Assembly: GCF_000315625.1 (NCBI RefSeq)
Contig: NW_005434625.1
Coordinates: forward strand, 451,726-515,725
DNA from: Guillardia theta CCMP2712
Lineage: Eukaryota; Protista; Cryptophyta
Direction: 5' to 3'
Length of the DNA stretch: 64,000 bases
The notes beneath the pieces were generated by a model. It worked only from the letters and a program-made list of their open reading frames with translations. It made no database searches and was not told the origin of the DNA. Of this stretch, positions 1 through 64,000 are shown in pieces. The position numbers and the translations under genes were made by a program. Position 1 is the first letter of the stretch; every line of letters starts with the position of its first letter.

Positions 1-36
1 TCTCCCTCTCCTCCTCCTCGCATTGGGATCCCGGTA

Positions 37-195
37 NNNNNNNNNNNNNNNNNNNNNNNNNNNNNNNNNNNNNNNNNNNNNNNNNNNNNNNNNNNNNNNN
101 NNNNNNNNNNNNNNNNNNNNNNNNNNNNNNNNNNNNNNNNNNNNNNNNNNNNNNNNNNNNNNNNNNNNNNNNNNNNNNNNNNNNNNNNNNNNNNN
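37..195. other. assembly gap (N run)
   Basis: Run of n, flanked by CT-rich sequence. Confidence 0.99.
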
Positions 196-471
196 TCCTC
201 TGAGGCAGGCTTCACACTGTCCTCCTCCCTCCCCTCCCCTCCCCTCACCCGCTTCTCCCTCTCTCCCTCCCTCCCTCCCTCCCCTCCCCTCCCTCCTCCC
301 TCCTCCCTCCTCCCTCCTCCCTCCTCCCTCCTCCCTCCTCCCTCCTCCCTCCTCCCTCCTCCCTCCTCCCTCCTCCCTCCTCTCCTCCTCCCTCCTCCCT
401 CCTCCCTCCCTCTCCCTCTCCCTCTCCTCCTCCTCGCATTGCTCTCTCATCGCCAGCGCTCTTGTCCCTAG

Positions 472-1764
472 AATGCACTGACAAGTCACTTCAACTCCCT
501 TCGTGATGAGCAGAGATACAAGACCGGGCGCGGAGGGTGAGGGGGAGCGGTACTCATGCACTACAGAGGACGGGTGGATGATCTCTCTCCATCGGTACCG
601 GAGTAGAGCGCCGCCAGGGATAGCCAAGAAGAATCACTCCGTCCTCCTCTGCCATGGCTTCGCATCCAACCGTCACTCGTTCGACCTCAACCCGGAGGCG
701 AGCGTTGCAAGATACTTCGCCAACGAAGGATGGGACACGTGGATAGTGGAGCTGAGAGGTAGGACAACTGCTTGCCCGCAGAGGAATGGTTCACTGGCTG
801 ACTGACTGAATTTGGTTTCTCGTTTCAGGATCGGGGTTGAGCGAGAAGCCCAGCAGGGCTAACGGGAAGAAGTACGACTGGTGTGTTGACGATCACATCA
901 AAGACTGCCAGGCTTCCATCGCCCTCATCGTGCAGGAGACAGGAGCATCGGTGCACTTGCTCGGTCACAGCATGGGCGGGATGATACTGACCGCCATGGC
1001 GAGCATGAACCTGACCTCGAGCATCCGCAGCGGTGTGAGCATAGGGAGCACCATCTTCATGGAGGAGAGCTCCTGGCGGCACTACCTCTTCATGTGGCCC
1101 ATCCTCAAGCACCTCCCCTGCGTCCATGCGGATTTCTTCCAGAAGATGATCTCGCCCATGGCCGTCAGGACCAACTCGCCGTGGGACAAGCTCTTCTTCG
1201 TTCGCTCCAACGTCTCCGCCTCCCTTGCTCGCGAGATGTTCTCCAAGAACTGGGAGCCCATCGCCATCCCCTCGGTCCGCCAGTTCAAGAAAGCTCTCGA
1301 CCCCCGCGGCCTTCCAAGCAGGGATGGCTCCTCCTTCTACTCCGACGGTCTCTCTCAGATCTCCATCCCCATGCTCGTCATCGCTGGCTCTAAGGACAGA
1401 CAATGTCCGCCGCAAGGAGCAGAGAAGATGGCATCGATGATCCCGGGAGCAAGGTACATCTGCTTGGGGAAGCAGAATGGCCAGAAGCATTCCTATGGTA
1501 AGGGCAACCGCCCTCCTCCCTCCCCTCTTTCTCCCTCCCTCCTCCCTTCTCCCTCCCTTCTCCCTCCCTTCTCCCTCCCTTCTCCCTCCCTTCTCCCTCC
1601 CTTCTCCCTCCTCTCATGAGCTAATTTCGACGGCACGTGCAGGTCACTTCGATTTATTGATCGGCAAGAACGCTCGGGAAGAGTGCTGGTTCCAAGTCCT
1701 CAAGTTCCTCCAGGAGAACGACAGTTATGACGAGATGAAAGACAGGGAGGAAGGAGGAGACTAG
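472..1764 (+). CDS. alpha/beta-hydrolase fold protein (spliced; 5' part probably upstream or in the gap)
   Basis: Exons ~472-758, 829-1497, 1643-1764 with GT-AG introns 759-828 and 1498-1642. Motifs LLCHGFASN, nucleophile elbow GHSMGG, IAGSKD, and spliced YGHFDLL (catalytic His). Confidence 0.85.
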
Positions 1765-2070
1765 ACGGTTGTAACGATGAGTCCATAACCCATTCATGCG
1801 ACTGATTGATTACCTTTACATACGATTCATTCATCATTTGACACACACATACTGGAATACCGGACACGAACATGTCCGATCGGTAAGGAGGTGAGGCGAG
1901 GGGCGAGGCAGGGCAGGGAGAGGAGAGGACAAGTCAGAGTGGCAGACAAGGGGATGCTGCAGCAGGGACCCACTTGCAGAGGATGACTGAGCCTGGTCGC
2001 CAGAGAGAATGAAAGGAGAGCCGAGAGAGAGAAAGAGGCGGCAGGGAGGAGACAACAAGCACAGGCAGCT

Positions 2071-5000
2071 TCACTTGGCAAGGAGATCTCGCCAGAACAC
2101 GTAGCTCTCGTGGCTTCCTTCCTTGGTGACCTCATACAGCGGCCGGAGGTGAACCTGCACCCGCATGAAAGTTACCTCCTACTCCACACCCCTCCTCTCC
2201 TCCTCCAGACAACCCCCTTCGCTTGCTCCTCCCCTTCCTCCCTCTTTCCCCCCTACCCCCCCTCACGTCCTTCCCATCTGCATCTGCATCAGCTCGTGTT
2301 CACCTGCACCTCCACGATGTGCGTCTCCACCTCCCCGTTCCGCTCCCACGCGGCGACAGGAACGAAGTGGCAGGTCCGCTCGTCGCTCGTCCAGCCGACC
2401 TCGAGGGAGAGCGAGAGGTTGCGGAAACCCGTCGCCTCCTCGAAGTCCTTCGACTCCTCGTCGAAGCGATTCTTCACCTTGGTGATGCGGAACAGCTTCT
2501 TCCCTTGGCCCTCTCCTCCTCCCTCCCCTCCCTCCCCGTACAGGTCGTGCTGGGTGAAGAAGCCGACGACCGATCGCTCCAGGAGGCTCATCAGCACCCC
2601 CAGCAGCGTCTGCATGTCCTCCACCACAAACGTACATCGCACAAGATCCGTCAGCAGCCCAACGTCCCTGCCATCCAACTCACTCCCTCACTCCCCAACA
2701 GCCCACTCCCCTCCCCCCGCCTGCAGGCTCCACTCCTCCTGNNNNNNNNNNNNNNNNNNNNNNNNNNNNNNNNNNNNNNNNNNNNNNNNNNNNNNNNNNN
2801 NNNNNNNNNNNNNNNNNNNNNNNNNNNNNNNNNNNNNNNNNCCTCGACCACCACCACCACCACCTCCTCCTCGTGCTGCTTCTCCTTTTGTCCCCACTCT
2901 TCTTCTTCTTGCTTCTGCTCCCCTCTCCCCCATCCCCTCTCCCTCAGCCCTCACCTCCTGTAAGCCCTGATGCACTTCTGGAAGCTCCGCAGCGGCTGCT
3001 TCACCGGCCCAGGTACAAACTCAAACTTCTTGACAGGTTCTTCCCCCCCAAAGGTCGCATGAAGCTCAGCTGGGGATGGAACGCTCGTCGGTTGCTCCTT
3101 CTCATGCGTCTGAGTCGCCAGGTAGCTCTCCACGATGGAGCTCAGCACCTGCTGGACAGGCTCGTTGATGCTCGCGGCCTGTGCAAACAGCTGGTCGATG
3201 TCCGAGGATCGCTGCCGCGCCTTGCCGTTGAGGGAGTACCTCCTGCTCTGGTCGAAGTGCGAGGTCAGAAGCCAGACTATGTTGGTCCACTTGTCCTGGC
3301 GCGATAGGGCGCGAGAGTCGTTGGTGATGATGGAGGAGATGCGGCGAGTCAGCACCAGGACGCGACGGAACGCTTCACGATCGTCCTCGCAGCGGCTCGA
3401 GTCCACCACAACCTGTACATCTGCGACCTTACCGCGATGAGGAGCGGGCTCACTCGCCACGCTGAGGCTTTCGATGTTGAACCTCTCCCTCACCCGCTTC
3501 CATCGCTCGTTGTATCGCTCCACGTCCCGGCTGAGATACTGCGACGCCTCCTTACGCACTCGCACCCACAGAACCAAGAGAATCGGAATCATGGCGAAGT
3601 ATGAGCAGGCGATCACAAGCATCAGGTCCCCGACATACTTGTTGGCTCCTCCATTGAGGATCGGGTTGACCGCACAAGAAGCTGGACTGCTCCACAGTAG
3701 ATGAAGATGCCGAAAATTAGATACTCCTGTCGGTAGCGGAGGAGGAGGGAGAGGACAAGGCTGAAGATTATACAGACGATGATCCAGATGAGAAAGCCTG
3801 TTTCCACCGACGTCTCCCACGTCCAGCTCGGGTCGTGCAAGGACAGAGCATGCTGCAGGATCTCGACGAGGAGGGCGAGGACAGCCGTGAAGCTGTTCAC
3901 CGTAAACATCCTCTGAGCAAACCGGCGAGCAACTAGAGGAGACTGGTAACGACCAGCGTAGGAGATGAGGATGATGAGAATGCCTAGCCCGATCTCATTC
4001 AGAGGAGTCATGATGAAGTAGTTTGCCCACAGCAGCCTCGTCCTCCCCCCCCCGTACCACAGGAACGGGTTCGCCATCACGTAAGCCCCAAAGAGGATAA
4101 GACCACTACCATAGAGCGCTACGGCAACCTGGAAGAACACCTTTGACATTGCAATCTCACAAGCGTTACTGGAGAACGTGCAGGACAGTGCAGATCCTCG
4201 CACGTCTGTGTAGTCATCCAGCCTCCTCGCCAGCTTGTGCGATCGCTCGTCCTCCTTGAGCTTCTCGATCGCAGCCGCCAGTCGCAGTCGCAGGCCCAAA
4301 GTCTCTAACTCAGTCCCATTCTCAACCCCAGTAGCTATGCTGAACAGCGTCCACAAGCGATCCACGTCCTCTCTCCTCAGCTTCGCTATGATGTCGAGCG
4401 TGTGCAGGTCTGCAGCATTCAGGATGGGAGCTGCCCGCATCAGGCTGTTCTCCTGTAGCCAGTCCAGCAGCTCCACCCCCGTCGGCGTGTTGAAACGAAA
4501 CCTCCTCCTCCTCCACGAGTCTATGTCCCTACGAACTACATGCAGGATCCTCTCGGCGCAGTCAGTGAAGGGCTGCTCTGACGACATCTGCGACAGCTTG
4601 ATCCCCTGCAGCTTCAAGATCATCCCCACCGTCTCCTTCACCGACCTGCTTCTCATCTCCATCAGTTGCGCTTCCTTCACGCCGAAGCTCCGCAGCAGCT
4701 GCTCTGCCGTGTCGTTGGTCATCTTGGAAGGACGGTCGGGGAGATTCTTCAGCTCCTCCATCGGAAACCTCACCTCTGCCCCCTCCGAGTCCCTGTCCAT
4801 GAACACGGGGAGGATCGAGCGAAGAGAGCTGTCCTCCATCCGCGTCCACTCCAACGCGATGATGTACTCGAGAAGCACGTTGTCCACTCTGTCCGCATCC
4901 TTCAGCGACATCATCCCTCCCAGCGACCCTCCCCCATCCCCCGTCCACGAGAGTAGGGGAACGAAGACCATGGTGTGCACGACTCCGCGAGCAAACGAGT

Positions 5001-5340
5001 CCTCCCAGTTCTTCCCGTCTTCCAGGCATTCCACGTCCAAGAACACCTTAGCACATTGAGGAGGCAGGCCTGAGGGCTTCTTGGTGAAGCCGCACCACTG
5101 ACCTCTCCCTTCGGCGGGGATGGGGAGCCTTGAGGTGGAGACCTCTCGAAGCTGTTTGTAGATCATGTGCGCTATCTCCTTGTCGCATGCCACTCGGTAG
5201 GAGAGGAAGACATGGAAGAGCCGCCCTTTCAAGGAGAAGGGACGCACAGGGTTGTACGACCTGCTCGCAAGGCCCAGCAGCTTGGAGGTGATGGATTGAT
5301 TGTGGGCAACCGATATGTATCCACCAGCTTCTCCGCGCAT
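2071..5340 (-). CDS. TIR + SAM + multi-pass TM + RelA/SpoT-like (small alarmone synthetase-type) nucleotidyltransferase domain protein
   Basis: Inferred exons 5340-3676, 3637-2955, 2667-2304, 2154-2071. TIR: FHVFLSYR, KVFLDVECLEDGKNW, VFVPLLS, DNVLLEY, ILPVF. SAM: ELLDWLQENSL...GLRLRLAAAIEKL. Several hydrophobic helices follow. C-terminal GPVKQPLRSFQK, TDLVRC, KNRF, GFRNLSL, HIVEVQVH, SHESY. Confidence 0.75.
2742..2841. other. assembly gap (N run) within an intron
   Basis: 100 n inside the 2668-2954 intron. Confidence 0.99.
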
Positions 5341-5580
5341 TGTCGCCGGCCGGTCTCAGGTATGCTTTGTCCAGCTCTTGTCCTCCTCACGTTTGGCTGA
5401 GCTCTTATCACACCCAGCGCTTCGGCTCCTTCTCCAGCTACCCCTCAGCGCCTCCTGCTCCCTTCCTGCTCAACTGCTGCCAGGCAAAGAACTTCAAGGG
5501 GTCTAATTTCCCCGATTGTGTTCAGTACATTATAGCCTCAGTAGATCAGACCGGTCAGGTAAAATAACTCTCCTGCCTCC

Positions 5581-5920
5581 TTTACTCAAAGTCTTTACTC
5601 AAAGTTAAGTTACTCAAACGGTCAAGTTGGTCCCGGCGGCGTTGCCGCAGTGCGGCGACCGGGCCCTGTCGAGTCTACTCACGGCCCCGGGGCCCTGCCG
5701 ACTGCTGTCCCCCAAACTTGACTGATATCTTCACTTAACTGCGGTTTCCGAATTCACTGGTGAACCACTCAGGCGGCGGCCCGGCCAGCTGCCACTTGAC
5801 TCAGTGAACCGCCGACCGGGCGCCACGGTGAATGCGCCCGTCGACCGCGGCCCGGGCCTTGAGCGGCCGCCCGGGCCCCGGGCCCGCGGCGGGTCACCGG
5901 AACTTGAATTTGAGTAAAAG
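5581..5920. promoter_or_regulatory. GC-rich intergenic island bounded by inverted copies of the TTTACTCAAAGTTAAGTT element
   Basis: 5594-5611 versus the reverse complement of 5901-5918 match 16/18; lies between divergent genes. Confidence 0.5.
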
Positions 5921-6056
5921 TTTTTGTTTCCCGCCAAATGACTTCCATGGTCAGAATCTGAGCGACCCCAGTGAAAGGCGAGAAGGGAAGCAGAAGGCGA
6001 GATCGTTGAGACAGGCAGGTCAAGCTCCCCGATACCGTCCAGCTGATCCTCAAGAC

Positions 6057-12019
<5,963 letters not shown>

Positions 12020-12324
12020 GAAGGAGGATATAGGCTACATGGCTCTAGTCCGTGATATGCATTACTAGCACTCCACGACCTTCTGGGCGACTTGGAAGGA
12101 AATTGAGCGAGATATGACATGATCTCCGGTTGTTTAACGTGTCCTGTGCGGCCGGCGAGAACGATTGGGAGGTTGCAACAACTTCCCTGGTCTTATCTTT
12201 AAGAATTTATGTATAATCTTTCAAGAACATAACAAGTCGTGTGTTCGTAGCCGAATGAGCCCATGGAGGATGTTTTCATGAACGAAATATGATGATGATA
12301 GTCATTAAAGCAGGCCCGCTCTTT

Positions 12325-13371
12325 TCATGTTTGTGTTCTCTTCACGATATCAGCTTTGACGATAGCCAGCTGGCCGCACCAAAACTCCCTCTCCTCGGAG
12401 GAAATATCCGTGCGGCGGAGCTCCGCCGAGATCTCACGAAATTGTTGTCGAAGAGAGCCCAGCAGCTGCATTCTTGTAAGCTCTAGGCGAGATTGCTCCA
12501 AATCAGACATCTCCTCAGTTGCTGTGTTGAGACGCTCGGCGAACTTCTGAACAACATGGCCAACACTCTCCAGCATTTCATCTGCTTTTCTCTTCACTCC
12601 TTCAGACACTGACGTGGACCCCTGAAACTTCAGACGGCTGGGCGTCGGTCGAACATGGCGGGCATCATCCATCTGCCCATCCTTGTCAACCAGAGGTGTT
12701 TCGCCCGGCATGGACCCTTGCGAGTTGCCTCTGATGGACGAATCTGCTCCGCTACACGAGTCAATCAACTGACATACATCGCCATGACCCTCGCAAAGCA
12801 TGTGGAAGTAATAGACAAAAGGCTTCGGTTTGCCAAAAGCTTTGCCATCTTCTTTCCTGTCGACGCAGAAAGGGAAAAAATCCTTGTCCTCACCAGCCTG
12901 CTGGTGGTGTTCCCTAGCATCGTATAGCTTCCTCTTGAGATCCTGATACTTTGATTTGATGTACCTGACACTCCTCCTCTCGTCCGAGCTCCTCGAAGAC
13001 GGATCTAGGTGGTTAATGCGCGGGTCTTGGAACGGGTTCCTGGGCTTGAACGAGGGGTCATTGAACAGCTCTGTCATGGTAGTGAAAATCTTCAGCTGAT
13101 TCGTATACTCTCCCCCACTGGCCTCTCGTTCCACCGCCCTCTCCGCGCTCTGGATCAACAGCTTGATCTGATCCGAGCAGATACAGTGCGCAAGACGGAC
13201 CCAGTCCAAGTGCTTCCAGTTGTCCCTGGGGGTGCCGGAGAGACTGGACCTTCCCTGTCCTTCTCTCTCCTCCTTCAGCACGGGGATAGAACCGACTACC
13301 ATCTTCATGTCTCGTTGCTCCTTCTGCATCCCCTCCACCTCCTGCTCTGCCTCCGCCTCCGCCCCTGCCAT
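12325..13371 (-). CDS. intronless hypothetical protein, Myb/SANT(trihelix)-like DNA-binding region plus C-terminal coiled coil
   Basis: Long ORF with ATG at 13371; DWVRLAHCI...FTTMTELFNDP...LDPS...IKSKYQDLKRKL...DFFPFC...YYFH pattern. Confidence 0.5.
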   Translation of the reverse strand: MAGAEAEAEQEVEGMQKEQRDMKMVVGSIPVLKEEREGQGRSSLSGTPRDNWKHLDWVRLAHCICSDQIKLLIQSAERAVEREASGGEYTNQLKIFTTMTELFNDPSFKPRNPFQDPRINHLDPSSRSSDERRSVRYIKSKYQDLKRKLYDAREHHQQAGEDKDFFPFCVDRKEDGKAFGKPKPFVYYFHMLCEGHGDVCQLIDSCSGADSSIRGNSQGSMPGETPLVDKDGQMDDARHVRPTPSRLKFQGSTSVSEGVKRKADEMLESVGHVVQKFAERLNTATEEMSDLEQSRLELTRMQLLGSLRQQFREISAELRRTDISSEEREFWCGQLAIVKADIVKRTQT

Positions 13372-14528
13372 AGCGCTCACTGGCCCGTCCGTCCTCTCAC
13401 TCTGACCCTGCTGCACACCACCCCAATTTGTTGACCACCCACCCTACCATTTCACTTTACTGAATTATATCAAGTTACCGGTGTCTCCACCAGGACCCAC
13501 CATATAAAAACTAATACACCTTTGTTTAGTTTTGAATTAGTTTTCACAAAATGATAAAAATAAGAAAATGTTACTTTCCAGTTGTACCAGACGGAATACA
13601 CCCCTACCATCAAATATTAATGACTACCCCCATTTTCACCTTCTCGTACCCCACCAACATGGTGCTTTTTCACTCCCACCAAACTTGTGATTGGTGGACC
13701 CCACCCCCTTTTTGAGCCTGCCATAACCCTGCAAAATATTGAGGCGGGCTCAGTTTCATCTCCCTCCTGCACATGACCACCCCATCACACTACCCCCACC
13801 GATCCTTTTCACCTGCTAAGATCTTTCCTTGACCCTCCCGCTGTTCCACTCATTACCCTGACATATCTCACTAAAAACCACCGGTGAATGGAGCATGACG
13901 AGGGTACACATGCAAGGGTCGGGTGACCACCCTACCCTTGAAAAGCCACCCTACCCCCTTGAACTTGAACTGAGGCCGCTAAGTGAGGCCATGGCGTCAC
14001 GGATGGAAGAAGGGAGGAGGAGGGAGAAGATCTTGTTTCTAATCTGGTCCATCCCTCCATCAAACATTGGTCTTGTTTGCCTTCACTCCTTTTCCTGCCT
14101 CTTCTTCATCATGGCCCTCCAGTCCTTGCCGTTGGAGTGATCGTTCCAATTGAGATTTCAGCTCTACCTCGTGAAACGTCTTGCTTGCGTCTTATTTACT
14201 AGATGTCCCCTGAGCTGCTTAGTACATCTGCTTGTCATTACTATCATGTGGATGTGTTTGATGCACTTGTTTGCCATCAGCGCAATGCTTGAAAACATTC
14301 TAAGGGACGAACTTTTGTTCTGGTCCCCTTTTTAACTTCAGACGTTTTCTTAGTTTGAGGATTGTTCATAAGTTTTCCAAGTTTCAACTGAAGTGCAAGT
14401 CTATATCTGAATGTGCCTTGCTGTGGGCCAACTACATGTAGGCAGTAGGAGTGCAATGCAAATGCTGATTTGTTTGTTTGTCACTGATGACTCCTTACTC
14501 CAGGCCTTCGACGATCTCAATTCCCAAG

Positions 14529-15119
14529 ATGATGCGATCGAGCTTGAGATCGATTCAGTTTTTTTGTCTTCTGCTAGCAAGCGTGATGAGTGCTGCTGCG
14601 GAGTTTCAATCTCTTGGATTTGTCGGCTCTGCCCTCAAGCCTATGTCGCTCACAGCTTCTTTCACATCGAAATGTGGCATTTCACCGATCCAGGTTAGAT
14701 TCGCTCGGCAGTCTATTGGCACCGTTTTTGTTGACTGCAATGAATATTCAGAGAGGCAGAACTCAGCAGGCCAACTCCGTTGTCATGATGTCTGGAAACA
14801 AGAAGAAGAAGGATTGCATCGAGTTGGATGGTGTAGTAACAGAGTCGCTGCCTAACGCCATGTTCCGTGTTGAGCTTGAGGCCAACCAGCAGGTATGGTT
14901 GTTACCATTTGCAAGATCGAATGATGATAAAAAAAAACTAGGTGATCCTGGCACACATCTCTGGAAAGATCAGGAAGAACTTCATCAAAATTTTGCCTGG
15001 AGACAAAGTGACCTGCGAGCTGTCCCCTTACGACCTGACCAAGGCAAGATTACTGCTTCCTCTTGGCTGACATGCTCTGACCAAGATTGCAGGGCCGCAT
15101 CACCTTCAGGTACAAGTAA
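14529..15119 (+). CDS. infA: plastid-targeted translation initiation factor IF-1
   Basis: Exons 14529-14693, 14752-14892, 14942-15043, 15093-15119 give a signal peptide ending AAA-EF, a transit-like region and [20 protein letters not shown]...[41 protein letters not shown]. The third intron is GC-AG. Confidence 0.93.
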
Positions 15120-15481
15120 ACTTCATAAGTCGCTTTCAGTTCTGCGCAATCCGAGCCTTCGTAGCATTTTTGGGGGTAGAAGGATCGGACTGCTGTTTCA
15201 TCGTCACTTCTCAACCTGTACTTTTCAATAGTAAATTTGCTTCACATTTCTTCATGACGGCGATTCTTGCACGATCCAAACCTAGTGACAGTAGGTGCAG
15301 AGTGAAAGAGAAGGTTGGGAATACACATGATGTGAAGATCTTGAATGCATTGTTGACTGAGTCTGGCTCTGCGGAAGTGTTCCAAAATGATAATCAATCG
15401 CTGCAAATAGAAACTGAAGGGAATCAAGGAAGCTTGGATTGGCAAAACGACTCTTTACTCTGTGAAGATAAAATAAACTTT

Positions 15482-16483
15482 CTAATTGTCGAAGCAGGTA
15501 CGGGGTCTGCGAGCAACAAAAGTCTTCTTGAGAGCCTTGGAGGATGGGCGAAGGACGCGATGGGTGATAGGGAACTTGATGTCCTTCTCGAGGTATTCCT
15601 TGTTCCAGGTCTTGCGGAGCATGTCATCGGGCACCTGGGCAGTGCGGACGATCTGCACGTTGCTGAAGCGCGAACGATGGCGAGCAGCCACATCCTGGTA
15701 CATCTTGGAGACGGCTCCGCAGATGGAGACATCACGGTACTCCCTGTACATGTTATGGTGACCAGTACGAGAGTCATAACGCATCCAGATGCCATAGTTG
15801 CTGACAGTGGAAGGCTTCTTCTCGAAGATCTAACGAACGTTATAGGTCAGAAATGCAGCAACAACAGAATGAGACATGATTGGAGTTTGAAAATAGACAT
15901 GCGACTAGCATACTGTGACAGTGAGAGTGTGAAACGATGAAACAGATCTAGATATTTGACCATTAACATTTCCATTCACCTCGTGGAGTACTACATTGCA
16001 ACTACGAGTTATCCTCGGCAATACACAAACATAGATGAAGACGTTGTAATAAAATCAGCTGTATCACTTCACGATGGAACTAACTAGACATCTCTAGGAA
16101 GGATGTATCGCATAACAACAAATCAGTCCCTAGAAATCTGGAGGGGCGGAGCACATAAGAAAGGACAAGCATATAGTATCATTTTCAACATGGATCGAAT
16201 CCGACAAACTCCCGCAGCACACCCTAATCGTATGGTATATCGACCACTTCCTCTCTCTTAGTCTCACCTCATTGATCTGAAGAATCTCTCCGTTGGCCTT
16301 CTTCACTCGCTTGAGGAGGGACATGTAGTACCAGAACCTGGACTTGGCCACAACCTTGTTGGGAGCAAAGATGTTCATCTTGTAGATGTCTGCCTTGCGT
16401 GTACCCTTCTCAGCCGAAGGCTTCAGCCTGCCCACCACCTGGTACTGATGGTAGCGCGTCTGCACCAACCCCGTGTCCTGCAT
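15482..16483 (-). CDS. RPL18A: 60S ribosomal protein L18a (eL20)
   Basis: Exons 16483-16268 and 15829-15482: YQVVGR...IFAPNKVVAKSRFWYY...KKANGEIL|IFEKKP..NYGIWMRYDSRTGHHNMYREYRD. Confidence 0.95.
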
Positions 16484-17275
16484 GGCGAACTGCTCAACCC
16501 GCACGAGAGCCTCGCAGGAAAAAAAAGAGAGGGTTGTGAGGCCGCTATCAGGGGTAGTCTGGGGAGAAGGGAGGGGTGGAACAAAATCGTGTGCCTGAAG
16601 AAGGGGTTTGAAAATAGAAAATCGGGGGTACTGAGTACCACGGGTTATCTAATAGGGGTGAGTCTGGCTAAGATAAGGGGTAGTACCAAGAATAATTCAT
16701 GACCGGGTTTGAAGTCAGTAAAATGGAGGGGTAATTCTCCACAGAGCATGTGAGGAATGACCTACCATGTCTTTTCAAAGGATAGATAGGGAAACAGGTA
16801 GGGTAGTCAAAGGAGTACCCTTGCATCTTGATGTTCGAATGGAATCACTACAAAACAAGGGGGTAGGGGGGTACAGAAAATCATGTACGGGTCCTGCACC
16901 TGGGATAGAGAGGGTACTATTGTAACGGTTCGGTTACGTCAGCGGCTCTTCAGCCATGCTGAGGTATGGCAAGTAGACGATGGGTGCTGGTAATGAGACG
17001 GGCGCATGGTAGACAGATGTGTGGGTCAAAGGCAGAGAGGGGATCGGGTGTAGGATATGCTTGTAAGGTGTGCAATGGGTTGAGGCGGAATGGTGTTGTG
17101 CCTGCTGGGAGATCGAAGCCTAGATGTGCAGAGAGGAAGATAGAAGAGTCGAAGATAAATAGAGACAGAGATGGAGATGGAGATGAAGATGGAGATGGAG
17201 ATGGAGATAGACTGGGATAGAGGGAAGTGAAGAGATCAGATTCATGTTTGCGATGGAACTTCAGGCACAAACTGA

Positions 17276-17711
17276 GTGATTGCTCCACTCAGTTTCAATA
17301 GCAAGACTTTGGCTGGCATTGCTGCATTGCTTGCCCTCGTCGGCGTTGTGGGCATCGCTACCATCCACGTCCGCCGCAGTGAGCTTCTGGTCGACTACTT
17401 CCCTGTGCAGGTTAGTGTGTGGAGTGCAAGGCCGAGGGTAGCTGAGAGCTGTGAAGGTGGTCAACATCCCAAGGAAGCAGATCCTCTATGTCGGGGCTCA
17501 GTGCGAGGCATCCTGCAAGGACAACTTCCTGAAGTGCACGCACGGACTTGGACAGAGGGAGTATCCCTCGGACCTGTCCTACTATCCCCCCAACCAGGCA
17601 GCTGAATGGACTCCCACTGCGACTGGACTGGATTTGTGGAAGCAAGACATTCTCCACTGCTACCAGCTCTACCAGAAGTTCTGTATGCCCCAGTGCGCCA
17701 ACATGTTCTAG
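17276..17711 (+). CDS. small type II membrane/secreted Cys-containing protein (start uncertain)
   Basis: Hydrophobic anchor TLAGIAALLALVGVVGIA then RRSELL; intron near 17411-17456; Cys-rich exon ending 17711. Confidence 0.5.
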
Positions 17712-17967
17712 ATTAGCTGCTCTTATAATCCCCTTTAAATGCCTCATGTTTCATAAACCTTCAATTACAGATCTTGATCGATCTGGAGATTTGAAAATAT
17801 TTCTTGATGAGTCATACTTCTGCCGGAAAATTGAAAACAAGGTGCTGTGCTCGTTCAGCACCAAGGTTTTGATCCCAATGGAAACAAGTATTCATGTCTG
17901 TACATACGTTGATTTGTTCAGTGTCCCTGCTGCCAAGATTTTCCATCAAAGTATTGCAGCATAGAGA

Positions 17968-20352
17968 TCATTGGCTTCTCCTGCAGGCTCTCCTTTGTGA
18001 AGCTATCCATGTCACCACTGTGGAATCAACGTCAAAAGGGTCCAGGAAGGAACAGCTGCGTCTCCACCTGATCACTGAGCTTGTCACCCGCTCAACCTTT
18101 GAGCCATCGGCCTCGAACTCTCGGAAGATATATTTGCGACTTGGAAGTGAAGATCCTTCTGCGCAACTCAATCGTCAGAGAGGTACGACGTCGTTGTAGC
18201 AAGCAGCAGTAAGACGAGGAAGATAGAAAAAGAGGTTCGGAGAAACAGAGCAACGGGAAAAGGAGATGAAATCGTAGTAGAGGATGTACCAATTACTATC
18301 GGTCCTGGTCGATTCACGAGCGTTTCGTACGCAGCCACGTCGACTTCACGTGGATGAGGACAGTATCTGCGATGAGTCCAATCAGAGACGGTAAGGGGGT
18401 TTAAAGGACGGTAACCTGACCCCCTTGATAAGAAGTTTGAAAGCCTGCCAAACTTCTCAACAACGCTGCAGAACGGTTGCAGTGGAGGACAGGAAAGGGA
18501 GGATTCAACAACCTGCCAATAGATTCTCAATGCGATCCTCTGAGGCATGAAGTATGCGCGCGGGCTGGACCACAGACTTATTCCTTTCGCTGCCTTGACC
18601 GGTTTCACCTAGAACTTCCTCAGGCCCCAAAAGACTAAGTGACGACCTCTAACCCGCAAGAAGGCATAGAATGGAGATCCGTTTTCACAGTTGGGCAGGC
18701 AAGTGACGCTGGCCAACATGACATCACACTTGTGCCAACCAGCTTCTAGTTCACATTGCAGAGTACCTCAAATCGATTGTTGGCATCATTCGAAATTGTG
18801 TCCTGTGCAGAGCGTCTTTCTGAGATTCAATGAGTCCCCTTCCAGCAAACTGAGTGACCAAAATCTTACTTTGGCTGTGCCAGGGATCAATGTGGCAGGG
18901 AGGGAACCCTCCAAACGCCATGCTCCTACAGGGAAAATCAGAACCCCAGAGCTTGGTTGAGCACTCGTTTACGGTTCATGTCAAGGAAGGGACTGACGTG
19001 AAGAGTCTTGGGCACCTTTGAGGAGTTTAGCAGAACTTTGAAACTAACGAGCAATCAAAAACTCACATTGTCTCCCTTCGGATCGAAGAGAAAAGTGACT
19101 CTTTCACCCCAGGGCTGGCAACATGGACGTCAATAACATTTGGACAGCACCAGTCGGAGTACACACAGTGTTCGTGACTTCCGCGATGCAGTTCACCAAA
19201 GTGCCATCCAAGCTGTGTGCAAAAGATGAGCCAGTAGTTATCAGTGTAGCATCAATCAAACTTGTAGCAATAGTAAACTGTAATCGGATTTTGATGGTAT
19301 CCGGCGCTTTTAGGGTTGGTGAAAAGAAGAACCTTCACAATTAAAGGGAGGAGTGTTGTAAAGAGAAGATTGTCACAAATCATTTCGTCAGATGCAATTG
19401 AGCTTACTGGGCCATCTGTCATGGCCATCTCCCTAGCTTGATCTGCAGACAGATGGTCTGGTGCATACAGTCAAACATAACAAACAAGAGCTACTGAAAG
19501 CAGGTTGACCTCCTTGGAACTGAGTGCAGCTATCCAGAGGAATGATATAGAAGTTGACATGGTAATCAAAGTTGTTTCTGAATTTCCGTCACTCATTTTC
19601 AGTGTGATCTTACAGGGAGGTAGGGGCGTACATCGCTTGCTCTTTCCGCCTGTGGCTGACAACCCCCTTCAGTACAGCAACTTCGCCTTCTTTCACGATG
19701 ACGGGGCTCTCATTCTCCTGCTTTTGTTTATCCCCTGGCCTGGAGGTAGAGAAAGAGAATCAGGGAATAAACAGATGACATGACATCGTCAAAGATGCCT
19801 CTTTGCCGCAGGCACCGTGAAGAAGAACCCATCTATAAACTGGCAGAAGGACTCAGCAATGGCTGAATAGGTCAGGCAATACCTCAATGATGGTTAAGAC
19901 CGGAAAGATTATCAGGCTTGTTACAATAAGCCATCCAGTCGATATCATCCCCTCAGTTTTGAAGGTGTAGTGTATCTTAGAAGCAAGCAAATCAAGAGCC
20001 TCCTTGAAGGTCGCAAGAGAAGGATACCTGTATCCCGAAGAAAAGAAGGAGTCCCAACACCAAGATGGCTATTGGTGCTAACAATGTATATATCAGGAGC
20101 GTCTGCAGAGAGAACTTAGTGAGGATATAAATGAATTCGGGCGATAATTCGCGAGCATTAGGATCGGGCGTAAGCTTCCGAGAAGTGCAGAACCTCCAAA
20201 GGACACGAGGAAAGAATTTTGATGGGCTCAGCCTGAGCATGGCCTACCTGAAGGACAAGAGGGAGTAGGAGCAGCAGCATTCTCGAGCACAAGATCAGCA
20301 GAGCTGCCATGATGAGCAGCAAAGGCCGCGACGACGGCATCGCCATCCCCAC
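17968..20352 (-). CDS. hypothetical multi-exon membrane protein
   Basis: Series of short minus-strand ORFs with hydrophobic segments separated by GT-AG intron-like spacers; no family recognised. Confidence 0.35.
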
Positions 20353-20911
20353 AACCCTTTTGTTGAGTCTTTACTCAAAGTTTTAAGGTAAAAATCAGTA
20401 CGAGATGTTGAGAATACGACCCTCCTTATAAGGACCGCCCGTTGCGGACACGTAACGGCGCCCCCTTCGGAGAAACAAAAAGAGACCATTGTTCTTGTAA
20501 AAAGAAAAAAGAGCTAAAAAAAGGGTTGCAAGTTTAGGGGGTAGGGGTGATCAGATGTTCGCATCAAATACGGTGGTGGGTAATATATGAGCACCCCTTA
20601 TAAGATGCTGAAAGTTGGGGTCCTGACAGGGTGGGTGACCACGGAATGCCAGGTCCGGTGCGCCAACCAGTAGTGCCTGGGGTGGTTGATTGCGCGCCAT
20701 TTTGCACAGCAATGCAGCCCTCTGTCTCCTCACGCTGAAACGTCAGGTCACCTCATCTCATCTCAGCCTGTGTACCTCTCTCCTCTCCCGCAACTTCTCC
20801 TTGCCTCCCTTCGTACTTGCGCCAAGTAGCTTCGTTCACTTTACAGCCAACAGAATCTCATTGCAGCTTCTAGGTTTGCCTTTGCCCACTACTGCCACGG
20901 TAGAGGGGAAT

Positions 20912-23335
20912 ATGTCATCAGAGGATAGGAAGATATGTTTGTTTGGGGCTGATTGCAAGTTGCGGGGAATAAGGGATGCTGAGTTGAAGGTTTGTCGAGG
21001 TTGCGACAAGCCGTTCCATCATTTATGCGCCTTCGAACTGGCTAGCTGCGACGAAGGGAATTCTTGCGGAACATGTGAGAAAGGGAAGAAAGTTGGGGGC
21101 AGCAGTAGGCCGCAGAAAAGACCACGTCAAAGCGAAGGTCCAACGGCAATCAACATGGCGGAGTATCGAGCGTTGTGCAACTTTCTCAGACAGATTAAAC
21201 CTCGTAGGGGTAGCACAGAGGCAGGAGACTCATGGATATTTGGTTGGGTGTGCACCAACCTTATGTGGAACCTGGTTTGCCGGAGTGAGTCGTTGGACAT
21301 CCTTCATCTGGAACATATTTCGTGGGAAGATGATGCCATGAAAGTGGTGCTGCATCGCACTAAACCCGGCAAAGCAAGAAATCACTCCGACTCATCAAGT
21401 TCACAAGTTAAACACGTTTTTGCTGCACCGGAGAGCCCTGAAATATGCCCGATTCTGATCCTGGGACTGTACACCTTCGCATCGAGAGGAATATGCATGT
21501 CAGAGCAGGGCAGCAAGCTTTTCATTGGGAGGGATCAGAGACATCGGTTTCAACAGCTTCTACAAAGGGTAGTGCGAGAAGAACATCCAGGCAACTTTGG
21601 GATCTCAGGGACGAAATCCCTCAGGAATGGAGGCATGTCGCATCTACTGGATATGATGGACGGACCAGGTATGATGTTTCATCATGTTTCAATGAAGCAA
21701 ACCGATGATTGGACCTGCACCAGGAGCTCCAACTGTATACGTCAGAGCAAATGGCAGGATAGGTAGGACCATTGCCGATTGAACGTTAAGATTCTCAAAT
21801 TGATGAAATTGTCAGGAGATATACAGGATCGATTCGTTTTGAGAGGAACCGATGGTGACAAGTTTGCGGGAAGAATTCTGGCGGGGAACGATAGCACAAG
21901 TGCTAAGTTTGGTGTGCTGCCTCCGCACTTCACACGGGAGGGATTGAGGCAAATCCAGTCGATAGGATGGGAGCGTTTCATCGATGGATACCATGAATTT
22001 CCAGCCGGGTTTCAGAAATGTACTGAATTCTTCCTCGCCAGTATTCTGTATCATCTGCCTACGCTGCAAAAGTGGTATCCTGGCAACGATCATTTCATAT
22101 GGGGGATGCCAATGTTTGGGGTCTTTGGAGCTGACACGATGCGAAGGCTCATGTTACTCCGACAAGAAGTCGTCGTTCCCATGCACAGATGTACAGAATG
22201 TGGAATGAAAGCCAGCGGTACGCCTTCCAAAACTGACATTCTGAGGGAACTTGGTGAGATGCGAGAGGAGATTCGGGAGCATATGACGGGTCGGGCAATT
22301 CCATTCACAGTATTCCGAAGTGCGGATCCAGCTGAAGTGGCAGCACAACCGCTGGAGCTATCGTCCGAGAGTAGTTCAAGCCATATTCCAGAGGCTAGCG
22401 GTATGCGATCTGAAGGTGTCTCAAGACCTGTATTGCGGGAAGCACAGGAAGGACTTACTGGTCTGAGCACCACAGAGATGTGGACCAACATGATGTCTAC
22501 TTTGAAGGAGTATATGAAGGAGTATATGAAGGAGCTGGTACAGTCAGAAACGGAGCGTATGAGGCAGGTGATACGGGAAGAGTTGATGCAGGTACTGGGT
22601 ACAACAACTCTCTCTCGGGCGCAAGGTGGTAGGGTGCGCGATGACGATGGGCAAGCGGGTGGAGATGGCGAGCGCTTTGAACCAACAGATGGAGACAATG
22701 CGGCGGATGATGTGATTCATGATGAAGATTCCAACCAGCCTGTTGAGAATGGATGTGCTGCAGTGTGTGACGAGAGCGGAATGGAGGTAGGGGGAGACGA
22801 TTTCTATTGGGAAGGAGAAGTCGACGGGTTACGTAAGCACATGGTCCCGAGCAACTTTAAGTTCCCTCTGCGAGTGCCGACAAGAAGCATGTTCATGTGG
22901 TGGAATATAGGGCAAGATATAGTTGATGAGCACGGACAAGTCAAGAGGATCCGTCCTTTGAAACACCTGAGGAAACCATGCTTTGCTGCAGACATAAATG
23001 ACTACAACACAAAAAGGAACATCAACAAAGCGAGAGTGGTGATGAATGAAATTGAGAAGAACTGCCGTGAACGGGGAGTTCTTGGTGAATCGGAAGAGAT
23101 CATGCCGCACAATCTGGTGGAATGTTACAGAACAGGATTTCGTGACTTGGTTGAGACCGTGTACGGCAAGGATGCATGGGTGGACCATGGGGCACGCAAG
23201 CATTTTAGTGGATATTCATACATTACCTACTACAAGAACCTGGGAATCATTCGAAGAGGCAATACGGGTGCTCAACAGTCACAGGCTGACAGCTCAGCGG
23301 CAAGCTATGCGGCGATGCTTTTAACGAATGTGTAG
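20912..23335 (+). CDS. Crypton-type tyrosine recombinase-derived protein (N-terminal Zn finger, YR domain, C-terminal GCR1_C-like region), probably inactive or domesticated
   Basis: Exons 20912-21668, 21724-21762, 21816-23335 (771 aa). WNLVCRS, HISWEDDAM, KHVFAAPESPEICPIL, GTKSLRNG, IQDRF, GDKFAGRILAG, LPPHF, FKFP..TRSMFMWWNIG..RPLKHL. Confidence 0.75.
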
Positions 23336-23551
23336 TAGCCTCCGTTACCTCCGAGTCGAACTTGCCAACTTGATTGAATAAATTAAACAGGCTCGGAAGA
23401 TCCACAAACTTGAAAGCCTTCTGAACTTGAATCTTTACTCGGCTCCGAAACTTGAATAAGCTGGCCCGGCACTTCCGGCCTGGGCCGCCGGGCCAAAGTC
23501 GTGCCGGTAGGTTCACTATCGGGGTGCCCGAAATAGCTCGGGCTAGCAGCG

Positions 23552-25232
23552 ATGGCGAGACCTGACGCTTTCGTCGCTCATGTCGTCAGGTTAGTCGGTC
23601 GGGATCACTGGGACTGCATCCCGAGTCCCATGGGAGCGTCATGAGTAGCTGAGCAACTGACATGCCATGTTGGTTCAGGGCAAACAAGTCCGCGAGCTAC
23701 AGAGCAAGGGTAAGACTTGTTGAGCAGTCCTGGGAGTTCCTTGGTGTGATGCGTGTGCATAGATTGCTGCTGTGGCCTCCTTCTTGTGCCTTCTGATTGC
23801 TGCGGTTTCCTTCACACGGAGAGAAGGATCAGCAACCGAGTTGGGCATGGGATCCGATGAGGTGTGTGCTCGCTTACCTCGAAATTCACTTGATTCACTT
23901 TGTCAAACAGAAGGTCAAAGGATGGGAGGATGGAATGTTTCCAGCGGTATATTTGCATGTGCCTTGTATCTCTTTCCCAAATCTGATCCGAACTCAGAAT
24001 GCCAAGTTCCCTGCTGGCTACAACTTCGGCAACAACAATGGTACCCTTCTGCCATAGCGATAGAGGTGGCAACGTTGTTGCTTACCCAAGTACTAGTCTT
24101 CGGCAAGAACGATGAATTTGGAGCTGGCGACACGTTTGGAAACGACAACGTGTTCGGAAAGGTCTGACAAGAGAGCATCTAGTCAGTTGCTAACGTACAG
24201 CTGTAATCAGGGCGACACATTCAGAGCTGGGTCACAGTTTCAAGACAGGAATTTCTTCGGCTCCCACGTGAAATTTGGGCCGGTAGGACTGCAAAGTGAT
24301 CGAAATCGAAGTGCTCATGCTGGGCAGGGATCCTCTTTGGGCGACAAAGAGACCATCGGCGGCTACTCGCAATTCGGTGACGGGGACCAAATAGGTGCTT
24401 GTTGATCCTGAGGGTTCGAACGATCTTGTTCATGACCTCACCTCCATCAGGGAGCAACAACCTTTTCGGACGAAGGATCACTTTCGGCAAGAGAATGAGT
24501 GCGTGCCGCGGATCCTGCGAAACTCTGTGATGCTGACGGACAATCTGTCGACCAGACATTGGGAATCGCAACGAGTTCGGCCCTCACTCTGAGTTTGGAA
24601 GAAGGACTGCCTTCGGTCACGAGAATCAATATGGAGCTCACACGACCTTTGGCGCATACTCTTCGTAAGACCGTGCTCGTGAACACGGCCCATGGTGATG
24701 TTGAGTCCTCAGGTTTGGAAAGCATGAGCAGTTTGGAGACGACACCGTTTGGGCCCCGAAGCATCAAACCTTGCAAGGAAAGGACATGTTTGGTCATGAC
24801 AACTGGGGGCTAAACGAAGATGAGCTGCCAAAGAGTGACAAGGAGACTTGGAAAGCAGTCAATGTGCGGAGATCATGGTCAAGTGAGACCCTGTTCTGAC
24901 TTCATTCATCTTGCACAGGATCCGGATTTCATTCCAGAGAATGACAAGGTTGCAAAGGCTATCTCCCTGAGATCAGCGCAAGGTAGCGATGCACAAGACA
25001 AGAAGTATGCTCAATTACAGCTGGTCCACCTTGACTAAAAGGATGACCCCAGGACTCGTTCTTCCACCAAACAGAACTCTTTGTTGAATACGATTTCAGC
25101 AGCAAACCGGGAAGCCCAGAAAGTTGACATGGCGCTGGGCAGGTGAGATGATCCAGAACTGGATGGTCAGTAGAGGATTTAAGAGCTTTTCACAGGATTT
25201 CCCAATCTATCTCAAGGAGACATGCAAAGTAG
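23552..25232 (+). CDS. type II membrane protein with FG-hexapeptide repeats (paralogue A)
   Basis: N-terminal anchor, GSDE, MGGWNVS, repeats FGKNDE FGAGDT FGNDNV FGK..., LQGKDMFGHDNWGLNEDELPKSDKETW; multi-exon, boundaries approximate. Confidence 0.65.
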
Positions 25233-25404
25233 AGCACCTCTGCCGATCAGAAATCATTGTGGAGGATGACGCTCATATAGTTTTTTGAGTCTTTACAATG
25301 ATTATGTACATGAGCGAGTTGAAGATTCTAGCCTCTATCTACTGCCTGCCCTTCATGCTGGAGGCATTACGAGCGGTATGCACGTGCAGACGGCAGGATC
25401 AGGA

Positions 25405-26226
25405 TCAACGCCTCTTGATCGCGGTGGGAGGAGGGACCTCCTTGGCTCCATGGCTGAGGAAATGCAGGAGCCAAGAGTCGCGCGATTTCTGATCAGCGCA
25501 GACCAGATATGCAGCTGAAGACCATCGGTCGTGAGCTAGCTTTGACGAGCTCTCGAGACTCTTCACAAAAAGAACTTGTGGACGAAATCGAAGTCCGCGG
25601 ACAGAGCATTCTGAGCAGTGTAAAGAAGCTATCTTCTTGTGGTCCTCGGAGTAGATTGAGAATGTGCCATCATGGCGGATGGAACAGCTGACTTGCTTGT
25701 TCGTGGGCTTTTCCATGCTTGTCCGAAGCTGAAGCATTTGACAGAATTCCTCTTCTTGATCCTTTAGATGAGAAACCCCCTTTCGATACTGCTTGCGCGT
25801 TGCATGAAGTCTTGGGGCTGGTGTGGGGGAGGACGTCGACCGTGCAGCAAGGGACGTCTGAACGTTTTCCGTCTTCACTTCGTGATTCGAGTTGAGAACT
25901 TTAGGAGGATGATCTGGCTTGAAGACGAAATTCGGGTAGTTGCGTGGAGAGGTCTGGGGAGAGCTGTATCCCAACAACACGCGCTGGATTTCCTCTCTCA
26001 TCTTCTGCAAGGAGTCGGAACCCTCGTCACACGTGTCGTGCTGGATAGATTCATCATTGTAAGCACTCCTTTTGAAGCAATCAGGCCATTCCTCCTCGTC
26101 GCCTTCTTCAATTCTAGCCAAGGATGCGAGGGAAAGGTCAACGTCCTTGTGCTTGTCCTCGTCGGGACGAGGTGGCTTCGCACTCCTGAGAGAAACTTCT
26201 TCCTTGTTCATTCGGCCAGAGGTCAT
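25405..26226 (-). CDS. hypothetical protein with C-terminal PH-like domain
   Basis: ORF ends with ...FSIYSED...CSVRG...YLVCADQKSRDSWLLHF, resembling the PH-domain C-terminal Trp helix. Confidence 0.5.
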   Translation of the reverse strand: MTSGRMNKEEVSLRSAKPPRPDEDKHKDVDLSLASLARIEEGDEEEWPDCFKRSAYNDESIQHDTCDEGSDSLQKMREEIQRVLLGYSSPQTSPRNYPNFVFKPDHPPKVLNSNHEVKTENVQTSLAARSTSSPTPAPRLHATRKQYRKGVSHLKDQEEEFCQMLQLRTSMEKPTNKQVSCSIRHDGTFSIYSEDHKKIASLHCSECSVRGLRFRPQVLFVKSLESSSKLAHDRWSSAAYLVCADQKSRDSWLLHFLSHGAKEVPPPTAIKRR

Positions 26227-26979
26227 GGCGTTTGATTTTGGTGAGCAGCAAATGCTAGCAAGCGAGCTTGCAATTATCCTATCCGGAAAGTGCAATATCT
26301 TGATGAGTTGGCAGGGTGGTTGCGAGAACAATTGATCACACGACAGGAAGCTGTGATCGCAGCGGAACAAGAGAAAGTTGGCAAGAAGAATTCAGCGATG
26401 AAGACAACTGGAATAAACCAGGAGACAATGAATACTGGAGAGGGAGGGAGGGGTCGAGGAGGAAGGGGAAGACGAAGATAGACCGGGGAGGGAAAGCCAG
26501 GAAACGGAAGGCGCAGTTCTGTGAAGGAAACCACAAGGGAAAGCGATAAAAACACGGCTGGGGAAGTGTGTGGTAATGAGGCGGATATCCACTACCCCTC
26601 CTTTCCTGAGAGATGATGTGGGATAGGTTGGGGTACTACCCAAGTTTGTTGTGGAACAAAAATTTGGATATTTCCAAACCCTGTAAGGCCCCCACCCAGA
26701 CTGTCAGCGGTTCCCCGAAATTGCATCTTATCATCGCATGCAGCCATCTTGAGTGTGCAATTGCTGACGCTAAGATTATCTGGAGATTTCTACCTGTCAG
26801 CATTGCTTATACCAATACCAGCAAGAGGTCTGAAAAATTGTCTTTTTAGAAAATGATGACACTAAGATGGTAAAGCAGGCACAGCCCTTACAGCAACGGT
26901 GTAATCATCCGGCCATGACCACGCGGGCACTGCCTAACGGCACCTGCAATCCACTGCCGTACTGTGAGTCATTACTGCC

Positions 26980-27830
26980 GAAGTCCGAGTCCGCCGCGGC
27001 GCGCCGGGCTGCCATCAAGCTGAGCCTCGGAGGCTGAGCCAACTTAGCCAACGGACTGTCGGACGGTCCCGTCACGGCAGAGTCCGGTCGACCCTCCGCC
27101 GGACTCGGGGATCGGACTCAGTCCGGAGCACTGCGGCAGCCGCGGCGCGGCACGGCGGGCGCCAATCTGATCCCAACGGTTCGGATCGTGCCCAGTGCCA
27201 GCGCCGCCGCCGCGCGCCGCGCGCCGCGCCGCGGCGGCGCGGCGGCGACGCCATCATGGCATGAGTATGACTCGATGATGCCACGACGGTCGCCGATGCG
27301 CGCCGCCCCGGGCCGCCCCGGGCCTGGCGCCCATCACCGGCGCCGCCGGTCCGACTGACTCGGACTCAACGGTCGCGCCGCCGCCGGGCCGGGTGTCGAA
27401 CGGTACGGTCGGTGAGCCTCGGCGGGCGCGACGACCGGCGGCCGCCCGGCGGCAACCTGGTGTCCGCACTGCGGCATGATCCGATGATCGGTGATCGGAC
27501 CCGGTGCCACGGTGACCGACCGTCGGCCCGGGCCCACGCCGCGCCGCGCGGCCAAGCCAAGTTGCGGCCGGGCCAGTGTGCCTAACTGATCAGTTTGCGG
27601 ATGCCACTTCTGAGAGTCCGACTGACGGACCGTGTACTAGAGTGGCACCGTGTGAGTGCCGCACTGCGGCAGCAAGCCTTGCCACGGACTCCCGGCCGCG
27701 GTGACCGTGACTCAAACTTCGGCGGCCCGCCGGGAAGGCGCTCAGCGCGGCGCCGGCTCAGTGCCCGGGCCGCTGCCCGGCGCTCACCGGGCCGGTGACC
27801 CGGTGACCGGGCCGCCAAATCACACCTGGC
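26980..27830. other. very GC/CpG-rich non-coding island between divergent genes
   Basis: Dense CCGG, CGCG, GACTC and GGTGAC words; only Arg/Pro/Ala-rich spurious ORFs. Confidence 0.55.
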
Positions 27831-28210
27831 GGTCCGTTGGGTGGAGATGGTACCGGGGAGGGGAAGTGAAGCAGGTGATGATGGGGAGGCGCAGGTGAGG
27901 AGGAAGTAAGCAGGGAGGACGAGGTACCACATCGAACATATCGCTATGGGATCGCTTACATACGTCAACGCTGAGTATTGGGAGATCCGGGGGGGTCGGG
28001 GCTTGCAACATCTAGACGTGGAGAAACGATGGCAGGTGGTCCTCGCTCACTTGTCAGCCCTCCCTTCCCTCTCTCCCTCCCCCTCTCCCTCTCCCTCCCC
28101 GTCTCCCTCTCCCCCTGAGTTTATCTGCAACGCAGGCTGCAAGAATCCTCCCGGATCGATCAGGCGCTGGCCCAGAAGGATTCTCCGTTCCTGATTGCCC
28201 TCTCGCAAGG

Positions 28211-29620
28211 ATGAAACTTGGCCCAGCCAGGCAGGACGAGGATGCGTCTGCCCAGGATCTCCCACCTGGCTCGCCACGGGACATCGCCAGGTATCGCCAG
28301 GAGTTTGACAGGCACGATTACCTCAACTCCGGCTTCGTGGCCACCAAGGAATTGAGAGAGATTCTGAAAGCACTGGGGCGAAACCTTTCCGACGCAGCCG
28401 CGAGCATCCTGCTGAAGCAGATCGACAGCGACGGCTCTGGCACCGTTGACTTCGAGGAGTTCCTTGGCGGGTGCTTCGGGATCAGAGAGCCTCGTCCGGA
28501 GGACAAGCCTCCTTCCCCACACGAGGTTGTCTACCGTCAGATGCTCGACTGCATCTACCGCGACGATCTGTCCAAGATGCGGAAATTGGCGGTGGAACAC
28601 GGGATCAGAGACTTTGTCGACCCTGTAACAGCGGTCGGATTGATCCATGTGGCTGCTCGGAGCGGAGGAGAGAGGATGGTTCTGCTTCTCCTTGAGCTGT
28701 CGGCCGATCCCAACGAGGTCACCGGTCGGTTCGCTCCTCTCCCCTCCATCGTCCGCTTCCTTCTGACGGGTCGGATGTTGCTGCAGACTCTGGGGAAACC
28801 CCTCTGCATTTTGCCGCAGAGAGCTCGCACAGGGAGCGAGGCAGGTTCCTCCCTCATCATCATCCTCCACCTCATCTGACTTGGCATGATCAGAGTCATC
28901 ACTGCGCTGCTGGCCGCGGGAGCCGACACAAGAACGAGAGATACGGACTCTTCGAACGCTTGTCTAGAGTACATGTACAAGGAGTCGAAGGCTTCAGGTG
29001 CCCTAGCGGTCTGCAGGAGGACAGGGCCGTAGTGCTGAGTGCTGCCCAGGATTTGCATGGGAGGATGACAGGGAAATGCTGGAGAGGCTGAAAAATCACC
29101 GGAGAAAGAATTTCGCAGCTCACGGATATCACCTCATGGTGAGATCAGAGGAATAGGAGCCACGCACAGTTGACATTACGCAGCAAAATCCGATGGACGC
29201 CATGTTTCAAGAAGAACAAGAACAAGGTTAGGAGAGGATGGATGATAAGTTGTGTTCTGACGAAACTTCTGCGACCCAAGAACAAGAGAAGACTCACCGC
29301 AAGCATCACAAACATCGTCGACATCATCACCATCACCATCACCATCACCACCAACAACCAGAAGAACAACAGAAGAAAACGAAAGAAAGGTATCCGACTT
29401 TTGCAGGTGAGGTTGCATGTGACGATGGTGCAGCTCCAGCAAAGAAGCAAAGGAGAAGGAGACTACCCAGGTCTCTTTATCTCCATCAGTTTTTGTGTTG
29501 TTTGACTCCAGTGTCAGGACTCGCTCACATGGTTGAAACGAGAGCACAGAAAGTACTCAAACATGTTGTGCTACAGACCGATAACTTGCAAATGCAGGAT
29601 ACGTCAAGCCAAGGATGATG
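28211..29620 (+). CDS. EF-hand pair + ankyrin repeat protein with His-rich C-terminal part (spliced; 3' end approximate)
   Basis: DYLNSGFVATKELREIL and DSDGSGTVDFEEFL; LIHVAARSGGERMVLLLLELSADPN, LLAAGADTRTRD; downstream HHHHHHHHHH exon. Confidence 0.65.
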
Positions 29621-29733
29621 TTGTGTTGGATTGAAACTGCTCAGTTTCGATCCTCCTAAACTCAAAACATACGTTATCCATCACGACAAAGTGCCAATCA
29701 AATTCATCAGAACTTTTACAAGGCTCCAAGGAA

Positions 29734-31129
29734 CTACTTTCGTGCTACTTGCCTGGCAATTCTGAAAAGAACAATAGCTCAGTTCATAATCGACATCACG
29801 ACAGTCTCACCTCTCTAGCCGCTTCGCTTGCGCTGAAGCTTGTTCGACAGCCTTCTCAATTGCCTTCAAAGACAACTTCTTAGAGTCCTTTGTTGCTGCC
29901 TGTTTAGCATTCTTCCTTGCCAAACTCAACACCTAGAAATCGCATCAAGGAACTGCTGGAATAAGATAGGGCGTGCGACCTTGTTTTGAATCTCCCTGTC
30001 CGGTTCGTATTCTGGACTAGCGGCAGCAGCTCGCTGCACAGCTTGTGAGCAAAGACCAACCAGCCACAAGTACAACTCAGCACCGTCCAAGGTTCCTTGT
30101 CGCTCTTGGGAAGGTCCGATTCCTGCAGGCCCCAGTTGCGAGTGCCGAACTCATCATGTCCTTGAAGATGCTCAGGTTCTACGAAGCTGCTTCGAGACCC
30201 AAACTCCTCGCCCTTTCCAAAGACTATCTCGCGCCCGAACATGGCACCACGACCAAACTCGTTGTTCTGTCATCTCACGTAAACCATTTCATGCTTCACA
30301 CAAGAGCTACACACCTTTCCCAGTTGATCGTGTGATCCAAACTGATCATAAGGTCCGAACATGTTCTCTTTCCCCAGTGAGACTCGCTTTGCAAATACAA
30401 CATCGTTTCCAAACTAGTCGACGTTTTAGCGAACGTTTCACACAGCTGAGCTTTTGCCAAGCTCCATCGGGATCGACCTGGTTTCTGTCGCCGATGATGC
30501 TTCCTTCGCCGATCACGGAATGAGCGCCAATGGTCTCATCATTTCCCAGCGTCGTGCCCGATTGAAACCTCTGGTTCTTAGCAAAGTTGCTGCAGAATGT
30601 CAACGAGACAGTCAAGGGAATGGATACTCAACATACTTCTTATCACCAAACTTGGACCCAGCGCCGAAGATGCTCCCCTTCCCAAACACGTTCTTATCAC
30701 CTGACAAGAACTTTAAGAACAAAAGCAAGTGATTGACACCAGAACTTTCCCACCAAATGTATCCCCTGCTCCAAATACAGAGTTCTTCCCAAACACGTTG
30801 CCGTCTCCAAACTTGTATCTTCAGGAGTGGGAGTCAAGAGACCACCGGCATGGAAGCACATCCATACCCGGCAGGAAATGTCGCTCCCGAAGGATACATT
30901 CCATCCTCCCATCCCTTCATTGTCTAACCCGCCGGTATCAGTGAACCACATAGTGACTTTCAACTACCTCGTCGCTTCCGATAGAGAGACTGACAGGACG
31001 TCCTGAGTACAGGACGAGGATGGTGCATGCAACGAGGAGGAAAGAAGCTGCAGCTGCAGCTACTGCTGCTCGCCCTCCTCTTCTCTCCGCGCGTCGATCC
31101 TGCACAGCATGGAAGAGCGCTGGCTGCAT
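29734..31129 (-). CDS. type II membrane protein with FG-hexapeptide repeats (paralogue B)
   Basis: AASFLLVACTILVLY anchor, GSDE, GMGGWNVS, FGDGNV FGKNSV FGAGDT FG..., HLQGHDEFGTRNWGLQESDLPKSDKEPW. Confidence 0.65.
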
Positions 31130-31728
31130 AGCGCCCAAAATAGCTTGCGGTCAGGGCAAATTCCTTTTAAAGGTGGGGTAGGGTTCATATGGCCAAGATT
31201 CTCCCTCCCCAACTTAGGGGATGGGGGTAGGTGGGGTCCTCGTTGAATCGACCAGGTATAGAGGGGGTCATCATTTTGACAAGCAGAGGCTCATAAACTG
31301 ATGAGTGTAGAATTTGATCTTTTATTTTCCCAACAGGCTGGCCGCAAGGCACGCCTATTGGTACCGCCGTGCGCCGGCAGTCAGCCTGAGGTAACCGGGT
31401 CACTGAATCGAACTCAACTTGGCAACTGCCGGTGGCAGCCTGAGCCTCCGGGACTCGGAGCAGGTCATGGCAGTGAACCAGTGTATCCGATCACGCCGGT
31501 GACCATCTCAAAAAGATCTCAGACAGGCTCAGGCTCCACAGTCCGTTCAACGGCGACAGTCAGTGACTCCGGCGGCACTGCCGTACAAAAAAAAAAACTT
31601 GAAAGTTAAATCCTAGTACCCTCGGACTCCGAGTCCCCGGGCCCGCCGGCGCGTCGAGGCCGCCGCCCGGCAGTACAACGTGACGGACTAAGCCTCCGGG
31701 CAAGTCACGGCCGGTAGAACTCAACGGT

Positions 31729-34700
31729 CTATCTCTTGTTGGTATTGAACTTGACTCGCAGCAGATACTTGTTCTTGATCTATCAAACAGAGTCAATGAG
31801 TTGGAGCCCTGGTTCACCATCTTGAATCATCTCATCATGAACTCACCTGACTCACGTTGTACACGATGTACTCGTTGTACAGCAGAGAGCTTTTCAGCCC
31901 GTACATCTGTGTCCCCTTCCCACAAGGAACCTCAACCTGCACCCTCTACGGTCAGGGACGTGACCTCGGAGCTCGAACCCTCACCCCATCCTCGTCGATG
32001 AAGGACGCTTTCGGATCCGGCGCAGTCTTCCCGCAGCCCTTGACGGAGATGCAGTCCTTAGGAAGCCCCTTAGGAAGAGTCTCCTTGGCCGCCATCAGCT
32101 CGTGGGACTTCCCGAGCGCAACTTCGCTGAGCATGAGGAGGCCTTCGTTGTTGGACAGCTCGGCTTTGCAGTAGTTGGCCGACTTGGAGCTCATGTCGGC
32201 GAAATAAACTCCCTTGCCTGGGTCGGGGGACGTGAGGAGAAGGAGGGAGAGGAATGAAAGGATACCAAACATGTAGCCGGTCACTGGAGCCTCGGGGGGA
32301 GCAATACGGAGACCCTGCGACAAGCCTTACCCTCCAGCTTCAGGATGACAACTCGCCTTGCCTGTGAGAGAATTCCGACCCAGTTCGTTATGCGGGAACC
32401 GTGCCAGAGCAGCTTGCGGTTTGAATCTTTGGCGAAAGGAGCAAATCTGAAGAGGGAACAGGCACGGAAGAGGATGGTCAGGGGAGGAGGAATCCATCAG
32501 GTCAGTGGATGTCAATGATCAACCTTGATCTTACCTGTCCTTTTCGCCTTCTCGTTCGATCTCGAACAAGTCCATCAATTCGGTGGTGTAGGTAGAGTGA
32601 GTAGCCGCGTGAGTGTTCCTCAGGTACTGGTCGATCATCTTCCAACGCTCATCGTCCTTGGCTATCTGCAACACAAAGATGTCACCATGGAACAAGAAAG
32701 GGGGCGGAGCAAGGCGGACGGACCGGCTTGATGTCCGTCTTGAGCCGCTTGTAGTTGGCATCTATTGGGGATTCGTCACCCCCTCCTTCCTTCTGAAGGC
32801 TGACAGCAATCTCCATCTCCAGCAAAGACTCTACAAGCTCCAGTTTCTCTTTCAGCTTGTCATGGGAGTCAATCCGATGGACAGCCGTCATCCCACCAAG
32901 GCCGAAATTCTGAGGAACGATGGTGTAGAACTGGTTAGTACAGGAGAGAATCTTCTGGTTCCTGTCGAACTCATCCAGGTTGGGATCATCGAGCACGTTC
33001 TGGATCTCCGTGAGGACTGAGTATCCTCGCTGAATCTGCTTCCTGGATAAAGCACCCAGCGGCATCTTGTCGAGATCGATCTCCATCTCGAGCATGGATT
33101 TCCTCATCATGTCAATGTCGAAGATCAGCTGGATGAGACTGGCGACGGTAGGTGGGAGTTTCGAGGAGGTGTCCTTCTGGAGCTGCGATCCGTGCTCGTC
33201 GGCCGCTGCAATACCGATCTCCATGATAGCAAACCGGCCGGGCTGCTGGGTGAAGCGATCTGGGGTGCGATCTTGCCAGGGGTTGCCGGTCTTCTCCTGG
33301 AAGAGCTTCTCGAACTCATGGATGCAGGAGTCCTTGTGCATCTTCTCCAGCTTCGTCCCCTTGGATTCCACTCCGATCCTGCCCCACTTGCGGAACAGAT
33401 GAGTCGTCTTGCTGTCGTCTGACTCGATGATCTGCAGCACGTAGTAGCTGTTGAGGCCCTCGGATATGTCGGTTCGGTTCAGGGTGGCCGAGTAGACGTT
33501 GTCCCTCACTTCCAGAATGTGCGAATTGTCGGCAAGGCCGGACTCCACGTCGACAGCACCTTTCCCCTTCACCATGATCTTGACAGTCTTGGACTGGGAG
33601 CTCTTCTTCTTCTTCTCGGGGTCCTCTGTCGCTTCCCCAGACAGGAGGTAGGGCTGCTCAGTCAGTCTCTTCCCGCTTGAGATGCATGCTTCCACGAACT
33701 CCAACTTCACCACCGGGAGCTTCCTCTTCACCGCCTGCAGGGTTTCAGCATAATATCAGACCCGATCAAGGTGGCAAAGTGCAACGAGACCTCCTTGATC
33801 GCGCTGCCACCCGCCGTATGCGCGCCGCTAGTGGTCAGAACGTGAGTGACGGACTTAGTCATCGACTTGACGATGCTTCCTGCGGGTCTTGTCATGGTTC
33901 GCAGAAGGGGAAACCAAGAGCTCGCCTCCAGCAGACTTGATCTTGCCGGACCACTCGTCGAAGTCGATGCGATAGTTCTTGGTGGAATGCAGCATGAAGA
34001 CCATGTCCTTCAAGCACGTGCTGGGGTCCGAAGCTTCCTCTTGCCTCCTCTTCGCGTTGATCACCGCGAGCTCCTCCTCAGCCTTCATCAGCCGCTGCTT
34101 CTCTCTCTCCTGAACTGACTCCCTGACTTCTTCTTGCTCGCGGATCACAGCCTTGGGGATCGCGACCTTAACGAATTTGAAGTTGTCGAGGTAGTCGTGG
34201 CCCATATCCTTCGGCATCTTGAATGCCTTCCTCTCTCCAGTGATACTGGAATATTGACATTTGGCAAATCCATCCTCAGTCCAGGTCGTGCACTTGTACA
34301 TTCCATCGCTGTACTGCAGCCTACCCTGACATTTCGGGCAGTCCCCAGGTACTCCGTGCAACATGATGTCTGCGCACCGACTTTGCAGGACAACCTCGCC
34401 TCCTCTGCTGTCCACGTCGTTATGCTCAAGGATTTCTTTGAGAAGGTTCCTTGACACGTCTTTCAGGGCATTGCGGATAGCAAACAGCTTGTCACTGTGT
34501 GCTTTGATTGCCTTCTCGTTCTTGTCCAGCTCGCTCGAGGCTGTGTTCTCCTTCTTGACAGTCTCACGGGGAGCTGCCTTCTCCTTCTTCATCTTCGACA
34601 ATGGCACATCGTCGTCCTCAACAGCGTCCTCCTCTTTCGCCCTCTTCTTCTTCTTACCTGCTTCTTCTTTGACATTCGCCTTCTGTTGGATGAGGGGCGT

Positions 34701-35559
34701 GTCGTCGTCCTCGTCAAGGTCTACCTTCTCCTCCTTCTTGGCTTTCTTCGACCCTTTCGCCGACTTGTTGTCTTCCCCAGCGGATCTCTTCCCGGATGCC
34801 TTTGCTCCTCCCTTCTCTCCCATCTTCTCTCTAACCATCGCCTGGTGGTCCGAATCCAGCAAGGAGAACCCGATAACGTCCTCCGAGGACTTCAAGTCTT
34901 CGGGTTTCCCGTCCTTGAAGAGACAGTCCAGGTGATGCCACTTGGGCGTGGGAATGAAGGGTCTGCGATCCATGGCCTCGATCCTCCCCATGCGCAGATT
35001 TCCTGCCTCAATCTTCGATTCGCACCCCCTGCATTCTGATCTGCTGCTCTTCGCGATCTCCACCTACAACCCAGTGTCATTGGAATGCTATCCAGTCAGT
35101 CAGCGTCTTTCATGGTGGTCACCTTGTAGTCACCGATGTTGCCTTCATCGTCTGCATCCGCCGGTTTGGACCCTCCTTTGCCTTTCTTGGAAGGCTGGGA
35201 GGGAGCTACAGAAAGATTTTCGTGAGGTTGCGAATTGCGCAAGGGGCGAATGCAGAAGTAAGAGAGGGATCACCTGATGCGACTGCGTTTCCAGCAACCA
35301 AGTCTTTGATCTTCTTCTGGTCTTCGAAAGAGAGCTCTGACATTCCTGCTATGTCCGACACCTCTGGCTTTGCTCCCTTACCCCCAAAGAAGCAGTCCAC
35401 ATGGAACCACATAGGGACCCAGCCATCGAAAGAAGGTGACTGAACATACTTGCCCATGCGCAAGACATCCTTGCCTATGTTGTTCTTGCACTTCCTGCAT
35501 GAAGCTCGCCCGCTCTTCGCATACTCCGCCACGTGCTCCTTGTCCGGGCGTCCCACCAT
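31729..35559 (-). CDS. PARP1: poly(ADP-ribose) polymerase 1 (ZnF1-ZnF2-PADR1-BRCT-WGR-regulatory-catalytic)
   Basis: [20 protein letters not shown]; [19 protein letters not shown]; CPKCQG; FRKWGRIG; KMPLGALS; [48 protein letters not shown] (H-Y-E triad present). Confidence 0.95.
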
Positions 35560-36582
35560 CTTGGTAGGATGCGCTAGAAGGAGCCTGGTAGCTAAGAGAG
35601 GTGGGGGTGGCGGTACAATGTACCCCTGAATATCATCGTTGACCAAACAGCTCATGCCATAGGGTCCATGCCCTTTGATTTTATATTTGAGATAGTATAT
35701 AAAGTTCAGCTAGATCATACTTGATGAGGTTGTACAGATGGGGAAAGTCATCGTGTTCATGACGGGTAGGGGTGATACAGAGACTAAAGGGGGTAGGACT
35801 TACACAGAGGAAGAAGGCTCCGATTGAAGCCTGCCTCAGCGGGCGGCAGGGCCTCGCCGGGTCACCAGGCCCGCCGGGGTGCATAGTTGATAGTTCATTT
35901 ACTCAAAGTTAAGTTAAAATCAGTACGATAGTAGGCTTTCAACTTCGAGTGAAACCCCGGCCAGTCTCTAGTAAAAGTTAAACCAGTCGGATTGGGAAGA
36001 AGGTCACCGCTGCGAAGTTGTGCGAGAGCGAGGAGGTCCACTGGCTGAGGAAGGCGTCCCAGCGGCGCTCGAGGGCCAACTGGCAAGATCATCGGCCAAG
36101 ATGGTGGCCGACGAGTTCGCCAAGGCTGGAGATCCCCACGGTCACGCGGAGCTCCGACACTGCCGACATGCACGGCGGGGAGCACTCGAGCGCTGAGGGT
36201 CTCGCCCACCACCGTCACGGAGACCCTCTTCCAATTGCGTCGCGATGTCCGTCACCCTGCTGCGGTCGCTGATCGGCAGCATCAAAGGGCGTAGACCGCA
36301 CCCGCACCAGCTTCGCCATACCGGCGCCCGTGGATTTTCTGATGGACTCCTTCGTGGTGGGCAAGACGACGGAGCAGATCAACGAGAGCATGCAGAAGCT
36401 GACCTCGCTACCGATAGAATCGCATGAATCATAGATTGTATTGATGTATTTAAAAGCATATTAGACGGCACTTCTCCTTGATGGCTTGACGAGAACGGCG
36501 TCTTCCTTATCGTGCTTGGTCTGTCTTGGCTTTGCCATGATGGTAAGTGCCGGTGGGGACCCAAGCCGATTTATATCTTGGA

Positions 36583-38323
36583 TCAAACCGGCACGCCGGG
36601 CAGCCCGATCAACTCCTCCTCCGCCACCGGCTCCTCTGGCCTCCTCGTCACGTTGATCTCCGCGAGCTCCTCCTCAGCCTTCATCAGCCGCTGCTTCTCC
36701 CTCTCCTGTACTGACTCCCTGACTTCTTCTTGCTCGCGCATCATAGCCTTCGGGATCGCGACCTTCACGAATTTGAAGTTGTCGAGGTAGTCGTGGCCCA
36801 TATCCTTCGGCATCTTGAATGCCTTCCTCTCTCCAGTGATACTCGAATATTGACATTTGGCAAATCCATCCTCAGTCCAGGTCGTGCACTTGTACATTCC
36901 ATCGCTGTACTGCAGCCTACCCTGACATTTCGGGCAGTCCCCAGGTACTCCGTGCAACATGATGTCTGCGCACCGACTTTGCAGGACAACCTCGCCTCCT
37001 CTGCTGTCCACGTCGTTATGCTCAAGGATTTCTTTCCTTGAGAAGGTTCCTTGACACGTCTTTCAGGGCATTGCGGATAGCAAACAGCTTGTCACTGTGT
37101 GCTTTGATTGCCTTCACGTTCTTGTCCAGCTCGCTCGAGGCTGTGTTCTCCTTCTTGACAGTCTCACGGGGAGCTGCCTTCTCCTTCTTCATCTTCGACA
37201 ATGGCACATCGTCGTCCTCAACAGCGTCCTCCTCTTTCGCCCTCTTCTTCTTCTTACCTGCTTCTTCTTTGACATTCGCCTTCTGTTGGATGAGGGGCGT
37301 GTCGTCGTTGTCGATGTCGAAGATCAGCTGGATGAGACTGGCGACGGTAGGTGGGAGTTTCGAGGAGGTGTCCTTCTGGAGCTGGGATCCGTGTTCGTCG
37401 GCCGCTGCAATACCGATCTCCATGATGGCGAACCGGCCGGGCTGCTGGGTGAAGCGATCTGGGGTGCGATCTCGCCAGGGGTTGCCGGTCTTCTCCTGGA
37501 AGAGCTTCTCGAACTCATGGATGCAGGAGTCCTTGGGCATCTTCTCCAGCTTCGTCCCCTTGGATTCCACTCCGATCCTCCCCCACTTGCGGAACAGATG
37601 AGTCGTCTTGCTGTCGTCCGACTCGATGATCTGCAGCACGTAGTAGCTGTTGAGGCCCTCTGAGATGTCCGTTCGATTCAGGGTGGCGGAGTAGATGTTG
37701 TCCCTAACTTCTAGAATGTGCGAATCGTCGGCAAGGCCGGACTCCACGTCGACGGCACCTTTCCCCTTCACCATGATCTTGACAGTCTTGGACTGAGAGC
37801 TCTTCTTCTTCTTCTCGGGGTCCTCTGTCGCTTCCCCGGACAGGAGGTAGGGCTGCTCAGTCAGTCTTTTCCCGCTTGAGATGCATGCTTCCACGAACTC
37901 CAACTTCACCACCGGGAGCTTCCTCTTCACCGCCTGCAGAGTTTCAGCACAAGATCAGACCCGATCAAGGTGGCAAAGTGCAACAAGACCTCCTTGATCG
38001 CGCTGCCACCCGCCGTATGCGCGCCGCTGGTGGTCAGAACGTGAGTGACGGACTTAGTCATCGACTTGACGATGCTTCCTGCAGGTCTTGTCATGGTTCG
38101 CACAAGGGGAGACCTAGAGCTCGCCTCCAGCAGACTTGATCTTGCCGGACCACTCGTCGAAGTCGATGCGATAGTTCTTGGTGGAATGCAGCATGAAGAC
38201 CATGTCCTTTAAGCACGTGCTGGGGTCCGAAGCTTCCGCTTGCTTCCTCCCGGGAGTCGCGTTGATCACCGCGAGCTCCTCCTCAGCCTTCAACAGCCGC
38301 TGCTTCTTGGCTGCCCGCAGCAT
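36583..38323 (-). pseudogene. rearranged partial PARP1 duplicate (BRCT-WGR joined to linker-PADR1), frameshifted
   Basis: 37309-38307 matches 33110-34102 and 36630-37308 matches ~34034-34708; introns retained; a 4-nt insertion near 37035 truncates the ORF at 37022. Confidence 0.8.
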
Positions 38324-40542
38324 CCTCCCCCACCCTAGCTAGTACGGTATCAAAAATACCCCCCTCCCCCGGGGAGGGAAAAACTTTCAAGCCCGTCGAG
38401 TACCCCTCATGCATGGTGGGGGCCTGAGGCAGGATGAAGATCTCATATCACACCTGTAGGAGATGATCGAGCTTCTTTCTCAACTCTGCAGGTTGGGCTA
38501 AGGTTTGAATCATCCATCCAGTAATGGAATATGTGCCCTTGGTTCATACAATCCGCGGGTGTACTTGCAAATATGCTTCGAAGACATGATAAAATCTTTA
38601 TGATCAGGTAAGGAACTAATAATGGATACACCATTGAACAGAATCAACTCTGATCGACCCTTCGTTCAAATTGCCGTGGGTTGCACGTTGCGCTTAAATG
38701 CATGATTTGTGAGAAATTTGTATCCAGCTGTACCTTGAGCGACTTTTCTGTCTAGCAATATGTTCTCGTGTCATCACTCACTTTCAATTCTTCTAGTTTT
38801 ACATCTCACTGCATGGAAGAACATGCAAAACTGAAGGAAAAGCTCAACGGACAGTTCTAAATGAACAGATACAACGCATTTTAGCAGTCACGGTCGGAGC
38901 AGCTCGATGCTTGAACACAAAGATGATCCTCAGTACTGTCGAAAGATGACAAGCAAGTCCCGTGGTTCGTGAAGGATTCTTCATCCAATTCTCAAGGATA
39001 TGTTGGAACGATGAAACATTTTGCAAATCACCAATTTCATCACACTAACTAATGCATCATGTAAATATTACTGGTGTGAACTTGCATCAGATTCTGTTCA
39101 TCGGATTAGCCGCTATCAGGCAGTTGATGTCACACCAAACAAGAGAGCGATTTTGAAGACGCTGATATTCCTGGCCGTAGAGCATTTATGATGTGGCCAC
39201 ATGTCACATGCTTCTTGGTTAACGCAGATACAACCTCGCCAGGCAAAAGATGGAACGCCTTCAGGATTACAGGGAGGTCGGTTGAGCTTGTACCCTGATT
39301 GTAACTCTTCTAATAAAGATGTGATAACCTGAATGTGCAATTCTGTTAATTGATTCACAGTGTTTACGACTCGATTGCAATCATCGAGTGCTTGTTCTGT
39401 TGAACAAGGCACTACTCTGTAGAGCACTGCGACAAGAACTCTACAGTTGCACGGTAGCATTGCGAACCGGGCCAGTGACAAAACAAGACAGGATTGATCC
39501 GATGAACATCTCATTTATTGATACGCAAAGGCATCATCTGCACATTTTTTCATTTCTGACTAGGTTTTTGTGCAATCGAAAGCGTTGTGGAAATATCATG
39601 ACAAAGGAAAGATTTGAAGCGAAACGGAAAAATCATCCAAATATGCCATTCGGAGCATGGATATAGTGATTCATGATCAACAACAATTCGTTACAGTCAT
39701 CTATGCGGGCAGGTACAGTCATCCTTTGTGCAAACGTCTCTTCATGAATCGATGAACGGTTAAGTGCATGTAAGCCTTGCCTCCATAGAGGCAAAGTGAA
39801 GTGCATGAATCCTGACCAACCATGTCAATATTTTGCCTAGACTTGATCGACTCCCGAGTCCTGAACTTATCTTTGTTTGTGCCCATTTCATGTCACAACC
39901 TTTTCACATCGGGACAGTTCTGCGATGTGTCGAAAACCCCTTAGTATGCAGCCAGTGTCTCGAGAGTTTTGTATGCTGGGCGGCTTACTGGTACGTCTAC
40001 GTACTCCTGGATACCGGTTTGTAATATTGGTTGGGCACTTGCCAAAGTCTTCACCCGTTCATCAATCTCATACAAGTTGCCAAAGGCTGCGAATCATTCG
40101 AACCTGCATCAGGAACACGTCATTTGGATCTCTTCCCGTGATAAATTCGATGAAAAAAAAAGAGATAAATGCTCACCTGACTTGTCTTGCTCTGTCAAAC
40201 GCTGCACATCCTCATATTTGTACGGCTTCGCAGAGTTCACAGTGGCGGGAAACGTTTCGATCAGGGTTTCCCGTTCCTCATCCGTTTGCAGCAGTGCCCC
40301 AAGTCGGATCATCGGATCACCTGAGACATCTTGCGAAGCCGAGAGACCCACTGGGATCAGAGTAACGGATTGCCTCCCCAAGTTCCTCAGTAAAGTAGTC
40401 ACAGGGACCCCTACCCCGTCGTGCTCTGTAAAACGCACCCCTACGGATAGGGAAGACTACCCACCCATCCTTTGCTCCGGTTTGCCCTTCCTTTTTTAGT
40501 CAATAGAAAAATCCAATGAGTTTTAACGCTTCCGACTCAGCC

Positions 40543-43430
40543 ATGAAAGCGGAACGCAGGAAGTTGAGAAAGAAACGAGAGGAGGATGGCGAGGACGAGG
40601 ACAATGGCGAGGACGAGGAGCAGCTGTAATGGTTACTGTGCGGATAGAATTGAAGGGCCGGGATGGGTCAAGATGTGTTTCTTCATGTTTGACGGCTGTT
40701 GAGCTGTGTTATCATCCGAAGTTAATTTTCCTGACTTTCGCAAGAATTTGCAGGGGAATGGAAGAAAACATGGAGGAAGTGAAAGAGGTAAAGGAGAATG
40801 GAATTCGGTCCAACGCAGTGCTTGTTGAACAAGGTAAGCATCATTGCCGTGCGTGTTGTGGTGACTCCTTGGAAGGGAATCGGCCGAATTCCACAGCAGC
40901 ACAGTATGAAGCCGAGCTACAAGAAATCAAAGCAAGAACGATGTACAATCTTATTGAGGAGGTGACAGTGGGTGCGGTGAAGAAGAGGTTGTTGCTATTG
41001 ACGAACAGACAAGCTTCACTCTTCAACAAGAAGTCAGTGCAGAAACTGCTGGATGCCTTTGAGATCCCGCACAAGCCAAAGCTGGTGATCAAACTTGTGC
41101 ATTCGGAGCTCGGCATCAATCAGTTGAAGAGATATCGCACGGAGCATGAGGTAGTGATGAAAGGGAATCACGATATCCGTGACGACTTCATGTATGATAA
41201 TTATTTGTGGAGTCCACCCGGTCCTACTTACACGGAAGACGAGATTGAGCAGGGAGAGAACCGGCTGTGCCAGTTCTTCAGGGATGTGCTCGTTCCCCTG
41301 TGTGCTCAGACAAACGCGATCGTGTTAGCAGGATGTTCGGACTGGGACGTGATGTCTGCGGCGTTCTCGCGTGCGGTGAACCTGCAGAAGGCTTCGTGGG
41401 GGAGCGAGAAACCGTTCACTACGATAGGGTTCGGCTATCATTTCTGCTTCCACCTCAGCACCGAGACAGAAGGGACGATGGCCAATGACCTCTCCAATGC
41501 GTCGAATTTCTGGGCGAAGAAGCAGGACGTCATCGAGCGGTTCCTCCAATCGCGATGGGGAGACAAGAGCAACTGGCTCAAGCAGGACATCGTGTCAGAT
41601 TTCGACGACTACATCCTGTTTGATGCCATCAAGATCGATAACAAGGGGAATATCGAGGATGTTGAAGACACCACTCCGTCGTCTACTCTGGAGAACATGA
41701 TACTTGGTCACTTCACAGAGTCTTTGCCATGCATCTGCTTCCGAACAACAAGGAGCAACGCGGTTGTCACAAACCAGGTTTGCACTGACATCCTTAACTC
41801 TGGGACGCCGATGGTGTTTCTTGATCTCAGAGAACGACCGTTGGTGGCGGAGGCAACCAGAGGTGAGAGGCTGCACAGGGCAATGGAGCACATCGTGCAG
41901 TATCGAACAGGTCTGATGGAGATGAATCAGAATGACCCTTACGACAACTGCAACCTTGCTTGGCTGCAGAGCATAGTCTCTGGCTATGATGGGGCAGATG
42001 TCAAAGATGCGGTCTCGATTGATAGGACGTCGGAATGCATTCATGAGGCCATCACAAGGAGAGTGACGGAAGGGAAGAAGGGAAAGGTCGGGGATGGCGA
42101 CCGTCTTCACGACATTCTGTCCATCGCTGACTTTCTTACCGACGAGCTGTGTCAAAACTTCTGGCAAAGAGAGCAGATCATGCAGAAGTTGGGCTACAAG
42201 CCTCACTTCGACGACTACGGTAAACTCAAGGTGTTCTACCGGGAGATGAGAACAACCTATCATTCCATCATCCGCGAGATGCTTGTCAACGGGAACTTCT
42301 ACGGTCGCAATGTCTCAGACTTTTCGGGCCTTAGGCTGCTGATTCAAAAGCTGATCCGGATGGAGAGGATTCCTCTAGAGAACAGCATGGAAGGTCTCAT
42401 GATCCTCAGACAGGCGTGGGACACCATCGACATCTGCACCTACATCTCCATCAAGTACAAGTGGGTTGCCAAGGTCGGGTACTTCCTCTTGCTCATCATC
42501 GCCGTTGCGTCGACAGCCGTGACGGTCATGAAGGAAAAAGTGGATCAGTGCATCGGGTACAGCGAGTGCCAGCACGAGGGGAGGACCAAGGTTGCCATCT
42601 TCCTGCTATCCTTGAGTGCTTCGGTGATCGGCTCCTTCATGGCCTACCTCAACCCGGTGACCCGCTGGCGCTCCCTCCGCAACATCGCGTCGAGGATCGA
42701 GAGCACGATCTGGATGTACAGGGCGAGGGTCGGGCCGTTTGCCATGACGCCTGGGGTAGTCGATGCTGCTGAGATGGCGCTGCGCGCCCGGCTCCTGTCC
42801 TTGAGGAACGAAATCTTAACTTCTGCTGACGTGACAGAGACGGCCTTCATGCGGGAGTACAGCCCTGGCATCTTCATGCACGGGCAGAGGGAAGCAACGA
42901 GGAGGAGGAAGAAGCGCCCGTCCAACGTGCTGATGCCGGAGGGGAACAGCCAAGACAACCACCAGAGCCCTGTTACCCCCCAGCTGTTCATCGACCTCAG
43001 AGTCCAGGAGATGATAGCGTTCTACCGCAAGAGGCTGCCTTCCTACAGGAACCAGTATAACATCTACCAGCTCCTCATCATCCTCAGCTCGGCGTGCGCA
43101 GCCATCCTCGCCTCCTTCGACATGCCGCAAGTGGCCGCCATCATAGTTTCCTTCTCTGCTTGCGTGGTGTCCTGGATGGAGTTTCATGGAACGAGGCAGA
43201 AGCTGGAGAGATACAACAAGTCCCTGATGAACCTAGTGAACATCGTCACGTGGTACGAGAGCATGACGGCGGTGGAGAAAGCGTCTCTGGAGAACATCAC
43301 CACTTTGGTCATGCAGGTTGAAACAGCCATTATCGGGGAGAACAACTCGTGGTTGTCAGTGCCTTCCGCACAGAAGGACGAATCGAAGAGAGAGGAGGAG
43401 AAGGACCAGGAGGAAACCAGCTCTAAGTAG
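40543..43430 (+). CDS. SLOG (TRPM/LSDAT-like) domain + two tandem SLATT (2TM) domains
   Basis: 933-aa ORF 40629-43430, with a likely short upstream exon from 40543. PKLVIKL...VPLCAQTNAIVLAG (SLOG-like); LRQAWD..2TM..NPVTRWRSLRNIASRIESTIWMYRARVGPF; FIDLRVQEMIAFYRKR..2TM..KLERYN..L. Confidence 0.7.
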
Positions 43431-43727
43431 AAAAGAGGCGTTGCCGCTGTCTCATGTGATAGTAAATGTTTTTCATCATTCCTTTAGCAATAAGTGTCGA
43501 AATGCACAAAGCCATGTCTGTGTTCTTTACTCAAAGTTAAGTTAAAGATCAGTGGGCCGGGCCCGGCGACTGTGAGAGGGCGGGCCCGTCCGATCACGCC
43601 ACAGACCGTGTGCAGCCGCAGGGCGGCGGCCGCGCACTCACTGCGGCCGACCGACCGCTTGGGTTGTGGTGGGGATGTGGGACGGAGCTTGGCCCTCTCT
43701 CCAATGCTGGGGACACGAAGACCGGCG

Positions 43728-44990
43728 ATGGCGGGGCTGCTCCTGCTGTGCATGGCACCGGCATGCTGGAGCTTCCTGCTCCCTCCTCCCGCCTTGATGT
43801 CTGCAAAAGTTGGACGTCGTCTCGCAGAGTTTCGACAGCCATTGCTGGTGCGACCAGCGGTGGCAAGGAGTGAAGCCGGTGCGATGGTGAGCGAAGTACT
43901 GCAGCTGATCAATGGGACGGACCGTGGAGCAGACGCAGAGGCCCTTCCCCTGCCGAAGCGAAGATCTCTTTATGAGAAACTGGATTTCCTCGAAAGGAAC
44001 TCTAGAAATGAAGACTACGTCAAGACGGACCTTGCTTTGGGAAACTACGAAGTAGGATTCGTGGGGGAGAAACGAGCTACAAATGAAGTGAATCAGACGG
44101 TGTCAAGTCAAGCAGGGGGGTACTGGAGGGGGAAACTGGGAAGATCTATCTTTGAGACGACTGGTTTGTATCAGAACCTCGTGAGAATGCCAAGGGATGA
44201 AATCCCTCGTTACGTTCAGAATGGGCTGAAGCAGTCGGTGACAAGGAAGCAAAATGAGCGCAATCCTAACATAAACAGCGGCATAGGAATACGGGCCAGC
44301 TCCGATATGCAAGACACTGAGATCGTTGCTGTCAACCTCGTCTGTGCCAAATTTCTACAAATCCTTTCAATCTCAGTGGTGTTGGTGGGTATTGTGACAG
44401 AGCTGAACGAGGAGCAGCGTGTTGCGATTAGGAAGAGAGCGGTTGAGACAGGGCGAGCTCAGAGACTGGGGAGTGACTGGCAAGGAGAAGACGACCATCC
44501 TCAACCAACGCAGAACACAGTCCGCGTCGACTTCTCCTCTCCCCTCATCGCGTTTGGCCCTGCCCCACTGCAAAGGTTTCTCAAGCTGAGCGTCGGGCCT
44601 TCGACTGATGTCTTCCTCGACACGACATACGTTGACGACAAGATTCGTCTGGGGAGAGGAGCAACTAGCGGGAGTCGATTCGTCTTCCAGCGAGTAGGGG
44701 ACGAATCAAGTCAAGCAACTCTATGGCGGTCCCTAGTGGCTGCCCCGGCTCCTGTCCCAGGCAAGAAGATCGGTCTTGCCATCTTCGTCGTCGTAGCTGC
44801 AAAGCTTCTGGCAACCATCGCGATGCTCTTCATGCAGGCAGCGCCTGCCACCGCGCTCATGAGTGTTCTTACCTACCTCGCCATCCCCCTCAAGATCTCT
44901 GCATGGCTCAAGGTGGGGGTCTTGTGCCTGCTCGCCTTCCTTTTCAACCAATCAGGAGGAGTTGTGGAGGGAGAGGAAACGAGTAGCTAG
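43728..44990 (+). CDS. plastid lipid-associated protein (PAP/fibrillin-like) with bipartite presequence and C-terminal TM helices
   Basis: Signal peptide MAGLLLLCMAPACWS-F; LYEKLDFLERN; C-terminal FLDTTYVDDKIRLGRG..GSRFVFQR. Confidence 0.7.
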   Translation: MAGLLLLCMAPACWSFLLPPPALMSAKVGRRLAEFRQPLLVRPAVARSEAGAMVSEVLQLINGTDRGADAEALPLPKRRSLYEKLDFLERNSRNEDYVKTDLALGNYEVGFVGEKRATNEVNQTVSSQAGGYWRGKLGRSIFETTGLYQNLVRMPRDEIPRYVQNGLKQSVTRKQNERNPNINSGIGIRASSDMQDTEIVAVNLVCAKFLQILSISVVLVGIVTELNEEQRVAIRKRAVETGRAQRLGSDWQGEDDHPQPTQNTVRVDFSSPLIAFGPAPLQRFLKLSVGPSTDVFLDTTYVDDKIRLGRGATSGSRFVFQRVGDESSQATLWRSLVAAPAPVPGKKIGLAIFVVVAAKLLATIAMLFMQAAPATALMSVLTYLAIPLKISAWLKVGVLCLLAFLFNQSGGVVEGEETSS

Positions 44991-45645
44991 ACGCTACCAA
45001 CCGTCCTTCTTCCTTCTCCCGCCTACCCTCTCCTCGCCCGACCCATGCTCCCCTCCGTCATTGCACTTGGGACACAATTTTTCTGCTATATCTGGGTGGG
45101 ATTTTATTGAAATTGATTTTGCCATGCTCTTCAAGTTTATTGATACCAATAAATATTTTGAAGCTTATATTCCGGATTCTTCCCCTTTTATTGTTGATTC
45201 GCCCAACGGAAATCACTTGCGGTTGAACAGGAGGGGTAGTGAAACAGGAGGGGGCGAGCGAGGAGGGAGAGGAGACGAGCAGCAAGTCAGGCCTAGCAAG
45301 AGCCTTGGAGTCAGAGCACAAGAACAGAGTCAAGGCATCCTGCTCGCAGTTAGGACTGCCGGACAGCCTAGAGGGTAGAGCAGAGTGACTTGTCTGGCTT
45401 CGAGCTGGCGGGGGGAAAGTCGGAGCAGGCACGGCGGCGAGCATGCATTCTAGGTGGAGACTGGGCACTGCGAGGAGCGGCGGGTGAGGATCTACCAGCA
45501 ACCTTGGGTCGAAGAGCTCTGCCTTGCAGCATGAGTGTGGTGGTCCGATAGAAGCACGCAGGGGTGGAGTCCGAAGAGACGGGAACGGGAGGGTGCATCG
45601 GGTGTGTTGTAGGAGACGACTTTTGATTGACGGGCAAGGGGCAAG

Positions 45646-48600
45646 ATGCCGCCGAGAGCGAACACGAAGACGCCGCTCGACAAGCGACTGTCTGCCAACG
45701 CTGGCAAGGAGGAGATGTCGAACTGGAACATAGCCGAGCTGAAGCAGAATCTGCAGGTCTGACCTTTTACGACGTTATGGCTGGTTGCGCTGACATGTCC
45801 TCTGATCTTGTCTTGGACTCACAGGAGGACAGTGCCATCCTCGAACAGACCCTCCGAGAGGCGAACAGGCTGCTGGGCGACTCAACAGGGTCGCCGCTGA
45901 TCGACGTCGGGGGGATAGTGAACAAGTAACTCTCTTGTGATCTATTGGCTGGCTCGACTGATGGATGTCGCCATCGCCAGGGATGTTGCGGCAAGGAAGC
46001 TGAGGAACGCTTCTGACTGGGGTGACGATCATGCTCACCATAGAGAAGATTTCAGCTCCGGTGAGCTCAACTGAGGAAGAGAGGTTCTCGCGTGCTGAGC
46101 AGGGACGAAAATCTGCAGGTACCTTCATGACTGAGCTGGACACCAGCTCGGTAGCAAGCGCCCCAACGGTCGTGGGCGGTGCCAAGGTGACGATGTCGGA
46201 GGAGCTCGCGCTGAGACTCTCGGTACTCCCTCCCCCTGCTGAGCTGGGAGGTGTGAGGAATGTTGGCAGGTGCTGGAGCAGGCGATAGGGAAGGAGGCAG
46301 TGAAGGTGCTGCAGAGCTGTGTGCAGTCGGACCTGGACCAGGTAGCGAAGACGGTGAAGCAGCAGAGCTCGAGCAAGGATGGGGGGCGGCAGACGTCGGA
46401 AGTGAGCGAGACGATCGCGGAACTGGAAGGCAGGATCGTGGAGGAAGAGGCCTTGAAGCTGTCAGCCCTAGAGCAAGTGAACGCGCTCAAGGAGAACCTG
46501 AGGATGCAGAACACGAGGGTGCTGGAGCTACAGGACAAGCTCGCGCTGCTCGACTCGACGAGCCAGGAGGGGGGGGAACTGCTCAAGAAGAAGGAGACGG
46601 AGATCAAGAGTCTTAAAGAGGAGCTGCTGGCCGTGCAGGTGAGAGGGAGGAGGAGGGGAAGGAGGAGGAGGAGAGGCTGTTTCTGTTTGCTGAGAAATGT
46701 TGCACAGCACAAGACAAGGATGGAAGAGAACGAGAGGTTGAAGCTGGTTGACAGGTGACTCGCTGCAGTGAGGGGGGGCGGGAGCTCAGACGTGCGCGTC
46801 CTGTGCAGGCTGAGGAAGAAGGACGTGGAGATGGCAAAGACGAAGGAGTCGATGGACAAGATGACGATGCAGCTGCAGAGGTTGGCGGAGGAGAGGGACA
46901 GCATGCATGCCCAGTTCGACGAGCTGCAGAGGCGCTACCAGGACGCGCAGCTCCGTTGCTCGAACCTTCAGCAGGACCTCGACAAGCATCAGAGCGCAGA
47001 GAGAGTGCTCAAGAGGAATTTACAGCTCCAGGTGCTTGCTCCCTTCCCTCCTCCCCTCTTCCTCCCTCTTCTCCCTCGCTCCCCTCTTCCCTTCTCCCTG
47101 CTCCCATCCAGTCCTGCTCCACTCTCCTTTCGTTACTTCACTCCGCTTCCCTTTCCTGTTCAGTTCCTTTATCTACGTCAACCCCCCATTCTTAGCGTGT
47201 GCCCTTGCCCACTGTCCAAAATTGTCGCTCCTCCGATTGGCAGCTGACTTGCCCTCCCTTCCTCTCCTTGGCCTTCAGATGCCTGAGGAGGTGAAGAGAG
47301 TCGTCAAGAGGGTCGAGGAGCTGGACAAGCAGAACAGGGAGCTGCAGGAGAAGCTGAAGCAGAGCAAGGACCACGAGAACCATGCGGACATGCTGCGGAA
47401 GAACAGGATCGAGATCACCGAGTTGAGAGTGTCCAACAAGACTCTGTCCGCCAAGGTTGATGAGCTGAAGAAGGAGAAGGAGCTGCTGGAGAAGAAGTCG
47501 GAGAGCGAGCGGAGGCTGCTGGAAAACAGGACCCGCAACTTGTTCGACCTCAATGTCAAGAGCACGCAGAAGCTGCAGGGAGAGCTGGACCTGAGGATAG
47601 CGGAGAGGCTGCATAACCGATCGGCCGACAATGAGGTGGAGGAGGGCAGAGGGAAGGGGGGACAGAGGGGGTGGTGGGATAGATGAGAGGAAGAGGGAAG
47701 CAGAGAGGATGGGGTTGGCATGGAGAGCGTGGTGGTTTCCGGGCGGGGGAGGAAAGAGCAGGAGGACGTAGGAAGAGCGGGAGGAGCTGAATGAACGAGC
47801 AGGTCGCGTCGTTGAGGAGGAGAAACCTGGAGTTGCTGGGGCAGATCAACGCCCTTGACGAGCAGAAGATGGCGGCTGAGAACAAGCTCAGGGATGCAGA
47901 GAGGAAGAGCAGGGTAAGAGAGGGATCGAGGAAGAGGAGAGGATGAGGACGGTGGGACTGAGGCCGGAGGGCGGGGAGGGGAGGAGGAAGGGAATCTTTC
48001 CCAGCTAAGAGACACTCCTTGATGTGCAGGAACTCAAGGACAAGCTCGAGCTGTACGCCACGATCCACCGGATCGACTTGGGGAAGTTGCAGTTCTCCTC
48101 TGATCTCAACACTGAGGAGGAGCTTTCTGCGTTCCTCGGCGACTCCTCCGCGTCCTCCCAGGGCAGGAAGAAGAAGATCCGCACGCAGAGCAGGAGCGTC
48201 ACGCCCGGCCTGTTTTCTCGCCCTCCTCCCTCCGCCGAAGACCAGAAGCGCTCTCAGAGCGCACAGCCGGGAGGAGGAAACTGGAGCGGAGCCGCGGCTG
48301 AGATGTCGACGACAACTGGGGAGCAAGTGTGTGCAAGAAATCACACCTTCCCTCCTCTACCACCACCTCCACCTCCTCATCAACCTCCTCCTCCTCCTTT
48401 CTTTCTCCTCTTCCTCCTCTTCGTTCGGTGACTTGCAGGAGCAGGTGAGGGCTTCGGCGAGGATGGAGGCGGAGGAGGAGAGCTTGGAGGGGCTGAAGGC
48501 GAAGGTGGCACAGCTGCAGGCGAAGCTGACGGGAGAGGAGAAGACGAAGACGAACGCGCAGGAGAAGGTCATTGCGCTAGCTGAGCAGCTGGTGGAGAAG

Positions 48601-49892
48601 GATCGGCAGATCACTGCTTTACAGGTCTCCTCCTCCTCCTCCTCCTCCTCCTCCTCCCTCCGCCTTCTCCTCCTCTTCCCCCCATCTCCTCCGCCTTCCC
48701 TGCCTCCTCCTCCTCCTATCTCCTCCGTTCCCTCCTTCTTCTCTGCCCTTCCCTCCCTCCCTCCCTCTCCTCCCCTTCGGTCTCCTCCTGCAGTTGACTG
48801 AGAAAGTGGCAGAGCTCGCTTGATGCTGAGAAGGAGACAAAGAAAAAGAAGAAGAAGAGCGAGAGGCTGAGAGACCTTGAGGGGCAGGTGAGGAGGGGGA
48901 GGGAGGCGGCGAAGAGAAGGGAGGAGCAAGGGGAGGAGGGAGAAGAGGAGGGGGAGGAGGGAGGAGGAAGTGAAGAACGGGGGAAGAGGAGGAGGAGGAA
49001 GTGGAGGAGGGGAGAAGAGGAGGGGGAGGAGAGAGGAGCGCTGAAGAGAGGATGTCAGGTTCTGTCCCTCATTACTAAGGTGAGGGAGACGGAGATGGAT
49101 AAGGACCAGGTGGAGATCAAACTCAACGAGAAGGAGGAAGAGACCAAGGTCAAGGCCCGTAAGATCGGCGAGCTGATCTTCAAAGTCAGCCAGCTGGAGG
49201 AGGAGAAAGCGAGGATCATTGAAGAGCTCGCGGAAGTCCGTATACAGGCAAGCCCCTTCGTCTTGCCTTCTCCCTCCTCTTTCTCCTCCCTCTTCCTTCT
49301 CCTCCCTCCTCCTTCTCCCTCATTCATCACAACTTGTACTCCCTTGTGCTGCTCCGCCCACTGCTACCTCCCTCCTCCCTCCTCTGTCCGTTCCCCTCCC
49401 TCCTGCTCTTTCCCTCATCCGCATCATCTGACCCGAGCGTAGGCTGCACGACAAACGAAACCTGAGGCGGACCCCAAGAGCTCGACGATGCCGCCCCGGG
49501 TCATACGGGAGGAGAGCCTGGGGGCGGGGAGAATGAAGATAAGCTCTTCGTTGAACCGACCGCTCAAGGAGGAAACCTTCTCCGCCACCATGGACAGGGA
49601 TAGGAGCGAAGATATCAAGACATGAGCTACTGTACATTACCACAACAACCGACTCGCACTACCTCTGCCCTCCTCCTTGCCCCTCCTCCTCCCTTGCCCA
49701 CTCCTGCCAGCCTCCTCCTGCTCCTCCTGCTCTTCCTTCATCTCATCCGTTCCTCGGCGTCGGCTCTCGAGTGTCCTCCCATGCGATGCTTCCTCCACTC
49801 ACTCTCCTGCCCTCGTCCAAGGCCCCGAAGCTGACGCGAGGGACCAGGAGGTTCCTGCCGGCGAGCGGAGAGGAGCGATGAAGGGAAAGTGA
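45646..49892 (+). CDS. multi-exon long coiled-coil protein (ends approximate)
   Basis: Successive E/K/L/Q-rich heptad exons separated by CT- or GA-rich GT-AG introns. Confidence 0.55.
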
Positions 49893-52800
49893 GGGAGAAA
49901 GCTCGCGGGAGAAGAGGACCCGGACCCTGTTGGAGGTGTCGGAGGTGAGGACGAAGATCCGCCAGAGAGCGAAGCCGAGCTCGAGGAGGAGGCGGTGGAA
50001 CATGCCCCCTGCAGGCACGAGTGAGGGAAGGGGGAGAAGAGGAGGGAGGGAGGAACGCGAGGGAGAGGAGGGAGGGAGGAAGAGGAGGGAGGGAGGAACG
50101 CGAGGGAGAGGAGGGAGGGAGGAAGAGAAGGGAGGGAGGAACGCGAGGAAGAGGAGGGAGGGAGGAACGCGAGGGGGGGAGGGAGGGAGGGAGGAAGAGG
50201 AGGGAGGGAGGAACGCGAGGGGAGGAGGGAGGGAGGGAGGGAGGAACGCGAGGGAGAGGAGGGAGGGAGGAAGAGGAGGGAGGAAGGTTGGCATGTTGGC
50301 GGGGGAGGGGGACAGGAAGAAGTAGAGAGGAGCAGAAGCATGCGAGTTACCCTGCCGAGAGAGGAAGGAGTCGATGCGGGAGCATGCGACTTCACGCATG
50401 AAGAAAGCTTTGGAGGAGGAGGAAGCTATCGGGAGGACGAGAGTGAAGAGTTCCTTGGAGAGGCTGCGGAGCTCGACCTCGAGTGCTTGAACCTCCTGCA
50501 CCACTGCCTCCTCCAGCTTCCCCCCTACACCACCTTCTCCTCCTCTCTCCCCTCCACAGACACCACCTGCTCCACCATGTTCTCCCTGCTCTGCTCGTCC
50601 TGCCCTGGCCAAAGACGACCTCCCACCTTCTGACGCCTCCTTCGCTTCCTCGGCCACTTCCGTCAGCCTCGAGCCCTTCTTGTCGCTCAGCATCGCCGTT
50701 CTCCTGTGTGCTGCGATCTCTTCCTCGATCGCGAGCTCCCATGCTGGCGATTTTGACTGCCTCGAGGCCCCGGGGGGAGGAGAAACTTCGTTGGCGATCC
50801 TCACCAGACGAGAGAGCCGCTGATCCTCTCCTCCTCGCGGCGTCGAGATGACCTGCTCCACCTCTGTGTCCCTCAGCCTCCCATCTTGAGCACCAGGAGG
50901 AGAAGGAGGAGGAGAAGGCATCGTAGCAGGAGGAGGAGGAGGAGGAGCGGGAGCAGGCAGCTCTTCAGTCGTCCTCGTCCTGCTGGGCACGGCTGGCTCA
51001 GAAGATAGCATCTTCTGCAGCTTCGAGCAGTCGCTCTCGAGCTCCAGGAGCTCCTTGTCCAACAGGACCTCGCCACCCCTCGCCTCCTCCGCCTGCCCCC
51101 GGGCTGACTGCGGGACCATGTCGTAGGAGAGGTCAAGAGGAGCCTCGCGGAGCAGGGAGAACCCCCGGTCAGGAGGGGACCAGACAGAGGCCACAGAGCG
51201 CATGCTGGAGTCCTGCAGGAACGAGCGGAAAGCGGTCCTCATCGTCTTCTCCCTGTCCGCGAAGTTGCCGCGGCAGAAGGACAGGAGCATCTGCGCCTGC
51301 CGGTGAACGCGGAGGAAGGAGATGTCCGCCCAGCGGGTGAAGGAGCCAATGAGGAGAGACTTGAGGATAGCGCGCTCCTGTCTCTTGCCTCCTCCTCCTC
51401 CTCCTCCTTCCCTGCTAGCCTCTGCCTCCTCTCCTCCTGCTCGGGAGAGCTTCCCCTGCTGTGCCCTCATGGACTTGATCCACTTGCCTGCCGTTGTGTT
51501 GCCGGACAGGATCGTGCTCTCTCCCTCCTCCTTCTCTCCCTCCCTGGCGCTCTTCTCCGGCAGCAGCTTGTGCTCAGCCCACCAAGTCTGCAGCCGGAGG
51601 AGAGCCTTGAGGTGGAAGAGGAGCTGGGAGGACCAGAGGAGGAAGCAGCGGGAGCAGAGGAGCCTTCGGTGAACTGAGGATGCGAACAGCAGCGACGAGG
51701 CCTTCCACGACGCCTCCTCCACCTGCTTCCTCCATGCACACAGTACGAGGTGCTGCGTGCTGATGTCTCTGCTGCTGGCTAGGAAGACTCTCCTCCTCCT
51801 CAGCTTCTTCATCACCGTCTTGTACCTCGTCCACCTCGCCATCCTAACTCGGAGGGAGCGGCGGGTACGAAACGAAGTATAAGATCTGAAGGTTCGTGAG
51901 AAGAGAAAACAAAAAGAGCATGGGGAGAGAAGGAGGGGGAAGGAAGCGAACTGAACTGATCGGGGGTCAAGAAAGCAGGAAGGCAGGAAAGAATGAGGGA
52001 AGGGGGAGGGGGAAGGAGGGAGGAGGGAGGAGGGAGGAGGGAGGATTGGTTGAAAGCATACAAAGAGGAAGAGCGAAGCGTCTACCTCGCCGACTTGCTC
52101 TTTGTCACCCAGGCGCTCCATGCAAGCACATGCTCTGCTGCCATGGCTCGCAGATTTCTCGCCAGCATCTTGGAAGCCGCACGGGAGATCATAGACAGTT
52201 CAAACCACCTGCGGACAGTCTCCTGCCCAGTCCTCCTCCTCCTCGTCTCCTGCATCCTCGTCGCCTCCTCTTCCCACTCAGCGAGCATGAAGGACTGACG
52301 GGACCAGCGAGCCCAGCTCTGCAGGACGAGGAGGAGGAGGACGCCGTTCCTTCGGAAGGAGCGGGAGGAGAGGAGCCACAACTCATCCATCTGCCTCTGC
52401 GCCGCATGCAGCTGAGTGACGAAACTCCAGGAGCTCACGACGGCGGCCTGACAGCCTCGGACGTCAAAACTTCAAGAAGGAGGTCAAGGAAACGAGAAAG
52501 CAACCTTGGCTCTCGCAATCTTCTCCTCCTCTTCTCTCGTGACTCTCCCCCTGCTCCTCGCCATCACGTTGGCGACTTTCCTCCATCGGCCGAACACGAT
52601 CATGATCGCTTGCCCCGCCCGCACCTGCTCCGCCCTCCTCCCAACCTGCTCCACCACCATCATCCTCAGACAGATAGCTGCAAGCATGACCTGCTTCCTG
52701 CTGACAGTTGCCAGCCACTTGTCGAAGCAGAACTTGGACTTGTTGAGCTGCAACTTGGACAGCATCTCATTCTCAGTCCTCAATAGCCGATAATATAGGC

Positions 52801-54410
52801 GAGTCTGCACGCAAGTCTTGCGGTGATGGAGGATGGAGACTTGCTTGCTCAGCAGCATCCAGACCCACCGGAGGGGAGAGCTTGCCCGCGCCTCTTCCCA
52901 GCATCGCCAGCCGGTGAAGGCTCTCTGCAAGTCAACAGACGAGAAGACGGCCTGGCGCTCCTTGACGAGATCGACCGACGTCTGCCACCTGACGGCAACC
53001 GGCTGAGGGTGCGAGGGCGGAGAGAGCATGTTCACCTGGAGAAGTAGAGCCGGCAAGGCTTGCAGGTCAGCCTCATCTCAAGTCTTTCTGCAGAGAGCCG
53101 AAGGGAAGACTTGAAGTCTCTCCACGCAAAGAAGACGCGAGCCTGCTGGTAGACGTGAGGAGAGGAGAGCGAAGGGCGATTATCGTCTGCAACGACCTTG
53201 TGGATCTTGGACTGATGGTGTACCACGCTTCGTCCCTGCAGGGAATTTCTGCTGAGCATGTCTCGGAAGATTTCTTGAGATGCAGGAGTCAGGGTGTTGT
53301 TGTTGGCAGGATGAAGGAACAACCATCGTGTCTTGTTGAGAGGTAAGCGATGGAATCTGAGAGGGCTGAGATAAACACTGGTACTTGTTCTGATGGGGCT
53401 GTTGATTTGCCAGTCCTCGCAACCACCATTTGATTGAGACTGCAAGGACAGTGTTATAAGGTTTCATGTCAACTGACTGATCAAAGAAGTGGCATCACTA
53501 ACAAGCAAGTCATCATCATTCAATCACGAGCACTAGTATCATCGTTACCCTTTCTCATGATTCTCGGGGGTTGGACGAGTCAAAGAGTCTTCAACGGCAT
53601 GAACAGCATTGCAGACTTCATCCAAACTCCCCCCAATCGCGTCACAAAGGGCAGCAAACGAGGATTTGACGTGCTCAAAATCCCCAGCCCTGTCCATCGC
53701 TCCCTCCACCCTCTCCCCCTTGAATTCCTTCAAGTCAACAAGATCGAGCAGGAGAACGAGTGGAACAACCTGTATCAGGTGGCTCTTTCCTCGGAACGCG
53801 TCTACCCACAGCCTGAGGTCCGACATCATCTGCCGGCACGCCGACAGGGCAGTCTGATTCTTCTGAAAGAGCTCAAGCTCTCGATCTCTCGACTCTCTCA
53901 AGACTCGCTTCAACTTGGCCACATGCTGCAGGCTCTTGCCTCCTCCTCCCTCCTCCTCTTCCTTCCCTTCGCTCTCATCAGTTTCATGGCCTTCCTCCAC
54001 AATCGTCGGTAAAACTTCGCTGCTGCTCGCACGCACAGGCGGGGGGTCCTTCATCCGTTGTGCACTATCAAGCTCCCCCTTTCCCGCTGAAACCTCGATC
54101 GGAAAGTTTTTCTCAGTCTCCTTCAATGCAGTGAACATCTCATCGTTGGCCTGCGCAGGGCACTCATGAGCAAGTTTACATCCTAGCAATGCTGACACCT
54201 TCTCCAACTTCAGCATATAGGCGTGCATGGTTGTAAGCTTTCGTTGAGCCTCGTTGTTCTGCTCTTGCAGCTTCTCTGCCCTGGACTGAGCATCCATGAG
54301 ATCATTCCTGCACTTGTTCAGATCTGCCAACAGCTTGTTCTTGATCTTGGTTGTAGTAGCCAGATTCTTCTTACAATCCTCCAGCTGATCTAACGCGACC
54401 GACAGATACC
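49799..54410 (-). CDS. coiled-coil + SFI1-like Trp-repeat protein (putative centrin-binding; ends approximate)
   Basis: Recurrent F/L-x-x-W helical units (FTGWR, FDKWL, FGRWRK, LQSWAR, LAWSAW, LCAWRK, FTRWA) and an N-terminal coiled coil. Confidence 0.5.
50025..50290. repeat. GA-rich imperfect tandem repeat (GGGAGGGAGGAACGCGAG units) in an intron
   Basis: About 6 copies of ggaggaacgcga embedded in polypurine sequence. Confidence 0.75.
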
Positions 54411-54434
54411 TGTAACAAGCAGGTCATAGGATCG

Positions 54435-54488
54435 TCAGGACATATCCCATGTAGACATGTCATCAGGACATATCCCATGTAGACATGT
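54435..54488. repeat. 28-bp tandem duplication
   Basis: tcaggacatatcccatgtagacatgtc occurs twice. Confidence 0.9.
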
Positions 54489-55025
54489 CGTCTGACTTCC
54501 GACAGATCTGTTGTGCATGACAAACATCATGCACAAACGCAGCCATGCCAGGACCAAAATTTGAATCAATGGTGGGGTAACAGGATTGGTAGTCGACGTG
54601 AGGTCTGTTATGAACTCTGAATGTCTCTCTTGAGCATGCTTTATCTCTTCCTCTTCTTCTTCCTCCTCCTCCTCCTCCTCCATCCACATACACTCTCTCG
54701 TCCTCCCCGTTACCTCCGAAGCTCGTCATTCGCTTCTTTAGCAGCGTCCTTCCCCACCATGCCTGGAGGCCCCAATTTTGACATGCTGGTTTCAAGATTT
54801 GAATCAATTTTCAAATATGTTTATAAATATTTCAAATCTGAGAGCTTCAAAGTCTCAACACGCCATATCGTTCAAGTTGATTTTTCAGTTTTCTAACGGT
54901 TACATCTGACCGCTACCAGACTGGCTACCAAAGTCCGGGGGGCCGGGGGGCCGGGGGGCCGGGCCCATGTTTCGAGTCACTGAGTCAAGTTTACTGAGTT
55001 CGTCACGTGAGCTTACATGTTGTCT

Positions 55026-55633
55026 TTACTGTACATTGCTACTTGAGTCGGACTTAAGTCTCTTGGCTCCCTCAGCCTTGCTCGCTCCCTCTCCGTTGCT
55101 CAGGCTGCTCTTCCTTTTCGCTTGACGTCGACTCTTCCTCGTCTCCTGGTCGTTCCCTTCTTTCTCGCTATCGCTTCCCTCCTCCCGATCGCTCCCTTTC
55201 TCTGGACTGTCGTTACTGGCCATCTCTTCCTTGTCCTGCTTCACTTCTTGCTCTTGATTTTGATCGTACAGCTCCAACCCCTCAAGGATCTGCAGGAAAG
55301 GCGTCAAGAAATGCGAGGCTAGGGCAACCCATACCTCGTGCTCCTCCAAGTCTGCACACCCGAGCTCCTGGAATCGCACTCTCCACAGGGCCGCAGGCTT
55401 GGTGACGTCATCGTCGCTGAGGGATCAGGTCAGGTCCTACTGGCAGGTCTTGTCTGCTGTCTCACATGAAGAAGTTTGACTCGCTCGCCGGAAGCCATGC
55501 GATGACCTCTGCGTTGCACTCCATGGGGTTGTTGCCCTCGGAGTCCGTCACCGACCGGCGAATCATCTTCCCGATATAGCTGATGACCATCTCTGTCAGT
55601 GGAGGGAGGAGGAGGAGGAGGAGGAGGAGGAGG

Positions 55634-55703
<70 letters not shown>

Positions 55704-58700
55704 AGAGGGAAGGGAAGGCCAAGAGTGATGAAGAAGGAAGAAACCTGCTCCCTGTTGTATACCACTCGTGCGTATCGCTATCTTCAGCTACAATCATCAT
55801 CAGTCCTGATTAACTCCTGTCTCCCACCACCTGCTTCCTGCTTTTCTGCATCCTCTGCATTCTCTTCAACCTTTGCAGTTGCATCCTTCTGGTTGAAAAG
55901 CTCAACAGCCTTCAGCACCTGCATTGCGATCAGAAACTGGCAGAGCGATCGGCTTCGTGACTTTGACCTGTGACTCCTCGAGGTGTTCTGTTCCGAACCC
56001 GTCCTCGTACTTGACCGTCCACAAGGGAGACTTGCTCCTTCCCTCCCCCCCGAAGTCCGTCGGCTTCGCTTCCTTCCTTACCGGTCCAGCGACGATCCCA
56101 TCCACCGATTGCTCTCCGTGCGAGGTAGCGAAGAACTTCCTCACTCTCTGACCAGTCAGATCTGCGCGCTCCTCCTCTTTCTCTTGGCCGTTGGGCTTCA
56201 CGATGGTGTCGGTATGGTACACCTCGATCGCTTCCTCCAGCTCGGACAGCTCGAGGTCTTCCTCCCCGATATCCTGCAGCTCTCAAAGTGACGAGCAGCA
56301 AAGGTCAGCGCTGCCCGACTTACCTCGTCGTCGTACTTTACCCTCCACAGCGCTCGGGGGTCGCTCGGGTCGTCGTTGCGGAAGTAGTTTGAGACTGTGG
56401 CAGGCAGCCAGCCTCGTACAGTCCCGTCGACCTTGCGAGCCTTCTCCTTTCCCTCGAGCACCACTATCCTCCGCACCCTCTTCCCGATGTGCTTGCATCC
56501 AAACGTGAACCAGTCCTCCGTCCCGTCCTCCGGCCGCTTCCCCTCCGCCAGCTCGTGGATCATGATGGCCTCCTTCACCTGGAACTCGTTGAGGTAGTCA
56601 AACTCCAGCTCTTTCCGGTCGTAAACGACTTTCCACAAGCATGAAGAGCATTTCTTCCGCTTCCCAAGACGACAGAAGTCGCTCTGCAGCCACTCAGCCA
56701 CGTAGCCGTCAGCCTGCCCCTGATCCACTCCGAGCTTGACAAACCCTTTCCTTCTGATCCTTCGACCCACATACAGGTCACCGTTGTGAGCAAAACTATC
56801 CGCCCTCGCGTCAGGCAACTTCAGAAAAGCTTCGATCGCCTGCTTCGCCTCTTCCTCCTTCAAATCTTCGCACCCGATCTCAGGAATGTCGTAAACGACT
56901 CGGAACATCCTGGCGCCCTGACTGTCTGCGGAAGTGTCGGAGTACGAGATGCATTGCTTGATGGTACCGTCCGCAAAACCCAGCGGCTTCTCATTCTCAT
57001 CCAACACAGCCCGCCGCACCCTCATACCAACCCACTCGTGCTTTTCGGAGTCATCCGCATCACTGAGAATCTTCTTGTCGATGAACTCCTTCACAGACGA
57101 AGGCGACGACGCTAATCTATACGCCATGATCCCTTCCAAGACCTCCCGGAACTCGAGGTCTTCCGCCAGCTCCCCCTCATCGTATCGAATCCTCCATAGA
57201 GCTGCTGGCTTTCCCGTGTGGGAATCACGAAATCCGGAGAGTTTCGATGGCAGAACTCCGACGATCTTTCCCTCGATCGTCTTGTAGGAGGAGGAAGCCT
57301 CGTGGAAGACCCTCCTTCGGATCCGATCCCCCAAGGATTCTGCTGGGAGGGGAAAGAAGTCAGAGTCATCCGCAACGGCTCCATCGCCACCCCCGGGCGA
57401 ATTGACAGCATCCAGCATTTCTGTGGCCCTGTCATCATCGCTGGACTTGTCTTTCGGGACGAGTCGCTTCTTCAACTTGGGGTATTCGCTGCCTTTCATC
57501 TCCCCCTTGGGCTCCTGTGACCTGGTCGTTTGCTTGAATTTGTCAACATTAACATCTATCGCTGTCCTGCCGTTGAGTATGTGCTGTCTCAATGTGACCA
57601 GTCGATCTCTGCTCGTCTCTGCCCGCAACGGGGAATGATACACCTTGACGGTTCTTCCATCACTCAGCGTCTTGAGATGATACTCGGGCTGCTTCATCTT
57701 GCACGATTCTCCTATCTGCTTCTCTTGAAAGACGAACTTCGTGCGAGGAAGCGACATGCTTTCCTTGAGCTGCCTGTTCCTGCACAGGAGCTCACCGTGC
57801 AGACTCTGCGCGTCTCTGCAGGATTCCTCCAGGGAGGTCTTCCTAGCCTTCAGCTGCTGGATTATGTCAACAAGGGAATCCAAAGTGTCCCTCCCGCTCT
57901 CCTCCTCCCCCTCGCAGCGCCGCGTGAGAGTTTCAAAGAGCGATCGGACCCCGGGCTGGCTCCCATCATACAGCTCCGTGGTAGCCATGCTCATCTGGAC
58001 CCTTAGGAATGGGGCGACGAGCTGGCTGACCTGCTGCTTGTGGGCTCCCTGCTCGGCACTCTTGTGGAACTTCCGCATTAGAGCAGTGAGGGAGTCAAAG
58101 CTCTCTCCCTCGGGGGAGTTGAAGGACGTGGCAGGCAAGGGGCCACCTGGGCTGAAGATGGGGTTGTCAACCCTGAGATCCCAGCCGGGCGGCAGCTGGT
58201 CCATTGCCTTCTTGTCAACCGTAAGCGCGAATCTCTGGGCGTCGAACGAAGCCACCAGCTCAAGGCACCGACTGTCCACCTGCGAGTCATGAGACTCCAA
58301 GGTCGGGGGCCGGCGAGAGGTGGAGGAGAGTCGTTGAGGTCTAGTGACCTTGGGCGGCTCCCTCCTGGCTCCTTTCCTCTCCAGCATGGCGTTCCACATC
58401 TGCCTCATGGTCTCGTGCCAGGCGTCGAAGTCAGTGCACATGGAAGGCTCAGAGGACTCCAGAGCCTTCCACCTTTCCTGCACCTTAGGTTTGGGTTGAG
58501 GAGTGTGCCCAGAGGGGACCGAGTCAAAGACGCAGCCCGCGGGCGGGCAGCGCGATGTTTTCTTGTCCACGAAGGCGGCCTCATCCTCCGAGGAGAAGCA
58601 ACAGTCATCCAGCTCGTCCTCCATGGCCATGGCCTTGGCGATCGCTCTCACCTCAACCCTGCGGTACTTGCGGTGTTGAACACATTCCAGCACGCGCTCG

Positions 58701-61258
58701 CTGACTTGGGCCCCGGCCTCCTTCAGCCATTCATCCTTCACCTCAGAATTGGAGTGCAGGTAGCGCATCGAGCTGCTCATCGTGTCCGCCTCGCCCGTCT
58801 CGTCGTGCCCAAAGATGGAGGAGAAGGAGGAGGTGAGGGGGTAGGGGTAGGGGCTGAAAACCAGCTCCTCGTCTATCGCTGTCCGCATGCTCTCCTTGAA
58901 ATCGTTCTCGCTGAAGTGGAAGACGTGCTCCTCCGACGGGTCCCAGACGGCTCGGCAGTAGTACTCCCCCGACCGCAGGTACTTGTGCGGGTCGATCGGG
59001 TTCCCCTCGGTGAAGTACACGGTGACCAGCCCGAGAACGGTGTTGCGGTGAACGTCCTTATCCATGTGCAAAGAGAAGAAAACTTCGTGCTCTGCATTCC
59101 AAGCTGGTTTGGTGTAGGCTACATCATGGTCGGGAACGTGCCGTCTGCACAAAATCAACATCACCGACAACGTGAGGGGGAGGAAAGGAGCTTACTTTCG
59201 GTAGTGGTAGAGGGCACTCCTGTTTGTCTTCTGCACCTCCTCGCACTTGTAGAGCCACCTGACATGAAGGAAGTCGCTCTTCCTGTCGTACGCGAGGAGC
59301 TGTGCTATGAACGGAGTATCTGAACCCTCCGAATTGAGGATCACACAGTCCCCTTCACAGTACAAGTTCGGCCCATCTCTGAACAGAGGGATCATCTCGC
59401 GCTTGTTGGACCCTTCGCTCTCTTGGCTCCGTCCCGACGACCCTGGAGCTGACGCCTGACATCTTTTCTCACCCCCCTTCTGGAACTCCTGGACTTCTTT
59501 CTCTACCTTCTTCTTCAACTGACTTGTCTTCCGTCCCAACACGTTGGAGAATTCCTCAAACTCATGGAATTTTGCCAGGAAAGAAGCTGAAGTCTGGCCG
59601 ACATTGCTCTGATCCACCACATTCAAATCCCTTGAGTACATCTCCACTAACGTGTCGGAGTATGAGAAATCATTTTGAGGAAGCGACTCGATCAAACACA
59701 AGATTTTGTCCACCTGCTCCTCTAAAGATTTCCCGTCCTTTGTGAGCTTCCGAGACTTGTTCACACATGACTGAAGGAGGAAGTTCGTATCGGGCATACC
59801 ATCGTTCCAGCTCTCATCCTCTAGCACAGACTCGTCCAGTACTGCGTCAGTCTCGTTGTCAGCCTCATGGACGGCGCCATGGAAGCGAAACAGAAGACGG
59901 AAATAGTGGAACTTCAGCGTCCCGCTGGCGCTCTCCGGAAGGTTCATAATCCTGCACACCTCTCGCCACCTTCGGTTCTTCGTCACTTCGTCCATCCCCC
60001 CCATGTTCGTCACGATCCCATGAAGCTGGAAGATGTCCAGTTTCCTGCCAGCCATGTAGGGGACGACGCTGCTTTGTCCGGACACCTTCATGTGATCTCT
60101 CCACTGCTGCAACCATTCTTGGCGCTCTGGGGTCAACTCTGTTTCCGCATCCTCTTGGGGCTGGATCCTTGTGCATCGCTTGACCTTGTGCTCAGCAGCA
60201 TTCGAATCTTGATCCATGCTGCTGCTGCCATGGTTCTCGTCCTTCAACTTCTGCGGGCTAAATCCCGGCCCTTCGTCGCCATCCTCCTTTTCGTTCTTGC
60301 AGTTCTACGAGTTGAAGTGACTCCAACGACCTTTCGATCAAAACAATCGCGCATACCCGGTGTTTCAATTCTAAGTCATACAAGTATCGCCAATAAAATC
60401 GTTTCATTCTATGAACTGTGGATCTAGAGAGAGCTTTCAGCACGTCGTCATCGTCCAACAGTGCTCACCTGAAATTCTCGTTGTTCGTACCAGTCTGAAT
60501 GGAACTCACAACCTATTATCCATCCGCAAACAGATCAGAACAAAACATTCTCTGGACCACCGCAACAAAGGAGCACAAGACTTACTTGCTTCATCACCTT
60601 TTTTTTCAGGCACTGGAAAGCCAGGCATCAAGTCAGGGAACGAAATGATTCCTGAGAAGATGACTCACCATCTTAATCCCACCATGTTTCAGAACTTCCT
60701 GGAAGAGGAGAATGGGCCTTACAGGTTTCCCACACAACCCCGGTATCTTCAGCGGGTGGGGGATCCCCTTCTTGTCGAGGAAGTCTAGCCAATTTTTCTC
60801 CCATTCCTGATCCTCTTGAACGATCTCTCGATGAGCAGCAAGCACCTCATCGTGATGATCTTCCTCCTCGTTCTCGTTGTTGTCGATCCCTCCCACCCCA
60901 GCGACCATCGTTATAGGCTGATCCACTTGGTGCAGCGTGCTTGCCTCTCCCACTTTGGCACCTGGGGAACATGTTACTGGCAGGACTTGCAAGAGCCTTG
61001 TGACAAGGCGTCTGCTCTGCGGAGGATGCATGCTATTTACCGGAGTCTTGTGGACTACTCGAGCCTTTCAGCTCCGCTTCTTCTCCCCGCACCCCAGGAT
61101 CTCTCGCACTTGACCCGTCCCCGCTCATTGCGTCGCAGGAGGATCAATCCAACTCTGCGCAAGCCTTCATGGTTGCTGCCCTCTAGCTCATCTAGGTGCC
61201 CTCCTTCACCATAGTCAGCTCGATGAGACCGCAGCAATCTAACATCAGCAAGCTTCAT
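55026..61258 (-). CDS. large chromatin-reader protein: 2x ARID, BAH, MBD-like, 6 Tudor-like repeats (start approximate)
   Basis: ARID: PGLCGKPVRPILLFQEVLKHGG and PYMAGRKLDIFQLHGIVTNMGG..RRWREV..LKFHYFRLL. BAH: EGDCVILNSEG..PFIAQL..VRWLY..EVFFS. MBD-like: LPPGW..SPEGESFDS. Repeats: G-x-R-(I/V)-R-R...LW-x-V-x-YD...EDL. Confidence 0.75.
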
Positions 61259-61371
61259 CGATGAACCAATTCACACGAACACAGTCAAAGCTCATATTAG
61301 CCCCATTCAACGTGCGGAATGGAGACAGCAGACTTGACCACCCAGGCAAGCCAATCATCTCCTCCTCATTT

Positions 61372-61481
61372 CCATTCCATGATCATTCTATTTCTATTCC
61401 CATTCCATGATCATTCTATCTCTATTCCCATTCCATGATCATTCTATCTCTATTCCCATTCCATGATCATTCTATCTCTAT
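61372..61481. repeat. 28-bp minisatellite, ~4 copies
   Basis: Unit ccattccatgatcattctatctctattc. Confidence 0.95.
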
Positions 61482-62489
61482 CATCTTCTGCGGCCTTACT
61501 CTACACCCCCGCATCCCTTCACCCTGTTTGCCCTGCTGTGATGCAGATGACTACTTCCTCCCTTCTCAACCCTGCAAACCTTAACGTGTAGACCTGTCTC
61601 TGCCTACACGCCTTCCTGCCTGTTTCTGTCTTCTCTTCCTTGACTCCTTAACTTCTCCTGATGTTTCTCTCATCAACCCCCTCGATCCTTGTCCTTCCTC
61701 ATCCTCTGACAAGAATCGTCTTCGTGACCTGCCTCGTTCTCGCACTTCCTCCATCCACGACTCCTCCCTGCTCGCCCCGAACTGTGGCAAGTCATCCTGC
61801 TCATTCTCCCGCCTATCACTTCCAACACCGTTCTCCTCCTTCCTTGCCCCATCTGCCATCTCCCGGCATCGCCATTCCTCCCCCTACTGCCCATGGTAGG
61901 ATCTGCATAGAGGGCAAGGGTTCAGAGGTTTTGCTGCCTAGTTCAGGAGGGGTGGGGGCATAAAAACTTGGGAAAACTACCCCTACTTTTGAAGGTAATA
62001 CTACCCCTATTTGAGATGTAGATATGGGGTAGTAATACCACAAAATCCACCAAGTCTGCCTCAGAGAATTTGATGATGACAGGCAGGGTAGGGTTAGGTG
62101 GTGAGAAACTCTGGGGTGGTGGCAGTGAATTTATCGAAACATTCACGGAGAATAGGGGTAACGATGTGGTATTAAACGGGGTGGGGGTACAGATCACAAA
62201 AGAGGAATGGGGGGTGGGGTATAATTTTCCGGGGTGGTACATCGGAGGGTGGTAGGAGCAAAATAGTTTCAGCGCCGGTTCAGGATATGGGCAGGCGGAA
62301 CAAGATCAGGCGGAGGAGGAGGAGGAGGAGGAAGCGGGGAAGAAGATAGATGATGGGGAGATAGATGAACGGAAGTCGAGAGAAGGAGAAAGAGATGGAG
62401 AGAAAGAAGGAGAGTACAAGGATGCCGAAGCAGTGAATGAACATTAGATGTTGGAAATGCAATTTTAATGGGTTGTAGCTATGATAGCC

Positions 62490-62549
62490 ACAAGACATAC
62501 ATGTGTGCATGATGGAACGTACAAGACATACATGTGTGCATGATGGAAC
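62490..62549. repeat. 31-bp tandem duplication
   Basis: acaagacatacatgtgtgcatgatggaac occurs twice. Confidence 0.9.
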
Positions 62550-62724
62550 TTATGTACATCACTTGGTTCTTGTTGGATTTGAACCGTTCTCTTCGTTTTC
62601 TCACTCTGATTCATTTCAGCCGTTCGGCAGCAAGTGGTCAACCAGAGATGGTCATAATTTCACGATGATGGACTATCAATTGTTCCCTTCCACCGATTAG
62701 TCCTCGCAAACGCTGCTTCCAGGC

Positions 62725-64000
62725 ATGACAGTGAAAGCGCTACTTGCGATCGCCAGCATTGCGGTAACATGGATACCCGCTCCATCGACAGCGCAGGGGT
62801 CTCCTGGACTTTGCTGCAAAGACGCTACTGATTGTTTCCGCCCTGGAGACTGGCGGCAGATTTTTCAATGCCCTGCATCCCATTGGAACAAGCACATGCC
62901 CCATCCCCCCTGGGAGTGGTACAAGCTTACGAATGCTTCGGGTGCTCAAAAGATCTGCTCAGGAGGCTCGAAGGAGTGGCACGCGTGTGTTGCAGACTCC
63001 GAGTGTCCGGGAGGGACATGCTCCATCGTCCCCCTCCCGGCCGACAAGTACGTGCACGAGTATATGTCCTGCTGCATGCAATGCGTGTGGAACTTGCAAT
63101 ATCCGATCGGAGATCCGATCCAAGTGACGTCAGGGCCCCTCCTGAATGAAACCAGCGAGCTCGGCGTCATCCCCAAGTACCTCAACTGCTCAGTCTTCCC
63201 GGACGAGTTCCGCCAGCTGGACTCCAGCAGCGCCGGGCACCCGGCTGGCTACCTGTCGATGAGCGAGTTGGAGCAGGGCTTCTTTTCTCAGATCCCGAAC
63301 AAGCAGATGATTGACGCCAACTTCCTCAACGCGTCCGTGATGTTTGCGATCGCAGATCTCAACAAGGACGGGCTGTTGAGCTACGAGGAGTATGTCATCC
63401 TCAGGCACTTCTGGACTCCATTCCTCCTCTCCAGCACGGCTCCAGCACCCATCGACAACGAGAACACCCTCGCCATGGGCCCCCTCGGAGGAGTCTTCGT
63501 TGACAACAGCACGGTCAGTGTGTGGGTTGTGACAGCCAACAACCTTCTCCTTCGCCTGTACATCGCCAACGGCTGGTCGTCTGCAAGGACCAGACAACCG
63601 CAACCAGGCGAGGAGCTGTTTTATCAGCAGAACGCTGACCTGGATGGCTCCACCCGAATCTCTTTGGAGGAGCACTACTTCAGGGTGTTTGCAGACATCA
63701 ACGGAAATGGAGTGTTGGAGCGCTGGGAGTACAACCTATCGCTCTATGACAAGAGCACGTCGGCTGGGGGCAACTTTCAAGGATGGGCGTCGTGGGCGGA
63801 TCACGACCTCAACGACGATGGAGTGGTCACCTTCATCGAGAGGAAGCGGATCTTTGCAGACAGGAATGCGGACAACTTCATCAATCTCACGGAGTGGAAG
63901 CTCGCGGACTTTCCCACCGCATACGGTCCTTATCAAGGTCACAAAGGGAGCAACGGGATGATTGGAAAGGAGCAGTACGCGTTTTACTCGCTCTATCACT
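62725..64000 (+). CDS. secreted Cys-rich multi-EF-hand protein (runs off the window; absent from the ORF track)
   Basis: Open frame from ATG 62725: MTVKALLAIASIAVTW signal peptide, CSGGSKEWHACVADSECPGGTC, EF-hand loops DLNKDGLLSYEE, DLDGSTRISLEE, DINGNGVLERWE, DLNDDGVVTFIE, DRNADNFINLTE. Confidence 0.8.
   Translation, partial: MTVKALLAIASIAVTWIPAPSTAQGSPGLCCKDATDCFRPGDWRQIFQCPASHWNKHMPHPPWEWYKLTNASGAQKICSGGSKEWHACVADSECPGGTCSIVPLPADKYVHEYMSCCMQCVWNLQYPIGDPIQVTSGPLLNETSELGVIPKYLNCSVFPDEFRQLDSSSAGHPAGYLSMSELEQGFFSQIPNKQMIDANFLNASVMFAIADLNKDGLLSYEEYVILRHFWTPFLLSSTAPAPIDNENTLAMGPLGGVFVDNSTVSVWVVTANNLLLRLYIANGWSSARTRQPQPGEELFYQQNADLDGSTRISLEEHYFRVFADINGNGVLERWEYNLSLYDKSTSAGGNFQGWASWADHDLNDDGVVTFIERKRIFADRNADNFINLTEWKLADFPTAYGPYQGHKGSNGMIGKEQYAFYSLYH

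Follow-up and report, generated by a model that had tools for sequence, protein, structure and literature searches.

A cryptophyte multi-pass membrane protein family, represented by GUITHDRAFT_140880 of Guillardia theta, combines TIR and SAM domains with a RelA/SpoT-type synthetase domain

Analysis of a 64,000-nucleotide stretch of the Guillardia theta CCMP2712 genome (the window) revealed a gene whose product unites a TIR domain, a SAM domain, a membrane region and a RelA/SpoT-type (RSH) synthetase domain in one protein. This gene, GUITHDRAFT_140880, has a coding span of 2071..5340 on the minus strand, from the ATG at 5340-5338 to the stop codon at 2073-2071, and comprises three exons and two introns. 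Its product, previously in GenBank as a hypothetical protein, has the domain order TIR-SAM-6TM-RSH and is 944 amino acids long when intact, if the 74-letter version of the segment at 3600-3672, discussed below, is used; the final 330 amino acids of the deposited protein (P0006) are identical to the spliced translation of the window. Both ends of the protein are shared by about 20 relatives, found in Guillardia, in Hanusia and in environmental data, and cluster look-ups of relatives returned a taxonomy almost wholly limited to Guillardia, Hanusia and MMETSP sources. Sequence-level domain matches required family profiles: the window's own sequence reached none of the Pfam thresholds for TIR, SAM and RSH domains, and single-sequence Pfam and PDB sequence searches gave a weak TIR_2 match and otherwise nothing useful. 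A preliminary description of this DNA had called the same four parts, all of which are upheld here, but had joined them by a 38-nt intron that proved to be coding sequence, the RNA contigs carrying 74 letters at the junction.

RNA contigs (X1 and X4) stemming from two studies contain spliced GT..AG joints for both of the other introns predicted in that description, which confirms them. Intron 1 (2668..2954, minus strand) is in phase 2, with the junction codon AG|G, and intron 2 (2155..2303, minus strand; 149 nt), which interrupts the EVQ|VH motif of the synthetase domain, was additionally crossed by one raw RNA read (X19). An N gap at 2742-2841 lies wholly within intron 1, 113 and 75 nt from the exon edges, so the coordinates do not give the true length of this intron; its gap-free counterpart in a near-identical paralog measures about 200 nt. 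We rejected a hidden exon within the gap, as the gap is intronic and the relatives have no extra residues at the junction, and for the same reasons the gap costs no coding sequence.

The proposed 38-nt intron (3638..3675, minus strand) was likewise rejected. No read or contig contained the corresponding joint, the paralog has an A at 3675 where the proposed donor has a G, and the supposed intron encodes VNPILNGGANK, residues that both the intact ortholog and transcripts of Hanusia phi conserve; the relatives read straight through the site. The deposited models contain micro-introns, by which P0006 omits 3723-3686 and P0002 a larger part; these were also rejected, since the relatives retain the one or two membrane helices that these models thereby lose. 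The deposited gene models of both copies are therefore wrong, their invented micro-introns deleting membrane helices.

What joins the two halves of the protein is a difference between the assembly and the expressed sequence. At 3600..3672 (minus strand) the assembly contains, in both copies, only a 73-letter form that is one base short relative to the ortholog and breaks the frame, whereas RNA contigs have 74 other letters. The 74-letter version was found in RNA contigs X1, X4 and X12 (joint 3599/3673) and in one DNA-like run, and its length connects the codon ending at 3673, in the upstream frame, with codon 3601-3599 of the downstream one; it is thus in frame by length, and the ortholog is the basis for assuming that it contains no stop codon. 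A pattern scan of metagenomes found no instance of the 74-letter replacement segment, and no G. theta protein derived from transcripts of this gene was present in the protein database. RNA contigs X1 (2513-4974) and X4 (2535-5016) span the break and both confirmed introns and connect the TIR region with the synthetase region, and in the ortholog (L011) a single unbroken frame of 796 codons leads from the ATG as far as the first intron. With its 74 letters at 3600-3672, one more than in the assembly, the expressed sequence joins the TIR and synthetase halves and the fusion holds, yet the window copy as assembled is frameshifted.

The longest open frame of the assembly stops at 3622, as would be expected if a TIR-SAM-membrane protein ended there and an independent synthetase gene lay downstream. 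We regard such an arrangement as highly improbable: the RNA contigs cross the site, contradicting the notion of transcripts ending at 3622 with the two parts as separate genes, the ortholog frame is unbroken, and the relatives have the same architecture as a single protein. Moreover, the site offers neither a start codon nor a promoter-like gap, and the stop sits within a conserved membrane helix.

The distribution of the two versions bears on the state of the window copy itself. The 73-letter version occurred in six DNA-like runs from four studies and in 0 of 11 RNA-like runs; since those six DNA-like runs carry it, the window itself may contain a broken copy or allele. A recently broken gene (a pseudogene or null allele), with the full protein made only from another copy or allele with 74 letters, would match the out-of-frame version held by both assembled copies, and its confinement to DNA-like runs fits silencing or nonsense-mediated decay. 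We consider this explanation quite possible but do not favor it, in view of three observations. RNA contigs of X1, a run without intron coverage, show the window-specific 5' and 3' ends together with the window-type helix 2-4 region; Ka/Ks relative to the ortholog is well below 1 on either side of the break (0.195 upstream and 0.34 downstream); and the near-identical copies form an inverted repeat with an assembly gap, such that the assembly may have assigned to one the sequence of the other, and the contigs cannot phase the variants. The window-specific flanks are at 5224-5417, 3760-4010 and 1927-2066.

The N-terminal part of the protein is a TIR domain, with a core at residues ~40-200 (4741..5223, minus strand) recognized from predicted structure and sequence. 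Foldseek searches with the AlphaFold model of this region (pLDDT 79.7) returned exclusively TIR domains as top matches, and in VIA-align comparisons the best structural match was the SARM1 TIR domain (9hq0_A; Z 14.1, rmsd 2.3, 140 of 140 residues aligned, 30% identity), the alignment extending to residue 270. C. elegans TIR-1 scored Z 12.2, and the TIR domains of TIRAP, MyD88 and plants scored Z 11-13. Although the window's own sequence reached only 14.8-16 bits against Pfam TIR_2 (PF13676), below the threshold of 28, this threshold was passed by the relatives P0058 (34.2 bits) and P0078 (28.6 bits), and the TIR region alone matched PF13676-carrying proteins with E 3e-11. The Glu that had been noted at the usual NADase position is Glu158 of the DNVLLE motif (4867..4869, minus strand); it lies within helix 154-166 of the predicted model, at the helix start where TIR NADases have their catalytic Glu. 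Of 20 relatives, 16 retain it, and the adjoining Leu156 is invariant. Motif and fold together make Glu158 the putative equivalent of SARM1 E642.

Downstream of the TIR domain, residues 286-361 (4258..4485, minus strand) form a five-helix bundle that matches SAM domains structurally, confirming the SAM-like region called earlier. A model of residues 285-369 aligned by VIA-align with the SAM domains of CASKIN2 (Z 8.5, rmsd 2.4, 67 residues aligned) and p73 (Z 8.1, rmsd 1.3, 60 residues aligned), values that are not high for a helical domain, although the matches span whole SAM domains. At the sequence level, Pfam SAM_2 was matched by 9 of 20 relatives (best E 1.7e-4) and SAM_1 by 5 of 20, with no match of SAM profiles to the window's own sequence, and the family profile gave weak matches to ephrin-receptor SAM domains among PDB sequences (E 0.015-0.3).

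The multi-pass membrane region that follows (3565..4140, minus strand) was evident in a hydropathy scan and comprises six predicted helices in the intact ortholog (P0001), with the frame break separating helix 5 from helix 6. As the predicted helices are even in number, the TIR and synthetase ends are implied, though not proven, to lie on the same side of the membrane. One relative has two membrane helices around a 421-residue loop with an F5/8 type C (discoidin) domain, and this loop fits an outward-facing sensor.

The C-terminal domain is an RSH synthetase-like domain (2074..3226, minus strand, over three exons; residues ~693-931 of P0006). In a Foldseek search with its model (pLDDT 88.5), the approximately 47 top matches were all RSH synthetases (E 3.9e-5), and VIA-align placed RelQ (5ded) first at Z 15.0, with SAS2 at 14.1, CapRel at 12.4 and 12.0, and Tas1 at 10.9. 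These results contradict the possibility, raised in advance, that the domain lies outside the RSH fold: 24 RSH entries occupied the range Z 15.0-9.6, the next fold being the Pol X family at Z ~8-9, and an ESM Atlas shape search returned RelA_SpoT clusters. Among solved RSH sequences, the family profile matched only Tas1 (E 2.8e-8, profile positions 36-106, corresponding to the first half of the domain), with no match to the others, CapRel included. Pfam RelA_SpoT (PF04607) was matched by 12 of 65 relatives (best E 4.5e-5) and not by the window's own sequence, and a word-index search with the profile, aimed at bacterial relatives with names, returned only unnamed environmental proteins.

The motifs of this domain lie where the preliminary description had placed them and correspond to invariant columns of a 65-sequence family alignment, in which K768, R772, K776, R779, D790, R793, E902, Q904 and R926 (GUITHDRAFT_140880 numbering) do not vary. 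The basic motif K768-x3-R772-x3-K776-x2-R779 (GPVKQPLRSFQKCIR; 2966..3001, minus strand) aligns with PIKSRERAMQK of Tas1 and corresponds to the triphosphate-binding G-x-x-K-x3-S-x3-K segment of RSH synthetases. D790 and R793, in TDLVRC (2637..2648, minus strand), occupy the RSH metal-binding Asp strand and align with KDLARN of Tas1, and E902-V-Q904 (2304..2312, minus strand) corresponds by motif and fold to the catalytic E-x-Q strand of these enzymes. The family shows the conserved RSH motif set, which comprises the basic segment, the Asp strand, G-Y/F-R/x-S and the E-x-Q strand. Judged from the motif, the Asp-to-Arg spacing in TDLVRC appears shorter than in canonical RSH enzymes, and with this difference the chemistry could differ as well.

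Since housekeeping small alarmone synthetases and CapRel score at least as high as Tas1 in structure, the structural ranking does not single out one product for the domain. The higher Z values of CapRel relative to Tas1, and the statement in PMC11782079 that toxSAS act by tRNA modification or (pp)pApp synthesis, would agree with a tRNA pyrophosphokinase similar to CapRel or FaRel2, which would block translation through tRNA 3' CCA ends and make no free nucleotides. This assignment seems unlikely to us, given that the family profile singles out Tas1 among the solved RSH sequences and that identity in the structural alignments, too, peaks with Tas1 (21%).

Comparison with known systems suggested partial likenesses to several of them. 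The TIR domain resembles SARM1/TIR-1 most closely in structure, is paired with a SAM domain and has a Glu at the putative catalytic helix; however, SARM1 is arranged ARM-SAM-SAM-TIR, whereas here the TIR domain precedes a single SAM domain, no ARM repeats and hence no ARM autoinhibitory domain were found, and the protein additionally has six membrane helices and another enzyme domain. With Toll-like and other membrane TIR receptors the protein shares a membrane location and a cytosolic TIR domain, both predicted here, and one relative has a discoidin domain in its long inter-helix loop. Unlike those receptors, it is multi-pass, has no LRR ectodomain and carries its TIR domain at the N-terminus, where it is predicted to be enzymatic and of the SARM1 type.

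The synthetase domain has the same fold as toxSAS (FaRel, FaRel2 and CapRel), which serve in anti-phage defence, and as the housekeeping SAS RelQ and RelP, and like these it is a single-domain synthetase that lacks a hydrolase domain; those enzymes, in contrast, are bacterial or phage proteins, soluble and controlled by antitoxins or a pseudo-antitoxin domain. The plastid RSH proteins of plants and algae (RSH1-4 and CRSH) are eukaryotic proteins with the RSH synthetase fold, but they are long RSHs that have either EF hands or a hydrolase and a TGS domain, are plastid-targeted and give Pfam matches easily, and the G. theta protein has none of these traits. The Pseudomonas aeruginosa type VI secretion toxin Tas1 (PDB 6ox6), the only solved protein matched by the family profile, shares with it the segment P-x-K-x2-E/L-R-x2-Q-K ... 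D-L-x-R-x-T. Tas1, which produces (pp)pApp, is a toxin that bacteria secrete by means of a PAAR delivery domain and that is paired with a cognate immunity protein (PMC7229694); here, in contrast, the domain forms the C-terminus of a eukaryotic membrane protein in which no PAAR domain was found.

Taken with the RNA and structural data, these comparisons suggest that GUITHDRAFT_140880 is one member of a cryptophyte family encoding a single multi-pass membrane protein, with TIR and SAM domains at its N-terminus and, at its C-terminus, a pyrophosphokinase-type RSH domain nearest to Tas1 by sequence, that is probably an effector of immunity or cell death anchored in the membrane. Oligomerisation mediated by the SAM and TIR domains, as in SARM1, would be driven by a stimulus sensed within or across the membrane and would turn on the TIR NADase, and the adjacent synthetase domain would transfer pyrophosphate from ATP to an adenine or guanine nucleotide. 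The outcome would be the consumption of NAD+ and ATP and the buildup of toxic or signalling nucleotides.

The preliminary description had instead proposed a sensor coupling NAD+ cleavage to nucleotide synthesis. In such a protein both domains would yield small amounts of signalling nucleotides, possibly sequentially, for separate downstream receptors and would not drain NAD+ or ATP. Many TIR domains indeed produce cADPR-isomer signals and leave NAD+ undepleted (10.64898/2026.04.20.719644), and the best structural matches of the synthetase domain are housekeeping small alarmone synthetases. Its nearest sequence relative, however, is Tas1, a toxin of very high turnover, the nearest TIR domain is that of SARM1, an NAD+ depleter, and no receptor for such a signal was identified in this analysis, which leaves the sensor a rather doubtful reading. 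With Tas1 and SARM1 as the nearest relatives, the protein is no less likely to be an effector that depletes its substrates than a sensor that makes messengers, and another G. theta TIR domain is reported both to make cADPR and to deplete NAD+ (preprint 10.64898/2026.04.20.719644). More speculatively, and with only a slim chance in our estimation, the TIR domain might convert NAD+ to an ADP-ribose-derived nucleotide that the Tas1-like domain then pyrophosphorylates (or it might act on ADP or ATP), yielding a novel type of immune nucleotide in eukaryotes. Protist innate immunity would in that case include alarmone-type chemistry.

Literature searches found no published protein with the TIR-SAM-membrane-RSH synthetase architecture, in agreement with the claim made at the outset that none had been described, the protein itself having been deposited only as hypothetical; full-text searches likewise found no description of a Tas1/toxSAS-type synthetase in a eukaryote. 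TIR NADases and toxic RelA/SpoT-type synthetases are established in bacterial anti-phage defence and inter-bacterial killing, and TIR domains are known from eukaryotic immunity. The family described here combines both enzyme types on one membrane protein, beside a SARM1-like SAM-TIR pairing. If the activities hold, it would give eukaryotes a second chemistry of bacterial type for nucleotide-based death or defence and provide a tractable model for combining NAD+ and ATP chemistry. In practical terms, users of the reference assembly should note that it differs from the expressed sequence at the frame break and that the models deposited for the two copies are in error.

Finally, a profile of the synthetase-like domain gave 140 exon-level matches in the G. 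theta genome, an expansion to dozens of loci as expected of conflict genes, and, were the two enzymes to act in sequence as outlined above, these matches would represent an immune repertoire. A second G. theta subfamily was also observed, whose representative, in which no Pfam domains were found, has two synthetase-like domains in one 1033-codon frame.

GUITHDRAFT_140880 is encoded on the minus strand, with its ATG at 5340 and its stop codon at 2073-2071, and its product is already in GenBank as a hypothetical protein of 931 aa. As the preliminary description proposed, the protein very probably combines four parts: a TIR domain, a SAM domain, a multi-pass membrane region and a RelA/SpoT (RSH) synthetase-like domain. 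The protein's own sequence gave a Pfam match in its N-terminal half only to TIR_2, below threshold, and two relatives, P0058 (34.2 bits) and P0078 (28.6 bits), exceeded the threshold of 28 bits; the TIR region used as sole query recovered proteins carrying PF13676 (E 3e-11). Residues 1-400 were modelled with AlphaFold using 20 relatives (mean pLDDT 79.7). The model's top match among 48,161 representative chains was the TIR domain of SARM1 (Z 14.1, rmsd 2.3, 140/140 target residues, 30% identity), followed by many further TIR domains, and Foldseek was concordant. Glu158 (codon 4869-4867, minus strand) belongs to a DNVLLE stretch at the beginning of helix 154-166. Sixteen of the 20 relatives have Glu there, and, judged by motif and fold rather than by residue-level alignment, the residue probably occupies the catalytic-Glu site of NADase-type TIR domains. 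A TIR domain of a different G. theta protein (UniProt L1IYH1, 1337 aa) is reported to make cADPR and to deplete NAD+ (10.64898/2026.04.20.719644). By eye, that domain has the D-x-V-L-x-E-W motif in a helix in common with the family studied here, and its helical extension resembles that of the family.

Structure comparison matched residues 285-369 to the SAM domains of CASKIN2 (Z 8.5) and p73 (Z 8.1, rmsd 1.3), and nine of the 20 relatives have a Pfam SAM_2 match. The membrane region shows six hydropathy peaks in an intact ortholog (P0001, locus L011), and because the predicted number of helices is even, both ends of the protein would face the same side. In P0058, two helices flank a 421-residue loop containing a F5/8 type C (discoidin) domain, suggesting that a sensor can be accommodated in the region that faces away from the enzymatic parts.

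An exhaustive search with the C-terminal domain returned 207 representative relatives. In an alignment of 65 sequences, 12 of the 65 have a Pfam RelA_SpoT match. The residues picked earlier as synthetase motifs are invariant columns of this alignment (K768, R772, K776, R779, D790, R793, E902, Q904 and R926). Comparison of the family profile with solved proteins gave one sequence match, to Tas1, a T6SS (pp)pApp synthetase toxin (E 2.8e-8). The model of the domain (pLDDT 88.5) has the RSH fold, matching RelQ (Z 15.0), SAS2 (14.1), Rel (13.5), CapRel (12.4) and Tas1 (10.9), with unrelated Pol X nucleotidyltransferases next (Z ~8); the highest identity among the RSH structure matches was to Tas1 (21%). 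A tRNA-modifying, CapRel-like action of the domain is an alternative to the Tas1-like chemistry suggested by the sequence match.

RNA-derived contigs from two studies (X1 and X4), aligned to positions 1900-5600, confirmed two predicted minus-strand introns through GT..AG joints skipping 149 letters (2155-2303, also joined in one raw RNA read) and 287 letters (2668-2954). X1 had zero coverage inside the introns, indicating that it is RNA and not contaminating DNA. A run of N at 2742-2841 falls entirely within intron 2668-2954, whose flanking exons start 113 and 75 nt away; the equivalent intron of the paralog GUITHDRAFT_140871 is gap-free and ~200 nt long, and relatives read ...AYRR/DVGxLTDLVRC across the junction (codon AG|G) with no residues between. 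Hence no coding sequence is lost to the gap, which affects intron length alone. Because the X1 (2513-4974) and X4 (2535-5016) contigs extend from within the TIR domain over the frame break and intron 2668-2954 into the synthetase domain, the fusion is real for the expressed gene.

The 38-nt intron (3638-3675) that had been proposed to join the two halves did not hold up. No contig or read examined contained a 3637/3676 joint, the paralog has A in place of the donor G, and the stretch encodes VNPILNGGANK, conserved in the ortholog and in Hanusia phi transcripts. The ortholog, on a metagenome contig and 94% identical, reads from ATG to ...AYRR as one unbroken 796-codon frame, and both assembled G. 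theta copies are one base short of it near 3675. The deposited model of GUITHDRAFT_140880 bypasses this frameshift with a micro-intron that skips 3723-3686 and loses helix 5, and that of GUITHDRAFT_140871 loses helices 4 and 5 in the same manner; these micro-introns are unsupported and delete conserved membrane helices. Measured against the ortholog, Ka/Ks is 0.195 for the part upstream of the break and 0.34 for the part downstream, values indicative of purifying selection on both halves.

The X1 and X4 contigs and the DNA-like run X12 have 74 different letters in place of the assembly's 73 at 3600-3672. Since a codon of the upstream frame ends at 3673 and the downstream codon is 3601-3599, the intervening letters must equal 2 modulo 3; 74 letters satisfy this and 73 do not. 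In the ortholog the same interval is exactly 24 codons plus 2 letters long. The 73-letter version is nonetheless real DNA, because six DNA-like runs of four studies, including runs of the X12 sample, contain all of its sampled words; none of these words occurred in any of the 11 RNA-like runs. The 74-letter version was not found in the G. theta reference assembly. The organism thus has both versions, with only the one whose length keeps the frame represented in RNA contigs. They may be alleles or one per paralog, the assembly having put one into both, an assignment limited by the fact that contigs drop minority paths. For the locus in the window alone, a recently broken copy is a possible reading. 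All sampled words of 3592-3682 were also present in a lake-water metagenome run (X26); G. theta-like DNA seems to be in that sample, though X26 is flagged as a run from which the window's DNA may have come.

GUITHDRAFT_140871 is an inverted, near-identical copy ~22 kb away and outside the window (NW_005434625.1:429869-433038). Identity is ~100% over most of the length, introns included, with differences clustered in the first 70 codons and membrane helices 2-4, a pattern that points to either gene conversion or a partly collapsed assembly.

Approximately 20 proteins from Guillardia, Hanusia, MMETSP transcriptomes and metagenomes have both the TIR-SAM and the synthetase ends, under the public names hypothetical, TIR-domain-containing or SAM-domain-containing only; elsewhere the synthetase-like domain is joined to kinase and HEPN domains. 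A profile of the Tas1-like domain gave 140 exon-level matches in the G. theta genome, for example in L014:1893-4994 (contig C86), C1:833992-843102, contigs C30 and C206, and C49:530462-533077 (the contig of the window). Among them are at least eight paralogs of the TIR-SAM-membrane type, as well as another set in which a single long frame carries the domain twice. Many matches lie in stop-free frames of ~1020-1500 codons, the two domains ~2 kb apart. No Pfam domain was found in a 1033-codon two-domain example. By profile matching, the domain is a large uncharacterised expansion in G. theta.

By analogy, the protein may act as an immune or cell-death effector consuming NAD+ and ATP, a mode of action we favour tentatively; architecture and mode of action taken as one statement are reasonably probable. 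The pairing of a SARM1-like TIR domain with SAM points to oligomerisation as the activating step, the Tas1-like domain to transfer of pyrophosphate from ATP, and the membrane part to sensing at a membrane. Tas1 synthesizes (pp)pApp (PMC7229694), and toxSAS enzymes work either by modifying tRNA or by making (pp)pApp (PMC11782079). A messenger-making sensor, the role first proposed, is an alternative to the effector. Full-text literature searches turned up no account of a Tas1/toxSAS-like domain in a eukaryote or, in keeping with the earlier claim of novelty, of this architecture. All four parts are of known kinds; what is new is their combination and eukaryotic setting.

In the ORF list, a plus-strand open frame at 837-1619, convergent on the 3' end of GUITHDRAFT_140880, contains GHSMGG, a nucleophile-elbow motif typical of alpha/beta hydrolases, and continues into a proline-/serine-rich low-complexity repeat.
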